64,000 nt of DNA, from contig OX597820.1 in NCBI GenBank assembly GCA_951406725.2, positions 41,912,001-41,976,000 on the forward strand, read 5' to 3'. Both the position numbers and the translations under genes were made by a program. Source of the stretch: Octopus vulgaris (lineage: Eukaryota). Under the pieces are notes generated by a model. That model was given only the letters and a program-made list of their open reading frames with translations, ran no database searches and had not been told where the DNA came from. Numbering within the stretch: the first letter of the stretch is position 1; the number at the start of each line of letters is the position of its first letter. Shown here piece by piece: positions 1-64,000 of the stretch.

Positions 1-96
1 ATTTGATGAGGAATTTTGAAATTCTTGACAGAATGAGAGATATTGATGAAGGAGAGAGGTAAAGGGTGTGAGTGAGATAAATAGAAATATAGAAAG

Positions 97-130
<34 letters not shown>

Positions 131-399
131 GGGGAGAGATACAATTCAATAAGTTAGAAAGAGTTACTTATAGGAAAATCGGAGAGAAATTTGAGGAATA
201 AAGTTTGTGTGAGTGCTTAGGAAGATGTGCATGTATAAGTGTGAGTATGTACGCGTGTGAGTGTGTGTGAGTGCTTGTGTGTGTGTGTTTGTGTGTGTGT
301 GTGTGCTTGTTATTTTGGGAAAGACTGTGAAATCTCTCAATCACTGAACAGAAACACTGTGTTAAGGGAGTGAGTAAATCAAACATATATGTACATAGT

Positions 400-437
<38 letters not shown>

Positions 438-540
438 AGATGGATTGATTGATGGATAGACAGATAGACAGATGGACAGATAGACAGAACAACCTACATC
501 CATATGGATATATACATACATACATACATACATACATACA

Positions 541-576
<36 letters not shown>

Positions 577-3558
577 TAAATATATATATATGGAGAGAGA
601 GAGAGGGGGGAACAGGAGAAGTTAAGAAAATGTCGAGATAGAGGTGAATGCATAAAGAGAGAAAGTGTTTTTCCGGTTGGGGCAGAAAATATTGACAAAG
701 ACGAAAAGAAAGTGCAAAAAGTTAAAATCATTGTTTGATAACCATGTAACAGACACACACACACACAGACTCACATACACATACACACACACACACACAC
801 AAACACATATATGTATATGAGAGATACACACAGAACGATCGAGCGAGAGAGAGAGAGAGAAAGATATGAAGGAGAAAGAGAGAGCGAATCAAGGTAAGGA
901 GAGAGAGGCTGTCAAAGAAGTGAAATTAATATAGATTGGTAACTATAGCAGTAGATTAATAATCTGAGAATGGGACAGAGGAAAGAAAGGATGAAAGAAA
1001 TAAAGAAACAGAGAACGAAAGTAAAGAGAAAGGATGAGGAGGAGGAGGAGGAAGAAGAAAAGAAACTATGATTGGTAAATGTATGGATCGATAGAAGGAA
1101 AGAAGAAATAGAGTTGGAGTGAGAAATAGTAAACGAGGGAGTAAACGAAGTGTTAAAGAAAGACAGAGAGGAGGAAAGAGGCAATAGAAAGAGACAGAAC
1201 TAGAGTGGAACAATAAACAAAGAATAGTGAGAGATACATATTAAGAAGGAGAGAGAGAGAGGGAGAGGGAGAGAGGGAGAGAGGGAGAGAGTGGTGCGGA
1301 GAAAGCCGAAGGATGAGAGGTAAACAAACCTATGCTTCCTTCGTATGCTCCATATTGAGAGCAACCACACGTTTATTTCAATAGCAGTAGAAGACACAAG
1401 AAGTATCTTTCTTTTCTCCCTTCTTTCACTCTCTCTCTCTCTCTCACATTGCCTATTCACTCTCTGTCTCTCTCGCTCTTTCGCACAGTCGCTTTCTCCT
1501 GTCTCTGTAATATTTCCTACACTTTCATTCGTTTCTCCCCGTCATCCATTCCATGCTCTTCGTCGTCTTGCAAAAATCCCATTGGGCTTGGCTGTCTTTT
1601 GTTATCTTTGCTACCGCCTGTGTTATTTTTACGGAAAGAGATTCAACAAGAATGAAATGCGTTTTGAGGGGGGTGGAATACATGAACACACACACAGACA
1701 CACTTATGCATGGAGGCACATATGTGTGTGTGTATGTATGTACTTATGTATGTATGTATGTATGTATGTATGTATGTATGTATGTATGTATGTACTTATT
1801 TATGCATGTATGTATGTATGCATGTATGTATGTATGTATGCGTGTATGTATGTATGTAAGTATGTATGTATGTATGTATACTGTTTTTCCTTCTCATGAT
1901 TTCTATTCACTATTCTTGAATATACGTATATATGCCGACACCTATGAACGTGTTTGTATATAACATACCTGAATTACACGTATGTGTGTATATGAGTGTC
2001 TGTGTGTGTGTGAATGTGTGAGTATGTGTCTGCATGCGTGTATGTGTGGATAAATAGATGGATGCACACATAATTACATACATATATATACGTACAGCTC
2101 ACCGAGGCGAGGTTCAATTAGCATATATACAGATATACACATACATTTACGTATGTTTGAATGACTGTGTAATGGTCCACAATCTCCAAAATATATGCAA
2201 ATTACTATGTATAGGGTGCATATACGTATGCGTGTGTATATATATATATGTATGTGTGAGTGTGTGGGTGCCTATATGTCTGTTTGTGTGTTTATATATA
2301 TATATGTATATGTATATATATGTGTGTGTGTGCGTGTCTATAAACATATATGTATGTATGTATGCATGTATGTACGTACGTATGTATATGTATATATACA
2401 CACAGAAATGCTCAGGCAGTTAGAAATGTAATACGGAAACACGCATTCTTATAAACGCATATGTTTATGTATATGAAGATTTTGCTTGTATGTAGTCTAA
2501 ATGCGCGTGCATGAATATATTCATACGTTTGTGTGTACTAGTCAGTGCACGTATAAGTGTATATAATGTATGCATGTGAGACAAGTTGTTCATGAGTTTA
2601 TAGAGGTGTAGTTAGTTTAAGCTCGTCTAAAGAATGTTTACGTTAGGGAAGTGTTTTGTCCTATGCTGGTCTTTGTCCCGCAATTATACTTACATAGGAA
2701 TGATTCTGCAGCGTATGTGTGTGCGTGTGAGTTTCCGTGTCCACGTACGTTGTGCACATGTATATACATATATATATACATATATATGTGTGTTGTATTT
2801 GTGTGTGTGTATATATATATATACATATGGTCCTTCATTTATATGTATGACGTTTTATATTCTCAGTGCATCAAGGTGTTCGCATTTGCAAACGCTCCGG
2901 ATTCTGCGAAAGCTTATTTCTTAGCACTCCTGGCTAATAAATATATATGCAGGGGTGGATGTATACCGCCTGTGTGAGTATATTCGTCTGTGCACGAATG
3001 AGTGCGTGCATACGTGTGCGTGCGCGTGTGTGTGCATATATATATGTGCGTGTGTGTGTGTGTGTGTGTATAAATATATGTAAGTGTGTATGTACGTATC
3101 TCTGCATGTGTATATGCGTGTCTCGGTACGTAGGTATATGATGGAGGAGTGCATATGTGGGATGTGATATTTATATGTACGCATGTGTTAGTATGCACGT
3201 GGGTGCATGTGTGCATATGTGCCTGTGTGCGTATGTATCTGTTCATTGCTGCCACTATTCCATCCCTGCCTCCCTCCATCTTTTTGTTTCTCAATTCTTC
3301 CACTCTCTCTCTCTCTCTCTCCTTACTCTTCTCTCTGTCTTCTACGCACAGTCATGTGTATACATCAATCTCAGACTGTCCCTTGGCGATTCTTCCACAG
3401 TCTACTCGCTGTATCTTTATATATGCGCTCTGTCGCTAACGCACTCATACACAAAGATACAAATACCCTGCATCTTTCTCTCCGTCACTCTTACTCTCTC
3501 CACTCTCTGTCTCTGGCTCAGTCTCTCTCCCTCTCTCTCCCTCTCTCTCTATCACACA

Positions 3559-3589
<31 letters not shown>

Positions 3590-3887
3590 CTTTCCGACCT
3601 TGTCAGTGCTTTACTTCTCTTACCTCTCTTACCCTTATAATTCTCTCTTTTACACTTTAAATTCTTTTCACTTTTTGTTTATACATTTTTATTTCCTTTT
3701 CATCCGTATTTCCGCGCGCGTATGTGTGTGTGTGTGTGTGTACCTACACATATATGTATGTACGTACATACATACATACATACATACATACATACATACA
3801 TACTTGCATATATTCTGTTCCTTTAATTCTTTATTTCATTTTTTCCGTGTTTGTTTATACCGCATCTTGCTTAGACTTCATTATCAC

Positions 3888-3925
3888 CTTCTTCTTCTTC
3901 ATTTTCTTCTTCTTCCTCTTCTTCT

Positions 3926-3957
<32 letters not shown>

Positions 3958-4222
3958 TTCTTCTTCTTCTTCTTCTTCACCACCGTCTTCTTCTTCTTCG
4001 TCTTCACCTTCTTCGTCTTCTTCTTCGTCTTCACCTTCTTCTTCTTCTTCTTCTTCTTCTTCTTCACCACCGTCTTCGTCTTCACCTTCTTCGTCTTCTT
4101 CTTCTTCTTCTTCTTCTTCTTCTTCTCCTTCTTCTTCTTCTTCTTCTTCTTTTTCTTCTTCTTCTTCTTCTTCTTCTTCTTCTTCTTCTCCTTCTTCTCC
4201 TTCTTCTTTTCCCTCTTCTTCC
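3888..4222. repeat. (TTC)n microsatellite with internal variant blocks (CACCACCGTC, CGTCTTCACC)
   Basis: Directly visible triplet array. It produces the poly-F/L/K/E ORFs in the track. Confidence 0.95.
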
Positions 4223-4450
4223 ATTCTTTCTTTTTTTCTTTTTCTTTCCTTTCGTTCATTCATACCAAACATAAGCGCCCCAGGTCGACCTGTATGGCAA
4301 ACATGTGGTCCTCTTCTTTCAATTTCTTCACTAATGTTGTTATTGTTATTGTTGCCATCGTCATTGCTGTCATACGTATGCGAAAAGGCGTGTTTGTGTA
4401 AATAACTGCTCACATACACATGCGAGTATGCACGTGTGTAAGCCTGCATG

Positions 4451-4533
<83 letters not shown>

Positions 4534-6092
4534 TCATATATATCTGTGTGGTGGTGCCTATAGAAGTAAGTACGTGTGATGGATGCGTGCGTGTGTAGTA
4601 TAAATCTATGTTTGTGATTGTGTGAGATGCGTTTTTGTTTCTATGAGGAATTTAAAACGATAGGAAACATGTCTGTAAGAAATGTCAGAGATTTCTTTTC
4701 CTTTAATGTTTATTGTTGTTGTTAGTTAATGGTTTTAACATTTTTTTTTTGTATTTGTTTTCTGTTTTGTATTTTAATGTTTTCTTTCTGCTTTGTTGTT
4801 TATATTTTTTGCTGATGATGTTATTGTTGCCATTGCTAGTATTGTTCAATGTTGCTGTTTAACAGTACAATTGCAAGAAGATGTTTTCCTTACTGATGTC
4901 TAATAATGTTTGATATAATTTTCGCTGTCGTTGATGTTGTTGTTGTTGTTCTTCGTTGCTTTCGCCCAAGGCCACAGAAACTGTCAAATAGGTTCCATCA
5001 ATGACCATCCTGTTCTAAGATATTCTATGTATGTGTGCAAGTGTGTGTATGGGTGAGGCATGTGAGTGTGCGTGTGAACACATTTTCAATGCTTCACTCA
5101 ATCATAAACGCAATAGTGTGTGATCTAAGGTATATTTAATTGTTGCTTCTAGCAAAAAAGCTTCTCGCGGTGGCTATGCTGCTGTTTAGTCGCAGGGCAA
5201 TCTTGCTCAGGATGACAAACGGTCGAAAGTATTCCGGGTATGATTATCAAGTTATATTGCCTTATGTGCATCCTTCTCTTTTGAAGACAATGAAATATGT
5301 TGCGATAATGATGTGGCTGTTATTTCTGTTATGTCGCGAAAGTATATAAGTATTCTCTTACTAGCTCGTACGGTCGTTATTGTGGTTGTCGATATAATTG
5401 TCAATTATTACTGTCATTATAGCGTAAATGTTGACGCTGTTATTTAATCAATTGCCGGCCTAAGACCAAAAGCATTCCAACCGTATGTAAGTAGAATATT
5501 TTTACTGACGAGCTTCAATAAGACGGAAACATATCCGGCGCTTTCGTCGGTTGCATTATTCAATCCAGTCTGCATTATCTGTATTGGTAAAAGAGACGAA
5601 TATTGGTACGATCGGTTCATGACAGTTTAGGGAGTTCACTCATAAGGCTAAATGTTCATCTCTAGCCAAGTCAATGCTGGCCTCAGTGCTGGTAAAGTAA
5701 GTGTTAATCTTGTTTGTGTAATGATGGGTGATTTAATTTGATTTGTTTGTCAGATTTTTAGCGGGCTCGTGTTTTTTTTTTTCTTTTACTGTGTTTTGAT
5801 TTGTGTAGCTAAATCGCCTTCCTCTGCCCCCTTTGTAAAAATATCGTAGCATGTGATTTGGCTGACATTTCTAGCGCAACCAATGCACTAGATATAACTA
5901 ATTCGAAAATGTTACAGTATTTTACAAATGCGTGCTGCATCCACTCGTGCACAATACTATATTTTTGGTTAATATAGCAGGGAGTTGTTAGAATCATTAG
6001 AATCGGACAAATTGTGTCATGGTATTTAGTTTCGCCGGTTTACGCAATACATTTAAAATCTACCAAATCTAAATAGCTTTAAACATTTTAAC

Positions 6093-6106
6093 CATCATCA
6101 TCATCA

Positions 6107-6170
<64 letters not shown>

Positions 6171-6180
6171 CATTATTATT
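6093..6180. repeat. (CAT)n/(ATT)n microsatellite immediately 5' of the LINE insertion
   Basis: Directly visible. Confidence 0.95.
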
Positions 6181-6188
6181 AAGGCGGC

Positions 6189-7152
6189 ACTCTGGGTCAA
6201 GCCGAAACCGAGGGTGGGTGAGTGTTATCTTGCGTGCTGACAAGTCCTCTAAGTACTCTATCAGTCAAGCAGTGCGGTCAGTGGAAATTCTACCTTGGTG
6301 TTCTGTAGGGGGTTAGTGGAGGATAGGTGTGACAACGTCATTGGCTAGCCTCTGGGCATCAATGAGGAACAACTGACCGATCTTTTTCGGAGGACATTCC
6401 AGCCGGCGTGTATGGATAACGTCTAGACATCCCTGGCATCGCAATGCTACCGGGGAGCGTTGCTGGTTCGCGATAAACACCACAGATACGAAAGTGCCGT
6501 CAGTCGAAGCTGCCCGAGGTATGCTCGAAGCGATGAAACCGTTCTACACGCACTCGTCCAATATTCGGCAATTTCTCTCATGTGTGCTTATGTTGTGCAC
6601 TTGGTGTTGCGTGTCGTATGGATCAAGCTATCAACCGAGTCTGTATTTAAGATTGCTCCGCCCTCTTCCTCTGGTCGGGAAGGCCGAGCAGTTTTTATCT
6701 GCATGGTGGCCAGGTGAAAGAGGTTATGTGGTGGACAAGACTGAAAGGCGTGAAGACAGAAATTTTTGTCTCTGATTTTTTCAGGTTCCACTTGAAGAGG
6801 CGGATCAGAGTGGAGAGAGAGATGCTCCCTTCTAGCAAATTTATTGAATGGTGGAGAGAGTGGTGTGCATGGTTCGTGTGAACGGGCCTGCTCTGAGCAT
6901 GCTGTTTTGATTGGAATTAAAGGGAGGGGAAACACTTGCTTAAGTAGTCAAGGAAACCCTGATTTTCTATGAGGTTTGCATGGTTTCTCTCAGAAGTTTC
7001 CCCTATTGGGGAATTGTATTTATTTAATGTTATTGTTAACTTTTGTTATTGCTTTATGTTTAGTCGATAAAACCCTCCCTTTGTGTCCGTATGGACCTTT
7101 GTGTTTGTGTCCCTATATGCTCTATATAGACCCATGTGGCCAATAAAGAAAA
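6189..7152 (+). mobile_element. 5'-truncated L1/Tx1-type non-LTR retrotransposon (ORF2 C-terminus with zf-RVT remnant plus 3' UTR)
   Basis: One frame from about 6190, with stops, reads ...QCYRGALLVRDKHHRYESAVSRSCPRYARSDETVLHALVQY..., matching the C-x2-C...ET-x2-H-x-L-x2-C zinc knuckle with two Cys changed to Tyr. After a frameshift it reads KEVMWWTRLKG...FIEWW. It ends in CCAATAAAGAAAA. It is flanked by direct repeats CATTATTATTAAGGCGGC (6171-6188) and CATCATCATTAAGGCGGC (7153-7170). Confidence 0.85.
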
Positions 7153-7162
7153 CATCATCATT

Positions 7163-7329
7163 AAGGCGGCGAACTGACTGAATCGTGAGCACGGGTTCAA
7201 ATTCTGCCGAGGTTGACTTTTGCATTTCATCATTTCGGAGTCGATAAATTAAGTAGCAGTGAAACCTTGGGGTCGCTGTAATCGAATAGTTCCCTCCCAC
7301 AAAATGTCTGGCTTTGTATCTTTAGATAC
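7163..7329 (+). mobile_element. Nin/Deu-domain tRNA-derived SINE, internally deleted
   Basis: AAGGCGGCGAACTG head, GTTCAAATTC B-box, Nin-like TTTCATCATTTCGGAGTCGATAAATTAAGTA and a (CAT)n tail. Matches other copies in the window. Confidence 0.85.
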
Positions 7330-7348
7330 ATCATCATCGTCGTCGTCG

Positions 7349-7388
<40 letters not shown>

Positions 7389-8739
7389 TTTTACTGGTGT
7401 GCTTGCTTTAGCAATAGATTTCGTTTCTTTAGCCATTGATACTTATTATTGATTTGAAGGTGCTGGCTGTTGTTTTTTTATTGAAGCTGCTATCGGTGCT
7501 TGATACTACAAATTTTGTTATTATTATTATTATTTGTTTTAATCGTTATGGCTGTGGTGTAGTTAACGCTAAGCACATTTTTGTTATTTACAAAAGCTGC
7601 TGCTGTTTATTGTGGTTATCTTGTTTATATTATGCAGTTGTTGCAATAGCATTCAGATTTCGGGTTTTCCTTTATTCCCTTACTTCTCTTGTTTCTGGCT
7701 ATTATTAACCCTTTTAAAAATATTATGTCCGTGTCTCCTCATTAACATGGGAAACACACTCCTAGAATGCAGCCTGCGTATACAAGGACTGCATCTGTTA
7801 TGAGCAGAGCTAAAACATACTTGATAACCCGAACAAACAGGTATAAAATATAAAACATATATCCACGCCGCCATCTTTAGCACCAATGCTTTCTCCAATG
7901 TCGGTGTCACCATCATCATCACAATCATCAGCATTATTATTTCTTTTAATATCTCTTTTTTAAATATACGCAGACATTCTCCATGAAATAAGAGTCGCAG
8001 CTACTCATAAACACGCAAACATTAAAAAAACGCGAGCACGTACACAAACACACGCACACACACACACGCTCACACAGACACACAGAAACACACACGCACA
8101 CACAGTCGCTTACACACATGAATACTCAGATACACATACCCACTACTATTCTTGTAGATTTTAAGAAAGATATAAAAGTATTATCGGTAATTGAATTTAC
8201 ATACGTAGAGATGTGTATGTGTGTGTGTGTGCGCGTGCATAAACACACATACATCTGCACACACAGACACGCACACAACACATATACATATAATTTATTC
8301 CTTTCATTCTTCAATTGGTCTCGGTCACTTAACTGTCGCTCTGATACTAGAGCACAGCATAGCATTGTGGTATATAGTGATTACACCAGCCACTCCGAAA
8401 ATTTTAAGAAGATGAAAAGCAACTTAGAACTGTTCAAGTTCATTGTACCCACTGACACATATACGCACATATATAAACATAATTGCGGGCTCGGCACACA
8501 GGCATGTACCTATAGATGCGCATGTATTTTCCAGGATATTTGTGTATTTGTGAGGTAATGCTCATAGCTTTGCGCGTGGCTGTATATGTTGGAGTATGTT
8601 TGTATATTTACTTGTATTTTGGATCTTCATTACGCTCTAAGATGTAATTCCCCTTGCTGCCAACGAAACTATTGAAAATATCTTCAAAACTGTTTCGAAA
8701 AGATCCACAGCCCACTCAGAATATTCTGTAAACAATATA

Positions 8740-9295
8740 CACAAGATTTCCAGGACAACAACAACGGACAATTTCTCAGCGCACATTTCTAAATCGCATT
8801 GGCAAAGTTTCTAGCGTGAAACTCAGTGTACCATTGGAACAATGAAAATTAAACGGTGAAATGCGAAAGCTTAAGAAATTCAGATATACGTAAGCATTCG
8901 TGAAATACACAATAACTATAATACAATATATTTTGGGTAAAAATGCAATAACACCAATCCGGGCATCAGAAATCACAGCTCTGCAGAAAGAGAAGTCAGC
9001 CATAGCAGAAAACTGGGAAAAGCATTTCAACCAAGATCTAAAACCATTGCATATAGCAATTATGGATAATTTCATGAAATACCAGTCATTCATCACCGTG
9101 ACTACATATCGACCCTTGCTGAAGTTAGTTCTGCCCTCGAAACCATGTTCAAGAAATATCCTCGTCGTAGCACTATTCCAACATTTAGTTTATGATTGTG
9201 CTAGGAGGATTTTACAGAAACGAGCAACAAGAAGCATATACGTCAACATTGCAAGGATGTAAGCATAGCCACCATCTTTAAAAAAGAAGGGAAGC
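8740..9295 (+). mobile_element. Degenerate RTE-like LINE ORF2 fragment (tether to start of RT)
   Basis: Frameshifted segments read ITPIRASEITALQKEKSAIAENWEKHFNQDL, STLAEVSSALETM and QHCKDVSIATIFKKEG, in the order expected for the RTE motifs W-x-EHF-x2-LLN, PT-x2-EV-x2-A and FKDA-x-I-x-TIFKKG. Confidence 0.7.
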
Positions 9296-9672
9296 AAATC
9301 TCTTAGTTTATATACTTGGGGCACAGCACATCAGTTTATTGTGGGAGGGGTCTAGCCAACAACATGCTCAATAGATTATTCCAATCAGTATCACAAGCAA
9401 TAAAACTCATGTCACATTTGAGGAACATTGAGGATTGGGATATCACCAGATGGTCTAAAAATATTGGATAAGACGGAATCGATGGACAATTATAAGCACC
9501 CTTATAACTACCCTCTATCTTTCTATCAATAGTCCTAACTGTAAATATATATACAGTCCTAAAGTTTAAATATTACATTCGCATTTAGTATTCATGTATG
9601 TATGTATGTATGTATGTATGTATGTATGTATGTATGTATGTATGTATGTATGCATGTATGTATGTATATATA

Positions 9673-9895
9673 CCGGGTTAGTCAAAAGTCACCCGACAGT
9701 AAATCAAAATTCCATATATATTCATTCCAATTATGATTGTTTAATAGTTGCATTCTGTGAGTTAAAATCACCGTTTTATTTAATTTTTTTTCAACATTTG
9801 TCTATTAGCGAAGTCTCATTCGATCGTTAAACATAAGTAAATCTTGGAATGAAATGGGTTTTGATCTACTGCCAGGTGACATGTGCTAAACCCTG
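9673..9895. mobile_element. 223-bp Tc1/mariner-type MITE
   Basis: Imperfect ~30-bp TIRs (CCGGGTTAGTCAAAAGTCACCCGACAGTA versus reverse complement of the right end CAGGGTTTAGCACATGTCACCTGGCAGTA), TA on both sides (9671-9672, 9896-9897), AT-rich non-coding interior, inserted in a TA/TATG tract. Confidence 0.8.
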
Positions 9896-10035
9896 TATGT
9901 ATGCATATATATGTATGTATGTATGTATATATATACATATATATATACGGATATATATTTATTCAGATATATATATATACGGGTATATATAAATATATAT
10001 GGGCAGCTAAACAGGCAGGCAGACTGGCAAACGAA

Positions 10036-10418
10036 AGTCATATGACTGCGGCCATGCTGGAGTACCGCCTTTAGTTGAAGAAATCGACCCAAGAACTTAT
10101 TCCTTATAAGCCTAGAACTTATTCCATCGGTGTCTTTTGCTGAACCTCTAAGTTACGAGTACGTAAACATCAACATCGTTTGTCAAGTGATGGTAGGGGG
10201 ACAAACACAGACACGCCAAACATATACATATACACATATGTGTGTGTGTGTATCGACAGGCTTCTTTCAGTTTCCGTCTACCTAATCCACTCACAAAGCT
10301 TTGGTCAGCCCGAAGCTATAGTAGAAGACATTTGCCTAAGTTACCATGCAGTGGGACTTGGGACCCGGAACAATGTGGTTGGTAAGCAGGCTATTTACCA
10401 CACAGCTATACCTGCACC
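10036..10418 (-). mobile_element. CORE-type tRNA-derived SINE
   Basis: Minus strand reads GGTGCAGG...GCTGTGTGGTAA (A-box), a CORE-like CTTAGGCAAATGTCTTCTACTATAGC, an internal (TA/TG)n tract and a 3' CTCCAGCATGGCCGCAGTCA. Collinear with the copy at 35321-35701. Confidence 0.9.
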
Positions 10419-10475
10419 TTTTTAGATATCCATAGTGAATAGAAAGTAATCAAGTGGATTGTATCAGGAATTCAA

Positions 10476-10638
10476 AAAGGCACAGCCTTGTCACTCATTT
10501 GTCATGTAAATTCTGCGTGAGAACAATCTTAGGTGTGAACATGTCTGTAGACTCATCATCGACTTGCATATTAATTCAGGAGGTGATAATTCAATTGATT
10601 GCACAACTGAATCCTCGTCGTTGAACGACGGAGATCCA
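10476..10638 (+). mobile_element. Old 3' fragment of the SINE family seen intact at 61635-62015
   Basis: Collinear degenerate match (GCCTTGTCAC...GAGAAC...GTCTGT...TTAATT...CAACTGAATCCTCGTCGTTGAACGACGGAG). Confidence 0.7.
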
Positions 10639-10686
10639 CTTTATATATGTATACTGAAATACACGCACATTTATGTATGTCTATGC

Positions 10687-10795
<109 letters not shown>

Positions 10796-12307
10796 CAGAG
10801 ACAGACAGCTAGAGACAGACAGACAGACAGATAGTTGTGTGTGTGTATTCCCATACATGTGCTTGCAAGTATCTAAGCATATGCTTCTATTTTTGTCTAA
10901 GTTTATCTGAAGTGGGAGAAAAAGAATAGAAAGTAATGTGTGTATTTGTACACGTGTGTGTGTGTGTGTGTGTGTGTGTGCTTGTGTTTCTTTGTGTGTC
11001 TATGTATTTGAGGGTGATTGTGTCTATGTAATATTCAATAGTTCAGCAACACGCTTTGTCCACTGACCCTTACCGACGTAGATTTTTCTGTATTCTTCAC
11101 ACTCCGCTAACTATTCTCCTCCCATTCTCACAACATATTTCTTTCTTTCTTTCTTTCTTTCTTTCTCTCCTCCTTCCTTTCCTTCTTCCTTTCTTTCTTC
11201 CTTTCTTTCTCCTTTTCTCTTGTCTTCCTTCTCTCTGCTCTTCTTTCTTTTCCTTTTCTTTTCTTTCTTTCCTTTTCTTTCCCTGTCTGTCTCTCCCTCT
11301 CTCAATTTCTTCTCCCTTCTCCCTCTACCTTCTCTCTCTGTTACTTAAGTCGTAACACTCACCCTCTTCTCTTTCCTACTTTCACTTTCCGTTTTTTTCG
11401 TTTCCTTTCTTTTTCCTCTTATTTTTATGTACATCTGTCAATCTACCTATCTTCTATCCACATTTCTACCAGGCTATCAATCTACCAAACTATCTACTTA
11501 TCTACCTACCATCTACTTACTCTCTTCCTCCCTTCCTCCCTCCTTTCCCTATATAACTATCTACCAACATACATACATACATACATATATACAATAAGCA
11601 TATATAGTTTCCACTCTTTCTCTCTCTCTCTCTTTCTCATTTTCTTTCTCTTGATTCTCTCTAATTTAATTTTCAGACACTTAGTTCTTCGTACTTTCTT
11701 TCTCAATCTCTTGATATGTATGGGGGTGTATTTAATTATGATTGTACGTATATACGTATGTATGTATATGATGAAAAGCTGCTGCCATTCATAGAAGTAT
11801 ACACACACACACACATAATAATTCATATATATATATAAGTATATATATATTTTTATATTTCCATGTCTCTCTGTCTCTATCTCGCATGCTCTCTCTGTCC
11901 CCTTTCCTCTTTCTTTCACTCTCTGCTATGCATATACACAAACATATTCATTTCTAACATTGCTTTATTCCTCTAACACGACCACGTTTTCTCTTTCTCA
12001 TACTCCTATTCATCGCCTTTAAGTTGTATTTCATCCTTATTATCTCATACACTCACATTTACATTTCTTTCTTTCTCTCTTTTTCTCTATCTCTCACCCT
12101 TTCTCCTTTTCCCAAGCTCTCACGTCCTCTCTATGTTCGTTCATTTATCTCACCACCTTCTCTCTCTATCTCTCACCCCTCACTCTTCCTCATTCTATCC
12201 CTACATCTATCTCTGATTCGTATATTTCACTCATCTCCCTCTTCCCCTTCTCATCCTCTGACTTTCAGTATTTCGTAATAAATCTCTCATGAACATGAAA
12301 CGCAACC

Positions 12308-12423
12308 TTCCCAGCTTTCCCACGGATTCTACGTAAATCAAACCTCAGAAACCAATAGCAACAAACAACTTAGGTTCACCACACCATCGCCCAGTGGTTC
12401 CAGCTATGAATCCTACCCCGCCC
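12308..12423. promoter_or_regulatory. Candidate cis-regulatory cluster (CSL/Su(H) site, CCAAT box, GC box)
   Basis: TTCCCACG 12317-12324, CCAAT 12352-12356 and CCCCGCCC 12416-12423 in a unique island between simple repeats. Motif match only. Confidence 0.25.
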
Positions 12424-14001
12424 TAACTCACTCAACTTATGCTTCTCTTCTGGATCATAATTTGATGAAAATTCAACAAAATAAATATATAAATGAGTGA
12501 ATAAACAAATAAATAAATAAATAACAATGAAATGGTTGATATTTGTTGTCTACTCCATCCGATTAATAATATTCTCTTTCATTTTATTTTTCTTATTTTC
12601 TTACTCGCTCTCGATATATGCGTAGGAATATAATACGTAGGCGCACGCATACACACGATTTACGTTGTTCGTGCGTATCTATGTGTATATATGTGCTTAG
12701 GTAAATATGTTTATATATATATATATATATAATAAGGGAGAGAGAGAATTATGTAAATAAATGGAAGTGCTCAGAAATATACGCAAATACATATATATGC
12801 GAGTGTATGAGAGTGCATCCCACAAACATATATACATAAATATACGCACATATATAAGTAGGTATGTATCTATATGTATGTAGATATGTATTTGTACATA
12901 TATATGTATGTATTTATATAAGGAACAATCCAAATACGTCCGCATGTATGGACACTTATGCATGCTAATATAAATCAACCAAATATATCTATGTATGTGT
13001 ATCTGCTTGCACGTGTCTGTCTCAGTGTTTGTCTGTGTGCATATATGTATGTGTGTGCGTAGGTGCATGTGTGTGTATGCTTGCGCGCACCAACGCTTGT
13101 ATGTATATGTTTGTATGCAGCAATTTGCTTCAGATCTGAAATATGTGCTTCACCGTGGATACCAATTTTGACTACATTATGTATAGTAAATTTACTTAAT
13201 GCTTTGTCAGTTTAACCCCATCCTGAATACAATTTTTGTTAATGCTAAAGATATCTCGTTGAGTGTTATAGAGCTATCGTAAATTGCTACACTTAACGTT
13301 ACATTCTACTTCCGTTCTCATTGGCACTCACTGTTCTTCCATCAACGTCTTCTAGTCGGTTAGCCAAATTTAGAACGAATACAGCAAAAGTATTGTCATT
13401 CAAGGCAACGTTCATATTGATAAGAACAACGACAACAATAGTAAAACCAATAAAAATGCGAACGAATTTATTAATCTTTGAAAGAATTATTATTTTTCCT
13501 GTCTTTTCTTTTGTTTTGATATTCTATTGTTTTAAACATGCAATTTTCATTCTCTCACTTCCTTTCTCACTTCAGTTGTTTTAAAATGTTCGTCTGTTTA
13601 AGATGTTTAGCAGATCAAAGCCATTTGCTTGGCTGAAAGCATAAATACAAAATAGGTTTTCTCCTCTTTGGCGCGTGGAAATCAATTTTCACAAGATTCT
13701 ATGCCAATATTATATCAGGCATATCAGATTAAAGCCCATGTGCCAAGCAGAATCGGGTTTGTAACTTTTTTTTCCTGAGATAATGGAGAAGACTCTTACT
13801 AGTTATCTAATACTTCGTGGCCTTTGACGCTGGGATGTATTGAAAAATCAATTGAATTTACTCTCCAGTGCCTGGCTTTTGGCTCGCAAACGATTTTCTC
13901 ACCGCCGTCAACGTTGTTTACGATTTCACTATAGCATAAAGTTGAAGTTTCAAATCCTAGTGTTGAGATATTTGCCATCAGGCACTCTGCATCACATATA
14001 T

Positions 14002-14060
<59 letters not shown>

Positions 14061-14260
14061 CCGCGTGTGTACCGTCGGCGATTTTTTTCCTCTGTCTTCC
14101 CTTCTCTGGATCTTTCCTTCTCCTATGTTTCCACCGAAGAGCTCCGCTCGAAACGTTAAACCCTCCTTCTTTCCTTCTTTCCTGAGCGTCCAATAATACT
14201 ATATTTGTTCCACGTCCTCGCGTTGTTGTGTTTTTTTGTGCTTTCTTGTTTGGATTAACT
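14061..14260 (+). mobile_element. ~200-bp TA-flanked repeat carrying a minimal hammerhead-like motif (Penelope-like, non-autonomous), copy 1
   Basis: Nearly collinear with the reverse complement of 40591-40780. Flanked by (TA)n on both sides. Confidence 0.85.
14127..14161 (+). ncRNA. Minimal type I hammerhead ribozyme remnant (CUGA core mutated)
   Basis: GTTT-CCACCGA-A-GAGC-TCC-GCTC-GAAACGTT-AAAC. Stem II, GAAA and stem I (GTTT/AAAC) are intact, and the CUGANGA box is altered. Confidence 0.55.
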
Positions 14261-14765
14261 TTATATATACATATACTTTCATGCACACATGTACATATAT
14301 GTTTACCAGGTGGAGGTGTATACAGTAGTCCTTCGGTCCAAACGGTTCTCGATTTGGACTGTTTCATTTTCCTAAGTTTTGATTTCCTTTCATCCTTTCT
14401 TGGATGAGTCAGACATTCATCTAAACCAAAGCTGAAATCAAAGCAATCTTTTTTTTCTTTTATCAATATATTTTATAAAATATCTCCAACAGGGGATATT
14501 AGTTGCTTTGAGTGAACAAGCCGATTGCTTCAGAAATGAAAATTATTATATTAAATCAAACTGGAGACATTTCACCAGAAAGTGTGAAATAGGTAAATAT
14601 AAAAGAATAGATTTTGAAAACAATTAAATGATAGAAAAACAAAGGAAAATTAGTCTAGTTATAATCAGTGGATTTTCAATACTTGTTAAAAATACATCAA
14701 ATATACATAGATAATAATTTTATAGAAACCGCAAAAAAACCTATTTGGCATAGAATATAATCCCC

Positions 14766-14808
<43 letters not shown>

Positions 14809-14816
14809 TACGTGTG

Positions 14817-14849
<33 letters not shown>

Positions 14850-14999
14850 GTGTGTGTGTGTGTGAATACTCACGTGATAATCTTATTATCCACTTTTCGA
14901 AAGATAATTGTTAAAATGTGTTTTTTGTTTTGTTTTTATTTTTTTAAGTAATATCTTTAAAATCATACCTCGACCGTTTTACATGATTTTGATTTAAAC

Positions 15000-15018
15000 A
15001 GTGACTCACTGAGTCACT
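15000..15018. promoter_or_regulatory. Perfect 19-bp palindrome made of two AP-1 (TGASTCA) sites
   Basis: AGTGACTCA-C-TGAGTCACT. Confidence 0.3.
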
Positions 15019-15631
15019 CTACCGTGTAGACAGAGGATCAATTGTATATCTATGCATAAGCGCGTGTTCACATACACATATCTACAATAACCGATGTGAA
15101 CGTACATGGTTAGTTGGCTGGCTGGCTGGCTGGCTGGTTGGTTGTTTGGTTTATTCTCCGTCATGCTTTATATATTATAGAAAGGCGGAGAGAGGAGAAG
15201 TGAGAGTACAAAAAGAAATGCAGAGTGAGGAAAGCACATACTTGGCTTGCAGGCAGGCAACGAGTCAAGAAGGGGTACAACATACGTGCATTGTGAGAGA
15301 AAAATAGCTATAGAAATAGAGATGGTGTAGGAAAGGGAGTGTATATATATATATATATACGCAGAGGGAGAGAGGGAGAAAGAGTGAACAGAAAGACAGG
15401 ATGAGTTGTGTATAATGTATCAAGATTTTTAATGTAGACATGTATACTTTTCTGATTGAAACCTATGCTTTATGAGAATAAACATTTTAATAAACATATA
15501 CAAATATTTTGATTTTTGCTTTGTCGAATATTTGACTTCTCTAAGAGTCTAGCTGTTAAGCGATCGAATCAACAAATGTTTCTTAAATTTGAGCATGTTT
15601 GTCTATCTCTCTATCTGTCTGTACCCCCCCC

Positions 15632-15681
<50 letters not shown>

Positions 15682-17142
15682 GGTGTAGATTTGGTAAAGC
15701 ATCGGCTGATAGTATTTTAAAGAAGTAAAAATTAGAACTTGTATTCTTACGAATATTTTGGATTTTTCTGTAAATTAATTCCACTTGCTAGGTCTGGCGA
15801 AAGTGATATGATGCAGCCAATACTAATGCCGCGTGTAATTTTGAAAATATTTTTATACATAGAAACATTTTGTATATATACAAATTTTTAATAGATATAC
15901 CGCGAAATATAACATTTAATTCTTTTGCTGAGAAATAACTTGCTCTACTCGAAGATTTATCATAGTCATATTGGAAAGACATATGGGATTATTTGGAAGT
16001 GCATGGATTTTATCTCAACTGTATGGGTAATACATTCGACACACATCTTGATGATCAATTTTGGGGTCAGGTTTGCTCCTAACCTACAGCATTGTGCGCG
16101 CACGCCAGTGGTTTGCATTGTGATTTTCCGGGTTGGTAATTGTTATGGATTTTACAAAAACAATATTTAATACGTATACAATACATTACAATGTGTTCGC
16201 CATAGGTTTAATAGCCAGAAGTATTTTCATATCTATGTCGTATATGACTTGTTTTACTTTTACAAAATTTTACGTATGCAACTCTGTGTGTGTGTCTGTG
16301 TCCGCGCGCGCGTTACTTTGGCTTAAGAAAGTGCTGCGTATTAAGCGGAGTAACGGACTAGTAGCCTCAAAATTTTTGGGCGAATATTCTTTTTCAACTG
16401 GTAATACAGTCTTACATTTTATACTTGCCGTATTATTTTCGCACACATATCCTACTAAAACTGAACCTCAAATTCACAGTCGTTACTTTCAGGCGTACAT
16501 ATCTCCGAGTGGAAGTATCAAAGTAGTCTAAAATATCCATTTTTGTTCTCTAACAAAAGGTTAAATGATCATAGGAATTGCGCAGCTAAATTTCTTAACA
16601 TGAAAACAGTAAAATGAAAATGCGGACGTATGTAAATTTAATAATTAGAAAGAAGGGAAATGTTTAAAATTCAGAATATTTTGCAGTGGTAAGGGAATTA
16701 GAAATAAAAGTCTCTAAAACAAACGAAAATATAATACAATGCATTACAAACATTTCGACGTCTAGCTTTGGAATGCGACGGTTCTTTCTTTCTTTCTTTC
16801 TTTTTCCCTTTTATTTATTTATTTATTTATTGAAAAATGAATGAATGAATGAATAAATAAACGAAAAAATAGAGTAATAAAAATACGACTAAGAATTCAA
16901 AAATTCAAAATTTGTGAAAATTCAAGAAAATAAATAATAAATTAATTAATTACTCATGATTAAGATCATTTAAAATTCTGCCAGAGATACAAAATAGTTG
17001 GTGCAGAGTTGTAATAGTTTGGTTGTAACAATTTCCCGGGAAAATTGTAACAGAGTAGCTCAGTGGTAATTTGGGATTTGAAAACGTGGTAGTAGGTTTT
17101 GTTTAAGTAGGGGGAAGCCTACGATATATCTACATGTAATTT

Positions 17143-17310
17143 TACGCCCCCCTTTACCTTCTGAGTTCAAAATCCGCCGAAGTCGATTTTTTTTATGCCT
17201 TTCATGTTTTCGGGGTCGATTGAATAAAAGTACCTGTCAAGTATTGAGACCTACTGAAATGACATCTCCATCCTCATAAATTCCAGGCCTTATGCTTATA
17301 GTAAAAATGA
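17143..17310 (+). mobile_element. Nin/Deu-domain SINE, degenerate
   Basis: TTCTGAGTTCAAAATCCGCCGAAGTCGA...GCCTTTCATGTTTTCGGGGTCGAT...AGTACC...GGCCTTATGC...GATTATTAT. Confidence 0.8.
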
Positions 17311-19244
17311 TTATTATAGTCTTTCTCAAAGACACTAGCGTATGCAACATACTTATGCATAGGTGTGTGTACACATGCAAACACTCATATATGCACAGAC
17401 ACACACACATGCCCGCTTGCATGTATACATAAAGTACACACGCGTGTACAAATACAACCGCGTATACTCACATATTCACTCTAACAATTTATATGCGCGT
17501 ATGTATAATCACACATGCATACATTCATTTATTATCCGAAGAAAAATATATAGGCTTATATGAATACGAATGCAAACGTATATACACACATACGCATACA
17601 TTATGAAATGCACGAACGAACACAGCATGACACGACCATGAGCCAAAGTTGTGTGCCACGATCTTCGATCTGAAATGTTCTAACGGGTTAGAATCGGCGT
17701 TCACATATTGTGTGACACTGTTTGGCCAAGCATGCGTGCCTAGTTCCATTGACTGCACTGGAAGCTGTGATTTTGTTGTATTTGTTTACCATTTGTTTTT
17801 ACCATCCCAGTTCTCACCCACTTCGCCAGAACTAGACCCATCACTAGCATCACCACCCACATCAGATCAACACCATCAGCACGAGATGCACCACGTTTCA
17901 TGCTCATTATGATCAGTAGCATCTCACTTGTTCTCTTTCGTCCGGCCATTGAATTGCAACTTACTTGGCAAGCAACTACATATTGCGCCAGATCTTACTT
18001 TCTCTTTTATTTTGATTCATTCTCTCTCTCTTTGTTTCTCTATGTACGTGCAGGAGACTCATTTCCTTTTTTTTTTTATCAACAATGTCAACCACATTCC
18101 ACAACCCACCACTTATCTCTCTCTCTCTTCTACTTTCTCTTTTTTCTCTCTCTCTTCCACTTCCTCTTTCCTCTCTCTCTCTTACTTTCTCTTTGTGCAT
18201 CCACCTTTATATGTGTGTGTATGTGTGTATTTCTCATTTTCCCTTTCTATCAATACCATCAAACACATTCCACCACCCATGATCATAGCACAGCAGTGCC
18301 ACTACCGGCTTCATTCCAGCATTCCCAAACCCCGCGATTCCACCACCGCAGTCCAGCCCCCTCTCACTACCCAATCACAATTGCTACAGAATTATCATCG
18401 TAAGTGTTATATCATGTTACATGATGGTATCGTTGATACCGTCGATTTCAACTATTTCTAATGTCCCAAGCGACCCTTTGGTAACTGAAATCAGATTGAT
18501 GCAAAACCATTTGCAAGGAGAAACAAGTTCGTTTGCGTCCCGAGACAAGTAATTATTTTCACACTGATATAGGTGCTTGCACGAATGGAGACATTTTGCT
18601 TTTAATTGTGTCCCAGTACTGCCTTTCCCTTTGTTGGCTACAAGTTCCGATTTGCCAGTAATACATTTATGTATTTATTCTGTTATTTATTGGTTTATAT
18701 AGTTATTTTTCGCTGTAATTTTCTATATACATTATCTTCGCTACGCATATTCAATATACATTCAATCTATGTTTCAGTTGTGTTATACCTAATTACTTTT
18801 TTTTGTTGTTTGCTTTCTTTCTTGTTAAAGCTTTTATGGTATTGATAGGGTGATTGCCCTGACTATGTACTGTGTGAGTTGTTACTAAGGTGAAAGTATC
18901 TTGTGTAGAATATCTACCGGATTTAGTATGGTGAACGTTTCGTTATCTTCGTGTGTCTTTTATTTATTTTCTTTATTTGTAGTTTTGTGTGAGCATGTGT
19001 GAATTGCTTTTACCTTTGTGGCTGAGTACGAATAGATCTTGAGTGCTGAGATAACAGAATAACAAGTGGTCGCGTGGTTTCTATATAAATATGCAAGTTC
19101 TGAGCTGTAGCCCATTGTGTGGGGGGGGAGAGAAAAATAATGCTATTAGGCTGGAGTTGTAGATCATGATGTCCGTCTATTATACGTACAGGAATATGAG
19201 CTAGGAGCAGATTTTCTACGGAGTGTAGTTGAAAAGAAGGAGGA

Positions 19245-19357
19245 GAAGAAGAAGAAGAAGAAGAAGAAGAAGAAGAAGAAGAAGAAGAAGAAGAAGAAGA
19301 AGAAGAAGAAGAAGAAGAAGAAGAAGAAGAAGAAGAAGAAGAAGAAGAAGAAGAAGA
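19245..19357. repeat. (GAA)n microsatellite
   Basis: Directly visible, pure array. Confidence 0.97.
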
Positions 19358-20038
19358 GATTGAATGAAATTATGAATGAATGAAGGAATGAAAGTGATAC
19401 GCAACAACAGAAGGGACAGTAGCACGAATATGAACAAGCCCTAAAAACTGCTATTTCTTGCACATAAAGGTCGCAGCTTCGATGGTAACCAAAAAAATAA
19501 CTTATTCCTGAATACCATACCAGGGTTCAATGACCAAGAGTCATATACTTCCAGGGCCGTTCCATCCTATTGCAACGAGCGGAAGCGAATGAAGAAAGAG
19601 GTAATGAGTTGGGTAATGTAGGAAAAATAGAATAAACAATACAAATAAATAAAGAAAAGAAAAACAAACGCTAGGATGGGCTGAAAACAAAAGTCATGGC
19701 TCTGAATTATTAAAGAAGAGCTGATAGAATGTCTAAACGGCCTGAACAAGGATACGGGGGTGACGTACTTATTAAGTCAGTTTTGTGGTAATTAGACTGA
19801 CGGTGAACAACTAAACAAATAATCTATTGAGAAATCCACATGAGCTAATCTGAAGACGTAAAAGAATTCGACATCCTATACCGAAATTGCTTACAACCTC
19901 TTTTAGAAGTCCTAGGTTGTGGTATCCGAAATGAAAGATGGTCGAGTTGAGAGAAAGGAATGCTAAACTATCCTAGGTGACTGCATTTTATGTGTACATA
20001 GGTTATCAAGAAAAGCTTTAAGATTATTTTTCTTGTAG

Positions 20039-20075
20039 AGTCCGGAGGAAGTTACATTGCCTATAACCTTTGCAG
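20039..20075 (+). other. Candidate 37-nt spliced micro-exon
   Basis: Acceptor ATTATTTTTCTTGTAG ends at 20038 and donor CAG|GTGAGT starts at 20076. Two frames are open (SPEEVTLPITFA; SGGSYIAYNLC). Confidence 0.35.
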
Positions 20076-21569
20076 GTGAGTCTGATGCCGTTAATGCTTC
20101 CTGAAAACCCGCATGAAAGACATTAGTAGAGAAAACATTTTCGAGGTCAAATTTTCTGGAGAGAAAACTGGGAATAAAGGATAATATGGGGCCGTAGTGT
20201 GGACGGACGAGAAGTGATAGGAGGTGGAAAGATGAGTATTTATTTATATATTTATTTATTTACTTGCTTGAGGGATGGAATATCCTAACCAACAATCTCG
20301 AGGAACAGAAGCCTGTATTGTAGTGATAGAAAAGTCGAAAGAAACAGCATGCATGTTAGGAAAAGCTTGATGGTGGTACAACGGTGATAGACCTCCTATC
20401 AGACAAGTGGTCCTTTTCTGGATGTAGTCCACGATGTAAATGTGAATGGCAGCAGCAGTTTTCCAGATATTGGAACAGTACTTCGCCTTTTCTTTCAACT
20501 TCGCAACAGCTTAATAGTCTTTGCGAAGTAGTCGTAACTATTATAAAGATGCGCTCTTGTCAATTTTATTTCTAATTATAATCATTTGTGTATCTTATCA
20601 AATTTTAAAGTATATTGTATGACGGTCATGGCTCCACGCCTTTTTTTTCTATAAACATTTTTCGACATCCCCTCGCGTTTATAACATCCAATTTTTATAT
20701 ATAACATTTTTATATGAATGTATAGTCTTGGTAAAAAATAATGTAAATATATTATTATTGTAAGAATAGTAGCAGGTAAGATGACTGGAGTGAGGGACAC
20801 ACTGTCTTATGCTATTTGCTTAATATAAATTTTTCAAAGCCTCTGAATTCAAATGCAGTTGAGATTAAGTTCGCTGTTTGTCCTTATTATGCCAATGTTA
20901 GAAATAATTATTTCCAAGATTATTTAGCGATGTTATTGCTTGTTCTTTATTACACTTCTCATTAAAAAAAAACTTTTTGTAATAAAATTAGATATTTTTC
21001 GGTTCCCAACTTAATTGCAGGGTCAGCGTAACCTTATCACAGTTTTCTACCAACTCCATAACACATACCAAAGAAAAATCCCTACCTAACCCATCGCCAA
21101 AACAACTGATTAATGAAAGGAAGAAAAGTAAAAGAAAACAAGCGCACAAAAAAACCCCAATTCACTCACACACAAACACACTCCCAGCCATATTCATGAA
21201 TACAGATCTTCTAAGAACTTGCAATTAAATCGCTGACTTGGAACATATGTCAAGTGCATACATACATACATACATGAATACATACATGCATGCATACATA
21301 CATGCATACATACAATCAGACACACACAAACACACAGTCGCACGCAAATACACACGCACACAACTGAAAGAAGAAACCGATATGGGTACCAATACGCAGC
21401 TACTCGATAAAATAGAGATAGCAACCAAGTTCTCTAATCATATCGCAGTGTCTTTAGTTAATTAATGCAGCCTTAAATATTCGTAAAGAGAGAATGGTTC
21501 CCGTTGGAGGACACATTTTCACATACTTCTGCGAAATACAGTCTGAGCTGGGGGTAAAAAACCAGGAAT

Positions 21570-21570
<1 letters not shown>

Positions 21571-21612
<42 letters not shown>

Positions 21613-21719
21613 CCATCATAATCATCATCATTATCATTATCATCATGATCATCATGATCATCATGATCATCATCAACATCATCATCATGATCATGATCAT
21701 GATCATCGTCGTCGTCATT

Positions 21720-21770
<51 letters not shown>

Positions 21771-21846
21771 GTCATCATCATTATCATCATCATCATCATC
21801 ATCACCATCTTCATCATCGTCATCGTCGTCGTCATCACCACCATCG

Positions 21847-21894
<48 letters not shown>
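21571..21894. repeat. (CAT)n microsatellite with GAT/CGT/TAT variants
   Basis: Directly visible. Source of the poly-H/D/M/I ORFs. Confidence 0.95.
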
Positions 21895-21895
<1 letters not shown>

Positions 21896-22523
21896 ACACG
21901 ACAATGACATTATAGCAGCAACGAACGAAGCCTGAAAGTATTCTTTATGTTGCTCTCCACGCTTGCCTCTGTATCATTTATTGAGTCTTTGCTATCACTG
22001 TTAGCGATCTCCTTTGTCATTAACATAATAGTAAATATGTTCTTTGTCTTGTTCTAGTCTCAGCCTATTTATTTTTCTCAATATGGTGATAATCGGCGAT
22101 ATTTCCACGCCTGTGAACTAGGAGGTGGTCTTTATCTACGTATTGACAGTTCTCTCTATTGATATGTTTATTATATTATATTCGTTAAGGCAGTAGTGGT
22201 GGGATACATGGTTGTAGAAAGGAGTTGAGAAGATAAGGAAACGAAAAGCTATCCTGAGCAAGGAAAGAGACACAGCATTAGATAGAGAGACAGATATAAA
22301 CACATAAATACTGAGATAGCGAGAGAGGAAAGAATTTGCGAGGAAAGGGGCAGTAAGTAAACACTGGCATAAGTATCATTTGAGGGCCATAAGTCTTTTA
22401 ATATTTGCCGTGAGGATACAAGAGATAAACACCTACATAGAAACTGCTTGAGACTGGGCGGAGTACTAACGAAAATTTCGAGCAGCAGCAACAACAACAG
22501 TAGCAGCAGCAGCAGTAGCAGTT

Positions 22524-22590
<67 letters not shown>
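22524..22590. repeat. (GTA)n microsatellite
   Basis: Directly visible. Confidence 0.95.
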
Positions 22591-22591
<1 letters not shown>

Positions 22592-22941
22592 TATAGATGA
22601 ATATTTGAGTGTCACATCCTGGGAAAGAGGAATTTCTAAAGTCCAGAATATATAGAAATTTATATCAAAGATTAAAAGTAACGCTAAAATTTGACCATGA
22701 AGCAAATGAATAAATCAAACAATAAACAAATGAATGAAAGAAAAGGGATTATGAAGAGTGATAAACAGACGATATCTGTTAATTCTTACACATATAGAAA
22801 CACGAACATAACCATATTGTTCCCCCACCCCACTCACTATCTCTGTCTCTATATAGACTCATATATATATATATCTTATAATCTACCTCTGTATCTCTTT
22901 CTATCCCTCTGTAGACACAAACACACACACACAAACACACA

Positions 22942-22988
<47 letters not shown>

Positions 22989-24599
22989 CATATATATATG
23001 TGTGTGTGAGTGTGTGTGTGTGTATGTATACATACATGCACACATATATAACCGACATAGACACATTCACAGAGAGAGAGAGAGGGTGGGAAAGAGTGCG
23101 TGAGAGAGACGGGAAGAAAGAGCAGGAGAGAAGGAACACCAGTAAACAAACAACCATATACATATCCATTTCTCTATACACGTATAAGTGTATGCATGTA
23201 CAAATTCATTCCTATAACATGGTCACACATCTCAAGCTATACACAAAATCATAATCATAAATTGTACGCTCACTCACACATTCAACGTTATATCCGTCCA
23301 TATACATCCACACACTAACACACACACACACACACATAGAAATTCAGATAAACGCATAGACACATATTGACAAACTCCACATAAACTAGAGATTTGTATA
23401 AACAGGGAATACTGCGATGCTTATCACATAGAAAATGCAAAGATAACGGTAGGAGGATATAGCGAAAACCCATTAAACTGTAGGGAAATCCAGAGAAATA
23501 GAAGACTTCCTTCACACTGCCATATTTTCATATGCAAGTCGCATACATATATTTCATACATTAGGGAATTCGATGGAGAGAGACCAGATGAACGAATAAC
23601 GTTCTGAGATGAAATTTTCTATCATCATACATACGCGCGTACGCTCACGCACACCCTCTCCACAACGTATATATTTATTCATACATACATAACTGCCATT
23701 ATGGAAAGAAAGCAGATAAGTATGAGTATATATTATCTTTTGGGAATTTCATACACAGGGAGTATGATATAACGTTAAGAATATTGAAAGGTTCAATAAA
23801 CAAGAAATGCCTTTATGATTATAATACATACATGCAGACATACATATATAGGCGTGCATGTGTGTGTGTGCGTGTGTGTGTGTACACACGTCTGTGTACA
23901 CATATATGTACATATATGTGTAAATGTGAGCGAGTGTGCATTTACGTGCATGAATGCGTGCTTGTTGATCTTTGTCTATATATGACTGAGTATATGTTTG
24001 TGAGTATGATATTGTTTAACCCCAGAGTAGATCTGATCAAGCACAACAATGATGAAAGGTGTTCAGTCGTTCTGTTTCCGGCAGAGTACCTTGGACTACA
24101 TTATGTCAATGACTAGATTTAATTCGAGGGCAATTTGACCTCTGTTTCGAGCTATTTAGCACAAACATATAAGTAGCATGCAAACATAATTTGGGATTAA
24201 GCATGATGTCGCGTATTGCTTTAAAATAGTTTCCTTCATTAACATCCTTAATAATCGAGGGATTCCTAGTTAACATATTACGCTGATTTAGCGAAGAATG
24301 TAACGTAGCGGGTGAGACTAAAATACCAAGATATTTATTCTCTATGCCTCTTATATACAACATAAATATTCATGTGTATACATGTACCAAATAGGGGAAG
24401 TCCCGTATAAGTTCTCGACCTACCAGAAATTCAGTCTTCACCCCCTCGATTGATCCTTTACTATCCTAGACAAAAAAAAAAAAAACACGTCGGAGAATGA
24501 AGTCCTATATAAACAAAAACCATGTCTAGGATTCTTCCAATTATAGTTCTGCTCGGATTTGGTTGACAACAACAGCTCTTCAGATGGAAATCCATTGTA

Positions 24600-24912
24600 C
24601 CCACTTTCTCACAGCTACCGCATCCTTGTCATTATATCCTTGTTACAGAAGAAAGTTCTTCATTGGACCGAACAGGAGGAAGTCGAGTACGTGGTTTGTT
24701 GGCAAAAATATGAATGGTTACTCATTTTCATGATGAATATGAATAATTTTCAGTCTCTTGTTCGGTCCTTTCACCAGATACAGCTCGCTGTTCACGGTGC
24801 AGATACATTCCAGATATTCAAGGAGAATGACGTTCTTGTCATCGTCAAAAATATTCCCCTTACCTTCCTATGACGATCGCTGGATCTTGAATGTTTTAGG
24901 ATTTGGAGAACG
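24600..24912 (-). mobile_element. Degenerate mariner (DD34D-type) transposase fragment
   Basis: Minus strand reads SPNPKTFKIQRSS...IFDDDKNVILLEYLECICTVNSELY...IIHIHHENE*P...DFLLFGPMKNFL. This matches the mariner motifs SPxPKKFK, FWDxKGVILxxxL, TVNSxxY, LLHHDNARPH and DFHLFGPMK, with stops and deletions. Confidence 0.8.
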
Positions 24913-26049
24913 ATAGTGAGCATTGTCTTCTGGAACTGTTTTTTTTTTTTCATTCAGAAAGCAATAAAAAAATTATTGTTTAGAATCAAATGGAAATATT
25001 ATTTTACATTTCATATGTTAAACGGCCTGCTGCAAGTGAATTCATATTAATATAACAGACTATAATTTTTCACAATTAATATATAAGATGACATGCTCGA
25101 TATGAAATGCTATAAAGATTTTTTTCTTATATATAATTCGTGGTTTACTCAAGCAAGAGGTCCTAGCGAAATGAGATCTCACCGCTGTTTCAAATTCTGA
25201 CTAATGTCACTCCAATTCACATACGTCAGCATTGTCTTTGGTAAAGAAAAAGAGAAATAGAATGAAATATCGCAATATCTCATCTACTTTCATGTAAATA
25301 TATAGGTCATTGTGCTTAGACACACGAAACTAATTTTACATAAAAGTAGTGAGCGCTACGGAAGAATCGTGAATTTGAATCGTTATTAATTCTCGGTAGG
25401 AGCTGGTTCAATATATTTCTGTTGATAATGTAAGTGAGAAATGCATGAGTGAACTGCCTTCCCTTAAATGGGAATTGCAGAAAATAAAAATGATTATTAC
25501 TACTTACTGATGATGTTAACAACAGCTGATATACTATATAGTATACAAAATGAAACTAGGACAAACGTATGCGTGTGTACAAGTGTGGGATACCACGTAA
25601 ATATAGAGGTGTGTATAAGTTTATTTATATGTGTACACATCTTACGTGCGTATGTATGTATGCGTGCGCATGTGCGTCTGTGAAAATGGCGATGGTAATT
25701 AAGGCTCCAACACTAATGAAATTACAAAGAAAGTATTTGCAGGAATCAGGAAAGTGTATGCTGCAGGAATCAAGAAGAATGTATAGAGGTGGGGAATTTT
25801 TTCTTTCAGATAAAATCGCTGTGCTAAAAATTAATGAGACGCTGGGCCTGGCAGCAGCAACAACAACGGCAGATTTATCAACATCATCACAAATAGAAGC
25901 TGAGTCAGTAGACAATCTAACGCTAACAGCAAACTAAGAATTATTGTTATTATTCTTGTGATCACTTTCGATTCCGTCTTGAAGCTATTTAAATTCTCTT
26001 AGACCACTGGTACACTCGGGAAAACTATGAGACAAAATCTTATTTCCTT

Positions 26050-26163
26050 TCATCATCATCATCATCATCATCATCATCTTCTTTTTCTTCTTCTTCTTCT
26101 TCTTCTTCTTCTTCTTCTTCTTCTTCTTCTTCTTCTTCTTCTTCTTCTTCTTCTTCTTCTTCT
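26050..26163. repeat. (CAT)n-(CTT)n compound microsatellite
   Basis: Directly visible. Confidence 0.95.
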
Positions 26164-26199
26164 ATTAAGTTTTATTGTTACTATTAACATCAATGTATA

Positions 26200-26416
26200 G
26201 GCGGCAGGCTGGTAGAATCGTTAACCATCCGGATGAAATTCGAATCGGAATTTCCCCCATCTTTACATTCCGAGGTCAAACTCCGCAGAGGCCGAATGTC
26301 TTTCATCCATTCTGGGTCGTTGGAATAAATCCTTCTTCAGCACTGGGGTCGGTGCAATCGTTGTGTATCATCCTCTCAATTTTTTAAACCTTGTGACTAA
26401 TGTTGAAAGGATTATT
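26200..26416 (+). mobile_element. Nin/Deu-domain SINE, degenerate full length
   Basis: GGCGGCAGGCTGGTAGAATCGTTA head, CTTTCATCCATTCTGGGTCG, GCACTGGGGTCG, CCTTGTG...GAAAGGATTATT tail. Confidence 0.8.
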
Positions 26417-26723
26417 AAAATCAATGTTATTTTATTTCTTTAATGGTTTGATTCTTCGTGGTCCATATGTTAAAATAAAAATTCTTGTACTTGCTTTGAT
26501 TTCAAATTTAAAGGAGTGGATTAGAAGAAATGGTAGAACATTAGATAAAATACCTTAATGTACTCCTGCTATTTGCGTTCAATCTCCCGTGTTCAATGAA
26601 ATCAAGCATTTGAGTCACCTGGGTTCATTGAAAACACTTACTTAAGTAACTAAAACCTTCCTTAGAAACTGATGTTCTTAGCCATAATTTCGACATTATT
26701 ATTATTATAAAAATCAAGGCCAA

Positions 26724-26880
26724 GGCGGTGATCTGACAGAATCGTTTGTACGCTGAACGGAATGCTTAGCGTTATTTCACCCGTCGCTACGTTCTGAGTT
26801 AAAATTCCTCCGAGGTCTTTCATCCTTTCGGGGTCGATAAATTAAGGACAAGCGACTCTTGTGCCAAAAATTTGAAATCA
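26724..26880 (+). mobile_element. Nin/Deu-domain SINE, internally deleted
   Basis: GGCGGTGATCTGACAGAATCGTT head, CTTTCATCCTTTCGGGGTCGATAAATTAAG, CTTGTGCCAAAAATTTGAAATC tail. Confidence 0.85.
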
Positions 26881-29656
26881 TTGTTACTATAATTATCAGT
26901 AGCAGTAGTAGCAATACTAGAATGAATAATTCAGTACTAGTATCACCAAAAACTGCAATGGAAAACATGGAAAGAAATTTTTTGACAAACGACTGAAGGA
27001 AAATATATACCTAAATATATATCAGTTCGAATTGAATAAAATAGCTTTTAAGTGGGTCGTATCCTACTCATTAAGAAGCACACGCATGTGCTCCCACATG
27101 TGTGATATACACTCATCGACTTATTTTCATGCATATATATATATATGTATATATGTGTGTATGTCTGTGTATGTGTGTGTATGTATACACATATATATAT
27201 ATATATATATATTCAAATACACGCACACAGACCCTCCCCGCACGTGGATGTGTATGTGTGTGTATGCACACATAGAGATACAGACACATCCTACTCGCAC
27301 ACATATAAATTTAATGAAATAGATTGTATATGCATAGCAAATATATAGTTCCATCGGAGAGTCTATATGAATATACATTTACCTTTGTAGTATGTTTATC
27401 TGCATTTTTATACGCCTATTTATATATGTCTGTATCCATATTTTGTACCCATGCATACACCACACACATATGTGTGTCTGTGTGTGTGTGTGTGTGTTTC
27501 CTTGATTGTGTGTGGATTTATCTTTGTATGCGTTCTGTTTTCGTCTCTTTTTGCCCTTAAATGCAAATCCTTTCATAGAGATATACAAAAATATATGCGC
27601 ATAAATATCCCATGTAGGAGATTAATATATTGTCAGTTTGTACGAATCAAACATTTTTATAACGCAGGAGGGAAGCTTTCATTTCATATTCGCATGTACA
27701 CACATATATTCAGATAATGGGAGAGTAAAGGAGTAGGAAGGAGATAGAGAAAGGTAATAAGGGGATAAAGAGAGAAACAATGAGAGAGAAACAAAGTGAG
27801 AGGAATGATTATGTATGTACGTGTGCTTCTGTGCGTTTGATTGGAAAGAGGAATAGAGAAAAGCATGTGCACATTCATATCACCTCCCCTTCATGCTAAC
27901 ATACACATGCAAAGATTCAGTTCCATAGACGCACAAAGCTCAAAGCCGAGAATATTGCATATAGTTATTGAAGTGTGTTCGCGTAGAGTGTGGCGAAACG
28001 TGAGCATGCGCACATAGAATCACTAAAACTTGATTCTTTTATGGCGACGCAATCTCTGGTCGTTATTATTGTCGGAGACAATTCTTTGAAGTTAGCGCGG
28101 TCCAAGAGGAGATTTTTCCTGTCTGTTATATCTCTAGTGATTGTGCTCCGACGAAACCCGATCATCATCGATTCTATTTCGCACAGGGGGCCACAGCTAT
28201 CGGATCGATATTGGCATAACCTTTGCCGAAGTGGGTCAGATGGTTGCTTGGCATTCGGAAGTTTACTGTCGTAGTCCTACTTCCCATACTTTAATTCCCC
28301 ATCCACCACCTACTGCACTTGACGTGCTAGTGAGCGTATCTGTGTATGTGTGTGTGTGTGTGTGTGTGGACTGTGTGTGTGTGTGTGTGGACTGTGTGTG
28401 TGTGTGTGTGACTGTGTGTGTGTATGTGTGTCCTTGAATGCATGTCTTGCGTATATGAGTTTATGTGTTTGAATGTAGCATGCATAGTTTTACTCAGGTC
28501 GGGTGGCTGAGAGAAGCCATTGATCAAGTTGACGATAGCAATGATGTGACTATTGTTATTACTACTGCCGCTGTTTTAGTTTGTTGTTGTAGTTGTTGTT
28601 GTTGTTGTTGAGGCTGGTACTGCTACTGTTACTGCTGCTGAATTCAGGTGTATATGATGATAACGATGAGAATGTTGATGTTAAGGTTATTTTTAGTTTG
28701 TTTAAAACATTTGTTTTGTTGTCATTTCTTATCATTGTTGTTATTGAGAATGTTGCCATCGCTGCTATTTCTTTTGTTGTTGTAGTGAATAACGTTAAAG
28801 GAATGGGATGGAAAGATAGTGTGGAAGTAGTTTCTTTGGTTTCCGTTTTTTTTCTCTCCTTATTTCTTTCTATCTTTTTTTTGTTGTTGCATATAACGTG
28901 GTAGAGTGGGTGTATATGTGGGTGTAATGTACTACTGAGGCTTCTGTTGCAGCGTTTTGGTTTTGCGTTTTGCCTCTGTTGATATTGTTGCTTTTGTTGT
29001 TGCTGTTTGTAGCTGCTGCTGTGCATAGCGTTGTAGAATTGGCGTTGAATAGTGTGTCATGGATGGGTATGTGTATGTTCGTATGCATCTTTGGTGTGTG
29101 TGGTTTTCTGTATGCGCTTGGGTGTGTGTGTGAATGTTTAAGTGGTAAGAGATGAGAATTAGAGATTAATGACAATGTCAGTATTTAAGGTGGTTTTGCT
29201 TTTGCTCTTTTCTATTTTTCACTGTATTCCATTTTCACCCTTTTTTTTTTCTACCCCTTCTTACATTTTTTCCCCGTTTAAAAGTTAGTGTTTAGTTGAA
29301 TGGAAAAGTTAACTGAAACGAGAATCTGGCGGTGGCATGGATGGATGTATCAAATTCTATATTGATAGTGATGCTAACGCAGCAATAGATTCCATTCGAA
29401 ATCTTTACAAAATGATGATGCTACATGGTGCTAGCCACCTCACACAGTCTCTTTAGTACACCCTCTTTACTATACAACCACATTTCTGCTGCACCTCAAT
29501 AACAGCCAGGCTGGCTGACTGGCTGGTATGGCAGGTTGGTCGGACGTGCTGCTATGTCATATACAGCCAGTGATTTTGATAGCATTGGTGGACGTCAATG
29601 GGCATTTGAGTAAGGAACAACATGTCCTTCACGCTGCTCACAAAATAACACTACTT

Positions 29657-29701
<45 letters not shown>

Positions 29702-31148
29702 ATTCTCTCACTCTATGTATCCTCATCTTTCTTATTTCGTAATTTTCGCTTCAATGCTTCGCTATTCTTGTCCCTCTCTCTTTCTCCAGTTCTCTCTCAT
29801 TCCTTCTCTGTCCGTGTATCCACATTTCACCATTCTCTTCTCATCCTTTTTCCTACAAACTATTTTATTTTCAGCAGTACAAGCTAATGCAAGTGGTGGA
29901 AGTGAAGCGGTTACGTGTACACAGGAACATGCATAGGTGCACTATATGTCGTTACGCGCGTGCGCACACTCGCACGTTTGAGTGTGCGCGCGTGTGTATG
30001 TGTGCGTATGTGTTTGTTTATGTGTGTGTCTGGTGTATTCGTCTGTGTGTGGAAGAGTGTGCACGCGCACGTATTTGTGGCAATCTGATGGCGCTATTTG
30101 GTTTTCATGTTTCTATGAGTATGTATATACACAACCACGTGAATCATACTCCCTCTGCTTCCTCTCTCTCGCGCTCTCTCTCTCTCTCTCTCTCCCTCAG
30201 TAATCCCTTTTCTGCTTTGAAGGTATGTGCTTGTATGTATGAGCTCTTTTATATGCCATATAAATGGTATTTATGTGCTTCAACATGGTGTCTCTGTTAT
30301 ATACATCGTATATATGTATCAACACACGCAAACACACACACATATATGTATATGTAAGGGGCCCATATAATCGTTTATACTTCTATGGTTGAGTATGTTG
30401 CTCACCATTCGTATATTATTCTCTGAAAGAGAATGAGTATGTTTTTGCGTGTGCACGGACATGTGTGCATGTAGTGAGTGAGCGTGAGTGAGCGTGCGTG
30501 CGAGTGGACAAGCATGAGTTGCTTTGTTCAGCAATGTTGTATGCGCGTGTCATACGCGCCGTGATTGTGCGCGTGTGTTTGCCTGTACGGTTGAATGTAA
30601 ATATGTGCACGTGTGGGCGGATGTGTGAGCTGCATACAAAGCAGAGAATGAATGTGGTGCGGTTGGAGATGTCAAGTTAGTTTGTACGCATGGCCAGCCA
30701 TCGTGTCATAGAGAGTGGTTTTTCGATTTCGTTTATTTGCTGCAGAAGAACTGAATATAGTTATGGTATTGGTGGTGATGGTGGCAGAACTGGGGATGGT
30801 CGTGGTGGTGGGAGCGCTACTGCCGTTTGGGTGAAGGCGGAGGAGGGCATCGACCATTGATCTCTCATCAGGGAAAGCAATGTAGTGGGACAGGAAATAT
30901 ACAATGGGTCAAATCGAAGAAAGGAAGAAAATTCGTTCGACATACATTTATTAACAATTGAAAGACACAACTCGCATACACGCATACGCACAAAGTCACA
31001 AGTACACGCACATATTTATACACATGGACGCACTTAAACACCAATTCGATATTCATATGCATAATCATGCATTTATAATTACATAAAATCAAACGCATAT
31101 ATAGGACAAGGTGTTTTTGTAATGCGCACACGGACACATATACACGCG

Positions 31149-31195
<47 letters not shown>

Positions 31196-31202
31196 AAGTG
31201 TT

Positions 31203-31238
<36 letters not shown>

Positions 31239-31628
31239 CATATATGTTCATATAAAGATACATACTCGTTCGCCGTCACACACGCTATCCACACACACCA
31301 CACACACTCACAGAGAAGCAATAAGAAAATGTGAATTGAAGTACGTTATGAGAAAGCGCATGATAAAACTAATGTCTTAGCCATATATGAGTGCAGTCCA
31401 ACTGGCAAAAAATGGTTTGAAGTATGACTGTACCGTAATAAATAAATATTTTACCAGAGCACGAAACAAAGTTTCTGTGATCTAGTTGGCTCTGTAAATA
31501 ACCTGACAGTCGCACGATCAGCCGGAATTAGAAAAAAAAAAAAACTGGACACCCGGATTTATCCATCTTAAAATACATGTGTCAGACGTGTCACGGGATA
31601 TCAAAATTTGCTGTGTATATGTATGTAC

Positions 31629-31817
<189 letters not shown>

Positions 31818-32082
31818 CAGATATAGAGACAATAATGCAAATGAGTTTGATATACGGAATCTACATTCATGTAAACATATAAATAATGAAAAGTGAAAGA
31901 CTGGAAGATTTTCAGATGATTAACATTGAAGTATAACTATGTATGTATATATATATCGCTGACACGGTCCTCGGTAAAGTTTTCGGAGTATAACATTTTT
32001 TGAGCCCTAATAAGTGTTTTCTTGACAGATGTGAGATGAGAAGAATGTTGATATCAGGGTTATACTTGATATATATGTATAA

Positions 32083-32127
<45 letters not shown>

Positions 32128-32848
32128 CATATGGGATTATGTGTATAAACATTAAAAGCATTGATATATGTATAATTTGTCTAAGATTTGAGCAAAGAAA
32201 GACAATTGTACCCAGAATCGCACCAATATTTACTAAGAGTAGTAGAAAACATCGAAGACACTAATTAAATTGCAATGAAAATTAAGGAAAGGTTGAATGA
32301 GTGTTTATATTTGTCTCTGATTTCCAAAATTAATAACACAAGCCTCATCAGTAACCGGAAATAATTTCACTATGGACAATAAGGCACGAAGATTAATAAA
32401 TCCGATTACATTTCCATGCGTCAATGCTCTGTGATTCGAGCTCTTTATTTTTCCAGCTTAGAAGTTAGATTTGCCTATAAATGCATGAACATGAAGAATT
32501 TCGCTAGTAAATATGTAGTTTAGAACCATTGAGGTAAAACATGAGAATTTATTAGACATGCAGATGCACGAAACTTGGATGGCTGCATTTATGCTGTATC
32601 GGTTAATTTAGGTGAGAATTAGAGCTGGGTCATAATCCACGCATAAATATAATAAATGTTCTGCGGACGATATAGTCTCATAGCGGCGGTGAAAGTTGTT
32701 GGTAATTAGATGGTGGTACATGCATGTATACGTCTGGAATTTTGATGTTTTCTGGATAAATAAACAACAACGTGGAAGCAACTATACTGTACACGCATAG
32801 ATACAAACGCACTCACTTATATGTATGCAAGTATACATATTTATGTAT

Positions 32849-32919
<71 letters not shown>

Positions 32920-35037
32920 CATACAAATATGTTTACATATATATATATATATACATATGTTGATATGTAGAAGATACATCCTGTTTCTTGTTGGCTAAAA
33001 TTTTGTACATAATAACCCTGTGCGTATGGCTACATTCAAAAGGTAGCCAAGTGTACATGTGTATGCGCATGTGCATATGCGACCGCCAGTATACCTTGTT
33101 ATGTATATGTTATCTTCTATTTCAACTAAACACACTTTCATATATAGTTTCAGATAATTAAATCTGATTTCTGAAAAATTCTGATTCAGGGCGAAAATCC
33201 GGAATCTACGTTCAGACAAAATCGATTTTGTCCTTATATGCCTGAAGTACAAATATTTAAGCATATTAAAAAGGAAACAATTTAATATTGATTTGGTGCA
33301 AGACAAACTCTGCTCCGAAAGTTTTAATCTGATGGTAGAAATGTTAATATATTGTTAACGTTTGAAATTGTTTTTGTTGGTAATGCGTACGTAGCAATGG
33401 GATGAAAGCCTGTTTTTTTGTTAATCTTCAAGTTACTTTTAAATTTGACTGCATTCCCGCTCACTATGCAATAATTTTCAAATTTTTAATTATAAACATG
33501 AAAGAAAAAAATATACATTTAATGAAAGCAGTATTTGTAAGGAATTCTATTAAAAGTGCCAAATATTTGGGGATATTAATCGAGGAAGAATTGGTATGAG
33601 CATGTATCATTATTTTAAGAGCCCATGTGGTCCCGAATAAATACAGCTATGGAGTATCAATTTTGATACGGAAAATAGCATTAGGTACTAGTACATAACG
33701 ATTACGCAGTAAAAGCTATTTTACTGTGATATTGTTTTGTATGAAGTTAGATATTTACTGCAGAAAATCTCGAGTATGTTGCACTATATATTCTGGTCGT
33801 ATCGTTAAAGAACAGTCTTCCACGTAGTTGCCAAAGGGAGAGCAATAAAGTAAATTGCACAAAAGACTTTTGGTTTGGGAAAATGGAATTGTTCGGTAAT
33901 TCAGAGACGCCATATATATAGAGCACAATATGTAAATTTGTATTAACACATGTTACGTACGGATAATTGAATGCTAACTTGAAAGAAATATTCTCAACTG
34001 TTCATTGTCCAAATTCTATTTTTAATTAATTTTAATTACTTAAAATTTCGAGGTAGCTCCCCTGCCTTCCTTCATGAGAATTGGTCATTAATGTAATGAC
34101 TTTTTCTTCTCACAACGGGTGTGATTTTCATTAGTCACAATTTCTTGACTCCATATATTAAGTACGCTAGCACCGACCTTACACAGATCATACATTGTTA
34201 AATCTTCTCTTAAAAAGTTAATAAAAACTAAAAAGATTTTCCTTAACAAAAAAACCCATTTGTTCTGCTTGTTAGCACTGCATACTTTACTGATACCTGA
34301 TAAAAGGCATTAAAAAATTTTCTCGTACTGTTATTAATAAATCAGATGACTGAAGGTAAATATGCTCTGGGTATGGGATGGACAGGGGAGTTTTCTGTAT
34401 ATGGAGTTGGTTTCAATTCCCAATAGATCCAGCTTCATCTACACTAAATATATAAACGCTAGAAATTACACTACTTCATAATTCCGTCACGAAACACGAG
34501 AAAATTGTTTCCATTCCTTGTTTTAGTAATTTATATTTGTCGTCAATTTGTATTGTCTGGGATATTGATACTGATTTCTAACTGTGGCTCAAGGCCAGAT
34601 ATTTCAAGGTAGAAGCATATTCGATCGTATTAACTCCATTAGTGATTGTTGCTAAACACCAGGTCAAATTTGATTGGACATATTATCAATGTCTCATTGA
34701 AACATTATCAATGGTCTTTATGCCATTACCAACCTATTACATCTTATCTATCATTAAATAACCATTGCGCTTCTACATTTTAAAAAGAAAACAATAGAAT
34801 ATATTAGAGACAGTTGGCTGCTACTTCTAAAAGGTCGATAGAGAATTTAGAGTCTTTTTAGTTTTTTAAAGTGACAAGGAAATGTCTATAACGCGGTGGA
34901 ATTTCATGGGATCTCGTTCTTTAATTACAGAGATTTGCCTCGTGAACTTTTGTATCCTCACATAGATATATGTTGAATATATACTTATTCACAAGAATGT
35001 GCCCTCACACACACTTACACTATCAATTACATAGTCA

Positions 35038-35073
<36 letters not shown>

Positions 35074-35320
35074 AAAGAAAGAAAGAAAGAAAGAAAAAAA
35101 GAAAGAAAGAAAGAAAAAAAGAAAAATGAATACGATGAAGAAATTTCCTGCGGTTCCAACGACACAGACTTGCCTGATTGGCTGGCTGTTTTCTAAAAAT
35201 GTTTCAGCAAGTCTAAAGGAAAATGTGACCACAGTAACATTTAAAAGGATGTACCGCAATTCGTTCCAACATGTTTTTAAGGGCTTCTATTTAATACAGT
35301 ATACATATGTATATATATAT

Positions 35321-35699
35321 TACTCTTACTCTTTTACTTGTTTCAGTCATTTGACTGCGGCCATGCTGCAGCACCGCCTTTAGTCGAGCAGATTGAACCC
35401 GGTACTTATTCTTTGTAAGCCCAGTACTTATTCTATCGGTCTCTTTTGCCAAACCGCTAGGTGACGGGGACGTAAACACACCAGCATCGGTTGTCAAGCA
35501 ATGCTAGGGAAACAAACACAGACGCACAAACATATACACACACACACCCATATTTATATACATATATACGACAGGCTTCTTTCAGTTTCCGTCTACCAAA
35601 TCCACTCACAAGGCATTTGCCCAAGATGCCACGCAGTAGGACTGAACCCGGAACCATGTGGTTGGTTAGCAAGCTACTTACCACACAGCCAATCCTGCG

Positions 35700-35701
<2 letters not shown>
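35321..35701 (-). mobile_element. CORE-type tRNA-derived SINE, near full length
   Basis: Minus strand reads GGCGCAGGATTGGCTGTGTGGTAAGTAGC (A-box), GGTTCAGTCC (B-box), CTTGGGCAAATG (CORE-like), and ends GCATGGCCGCAGTCAAATGACTGAAACAAGTAAAAGAGTAAGAGTA. Inserted in (TA)n. Confidence 0.92.
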
Positions 35702-35797
<96 letters not shown>

Positions 35798-35805
35798 TTC
35801 ATATA

Positions 35806-35926
35806 TTGGCCTTCTTGCTTAGCCAGCGAGGTGGCGTCATTTGAAGGCTAAAAAAATTCGAAGCGCATTGTGACCAGCGATGTGTAGCAACATCTAATTG
35901 CCTGGTCGGTGACGGTGATCCCGGTG
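35806..35926 (+). mobile_element. GC-richer 120-bp island inside a (TA)n tract, probable 3' end of a 5'-truncated retroelement
   Basis: Sharp compositional boundaries with TA repeats on both sides and a nested stem GACCAG/CTGGTC enclosing GATGT/ACATC. Family assignment is inference. Confidence 0.5.
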
Positions 35927-35928
35927 TA

Positions 35929-35961
<33 letters not shown>

Positions 35962-36036
35962 CATACATACATATATAATATTCATATATTTATTTATGTG
36001 TATGTGTGCATGACGTCATGTACACACACACTCACG

Positions 36037-36067
<31 letters not shown>

Positions 36068-36124
36068 GGTGCCTATATTTATGAACTTTTCATTACGAAC
36101 TATTAGCGCACTGTCATCCCAATT

Positions 36125-36300
36125 TGGATAATCCTTTAGAAAATCGGTTGCAACCTATCTGGAATAATCTCATCAAGCAGATTAAAATATATGCACACAG
36201 GAAATATATAAACACGAATAGATAGAGATACACAGTCAAAAAGAGGTGATATACAAGAAATAAATGACAAATAGTATGTCTGGATAATCCACTATTATCC
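36125..36300. promoter_or_regulatory. Candidate K50-homeodomain (TAATCC/TAATCT) site cluster
   Basis: TGGATAATCC at 36125-36134 and 36281-36290, plus TAATCT and AGATTA between them. Confidence 0.25.
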
Positions 36301-36461
36301 GCCGCCAACGCATGGAAACCTTTGGCCGTTGTTGAAAATGATCATTGGCTAGTCCACTTGGTCGATTATATGACTTGTCATATAGTACAGTTTCGTCAAT
36401 GGAAAGAAGCGAAGAATCAGGGTGAGAGGGTAAAAGAGAGAGAAAGAGAGAAAGGAAGAAT

Positions 36462-36497
<36 letters not shown>

Positions 36498-36899
36498 GGT
36501 AGAGAGAAAGTGAGAGAACAAGAGTGTGTGAGAGTGAGAAAGAGAAAAACGGAAAAGTAAACATGGTTTTCAAATTGAGACCTAGAGATGCGGAGAGGAG
36601 GTATTGATAGATTGGATGGAAGACAGATGTAAAAGGAAGAGAGAGAAAGAGCGCCAGAGAAAGTGAGAAGGAGAGAGAGAGATAGAGAGAAAGAGTGAGA
36701 GAGAGAGAATGGTAGAGGGATAGAGACAGAAAGAAAGAAATAGTCATATCAAGCCACTGCGTGAGACAGAGGGACTAATAAAAGCATAGGAAACGTTGCA
36801 GAAAAGAAAAGGTATAATCTTTGTAAGTGAACTGATACATGTGTACGCATGTGTGTGTGGGTTGTGCGCGCTCGTATATGTGTGTATGTTTGTGTATGA

Positions 36900-36944
<45 letters not shown>

Positions 36945-37834
36945 GAGAGATAGATAGATAGAGATAAAGAGAGAGAGAGAGAGAATCGAGATGGACAGAA
37001 AGAAATTTAAGGAGAAAAGGCTGAGGGATAGGTAGAGAAGAGAGAGAAGCTAGAAATAGGAGGAAAAGAAAAGGGTAAGAGAGAAGAAGAAATAAGAAAG
37101 AGGAAGAACATAATAAAATTCAAAGATAAACAAATAAACGGTGAAATTGTTAAAATAAAGTAAAAACCGTAAAAAATTAACAAAAACCAACCAAAAACAG
37201 ACACAATAACAAGAATACGGAACCAAGATATAATCGTGATTAAAATCAATATTTTTACAGCTTTTAAAAGATTAATAATTTTTCCAATATTGGGATTTTT
37301 GATCACATCAAACAATAACACTGGTTATTAAGCACCTGTAGTGGGGTGGGCCTGGAGAAAAAGTGGTGGTGGTCATGAGACAGGGTGTGGAGGGTGTGAA
37401 ATGGTGGATGTGTTGAACTATTATTAAACATGAATCACCAAACGAGAGAAGGCAGACATGCACACATTTAGGAATATACACATCTGCACATACAAGGTAA
37501 ACACACACATAAATATACACATATCACCACACACATATAGCCGAATGTGCATTTATATACAAATAAGAGAATTCATACATACATAATTACATACGAACAT
37601 ACACACACACATGCACACACATATGCATACATACATACATACATACATAGATACATACATACATACATACATACATACCTAAAAAGCCGTACAAATACAG
37701 AAATATCTACCATCTTATAGATGTTGAAATTTCAAGAACATTCGTTGAAAGATGGTCAACACCTAGTATTGTACAATGATATGTATCTATGCAAAATATT
37801 AGTTTGATAAATTCTATGAAAGAAACGAACAGCT

Positions 37835-37889
<55 letters not shown>

Positions 37890-37941
37890 CAATCTATCTA
37901 TCCACATTTATAGACATATATATGCCTGTGCTTGTATGCAC

Positions 37942-37973
<32 letters not shown>

Positions 37974-39224
37974 TTATCTGTGTGTGTGTATGTATATATA
38001 TATATATGTGTATGTGTATGCATATATATGTATATGTGTACACAATAAAAAAACATATACATATGCTACACACATACACACACACACACATATATATATG
38101 TGTGTGTATACATAAGTAAATACACACACGAGTGTGTGTGTTTCTAAACATTCATGCACACAAAGAAATCTAGATTAGCATATATTTTCCACATTAAAAG
38201 TTGCAATACATACTGGCATTAGAGATGTAACTCGTTTGTCAAATTAGCAAAACCAAATTATCTGTACGCTATATTCTCAATTCTCACCTGAAAATTTCAC
38301 AGCTGAACACTAGCTTTGACCAACTGACCATTACTAAATCCATACATGAACAAATTTAAGATCACTAAAATAAAATGCCATCTTCACGACCTGCATCAAT
38401 GTCTTCCATCATTCTGACTGTAGTATGTTATGCGTTCTTGACAATGAATAACTTGTATTTGTTATTATCATTTCTGTTTCGAAAGGAACGATCTGTTATT
38501 GATGATCTTACTTCATTGTACTTCACTGCACTTGAATGAAGTACGTTGACGCTTTACATTTTTGAAGGTATTTAGTTACACTTCTTCACGTTGAAGTTCA
38601 AATCTCAAATTGACTTTTACTTCATTCTTCCAGTGGTGATAAAGTAAAAGACGAATACTATTATTATTAAAATATATAATATTTTCTTGATTTTCTAATT
38701 TTGAGCTGAATCTGTCGTTTGGTTTAACCTCACCGTCTGGTACCTTACATAAATTTAGCATCATCCGCTTAGCTTCATGCTTCAAGGTCATGTCACAAGT
38801 TTGTGTATACCTTCCAAAGTCCCACCAGTCTTGGACATTGCTATTTTACCTGAATAAATGATAAAAAAATGACTGTGCTCTCAATTTTAGTCTCTGTCTG
38901 TCTGGCTGGCTGACTGTCAGTCTCTCTCCCCCCCTCTCTCTCTCTCATTGAAAGATTTTGGCTTTGTTACTAAGTCTAAAGTGGTTTTCATGCCTTTTCT
39001 GATATATTTTTCTTCTCTTCCAATTTATTCCGTTTCTCTTCGCATATAGATCTATATGCAGAATAAGATTTGTTTGTTTCTGTATCTAGATATCTATGCA
39101 GATTTTCCATTTGAATGGAAAGGTGCCTATTTGTCATTGATTTTTTATTGTTTCCCACACGTAATGAAATATAATGCAATTAAGTATATTCCGTTTTATT
39201 CAACGGAAAGTGTGTAAACAATGT

Positions 39225-39400
39225 ATACTCCAGTAGTAGATCGAAGTTCCCTGTAATGAGTGGCATTCAAATCATAACCATCTTCTTGTTCTCAAAGAAC
39301 TGAGTATTTTGGATTACATTATCAAACGCTGTTTTAAGAAAATAACGCTTGATTTGAGGGATATTTTGCGTATATCCCTATTAGATCAAATGACTTTTAT
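39225..39400 (+). repeat. Old dispersed repeat (related copies at about 43235-43400 and 60121-60295)
   Basis: Shared order of degenerate blocks: CATxxCCATC, TACxxTATCxAA, GATTTG and TGCTAxTT, GACC. Judged by eye. Confidence 0.5.
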
Positions 39401-40323
39401 AGTTTCACCGTTATTTACATTAAAGATAAAAAGAACTAGTTGAACTCTGTGGAATTCCAACACTAATCTAATAGGGACGAAACTATTTCAAAGAATGCCT
39501 ACTAAAACTAAATACAATCAAGTTACCTCATTCGTGTAGCTGTTTCCGGACTGATTTGGAATACCGGCGAAGTCGACAATGCCGTTGAAGAAAACATGGG
39601 ATTATAAAATATATACTACTCATGTATTTTCTTTTTCTTTTTTATATATATATTTCATATTAATTTCATAACAAAAGTATGAAAGATAACAATATTCTAT
39701 CCAGAGCTTTGGTGATATGCATGAGGAATTTATCCTGATCGCTTAAAAAAACAGTATCGTCTTCTTTAGTAACATCTTGCTGGGTGGTGTATTAAACCGT
39801 TAACCTGAGCAAATTCTATAGCGCAGGGTAAATAGAATCGACTGTTCTCTTTCCCAAATTACCCACCTTTGGCTTATTTTTGAAATCAATATTTATAGTA
39901 AACTTTCACTTGTTTAATTTCTGAAACCATAATTGCTGCATACTTTATGCGTTATGTGTAACAATGATTGTACGATAAAAACAGCCTGTATATATGATTT
40001 ACATAGACAAATCATTATCTCATACTGAAGCATAACTTATGATTTCTGCCTACAAGTCATTAAATTTAAACGTCTAAATGCAACCTTTGCAAAGTAATCA
40101 CCTTAGCATAAACATAAACCTATGAACATGCAAACCATAAATTAAGTACGAAAAATATGTTCTCGTTCAAATTAAAGAAGCTACATCATGTCGAATTTCG
40201 TAGATATTCAATACGTTTTTAATTTATATAAGCGTAAACTCATTCCAAAATACAAACACACTGACAAAAATAGTGAGCGTAACTTCTTATAAAGTTATTT
40301 ACGTTCCTCTAAATATCTTTCCT

Positions 40324-40324
<1 letters not shown>

Positions 40325-40412
<88 letters not shown>

Positions 40413-40509
40413 ATATCTCCCTCTCTCTCTCTATCTATCTATGTATCTATTTATCTATCTATTTCTCTCTCTCTCTCTATCTTTCTCTCGCTCCTCCTCA
40501 CTCTCTTTC

Positions 40510-40583
<74 letters not shown>

Positions 40584-40589
40584 TATATA
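40325..40589. repeat. (TCTA)n-(TC)n-(TA)n compound microsatellite
   Basis: Directly visible. Confidence 0.95.
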
Positions 40590-40590
40590 A

Positions 40591-40780
40591 AGTTAATGCA
40601 AACATGAAAACACAACAACGCGAGGACGTGGAACAAATATAGTATTATTGGACGCTCAGGAAGGAAGGGAAGAAGGAGGGTTTTACGTTACGAGTGGAGC
40701 TCTTCGTCAGAAACATAGGAAAAGGAAAGATCCCGAGAAGGGAAGACGGAGGAAAAAAATCGCCAACGGTACACACGCGG
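40591..40780 (-). mobile_element. ~190-bp TA-flanked repeat carrying a minimal hammerhead-like motif, copy 2
   Basis: Reverse complement starts CCGCGTGTGTACCGTTGGCG and is collinear with 14061-14260. The ORF track shows the same pseudo-peptide YRVCTVGDFFP...SFLSVQ at both loci. Confidence 0.85.
40680..40714 (-). ncRNA. Minimal type I hammerhead ribozyme remnant (GAAA box mutated)
   Basis: Minus strand reads GTTT-CTGACGA-A-GAGC-TCC-ACTC-GTAACGTA-AAAC. The CUGANGA box and stem I are intact, GAAA is changed to GUAA, and stem II has one mismatch. Confidence 0.6.
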
Positions 40781-41092
40781 TATATAAGTGTATGTGTGTG
40801 TTCGGTGAGGTGTTTGCGTGTGCGTTCATACAACATATATGAGCGGACACGCAACTGACATAGTTTAGGAAACTGGGAAAAACTAGACAAGTGCAGAAAG
40901 TAACCGAGGAGAAGCATTATGTATAAATAATAAAATAACCCTACTCTGGAGGAAATAAATCCTGAGTGTTTGAAAGAAGTTAAAAAGGACAGTAGATTCT
41001 CCTTTCGATTTGTCGGAAATAGTTATAGAATAGCATACACGAACGCGTACACACAAACACACACATACACACACATACATACACACATAAAT

Positions 41093-41127
<35 letters not shown>

Positions 41128-41291
41128 ATTATATATTACATATGTTTAGCATTATATTTTAACATATATAATATTATGTTATTATATATACATATATATA
41201 TACATATATGCATAAATATATGAATATATATATATTATATGTATGTATATATAAGTATATATATGTATATATATATACATATATACATACA

Positions 41292-41326
<35 letters not shown>

Positions 41327-41734
41327 AGTCAGAGGGAGAAGAAAATTACGAGAGTACTAGAGAGAGACTTTGTGTGCAAAAGTGCCATAATGACACATAC
41401 AAAGGAAGACGGCAAAAAAGCAAGAAAGAAAGTGAAAGGAAAGAATGGAAGAAGAATTTAGAGAAAGATAAAAGAAAAAATAATGAAAAGCAAGAGAGGA
41501 TGGAAGTATGATTAAAGGGCTGAAGGAAAGGCAGAAGTAAAAACATTAATTGCTGTTGTTGAAAATCTCCTTCTATAGGCGGTCAGTAATGACGTGTGGT
41601 CCAAGAACAGCTGCGCCTTGCACTGCATCCCGTACACAGTCAGCTCTCAGCATCATCATATACATTGAAACACTGGCTTAGATATTGGCAGAGAACATCG
41701 CATCTGCGCGTCGCAGCGACTCATTAAAGAAAAT

Positions 41735-41805
<71 letters not shown>

Positions 41806-42759
41806 ATAGATAAATATATAAAAATAAGAGATGGCGTAATAACGAAAATAAGAAGAGACAAAAATAATTAATGAAAGAACAGAACAAAAGGAAAGAAGAA
41901 ACTAAGAAATCAATAAAGAAAATAAGAAGTAAAAAGAATGCAAGTTAAGAAATGGGGAAGGAGGGACAGACAGAAAGAGTTAAAGAAAAAGAAAAAGAAT
42001 AAATGGAGCAGAAATAAAGAAAAGTACTTCCATATATCCAACATCTGTTTCAGCGATGTAATATTCGGTCATAGAGACCAACATTCCATATCTTGTCAAC
42101 ATTTGGACTACAGGGCAACGAAATGACAATTAGACGCTGTACAATCAATAGGGTTTACATTTTCAAGGATTAGTTTTCAAAAACGTACAACCTGTCTTAA
42201 CATTATTAGTCACTTGTGTGGCATACAATGTCTGCTTCTAATTCTCAGTATTTCTCTTCCCGTAGCCATCATCATAAGCTGGGTTGTCGATTCCTAATTC
42301 ATCAAATTCTACAACTTCCACGTTTAATTCTTCTTGTCTACTTCTTTTCATCTTCTCTCATCTCCCACTTCTCTCTCATTTAATCTCCTATGCTCCAGCA
42401 TCTTTGACAAGTACAGGGAGTCTTTACGTGGTCTCTTGACTTGCTAAAAACAGGAGTAAAATCTCCTTGAAATCAATCTCTGTTGTCATAGGAATGGACA
42501 TTCACTGAATGGCATGCATTCAGATAAACAATGCCCGAGGCTAAAAACAAGAGGGTCCCGGCTTCAAGTCTTTGGTAACCTGAATTATGGCTGCCTTGGA
42601 GCAAAAATGAGCAATTTGTTTTTAATGATGCCCTAACTATACAATATATGCAAATATACACATATATATATATGCACACGTCTTACATATATATACAACC
42701 ACAGTACATATAATAACACATGTAGGAAATTGATTCTATGTACACGCAGACATACACAA

Positions 42760-42797
<38 letters not shown>

Positions 42798-43234
42798 GTA
42801 TATGGACACAAGCTGAAAATAAACGAAAACAACAACTCTTACCAGTTATACAATAAACATATCAAATCTAGTTTTCCGATAATAAACAATTTCTGCCCTG
42901 AGAAAATACTCGAATAAACGATTCTAACACTACCCAGCAGAAATAAGAACAAAGAGTAAATTTAGCATCCTTATTCTTGTATATAATAGATATTGTCGTG
43001 CAAAATCGACAGCGAAAAACCTGTCTTAAACGCAGCTTAAATTTAAGGTTAAATGACTTAAACAAAGATATTCTACTGAGCCTGGCGGATTTACTTTTAG
43101 ATTTTAATAGTTTTTTTTTCTAATTTCATTACAAAGAGATGATAATCTAGCTGGATATTTTTGTTGTGATTTCCACTTTCATATATTTATTTTTTGATGC
43201 TAAATACTTCAATTCATGATTCATTTCTTCTACA

Positions 43235-43405
43235 CTGAGCCCTAAGTTGGTATGACTGATCAGACCCCTTTTGCAAGTTATTGTAGCCATACCCATCCTG
43301 ATATATTATGTACTATCCAATGACTACATATTTTAAGAGGTAGAATTCAAGTTGTAGATTCAACTGCTACTTTTACGAGTTCAGTGACCACGTACAGCCT
43401 CTCTT
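43235..43405 (+). repeat. Old dispersed repeat, related to 39225-39400 and 60121-60295
   Basis: CAGACC...TAGCCATACCCATCC...TACTATCCAATG...TTTTAAGAGGTAG...GATTCAACTGCTACTTT...GACCACGTA. Confidence 0.5.
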
Positions 43406-45324
43406 CTTAATGTTTCCTTGTAAAAACCGATGTTCAAATGTTTTTAACTTTGAAAGGTTATTCTTCATTGAGTCTGCCTTCTAACTACTGGATTTTAAAA
43501 CTTATGAGTATAGTCAGCTATTTCTAGTGAAATATAATATATATTAACTATTAACTTAAAATAGTATTATTACTAGCGAATGCAAATAGCAAAAAAGAAT
43601 TAGTTAGCTAGGATTATAGTAAGGCTGCAAAATATTTGGGCAAGAACATGGCTGATTGAATTGACATCAGTTAATTCGAATATATTTTAGCGAGAGATAA
43701 AGAAAACAAAATGCGCGTTGACTTTTGAAGGTAATGTGATGTATTTAGATACGTTCAATTTCTTACATAGAGACGAGGCAAGAAACTGGGGTAGCGTGGA
43801 ATAAGATCGATTATACTGACTACAGCATATAGCCGGTGTTATATTTTTGAACTCTAGAAGGATGAAAGGTAAGGTTTTTCTCTGAACCTAAAGAGCAAGA
43901 ACAAATACTGCAGTATTTTCTGACATTACCAACCAATCTATCAATAAACCGTCAGTAAATGGTTCTTTTACCGGATGTACACCGCATATCTGTTGCATAC
44001 CATGTGGTCACACCACCGACTACACCTAAGAAGCCATATCGCAAGATATTCAGTTCAAAACTCAATCGTTTTTCACTGCTAACGAATTTTCTTCTGGCAG
44101 ATAGTGATAATGCATCGTAAGTTAATTTTAATAGTAAAATATTTCTCCCAAAAGTTATCTCTGTATTTTTAATGACTTCGTTAATAGTTCATTAGCTTTT
44201 AGGTATCTTTTTTTAAGTAGTTCAATAACACATTCATCATTGTTAAATATTAGCCGCTTAGCGCCAAAAGCACCTTTCTCTCTCTAGTTTACTTATGAAG
44301 TAGACGCTGATTTCCGAATCATATTTAGAAACGATATAAATATTGCATGAAAAAAAATGATTTATCATGTTATTGAATATTTAGTGCTATATGTCTAAAT
44401 TTCACTAGCAAAAAATTTTCCGCTTAAATTATTTATTAAAATATACTGAACTTTGTGTAACTACGAGGAAGATGTCTCATAAAATGTTGGTTTATAGACT
44501 TCGAAGTTTCAGAATCTTCAAAAATAATGTACTCTGTTGTTTTGAATTAGAAGCTACCGAATAAAATTTTCACGGCACAGTGCATCAAATACACAATGGA
44601 ATTTTAGTGAAGGTGAATAGGAAGGAATCGAATTCATATCATATTTTTATGCCAACACATACTTACATACACGTAGTGGTACTCAAAAGAGAACACACAG
44701 GTATACACGCACGTGCACACATGTATATGTTCACATGTACGTACACGCATTTTATATATGAATATATTTGATATGCATTTATTCCATTTTCGAATATTTA
44801 AATCACTCTGTAATCAATTAATTCACATATAGAATGGAAAACAAAGCCGATATTCGTTAAACTTAGCCAACTTCTGCATCACCGCTTTTTATATATTTAT
44901 TTATGCATTCATTTTTGCATTCAGCATATCTCACTGTTACAAAAAAGTTCACGTGCATCCAACAATGAAATATGGGTTCTTACATCTGGAATGCTTGCTT
45001 TTACCACCACATCACTAGTATTCTCGATCGTATCTAATAAAATAAGATAAAAAGTAAGAGTGATCCGACTGATCTGAAAAACCTTCCTTTTTAAGATAGC
45101 CTCCAGCATCTAACTTAACCGTCGGTCGTATCTGTACCATGCCTCTTCCTTCTGTCGTGACTACCACGCCCTCTGTTCTCTACCACTTAAATAATTATGC
45201 CGCTCTCGACAATGCACGCTCCAACACTCCAATTATGTCTCCTTTCAAAACAGTTCACAACAAACCCAGCATGCACAATCTTTCTTTTGCAACAACATGT
45301 ATGTTTTAAGCCAGCATTGAAACA

Positions 45325-45328
45325 CTAT

Positions 45329-45388
<60 letters not shown>

Positions 45389-45467
45389 GTTATATCTTCT
45401 TCTTTTTCGTTTGCTTCATTATTATTGAGTGAGAGAGCAGCACACGCCATTATCATTGTTATTATTA

Positions 45468-45516
<49 letters not shown>
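45325..45516. repeat. (TAC)n and (TAT)n microsatellites
   Basis: Directly visible. Confidence 0.93.
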
Positions 45517-46679
45517 TCATTTTCGTAAAATCTGTAACATAAATAATGCTTTATGCTTAATGAGACGAAAAATCGCAAATTCTGAAGTTCATGCAACGTG
45601 TGAAGTGAAGTAATATCAACCAGGAGAATTTCAAGTTTTCGTCCGATGTGCACACTATTTTGAGTAAAACATTAGTGTGATTGAAATTCAGATTTATAGT
45701 TTCTCACATTAGTTCGGACGGGTAATTGGAATGACGTAAATTCAGACTCGAAACAAACAACCTGATTAATGTACCTGCTACAAACAAATTTTTTCTTTTT
45801 CATTTTAAAAAAAAAAAAAGCTCAAATGTTCTCAATTCCTTTACTCAGGTATTAATTACGTAACTGAAGTGAATTGTTTTCAACCACGAAATAGAAACCA
45901 TGTCACATACATTTAGGAATATTTACTTCAATACAAGCTAACTTTCTTTCTTAAACACACCCCAATATTCATAAATCTAAAGGAGGGTAAAAGGAATGTC
46001 ACGATGTTCAAAACTTTCTCCAAGGAAATTAGTAACCTCAGTGCTTTAGTAACCTCGTGCTTAACAACAATCTGTTCAACGGCACCATCGTAGTGCATTG
46101 GTTTTACTGTTACACGTTTCCTTACTGCTGAATGGACTAGTGCATCGTGAAACGGCGTCCCCTCTGTAGATTCTGAACTTATGTCGTTATGAATCAAAAT
46201 CCAAAACTCTCACCAATAGACCAATAGGCCAGTTGTTTTCTGCTCGTGAGTATTTCAGATGTTACTTGTATATGTTTAGCATGTAACTTCTAAAATACTT
46301 ATGAATATTGAATGCAGACCTACGATTACCATAAGTAGCATTAACTGAACTAAGGGAATATTATAAACTTTAACATCCCGCACTTCAAATTCAAGATTGA
46401 AATTTTAGTATTCGAAGTTGAATACATATTCCTTTGTTTGAGACGGTACATCCAATATTAATTAGAAAGAATAATGTATATTGATCTTGAAAACACACTC
46501 ACAATAAAAACTTATCAGAAAAAGGATCAATGATAAAATAGTAACGCATATTAAAAATGAAGTATATCTACCCATAAATATATACATTCATATATATACA
46601 CAGGTGTATGTATATATATATATGCATGAAGGTATGTGTATGTATGAGTGTGAAACTATATATATATATATATGTCTAT

Positions 46680-46756
<77 letters not shown>

Positions 46757-47070
46757 TCTATATGAATATCGAGTGTGATATAAGAGGACAGATAAAACAA
46801 ATTTAATTACTCTTTAGATGACTTATTTTGATTATAATACCTTAATCGATATAGAGTATTGCACCCTATATATTGATGTATGAAATCAAAGAAAGACCGG
46901 TAAAATTCTAAAATAAAAAAGGTTGAAAATGAGAAAGAAATGTGGCAAGATATATATATCAATAAGTAAAATATATATGAGGCATGCGTGATATTATTAA
47001 AAACACTGGAAATAGGAAGTATGTGTTAAATACTGCACATTTGTAAACAAGAATTTTAGTATATACATAC

Positions 47071-47177
<107 letters not shown>

Positions 47178-48019
47178 CATGATTATATATATGCATGTGT
47201 ATATATATATATATAGATATATATGCACGAGTATTGTGCATATCCGTTTGCGTGCATACACACACACATATATAGGGAGGTAGATTTTTAGAGACAGCGT
47301 ACGTAGAATCATAGATTTAAATTTGAATAGGTATGTATGTATGTAGGTATGTATGTATGTATTGATGCATTTAAAATGAAAGACACAATCACAAATATCA
47401 AAAATTATATATCCCGAATTTCTCGTATTACACACGTATGTAAGAGTCCCAGGTATCATTTTATGTCATAGACAGGGATGAGCCTAACTTTTGAAATATT
47501 TTCTGTTTTTCCTGCTGAGTGTATTTTGGCTACAAAGAAGGATAAGTCTATTCATCGAGAGGCAGTGCGAGTAGAATTTTGAAACTTAGTTGAAATACTC
47601 TGTCCTATCGAATACGAATGATGGAATGTGGTGTGTCTGTCATTTACAGTATGTTCCGAACATGTATTCAATACCCTGGTGCTGAATACATGCTGGGATT
47701 TCTAAATGTGCGTATGCGCAAGATATGTCATTGCCCCAACACTTCATAAAACCAATTTGTTACACAATATTTTATGCTGATATTATTGTTTGCCACTTTA
47801 GAATTCGGTATGTAACCATTTCAAATTCGTATGTATGTATGCATGTATGTATGAACGTATATATACATACATACATACATTTTCACATTTAAATCTGTGA
47901 TTTTACGCAATCTGTCTATTTATCTCATCCCACCTATGTATATGTACGTCTGCGTGTGATTGTGTGTGCATGTACGCACTCAAACAATACTCGTACATAC
48001 ACACAAACACACACACATA

Positions 48020-48075
48020 TATATACATACAAATACATACTTACACACACATATAAATATGTGTATGTATGTGTG

Positions 48076-48117
<42 letters not shown>

Positions 48118-48371
48118 CACGCACACACATATATTTATACTTATAAAAATACACACATACATACACATATATATATATATATATATATTCATACATACAA
48201 ATACATACGTACACACGCATATAAATATGTGTATGTATGTATTTTGATGTGTATGTATATATATATATTCACTTGCACACACATATATATTTATACATAT
48301 AAAAATACATTCACACACACACACACGTATATATATATATATATACATACACAAACACACACGTACGCGCA
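48020..48371. repeat. Higher-order tandem duplication (~165-bp unit, about 2.2 copies) of a compound microsatellite
   Basis: CATACAAATACATACxTACACACxCATATAAATATGTGTATGTATGT at about 48026 and 48194. TATTCAC...TTTATACxTATAAAAATAC at about 48112 and 48266. Confidence 0.75.
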
Positions 48372-49160
48372 TGGTTTGTCTTTTATTTTGTCAACTACAC
48401 AATATAGTAGGGTCAGTTGGGCACCGTCTGTAAGAAACACAGCACCATGACGCAATTCACTCTGCCAGAAACTTTGGAAACGATTTGCTTTACTGCTTAA
48501 CCTTCAAACCGTAAGCTCCAATACGAACATTTCAGAGTGTTTAGGTGTCAATCTGAGGACATTGCAGGGTATTCGGAAAGAGTTAGAGGAATCTAATGGT
48601 GATTACGAAGGTATTTGGTGTGATCCCTAGTGATGGCAACGTTATGCCTCCATTCATTTCCCCACACGGCCTCAGACTGAACAAGGAGGCCTACATCAAG
48701 TACCTGGGGATGTAGTGATACCATGTGGCAAGAGAGTGGTTGCTGGAAGACACTATGTCTGGCAACAGCACTCTGCGCCATGCCATACAAGCCGGAGAAC
48801 CCAGTTATTGATGTCAAACAATGTCTACGACCACATCAACCCTAAAATCTGGATGCATATAACTCGCCAGACTTGCGACCCTCTTCATTATTATATGTGG
48901 GGCGCAGTTGAGTGAGAGGCCAACAAAACACCATGTCACATCAAAGATAAACTGAAGGCAAGAATTATGGCAGCATTCACCAACTTAAACAAAGAGACGG
49001 CCCAGAAGAGTTGCAGGAGATTCCGAAGTCGTCGGGAGGTCATAGTTGAAGGCAATGGCACTTTTATTGAATAAATTTACCCATTAGTGTTTATAGATAT
49101 TTTAATGTAATTCTTAAAATATATCTGCTGAAATGAGATGTCAGTATAATTTTCATTTTT
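48372..49160 (+). mobile_element. Internally deleted maT/DD37D-type (Bmmar1-like) Tc1/mariner element; transposase pseudogene 48447-49074
   Basis: HTH-like ISECLGVNLRTLQGIRKEL is joined to FGVIPSDGNVMPPF...YVWQQHSAPCHTSRRTQ...KIW..NSPD..DPLHYYMWGAVE...LKARI...CRRFRSRREVIVEGNGTFIE*. Spacing between the second and third catalytic positions is about 37 after correcting two small frameshifts. Confidence 0.88.
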
Positions 49161-50495
49161 GCGTATGTATGTGTGTGTGGTATGTATACACACATATATG
49201 TGCGTACACATGTGTGGTTATATATATATATATATATATATGTGTATACATATGTGTATATATATGTGTTTTTGTGTGTGTGTGCGTGTGCGTATGTGTG
49301 TGTATGAACGAGTTGTATAAGATGTGCATTCAAAGAATCGTGCAGCACAACCGTGCATACGTGTATACATACATATACAAACAAATATATATATATATAT
49401 ATATATATGCAAAACGAATACATTCAACTTAAGGCAGACAATGCATGCTATAGGACGTTAAAGGCTTTCATTTATCTAGTCTCGTCCATCCTCAGTTAAT
49501 GGCAGTGTATCACAGGAGTTGGAGGGGAAAAAAACATCTCCATCATCATCAACAACTAGGACATCTGAAGTGCACCTTCAATTTGAAAGGTAACTTTACA
49601 ATATGCTGTGTGCTTGGTGCACAAATAAGGAAATTGAAGACAAATTAGAATAAATGATGATATGAATACTATGAACTTTCTCGTAATGTCGACTTAATGT
49701 GAAAATTCCTGTTTGGATGTTTCTATGTTGTTTGTGCTACATGCATTTTTGTCCCTCGATCTCCATACTTCTATAAGTTTGTGTATGTGTATGTTAGTGC
49801 ATCTAAGCGTGCATGTCTTTGCATGTGTTTGTACATGTGTATACTTGAGTGAATGAGTGTTTAAATAACTGGATGTGGATGCATGTTTGTAAAGGGACAG
49901 AGAGAGAGAGAGAGAGAGGGGTGAGAAAGTGAAAGACGGCGTTAAAGAGGAAAGTGGGGGTTACTTACCTAGGCAGATAACATGTATGTGTATATGTGTA
50001 TGTAGGTAATAAAGCTAGACGTGTATAACAGACAGAGTATGTATGCATGTGTGTTTGTGTGTGTAGATGAGTATAAGTGTTTTGTGCGTGCGTGCGTGAG
50101 TGCGTGCGTTTGTGCGCGCGTGTGTGTGAGCGCGAGTTTCCGCATTCCCACATGTATGTGAAAGAAAGATTTAAGAAAAATATTGAGAGAAACAGAGATA
50201 AAATGTCGCTAGATAGTCAAAGGTCAATGTGTATGTATACAGAAAAGAGAATATGAGAGAGAGAGAGAGAGAGAGAGTAAGAGAGAGAGATGAAGAAAGA
50301 GAGGGAAAGAAAAAGAGGGAGCGAGAGAAATTGAGTGAGGTAAAGGATGTTGGCGCTATACATTTAGAAGTATTTCTCTATTTCTAAATCTGTGTATTCA
50401 AGTAAGCATCTGTTAATGGTGAAATGGTGAAATAGAAAAAGAGTGATGGTAAAGAAAGAGTGGTGTATAAGGAGATGAAGTTGTCGATGGTGATG

Positions 50496-50523
50496 TATCT
50501 GCGTATATAAGTCTGAGTATATG

Positions 50524-50621
<98 letters not shown>

Positions 50622-50674
50622 TGTATGTATGTATGTATGTATATATATATATATATATATACATACATATATAT

Positions 50675-50723
<49 letters not shown>

Positions 50724-50745
50724 CTCAGACTTATATACGCAGATA
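50496..50745. repeat. ~250-bp inverted repeat (palindrome) with unique outer arms
   Basis: TATCTGCGTATATAAGTCTGAGTATATGTATATATA (50496-50531) is the exact reverse complement of 50710-50745. The interior is TA/TATG on the left and TACA/TA on the right. Confidence 0.9.
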
Positions 50746-51622
50746 TATATATATATATATAATATATATATATATACATACATACATATATATATACATA
50801 CATACATACATACGCATATATATATATATATATATATATGCATGCGTGTGTGTATATATGTAATGCATATGTACATGTATATATGTGTTCCTATGAGTTC
50901 AACTATCTCTCTGTCCACCTACTTCACATACATGAACAGCAATTTGCGTATACTTTGGTGTTGTGTATAAGAGTGCCTATGTGAGTAAGTGTATATGTGT
51001 GAGTCTTTGTTTCCATGTGTGTGTGTGTGTGTGTGCGCTTGTGTCTATGTGTGTGCCTGTGTAAAGTAGGAGAGTATAATCTGTTTCATTATTTCTCCTA
51101 GATTTCTGTTTTGGCTCTGTTACGTTTGTTCTTGTTCTTGTCTGTGCACCCCCGCTTCTCTCCCCAGCCACCCTCTAAATACATCTTGACAATGATAGAT
51201 GATGGTTACAGTGTGTGACAGATAAAGTTGGATCATTTCGTCGCTAACGCCACCTTTATCATCAACACTACCGTCATCTCCACACGTTAACTTGCCAGCT
51301 CTCTCATTCGAACGTCGAGCACTGTGGCAAAAGTAATATTGAAGTTTTGTTAGTTTTATGTCTGTGTGTATGTGTCTGTGTTTTTTCCTTTCTTTTTTTA
51401 CTTCACAGCTTATTTCTTTCCTATTTCTTAGCTGTTTTTTTTTTTGCTGATTCTGTGATGTTGTTTCTATTATTGTTGCGGTTGTTTGTGGTTGGTGATT
51501 ATGTTCTTCTTGGTACTGGCCATCGAGATAGTTGTGGTATTATTGGTGGCCATGGTATTCTTGGTTGCCATTGCAGTGGTTCGGGATGCTATAGAAGATA
51601 TGTATACATACATATACGCAGA

Positions 51623-51668
<46 letters not shown>

Positions 51669-51683
51669 AATACATATATATAC

Positions 51684-51734
<51 letters not shown>

Positions 51735-52152
51735 TATATATATATATATACATAAACACACACACACACATATACATATGTATATTATAGTCAACAATAT
51801 ATATATATATATTTACTGCATTTATTACTTCAGGTATTTCGCAGAAAATGAGACACTTTGTGAGAAACAAGGCGGCGATGAATAAGAATCATGAGCGAAA
51901 AGTAGATGGTGATCATGAGACAGTGTGGAGAGAAAGTCATGGATAGAGTGAGGTTGGAAAATAGAGAGAGAGAGAGGTGGGGGTAGAGAGAGATTTGTGT
52001 GTGTGGGAAATATAAAAGTAATTTGTAACATTCCGATTAAATAGTTTTCTTTTTTTTTTTTCATTCTGTGCGTACTTTCAATTCTACTACACATTTAACT
52101 AATAACTGTGTTAGACATATACACACATTCAGATACTGTCAACCATGCATAG

Positions 52153-52191
<39 letters not shown>

Positions 52192-53088
52192 AACATACAC
52201 ACAAAAAAGAAGAACAACGACAATAATAATTACAATTACTTGTCCGCACGTCATACTTTTGCATACTACAGTATGGTGTGCTTCTATTTGTAATCGTATA
52301 TTTATATGCTTATATGTAAATGAAACTGAAAGCTACAAAGAACTTAAACACTTGCACACACATACATATAAAGAGAATGAGAGAGAGAGACAGACAGATA
52401 GACAGACAGACAGACAGAGAGTGTGTGTGAGAGAGAAAGGGAGTGAGAAGGAGAGAGTAAGAGAGCGTTAGAATGAAAGAAGGCAGCGAAACAGAAGAAC
52501 CGTTAATCAAGCATAGAAATGAGACAGACCGACCTACTGATTAACAGATAAATAATACACACATGTTCATACAAAGTCCTGTGTGTGTACATGTCTGATC
52601 TCTGCGTACGTGAACACACCCACATACGCATGTATATATATGTGTATACGCATTACATAAATGTATCGATATATAAAGATAGACGCAAATGGCAGAATTC
52701 CTACAGAATCATCAAACGTTAGGACAGGTGCCAGATGCGTAACCTTTCCAAGTCATATCTTCTATCTTTGGTGTTGACACTGTATCGTTTATGTTTTCCC
52801 ACTAACCAAGAAACGAAACAATATTCTGAGAAAGATTATAAATGGCGTTTATCGCAGACTGATTATAGATTAAGTCTTAATCGCTGCGTAATCAATTCTT
52901 TGGGACGAAGGTCACATCTGTGTCAAACTGGCAAAGTCGGATTTCATTATCCGTTGATCTGCCCTTGACGGCTCTGTATTTTCCTTCTTTTCCACATATT
53001 TTCTCGTTATCGCTCTTGATTTATTCATTCTGTACTTCTCTTTATCTGTTTTCGCTCGTTTTATCTCTCTCTCTCTCTCTCTTCTCTC

Positions 53089-53132
<44 letters not shown>

Positions 53133-53591
53133 TCATAAATACATTTCCTCTTTCCCTATTTAATATATCTCTATCTTAAGTGATATATTAGTTGAAGACC
53201 TCAGGGATAATATGATGGATATTGAATTTTTCTAAGAGACACCACACCAATTAGATTTACCCATGAGCTGAAATAATTTCTACTGTCAGAATGAATAATT
53301 GAGGTCTAAACATTTGATCAGAACAGTGATATGCCATCCTTCATTAAAACAAAAAAATTCAAACTAAAAAATATATCTTTGTCTGCGTTAAAGTTTCTTC
53401 AATATTACGGTTTTCTTTTGTTTCTGGAGTAATTACGACGTATATATATATATGTTCCTGGAATACTTTGCTTCGATTGAATTCCACCTCAGAACTCTTA
53501 AGTTGAACGCACAATGATATGTGAAATTTCTTCAATGCAATTCCTAATTTACCCATTGAAACACTGACGAGGAAAAATCATCCAACTCTAC

Positions 53592-53634
<43 letters not shown>

Positions 53635-53728
53635 TAGAGTTGGATATATATATATATATATAAATGTGTGTGTGTGTGTACAGATACACACTCACATATA
53701 TATATATGTAGTATATATATATATATAT

Positions 53729-53812
53729 ATATCATATCATATCATAACCTATATCATATCATATCATTTCATTTCATATCACATCATATCATATCATATC
53801 ATATCATATCAT
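53729..53812. repeat. (ATATC)n pentanucleotide repeat
   Basis: Directly visible. Confidence 0.93.
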
Positions 53813-54432
53813 AGTTGATAGCCAGTGAGAAGGAAGCGATGGGCAAACAACTGTAATGTAACTAAACCTATTTTTAATCTACCGATTTATTTATAAAATT
53901 GAGGTGCTGAGAGACATTTGGTTACCCAAGTAATGCCATAATTCTAATTTTATATGGCACATAGTACAAAAATTCACAGAAAACTGTAATTGAATAATAT
54001 ATATACAATAATATATATTACAATTTATCCATTCTATGAATCTGCACAAGAATAGTAAAGATTTAACAATACTATGGGTTTGAGAAGGCTGTGCACAACC
54101 AGTTGGTTTCGGATTCGCTGCTACTGCGCGCTCAGTCAGTGCCTGTATCTCTCGAAGTTGTCATTTCTTTATTTAAGGTGATGGTGTGAGATCTGAGAGA
54201 GAAATTTGTTAGATATAACCAGTAGCTTGGTTGACTAATACATTGTGATGAACAGTCGCATTTGTGTGTGTGAGTGAGTGTTTGTGTTTGTGTTTGTGTG
54301 TGTGTGCGTGTGTCGGTGTGTGTGTGTGTGTTTAGGTGTAAGCTCGACAAAAAGTAAATGCAGACAACAGAAATTAAAAATGCAGTAAATGTACAAGTTA
54401 CATTCACAGTTAATGTTGATAGACTAAAGTAA

Positions 54433-54641
54433 GGCGGCGAACTGCAAAATCGTGATGAACCGGTCAAGATTATTAGCGGTATTTCGCCAGTCTTTATATC
54501 CTAGTTTTAAATACCACCGAGGCCGGTGGCGCCTTTCATTTTTCCAGGGTCCATGAAATCCGTATCAATTGAATGCTGGTGTCAATTTTATCGACTTACC
54601 CCTAACCCAAAATTGCTGGCCTTGTACCAAAATTTGAAACC
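54433..54641 (+). mobile_element. Nin/Deu-domain SINE
   Basis: GGCGGCGAACTGCAAAATCG head, TTAGCGGTATTTCG, GCCTTTCAT, AAATTGCTGGCCTTGTACCAAAATTTGAAACC tail. Confidence 0.85.
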
Positions 54642-57371
54642 TAATGGAAAGGGCAAAACTTATAACGTTTCGGACATAGTCCTTTACATCGCAGAAGAAG
54701 ATCCGTAAGAAGCAGTGAAAGGAAGGAACATAAGAAATAAAAAAGAAGCACGTAAAACGTATATAGATTAGGTTCACATGTTTGAGCTTGAGTGTGTGTA
54801 CATATATACATATGTACATACATACCTATGTATATATATTTGTGCATATCTGTGTGTGTATATGTCTATATGTATAGGTATGTATATGCATGTATACATA
54901 TATATATATGTATATATGTGTATGTATTTGTGTGGATTGTATTCGTATATGTGTATGCATATATATATATGTATATATGTCTGTGTTTGTGTATATTTTT
55001 GTTTACTCCGAACGATGAAAGCAGCGCTGTTTATGTTGTACCCGTTCATGGTCTTGTAACTTGACATTTCAACACACAAAATTTGATAAACCAGATAGCA
55101 GACTAAAAAGCTGAAATGTGTACAAGGCCAATATAATCGATTAAAACTTTCAAATCAGTCATCCAGTACGCCAGCATAACAATAACTGAGACCAATGAAA
55201 AATAAAGGAAAATTTCATGAAGGTGTAAAGATGAACCATATTTATATAGTTCTCACTTAAATAGTCCATAATACTAATAATGTGCTATTATTAATTTGAT
55301 TTTGTTCAAATCATAATAGTTTCCGACCATTTGGGCTCCACAGATTGCCTACATATCGTCTTGCCGTTAAGAATTTGAAAGTATTTGTTTATGAAATTCC
55401 GTTGCTAAGTAATTTATTTCAAATTAGCTAAGCTCCTTCAACCTCACATTCAACCAGATTTCATTACATTTGAGCTATCTTCTTAATTGTCTTTTAAGAT
55501 AATTAATAACATTATTCTTGCTCAGAAATGTCGTAATTCTAGCTATATTTTACTTCACCTCCTCTTCGTCACTATCACCATAAGGACAACCACCATCAAC
55601 AACGCAAATATAAAAGCACCATTATGAATAACAACATCATGTAAACCACCACAAAACCTTTCCACTACCATCACTGCAGCCGCCTCCGCCATCCACGTCA
55701 CCACCACCACCACCACTACCACCACCACCTCCATTACCGGTGTCATTTTCTTAAGCTCCATAACATTTTGAGCAAGCACTTCTACGCATGATTTCTTTGC
55801 TAGTTTTGTATGTGATTCTCTCAATCTCTGCCTGTACCTCTGTCTCTCTTTCTCTCGTTGTGTGTGTATATGAGTGTGTGTGTGTGTGTATGTGTGTGTA
55901 TACGTATGCATATGTGTATTTATACATATTCAAGTCTGTGTATTTTTGTTTTCTTTTTGTTTTACGTGCAAATTTATGACTTTCTTAGGGTAAATTAGCT
56001 AATAAAAGACAATTCAAGTATTCGTATTGGCAAAGTGAATTAATAAAGTCAGATATTTCACATCAGGGACACGCATATTAATACTAATACAAATAAAGAT
56101 TTTAATGCAGAAAATGATAATGCAGGTAGTGGAGATGATGAAGTGCAACAGAATTTGAGCAGTATTTCAAGGTAAATGAATTCGTTAATATATATTGATG
56201 CTTTTGCACTGGCGTAAATGTATTAGTTTTAATGCAATAACGCAGCGTTCTTACTTTAGTTGTATTGTAATAACTGCGAATGGTTTCCTGTAAGTTAGTG
56301 CGATTTCTGAAATTGTTAAAATCACCACACTACTCCGCATACAGTCAGCCATTTTTGACGTTTCCATGGTTATATTTCAAATAGCTATATACATGAAACC
56401 ATATTCGATGTATTAAACATAATCAAGTGAAGGAATTTTATTGGTGATATATTTATCTTTGTTATTATAACATGTGTGTATTTGTAAGTTTATAATGAAA
56501 TAGAAGACAATTTTTAGATAGCTAGTGAATAACCGGTATTTGCTTTAGCTTGCTGCAAAATGTTCAAATTCGTGTTTCATTAATATATCACAGTATTAGA
56601 TAAACAGAATATGCAAGTGTCGTCGTCAGATTCAGTCTGACTTACACAATGAAAAGTTCTTCTCTCGGCAACGTGTATGTAAACGAAATTTATAATTGCC
56701 TGAATTTCATTAAGTACTTATCAGGTACAAGCTCAGTCGATATTTATGAGATTTGAATTTGAGACATTGAAATATGACATGTAATATTGTAAATATTTAC
56801 ACTGGTACACTTGCACTGTGAGCATCATCGAAATACTTTACTCTCAATAGGAGAGACCATTTAACTGTACCAACATTACCTTTGGAAGTCAGAACAAACC
56901 TATTCGCCTTGTGCAACTACAGTGGAATTGTCGATAATTTCCTATGCATACACAGTTGTTACAGTTTTTTCCTAGAAACAGCAAATGCTAATATTTCCTT
57001 CTACACAGCATGAAAATAGCTATCAAATTGGTATAAATTTCAGTAGAATGCAACAGCTAAGTGAGAAATAAAGAGTGTTACAGCTTTCAACCCATAGTAA
57101 CGGATATTCATGAACACATGAGCTAACCCGAGAATGGACGCTGGACCGAAACTTTCCGTTCGTTTTCAGCCTCCGTTTTGTTATTAGTTATTACTAATTA
57201 CATTATTATAAATTGTCAACTATATCATTATGTAATTCAGGTCGTAAAAGTGTTGCATAACCACGGTGATTGAGCACATTTCTAACTGATGGAAATTAAT
57301 GATTCATATATGAATAAATGAATGAATAATGTGACAATTACGGACATTTATTAAGTCATAAGCAATGGGTA

Positions 57372-57510
57372 TCCGTCAGTTCTGACGATGAATATTCTGT
57401 TGTTCGGTCACATTGAATTAGCGTGTCAGTGTCTGAAAATCCTATTGGGGCGTTTACCCGTAACATAATTCTCATGTACAATCAGCCATGTGTAGTGGAA
57501 TATGCGTAAA
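57372..57510 (-). mobile_element. Old fragment of the 61635-62015 SINE family
   Basis: CCGTCAGTTCTGACGATGA...GAATTAGCGTG...TACCCGTAACATAATTCTC resembles the reverse complement of the intact copy's 3' half. Confidence 0.55.
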
Positions 57511-57544
57511 CCTTTAAATTTGTGGTACAAATATTATGATTGGT

Positions 57545-57674
57545 TTTCGCAGATTCCATATACTCCAATTCACTCAAAGGCTTGGTCAAAACCGAGGCTA
57601 TAGCAAATCACAGGTAACCTAAATGTCACAGATTGATATTGAAACCAGGACTATATGATTGCTTCATGCACAGC
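57545..57674 (-). mobile_element. Degenerate CORE-type SINE head fragment
   Basis: TTCACTCAAAGGCTTGGTCAAAACCGAGGCTATAGC...ATTGAAACCAGGACTATATGATTG matches 10290-10380. Confidence 0.6.
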
Positions 57675-57696
57675 AAGGTTAGAATAAATATATTTA

Positions 57697-58397
57697 TTTC
57701 TTTATTGCCCACAGGCGGCTAAACATAGAAGGGACAAACAAGGGCAGGCAAAGGATTAAATCGATTACATCGACCCCAGTGCGTAATTGATACTTATTTA
57801 ATCGACCCCGAAAGGATGAAAGGTAAAGTCGACCTCGGTGGAATTTGAACTCAGAACGTAACGGCAGACGAAATACCTATTTCTTTATTACGCACAAGGG
57901 GCTAAACATAGAGGGGACAAACAAGGTCAGACATAGGTACGCATAGCTACGCATTTCCCCCAGCGTGCTAACGTTTCTGCCAGCTCGCCGCCCTTAGAAT
58001 GAATATATTTATTTCTTTATTGCCCACAGGGGGCTAAACATAGAGAGAACAAACAATGACAGAGAAAGGGATTAAGTCGATTACCAGTGCGTATCTGGTA
58101 CTTATTTAATCGACCCCGAAAGCATGAAAGGTAAAGTCGACCTCGGCGGAATTTGAACTCAGAACGTAACGGCTGATGAAATACCTATTTCTATTTCTTT
58201 ACTACTCACAAGGGGCTAACCACATGAGGGACAAACAAGGGCAGGCAAAGGGATTAAATCGATTACATCGACCCCAGTGCGTAATTGATACTTATTTAAT
58301 CAACCCCGAAAGGATGAAAGGTAAAGAACGTAGCGGCAGACGAAATACTGCTGAGCATTTCGTCCGGCCTGCTGACGTTTCTGCCAGCTCGCCACCC
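57697..58397 (-). mobile_element. Two stacked dimeric Nin/Deu SINEs (57697-57993 and 58012-58397) with L1-like tail, separated and flanked by a triplicated 18-bp site
   Basis: Each unit starts GGG(C/T)GGCGAGCTGGCAGAAACG on the minus strand and carries two TTGTTTGT...TAGCC...TGTG...TAAAGAAA tails. TTAGAAT(A/G)AATATATTTA occurs at 57679-57696, 57994-58011 and 58398-58415. Confidence 0.92.
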
Positions 58398-58485
58398 TTA
58401 GAATGAATATATTTACTACGTAGTTACTAGATAAGTAAGATAGGAATGATTATTCTTTTTTGCTGTTTTACATATCAATAGATAA

Positions 58486-58569
<84 letters not shown>

Positions 58570-58575
58570 GTCAAG

Positions 58576-58650
<75 letters not shown>

Positions 58651-58655
58651 CCTAT
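58486..58655. repeat. (TATC)n microsatellite
   Basis: Directly visible. Confidence 0.95.
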
Positions 58656-59955
58656 CTGTTAACTATTGTCCCAAATTTATGGGTGTTGTGTGTATATGTG
58701 CATACACAGATAAATATTCGCACTCAAATACACACGCAAGGGTATATCTTGGTAAATTACATTTCATATTGCGCTCCAATAAACTTCGTTCTCAAAATTT
58801 CTCTGAGCTTTTTTTCTTTTTTGGTATTATTTGAATTCTTATAAGAAGAAACAACGTTCCTCTGCTGGAATTGTAGATAACGTTTATGACGAGGTGTGTT
58901 TGATATTGGACTTGCATATTTCTAATTTTCCATCATTATATTTTGTATGTATGTATGTATGTACTTATGTATGCATGCATGCATGGACGGATGTTTTATC
59001 AATGTGCTAAATATTCTCTTCTACTTTCTTGAAATTCTATTTTCCCCTCTTCCTTTTTCACTCGCAATACAATATACGAGCATGTGTTTGGAAAGACTGC
59101 AAAAAACTTTATTTACATGGCTGTCTCTAAACTACTTGACAGAATCCATCCTTCAATATTCATCATCAATCACCTTTCCTTACTTTACGTGACTACTCCT
59201 CACAGCCAATGCACCTTTCAGTCTTGATATGCACACACTTCTGTTTTCTTTTTCTCTTAATACACGCCTTTCACTTCCTTTTCGCTATAAGATTTCAAAT
59301 AACTTTCACAAACAGACGCATATTTTCTTTCTTGTACACACACAACTATACACACAGTCCCATCAAGTCCTTCGTTTAAACCCTCCAAAATACGTGAAGC
59401 ACGCACATCCTGTAGCTATAGGTAAACGAGTCAGGCAGGTTTAACCAGCTGTAACGAAGCATGCAATCGGCCTACGACGATGGATTGCATGTGGGAGAGA
59501 GATAAGTGGTCAGACTGCTGCATTTGTAAGCATGTGTGTATGTTTGATTATTGGTTGTGGTTGTGGTGGTAGTAATCGTCATGGTGATACTGGTGGTGGT
59601 GGTGGTGGTAAGACTGGAGAATATTTGAGCATGTGTATTTCTGTGTTTTGTTTACACTGCTGTGTAGCCTAAGTTGTGTGTCTTTTTCATTGCGTTTGTT
59701 GCGATGTTATGGATATCGGTTGTTTCATGTGTGAATTTCCAAGTTAAACGATTCTAGAGATGCTTGTCCAGTGTGTACGTGTGTATGTGTGTGTTTGTAT
59801 GCAAGTAATAGATTTGTAAGCAGGCCTAGAAATGATAGCTGAGGAGATGTATATTGGCCTATCGTGCGAATAATTTTACATGCACATTTCATTTTTAAGT
59901 ATGTTTGTTGTTGAATAATTGAGATGTTGTTTCACATGTATTTATTCGTATAATT

Positions 59956-60002
<47 letters not shown>

Positions 60003-60120
60003 TGTGAGTGCGCGCGCGTGCGTGTCCGTATTTGAATTAAAAAATAGATAGTTATATACTTAATGAAGAAATGTGTCAGTGTGCATTGGCTTATGTATGT
60101 GAGAACATTAGTGTTATGAT

Positions 60121-60295
60121 TGCTGTGTAGCAGCAAGTCGGTTCATTCAAGTACACCTATGATCAAAGGTGTCCTAGCAGTGACCATCAAGTTCGATTTT
60201 CTCAAAAATATAGTGTATCTAAGACAATGTAATCTCATGTATCCATCAACATTTTGGTAAATTGAACGCAATTTGACTACCATTTCTAGCTGCTC
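60121..60295 (+). repeat. Old dispersed repeat, related to 39225-39400 and 43235-43405
   Basis: ACCTATGATCAAAGG...TGACCATC...TATAGTGTATCTAAGAC...ATTTGACTACCATTTCTAGC. Confidence 0.5.
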
Positions 60296-61223
60296 GAGCT
60301 CATAGAGATAGTAGTCAAATCACGTAAGCCACGTTAATAGGATATGTGTTAATATGTTCCATGAGAGCTATTGGTTGGTTATAACGTGTACAATCTATAG
60401 TATTTCTTGTACTCTTTAAAATCACCGTTAATTTTAGGTGGCAAGTCGATCATGCTTTCTGCGAGATTCAATAACCACAGCCCACACACATATATAAATA
60501 TATTGTTCCTTGTTAGGAAGAAACCGACATTGCATGAACATCAAAATAATTTAGATTAATATCGAAGTCGCACATAGAAAATGATGAGGACAAAACACAT
60601 TTTTAAGTTTAGTTCTTGATTTCAAAAGTATTAACAATAATCAGCAACTGGTTGTTACTTGCAGATAATCCAATTGTTCATAAACTTTACTGAGGAAATA
60701 TACCATTGGAAAACCAGTATAGATTCGGTGGAAAGAATAGTGTACATAATTTAAACAAAATATAATACTCACACTATAGTGACCAATGTGCAATTTCTGA
60801 AACAAGTTACAATGATAAACAAAACAGTTTTTCTCTTGAGAAAGAATATTACTTGCATAAATTTGGTCAGTTGAAAATCAAAGAACAGAACAGAATGTAA
60901 ATCGTTCATCTTTCTGTAAACCACGAATTCAATTAATTCCAAGGTTCGGATTTCTCGAAATGAAAACAATTCATAAATATTTTACAATAGAATCTAAATA
61001 TAGACTCTACGTATACCCAAGGAGAAATTATATTGAAACGATTATTTGTATAATGTAGCAAAAATAAGAACAATATGAAGTTAAAAGAACTGAAATGGTT
61101 CTTATTTAACGATATGCCTTATTGGTAAATGCAATATCATACGGGATACTATATGTGTTTTAGTTACTACCAGATACTTAAGTAAGTTATTTGAAATTCA
61201 TTGCATTATTATAATGATAAGTA

Positions 61224-61517
61224 GGCGGCAAGCTGGCAAAATCATTAGCACGGACAAAATGCATAGCGGCATTTCGTCCCTCTGCACTTTTTCAGTTCAA
61301 ATTCCGCCGAGTTCGACTTTGCCGTTCATCCTTCGGGTTCGATAAAAATAGTAGCAGCTGAGCACTGGTCGATGTTATCGATTTACCTCCACCCCGAAAC
61401 TGTTGGCCTTGTTCCAAAATTTAAAATCCTTACTTGAGCACTGGGGTCGATGTAATCGAATTTTTTCCCTCCATCGAACTTGCTAGCCTTGTGCCAAAAT
61501 TTTGAAACCATTATTAT
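61224..61517 (+). mobile_element. Nin/Deu-domain SINE with duplicated 3' module
   Basis: GGCGGCAAGCTGGCAAAATCATTAGCAC head and GTTCAAATTCCGCCGAG B-box. The block GAGCACTGG...GTCGATG...GCCTTGT...CCAAAATTT occurs twice (about 61360-61430 and 61436-61509). Confidence 0.9.
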
Positions 61518-61634
61518 AAGATATTTAGAGAATTTAGCACACTGATGAGATCCTAATATTGAATGGATCCCCATTGTCTTTACGTTATTATTTGCAAAAT
61601 TTACCTCTCTTACACTGTATAGGGTACGTGTGGA

Positions 61635-62015
61635 GGCGCAATGGCCCTGTGGTTAGGGCAGCGGACTCGCGGTCGTAGAATCGCGGTTTCGATTCCCAGA
61701 CCGGGCGTTGTGAGTGTTTATTGAGCGAAAACACCTAAAGCTCCACGAGGCTCCGGCAGGGATGGTGGTGATCCCTGCTGTAATCTTTCACCACAACTTT
61801 CTCTCACTCTTACTTCCTGTTTCTGTTGTACCTGTATTTCAAAGGGCCGGCTTTGTCATTCTCTGTGTCACGCTGAATATCCCCGAGAACTACGTTAAGG
61901 GTGCACGTGTCTGTGGAGTGCTCAGCCACATACATGTTAATTTCACGAGCAGGCTGTTCCGTTGATCGGATCAACCGGAACCCTCGTCGTCGTAACCGAC
62001 GGAGTGCTTCCATCC
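61635..62015 (+). mobile_element. Full-length tRNA-derived SINE (third family) with 16-bp TSD
   Basis: A-box TGGCCCTGTGG, B-box GTTTCGATTCC, 3' stem-loop GTTCCGTTGATCGGATCAACCGGAAC, short (CCAT)n tail. Exact direct repeat ATAGGGTACGTGTGGA at 61619-61634 and 62016-62031. Confidence 0.93.
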
Positions 62016-62669
62016 ATAGGGTACGTGTGGAATATGTAGAAAGTAGAATAAGAAGATGAATACAATTGTGTTTACCATCTGGCTCAGTAGAACTTACTGT
62101 CTATAGCTCTACGGTCGCCAAACTAAGCATTAACAATGCACTAAGATTAAACTTTTCGATTACACTATATAAATACTATGCTAAAGAGAGAAAACCAAAT
62201 CTACTTATATAAGGGAAGGCACACAGACATATATAAAAACGTATATATTTATTTCATGTGTTTATGTGTTTGTGTGTGGTGGTGTTTGCCTATGGTTTCC
62301 TATCGTCAATGCTTGAATAATATCACAAAATGCGTCTGTGACATATTTCACATAGGGAGGCATCGTGCTTTGATGATCGCAACAATGCATATATTTGTAG
62401 TTGCTTTAGCGTGTGTATGTGCGAGTAGATGTGTGCATAGATGCCTTTGTAATTTTGTATGATGCTTTCAAGGCACAACAAAATTGCTCTTGCATAATAC
62501 AAGCTATCTTTTTGGTGACATGACGTGGCGTCTCGTGAGCATTAAAAATATACCGGAAAATCAGAGAAAAGAACTTGGTAGGAGATGAAACATTGAGAAT
62601 CAAGAGACAGTAAGGATAGAAAATGAGCTTGCAGGGAGAAAATAATAAATACTGATTATGTGTTTTCAC

Positions 62670-62761
<92 letters not shown>

Positions 62762-62762
62762 A
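62670..62762. repeat. (CTAT)n microsatellite
   Basis: Directly visible. Confidence 0.95.
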
Positions 62763-62891
62763 TATCTATTTATATACCCATGCATGTGTTTGTGTATGTG
62801 TGTGTGCGTGCGTACATATGTAGTTCAAATTTATAGAAACACTAAGACGAAAATAGGTGTAGGAACCACTAGCAACGAGAAGAATGGAAAA

Positions 62892-62926
62892 GTCTTTTAC
62901 GTTTCGAGACTACGCTCTTCGACAGA
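62892..62926 (-). ncRNA. Hammerhead-like motif of a second family (CUGUCGA variant core), within a truncated repeat at about 62821-62926
   Basis: Minus strand reads T-CTGTCGA-A-GAG-CGTAGT-CTC-GAAACGTA-AAAGAC. The 5' strand of stem I is lost at the junction with the adjacent SINE. Confidence 0.5.
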
Positions 62927-63128
62927 GCAGGCAGAATCGTTAGCACGCCGGATGAAATACTTAGCGCTTTTCGTCTGCCGGATCGTTCTGAACTCAAATT
63001 CCGCCGAGGTCGCCTTTGCCTTTCATCCTTTTGGAGTCGATAGATCAAGTACCAGTTGAACACTGGAGTGGATGTAATCGACTAGTCCCTCCCCCAAAAT
63101 GGCTGCCTTTGTGGCAAATTTTGAAGCC
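62925..63128 (+). mobile_element. Nin/Deu-domain SINE followed by (TTA)n tail
   Basis: GGCAGAATCGTTAGCACGCCGG, CTCAAATTCCGCCGAGGTCG, GCCTTTCATCCTTTTGGAGTCGATAG...AGTACCAG, then (TTA)n to about 63210. Confidence 0.9.
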
Positions 63129-63194
<66 letters not shown>

Positions 63195-63315
63195 ATTATT
63201 ATTATTATTGTTTTAATTTAGTCACCCATTCCAGAGAACATCCTATACAGTAACTATGCAATGGGTCTCATAGTTTCCCATTTTTTTCACTTTTACGAAT
63301 CATAGATTAAGTTAT

Positions 63316-64000
<685 letters not shown>

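What the first reader, a model, noticed from the sequence alone, without database searches (positions are those of the whole stretch)
14061..14260. TA-flanked ~200-bp repeat whose two copies reconstruct a minimal, dimer-type hammerhead ribozyme
Seen: 14061-14260 (+) and 40591-40780 (-) are the same element, both embedded in TA runs. Copy 1 has GTTT CCACCGA A GAGC TCC GCTC GAAACGTT AAAC and copy 2 has GTTT CTGACGA A GAGC TCC ACTC GTAACGTA AAAC. Their lesions are complementary, so the consensus is GUUU-CUGACGA-A-GAGC(UCC)GCUC-GAAAC-GUH-AAAC: a full catalytic core, 4-bp stem II, 4-bp stem I and a loopless palindromic ACGU stem III. Established: minimal type I hammerheads with palindromic stem III that act as dimers are typical of Penelope-like elements and related non-autonomous retrozyme-type repeats. 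Inference: this is a non-autonomous, ribozyme-processed retroelement family that prefers (TA)n. Both copies here are probably inactive.
Basis: partly seen in the sequence, partly recalled or inferred. Interest (0 to 1): 0.75.

Follow-up and report, generated by a model that had tools for sequence, protein, structure and literature searches.

The report
Penelope retroelement ends, altered hammerhead cores
The two repeats are short leftover ends of a common jumping gene (a Penelope-like retrotransposon) sitting in TA microsatellites; the hammerhead RNA motif they carry is a known kind predicted to cut itself, but most copies, including the youngest intact elements, have one normally fixed core letter changed, which would likely make cutting slow or dispensable.

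Summary
In detail: 14061-14262(+) and 40589-40780(-) are 88% identical and carry a damaged minimal hammerhead. They are not a separate non-autonomous retrozyme family. They are 5'-truncated ends (solo pLTRs) of autonomous Neptune-type Penelope-like elements: copies 94-97% identical to copy 1 run upstream through a CA-rich UTR into an RT + GIY-YIG frame, and full-length elements carry the motif at both ends. At least 14,516 copies exist; 92 of 98 sampled 3' ends abut TA repeats. Exact counts are CCGACGA 9,755, CTGACGA 4,387 and CCAACGA 374, so U4C is the inherited majority. It is fixed in the youngest lineage (58 identical RT segments, 6.2-kb tandem arrays). A sister family has fixed A6U (10,597 against 158). 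The rest of the fold is conserved. Copy ends do not mark the cleavage site: 3' ends lie about 101 nt downstream, and 59 of 100 5' ends lie 91-114 nt upstream, possibly at the transcript start. Cleavage is untested. The scan found this kind of element before, in this genome and others. New member of a known kind.

The parts
14061..14262 (+). Copy 1: 5'-truncated terminal repeat (solo pLTR) of a Neptune-type Penelope-like element, U4C (CCGA) subfamily A; starts 97 nt upstream of the cleavage site
   Evidence: 96-97% identical to pLTRs that lie downstream of RT/EN frames in L382, L383, L385 and L361; groups with CCGA copies
14127..14161 (+). Minimal type I hammerhead motif of copy 1: stem I GTTT/AAAC, core CCACCGA (U4C inherited; G5A and A6C private), extra A, stem II GAGC/GCTC, GAA, palindromic ACGT, H17 = T at 14157; predicted cut between 14157 and 14158; likely dead
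   Evidence: sequence; 14133 and 14134 read G and A in 92-100% of contig depth in 4 of 4 runs, 14132 reads T in 12-14%
14252..14269 (+). Fixed 3' junction GGATTAAC-TTT-ATATATA; the element's own downstream sequence reads TTTATATA here, giving microhomology to the (TA)n target; inferred start of reverse transcription
40589..40780 (-). Copy 2: solo pLTR of the canonical-core (CTGA) subfamily B
   Evidence: 95% over 175 nt to L367 (long, CA-rich extension), 91% over 136 nt to L398 (ORF aa 1-949 in 6 pieces); groups with CTGA copies
40680..40714 (-). Hammerhead motif of copy 2: core CTGACGA intact, private G>A in stem II at 40695 (CpG site) and A13U at 40690; H17 = A; likely dead
   Evidence: sequence; subfamily mates read GCTC GAAAC
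62890..62926 (-). Decayed hammerhead remnant of the sister family D (core CTGTCGA, A6U type); same kind of element, not part of the finding
   Evidence: 92% over 37 nt to the family D pLTR; sequence

Best explanation
The two repeats are 5'-truncated terminal repeats (solo pLTRs) of autonomous Penelope-like retrotransposons with Neptune-type motifs, likely inserted by target-primed reverse transcription at (TA)n, and their hammerhead fold is conserved but likely slow or protein-dependent because the most successful lineages have fixed core changes (U4C; A6U in a sister family). Shown: linkage to RT + GIY-YIG frames, pLTRs at both ends of full-length elements, 6.2-kb tandem arrays, a fixed 3' end about 101 nt past the cleavage site, TA flanks, and subfamily inheritance of U4C. 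Inferred: the GIY-YIG nuclease nicks (TA)n; RT starts inside the RNA at a UUAUA(UA) stretch that can pair with the target; the template is intact at the hammerhead (uncleaved or re-ligated). Inferred with less support (about 50%): the roughly 200-bp size arises when RT starts at the site in the 5' pLTR of an ordinary transcript and runs off the RNA 5' end about 110 nt upstream of the cleavage site, while long copies need more-than-unit templates (tandem arrays or circles).
For: L132 holds a 644-codon open frame (RT, CX4CxxC linker, GIY-YIG), a 2.9-kb CA-rich UTR, then the hammerhead end. 16 of 20 loci picked by an ORF fragment carry a window-like pLTR downstream on the same strand, up to 97% identical to copy 1; L387, L388 and L393 have it at both ends. 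Canonical-core copies are linked too (L371; L398). 58 of 150 scored RT segments are identical to the query; arrays of 4 and 3 hammerheads 6.2 kb apart, units 98.9-99.9% identical; all 18 family C hammerheads read CCGACGA. U4/C4 travels with a flank marker: 26 of 30 CTGA loci against 2 of 30 CCGA loci carry the TTTTCC type; CpG decay alone would give CTGA about equal to CCAA, but the counts are 4,387 and 374. 3' ends: 92 of 98 abut TA-like repeats; the element's continuation is TTATA(TA) in families A, C and D. 5' ends: 59 of the 64 copies that reach -91 stop between -91 and -114, 5 go further. PMC11167929 (parts 1-2 of 4 read): in the anole PLE, RT starts internally, hammerhead mutants still insert, and cleavage needs the protein. 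PMC2377424 (passages): Drosophila Penelope has an internal promoter in the pLTR.
Against: No cleavage, transcript end or insertion was measured. The run-off model fits poorly in two places: only 2 of 28 copies of the young family C stop in the equivalent window, against 59 of 64 in A/B, and 5' pLTRs of full-length elements start at scattered places (C -187 to -1509, D -509 to -942; A about -50, -120, -135, -290 read by eye). The 5' pile-up could instead come from solo pLTRs being re-copied in trans. One internally deleted mini-element (pLTR-5'UTR-pLTR, L267) was seen in 1 of 30 loci. Pfam matches are below the curated cut-offs (RVT_1 E=5e-4, GIY-YIG E=0.007). The order CUGA then CCGA rests on age proxies (nearest-neighbour identity B 92.9%, A 95.5%, C 100%); the tree with family D as outgroup nests CUGA inside CCGA with weak support. 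No ORF was found behind the copy most like copy 2 (L367). The 100-copy sample is the first 100 anchor hits on contig C1, and the anchor favours CCGA copies (11 of 30 against 7 of 30).
Confidence: 0.85

Rival explanations
1. Same origin, but the short copies form a SINE-like non-autonomous tier: solo pLTRs keep an internal promoter and the priming site, are transcribed into the flanking (TA)n and are re-copied in trans by the PLE protein. This is the closest the evidence comes to the first reader's 'non-autonomous family'.
For: 95 of 100 sampled copies stop at or before -114 and have a sharp upstream edge; the short form is rare in the youngest family (2 of 28) and common in older ones, as expected if it builds up over time; PMC3846280 (passages) reports pLTRs mobilising unrelated sequence in trans; L267 is a mini-element.
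Against: Each short subfamily examined (A, B1, B2) has long copies with the same markers, so no short-only lineage was seen. In the anole PLE, RNA downstream of the RT start is required (PMC11167929), and solo copies lack it.
Confidence: 0.25
2. The hammerheads, U4C and A6U included, are working ribozymes that cut both pLTRs of a transcript with protein help; the unit is ligated to a circle and RT copies more than one round, which gives partial tandems and an intact junction in all copies.
For: Variable-length 5' pLTRs and tandem arrays; C3, G5, G8, A9, G12-A15, stem II and the ACGU palindrome are invariant in 6 of 6 representatives, loop II varies, one stem I pair is compensated (G-C to C-G) and H17 is U, A or C; H17 is G in 0 of 81 sampled copies; U4C lowers activity in vitro yet allows viroid infectivity (PMC3088659, passage); the circle model is proposed in PMC4209133 (parts 1-2 of 4).
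Against: A circle has no 5' end and does not explain the stop at -91 to -114. The youngest family adds a U-U mismatch in stem I, and its double-hammerhead fold is calculated at +0.7 kcal/mol against -22.5 for competing folds. Only 2 of 100 5' ends lie at the cleavage site. In the anole PLE no RNA-seq reads ended at the site (PMC11167929).
Confidence: 0.3
3. A separate metazoan non-LTR retrozyme family: short tandem repeats released by their ribozyme as small circular RNAs.
For: Size (about 200 bp), no coding capacity in the window copies, type I hammerhead; retrozymes are proposed to derive from pLTRs (bioRxiv 10.64898/2026.07.22.740005, part 1 of 5 read).
Against: 0 of 100 copies are in short head-to-tail tandems; 8 have a second hit nearby, the direct ones at least 827 nt away. 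The 5' extension leads into a CA-rich UTR and the ORF, not into another monomer. The ribozyme is the minimal PLE type, not the canonical type reported for retrozymes (PMC7229834, passages).
Confidence: 0.05

Closest known systems
Neptune-clade EN+ Penelope-like elements (Craig et al. 2021, PMC8557442; passages read)
   Same: Single ORF with DKG, YIDD, CX4CxxC linker and C-terminal GIY-YIG with CCHH; pLTRs, partial tandems, microsatellite targeting, hammerhead near the 3' end
   Different: Core is non-canonical (U4C, A6U) in the dominant lineages; 1-3 kb CA-rich 3' UTR; Neptune versus Nematis not tested on a tree
[quoted passage not shown]
   Same: U-rich lead-in, short stem I, extra nucleotide between A9 and G10.1, G10.1-C11.1 pair, palindromic 15.2-16.2, mostly solo genomic copies ascribed to truncated PLEs
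   Different: The 56 motifs of their Fig. S3 read CUGA or UUGA as far as the extracted text shows; none reads CCGA or CUGU, but their descriptor fixed the core. No cephalopod is in that list.
Poseidon PLE of the green anole, PAc (Frangieh et al. 2024, PMC11167929; parts 1-2 of 4 read)
   Same: RT start internal to the RNA at two adjacent sites downstream of the hammerhead; AT-rich targets; unprocessed RNA as template
   Different: There the start site is not homologous to the target and lies in the ORF; here it lies in the 5' UTR and shares TTATA(TA) with the target
Metazoan non-LTR retrozymes (PMC7229834, passages; bioRxiv 10.64898/2026.07.22.740005, part 1 of 5)
   Same: Short, non-coding, type I hammerhead, linked to PLEs
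   Different: Retrozymes are tandem arrays with canonical hammerheads and circular RNAs; these copies are solo and continuous with an ORF
Natural hammerhead core variants U4C (viroid) and A6C (phage) (Perreault et al. 2011, PMC3088659; passages)
   Same: Same positions altered; low but non-zero activity reported
   Different: Here the variants are fixed in lineages of about 10,000 genomic copies each, in a minimal dimer-type motif

Membership tests
EN+ Penelope-like element | Single ORF with PLE-type RT (DKG, YIDD) and C-terminal GIY-YIG with CCHH | tested here: met
   949-aa natural frame of L281: DKG 354, YIDD 596, LIYCIKCNLCGMLYVG 855, His at 883 and 898; Pfam RVT_1 and GIY-YIG below cut-off
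EN+ Penelope-like element | pLTRs flanking the ORF, partial or full tandems, 5'-truncated copies with a fixed 3' end | tested here: met
EN+ Penelope-like element | Window copies are themselves pLTRs of such elements | tested here: met
   copy 1 is 96-97% identical to pLTRs behind ORF pieces (L382, L383, L385); copy 2 is 91% over 136 nt to L398 and 95% to the long copy L367, where no ORF was found
Neptune clade | CX2-5CxxC linker between RT and EN; microsatellite targeting | tested here: met
   CSRSRCNTC at aa 817; 92 of 98 3' ends at TA-like repeats
Neptune clade | RT phylogeny with Neptune rather than Nematis references | not tested
   no reference Neptune or Nematis sequences were fetched
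Hydra clade | DKT instead of DKG, no CCHH, CxCX5C linker | tested here: not met
   DKG and CCHH present; definitions from PMC8557442
Naiad clade | N-terminal EN, DKA motif | tested here: not met
   EN is C-terminal, motif is DKG
Minimal type I PLE hammerhead | Stems I and II, extra nucleotide after A9, palindromic stem III, H17 not G, conserved above flanks | tested here: met
   21 of 27 against 44 of 237 invariant columns in 6 related representatives; H17 G in 0 of 81; stem I has a U-U mismatch in family C
Minimal type I PLE hammerhead | Canonical CUGANGA core in the family majority | tested here: not met
   CCGACGA 9,755, CTGACGA 4,387, CCAACGA 374; position 4 is C in 66 and T in 15 of 81; met only in subfamily B
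Minimal type I PLE hammerhead | Self-cleavage as a dimer | not testable with these tools
   needs an assay; the calculated dimer fold is not the most stable one in any of 8 sequences
Non-LTR retrozyme | Short head-to-tail tandem repeats, each with a hammerhead | tested here: not met
   0 of 100; one 2-pLTR mini-element in 30 other loci
Non-LTR retrozyme | No link to a coding element | tested here: not met
Non-LTR retrozyme | Small circular RNAs | not testable with these tools
   only assembled contigs were available, none on record as RNA

The most novel reading that the evidence does not exclude
Penelope-like lineages in this genome have twice, independently, fixed rate-lowering changes in the hammerhead uridine turn (U4C in families A and C, A6U in family D) while keeping the rest of the fold, and they stayed the most prolific and youngest elements: the motif is being tuned down or turned into a protein-binding structure because intact RNA is the template. 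In addition, the tens of thousands of 200-bp solo pLTRs are run-off cDNAs that map the element's transcript start and its internal RT start.
Probability: 0.35. Interest if true: 0.55.

Novelty: new member of a known kind. Interest (0 to 1): 0.33.

Why it matters
What the hammerhead does for Penelope-like elements is still open (PMC8557442 calls its function unclear; PMC11167929 finds cleavage dispensable in vitro). This genome offers a natural series (canonical, U4C, U4C with a broken stem I pair, A6U), each tied to copy number and age, with intact young elements, so the question can be tested directly. Searches that fix CUGANGA miss most of these motifs (about 20,000 of the roughly 25,000 exact matches counted here), and repeat catalogues could file the 200-bp ends as SINEs. 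As a locus, the two window copies are ordinary dead fragments.

Tried and rejected
Rfam: no hammerhead match; this minimal motif is not caught by those models, so the blank says nothing. BLAST with copy 1 returned mostly CCAACGA copies; rejected as a sample because it is biased towards copy 1's lesions (CCAACGA is 374 of 14,516). CpG decay as the source of CTGA: rejected for most copies (4,387 against 374; flank markers). No PLE ORF in the window and no convincing host ORF in a stop-to-stop listing (not scanned against Pfam). PDB sequence search with P0001: 0 matches. Sequencing runs: no RNA holder listed; contigs of 4 runs guessed to be RNA cover the pLTR and ORF start but cannot show ends, strand or cleavage. 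No empty insertion site was recovered, because contigs break at the flanking repeats; contig depth was not used as copy number. A hairpin at -116 to -96 as an RT block was considered by eye and set aside: ends fall in its loop and it is weak in other families; not computed. An initiator consensus at -108 is only a loose TCA match, by eye. Rooting with family D did not settle the direction of U4/C4; the automatic 5' start for L284 ran into flank and was dropped. Lunse et al. 2017 (RNA Biol 14:1499) is not held, so I saw only its citation in PMC6765202; it may already describe such core variants. Supplement file 1 of PMC4209133 was not searchable, and bioRxiv supplements are closed.

Full report
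Observation. The window is contig C7 of G000, a 2.8-Gb, 227-contig, microsatellite-rich animal genome. It looks octopus-like to me, which is an inference from size and repeat load only. Rfam does not detect the motif.

Family size and core. Exact 19-mers over the core give CTGACGA 4,387, CCGACGA 9,755 and CCAACGA 374, each with 0 in the reversed control. A 21-mer from the 3' part gives 10,341. A rough mark-recapture figure is about 26,000 copies. I took the first 100 listed hits of the 3' 21-mer, all on contig C1, as a sample not chosen by core. Of these, 81 span the motif: 57 CCGACGA, 10 CTGACGA, 5 CCAACGA, 9 other; position 4 is C in 66 and T in 15. The anchor somewhat favours CCGA copies. 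CpG decay of CCGA would give CTGA and CCAA about equally; it does not, and the U/C state travels with a flank marker (TTTTCC type in 26 of 30 CTGA loci and 2 of 30 CCGA loci). So these are subfamilies. Copy 1 belongs to CCGA (A) with private G5A and A6C; copy 2 belongs to CTGA (B) with private lesions in stem II and A13. Contigs of 4 runs under four organism labels read T at 14132 in only 12-14% of depth (biased to copies at least 88% like copy 1).

What the repeat belongs to. Some copies extend 5' into a shared CA-rich tract. L132 holds a 644-codon open frame ending 2.9 kb upstream of the hammerhead, with weak Pfam RVT_1 and GIY-YIG matches. The natural 949-aa frame of L281 has DKG, YIDD, CSRSRCNTC and a GIY-YIG with CCHH. 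These features fit Neptune or Nematis and exclude Hydra and Naiad by the definitions in PMC8557442 (passages). A 227-aa segment has 58 identical matches among 150 scored of 7,571 candidates. This young family C forms pLTR-ORF-UTR-pLTR units of 6.2 kb, with arrays of 4 and 3 hammerheads and units 98.9-99.9% identical. Its pLTR is only 74% like copy 1, so I linked the window's own subfamilies directly. In 16 of 20 loci picked by an ORF fragment, a window-like pLTR follows on the same strand; L382, L383 and L385 are 96-97% identical to copy 1, and L387, L388 and L393 have pLTRs at both ends. CTGA copies are linked in L371 and L398. The window itself has no PLE ORF.

Ends. 3' ends are fixed about 101 nt past the predicted cut: 70 of 100 read GGATTAAC followed by TATATA (35) or TTTATA (35); 26 of 30 family C loci end at +101 and 3 more continue into a downstream unit. 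92 of 98 ends abut TA-like repeats, against 12% background. In 5' pLTRs the element continues as TTTATATACC (A), ATTATACC (C) or TTATATATT (D), so template and target share a short TA stretch. 5' ends in the 100 copies: 14 at or after the cut, 22 between -1 and -90, 59 between -91 and -114, 5 further; 2 lie within -5..+9. The cleavage site therefore defines neither end, and the template was intact there, uncleaved or re-ligated. None of the 100 is in a short head-to-tail tandem. One mini-element, pLTR-5'UTR-pLTR, was found among 30 other loci (L267).

The ribozyme. Across 6 natural representatives (B1, B2, A, C, D1, D2), 21 of 27 columns of the motif are invariant against 44 of 237 in the flanks; the sequences are related, so the P value of 9e-10 overstates the case. 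C3, G5, G8, A9, stem II, G12-A15 and ACGU are kept; loop II varies; one stem I pair is compensated; H17 is U, A or C. What changes is U4 (to C in A and C) and A6 (to U in D: 10,597 exact 30-mers against 158 with CTGAN). Family C also has a U-U mismatch in stem I. The double-hammerhead fold is calculated at -6.7 to +0.7 kcal/mol in B, A and C and about -14 in D, always above competing folds at -22 to -27, so a chaperone would be needed. PMC3088659 (passages) reports U4C as much slower in vitro but viable in a viroid, and A6C as slow. PMC11167929 found the anole PLE ribozyme protein-assisted and not needed for insertion. Age proxies run B (92.9% nearest-neighbour identity), A (95.5%), C (100%), and an EN-region tree separates CUGA from CCGA elements at 99/96 (18 of 26 rows kept after thinning near-identical C copies). 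With D as outgroup, B nests inside A with weak support, so the direction is not settled.

Mechanism. Shown: structure, linkage, end positions and core inheritance. Inferred from known PLE biochemistry: nicking at (TA)n and internal priming at UUAUA. Inferred and uncertain: the stop at -91 to -114 is the RNA 5' end, since Drosophila Penelope starts inside its pLTR (PMC2377424, passages), so that priming in the 5' pLTR gives a run-off product of about 210 nt. Against this, only 2 of 28 family C copies stop there and full-length elements have scattered 5' starts. Family D is intermediate: 14 of 30 start between -85 and -114. Re-copying of solo pLTRs in trans, and a circular template, remain live rivals.

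Known or new. Minimal hammerheads in PLE pLTRs, mostly as solo copies, are described in PMC4209133. A repeat annotation of an octopus genome lists recently active Penelope families and has no occurrence of 'ribozyme' in its main text (PMC13282606, passages). Eight searches showed no paper on fixed U4C or A6U cores in PLEs or on run-off solo pLTRs, but the most relevant paper, Lunse et al. 2017, could not be read. Earlier notes of this scan describe the same kind of element in this and other genomes, including an A6U family; I reached both points before that look-up and do not count the notes as support.

Verdict. A real feature, a new member of a known kind. The identification is secure; the altered cores and end geometry are the parts worth an experiment. 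Interest 0.33.

Noticed in passing
window 62890-62926 (-): Decayed hammerhead end of sister family D (core CTGTCGA), not flanked by TA on its 5' side.
   Followed up: partly
G000, family D (L274-L280, L289-L318): A second abundant PLE family, 79% identical in RT to family C, 4.5-kb unit, with fixed A6U core, 5-bp stem I and GTAG loop; 10,597 exact 30-mers. Its monomer is calculated to fold as one rod with the core strands paired.
   Followed up: partly
L267 (G000:C2:44070341-44073364): Internally deleted mini-element pLTR-5'UTR-pLTR of the window's subfamily, a possible start of a retrozyme-like derivative.
   Followed up: partly
L188, L204, L004, L014, L023, L024, L382 (3' junctions): Short AACT repeats between the element end and (TA)n (2 of 98 in the anchor sample), suggesting slippage and re-priming at the start of reverse transcription.
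   Followed up: no
L136 (G000:C1:14985700-14995600, minus strand, about 9090-9150 from its start): A third hammerhead-like motif with core CGGATGA, a longer stem II and palindrome ACAGCTGT behind a GIY-YIG-like fragment; three PLE ends are stacked in about 400 bp.
   Followed up: no
L132:3-1451: A different, AT-rich PLE frame (RT, CX4CxxC, GIY-YIG; 483 codons seen) just upstream of the family C copy.
   Followed up: partly
L007, L018, L197, L367: Inverted pairs of pLTR copies separated by a short TA run, head-to-head or tail-to-tail.
   Followed up: no
G000:C10:97.80-97.83 Mb and C16:15.98-16.00 Mb: Tandem arrays of near-identical 6.2-kb family C units; several units have a frameshift near the ORF start (884 versus 1008 open codons).
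   Followed up: partly
L113, L161, L361 (3' junctions): A few copies are followed by (TC)n or (CA)n rather than (TA)n.
   Followed up: no
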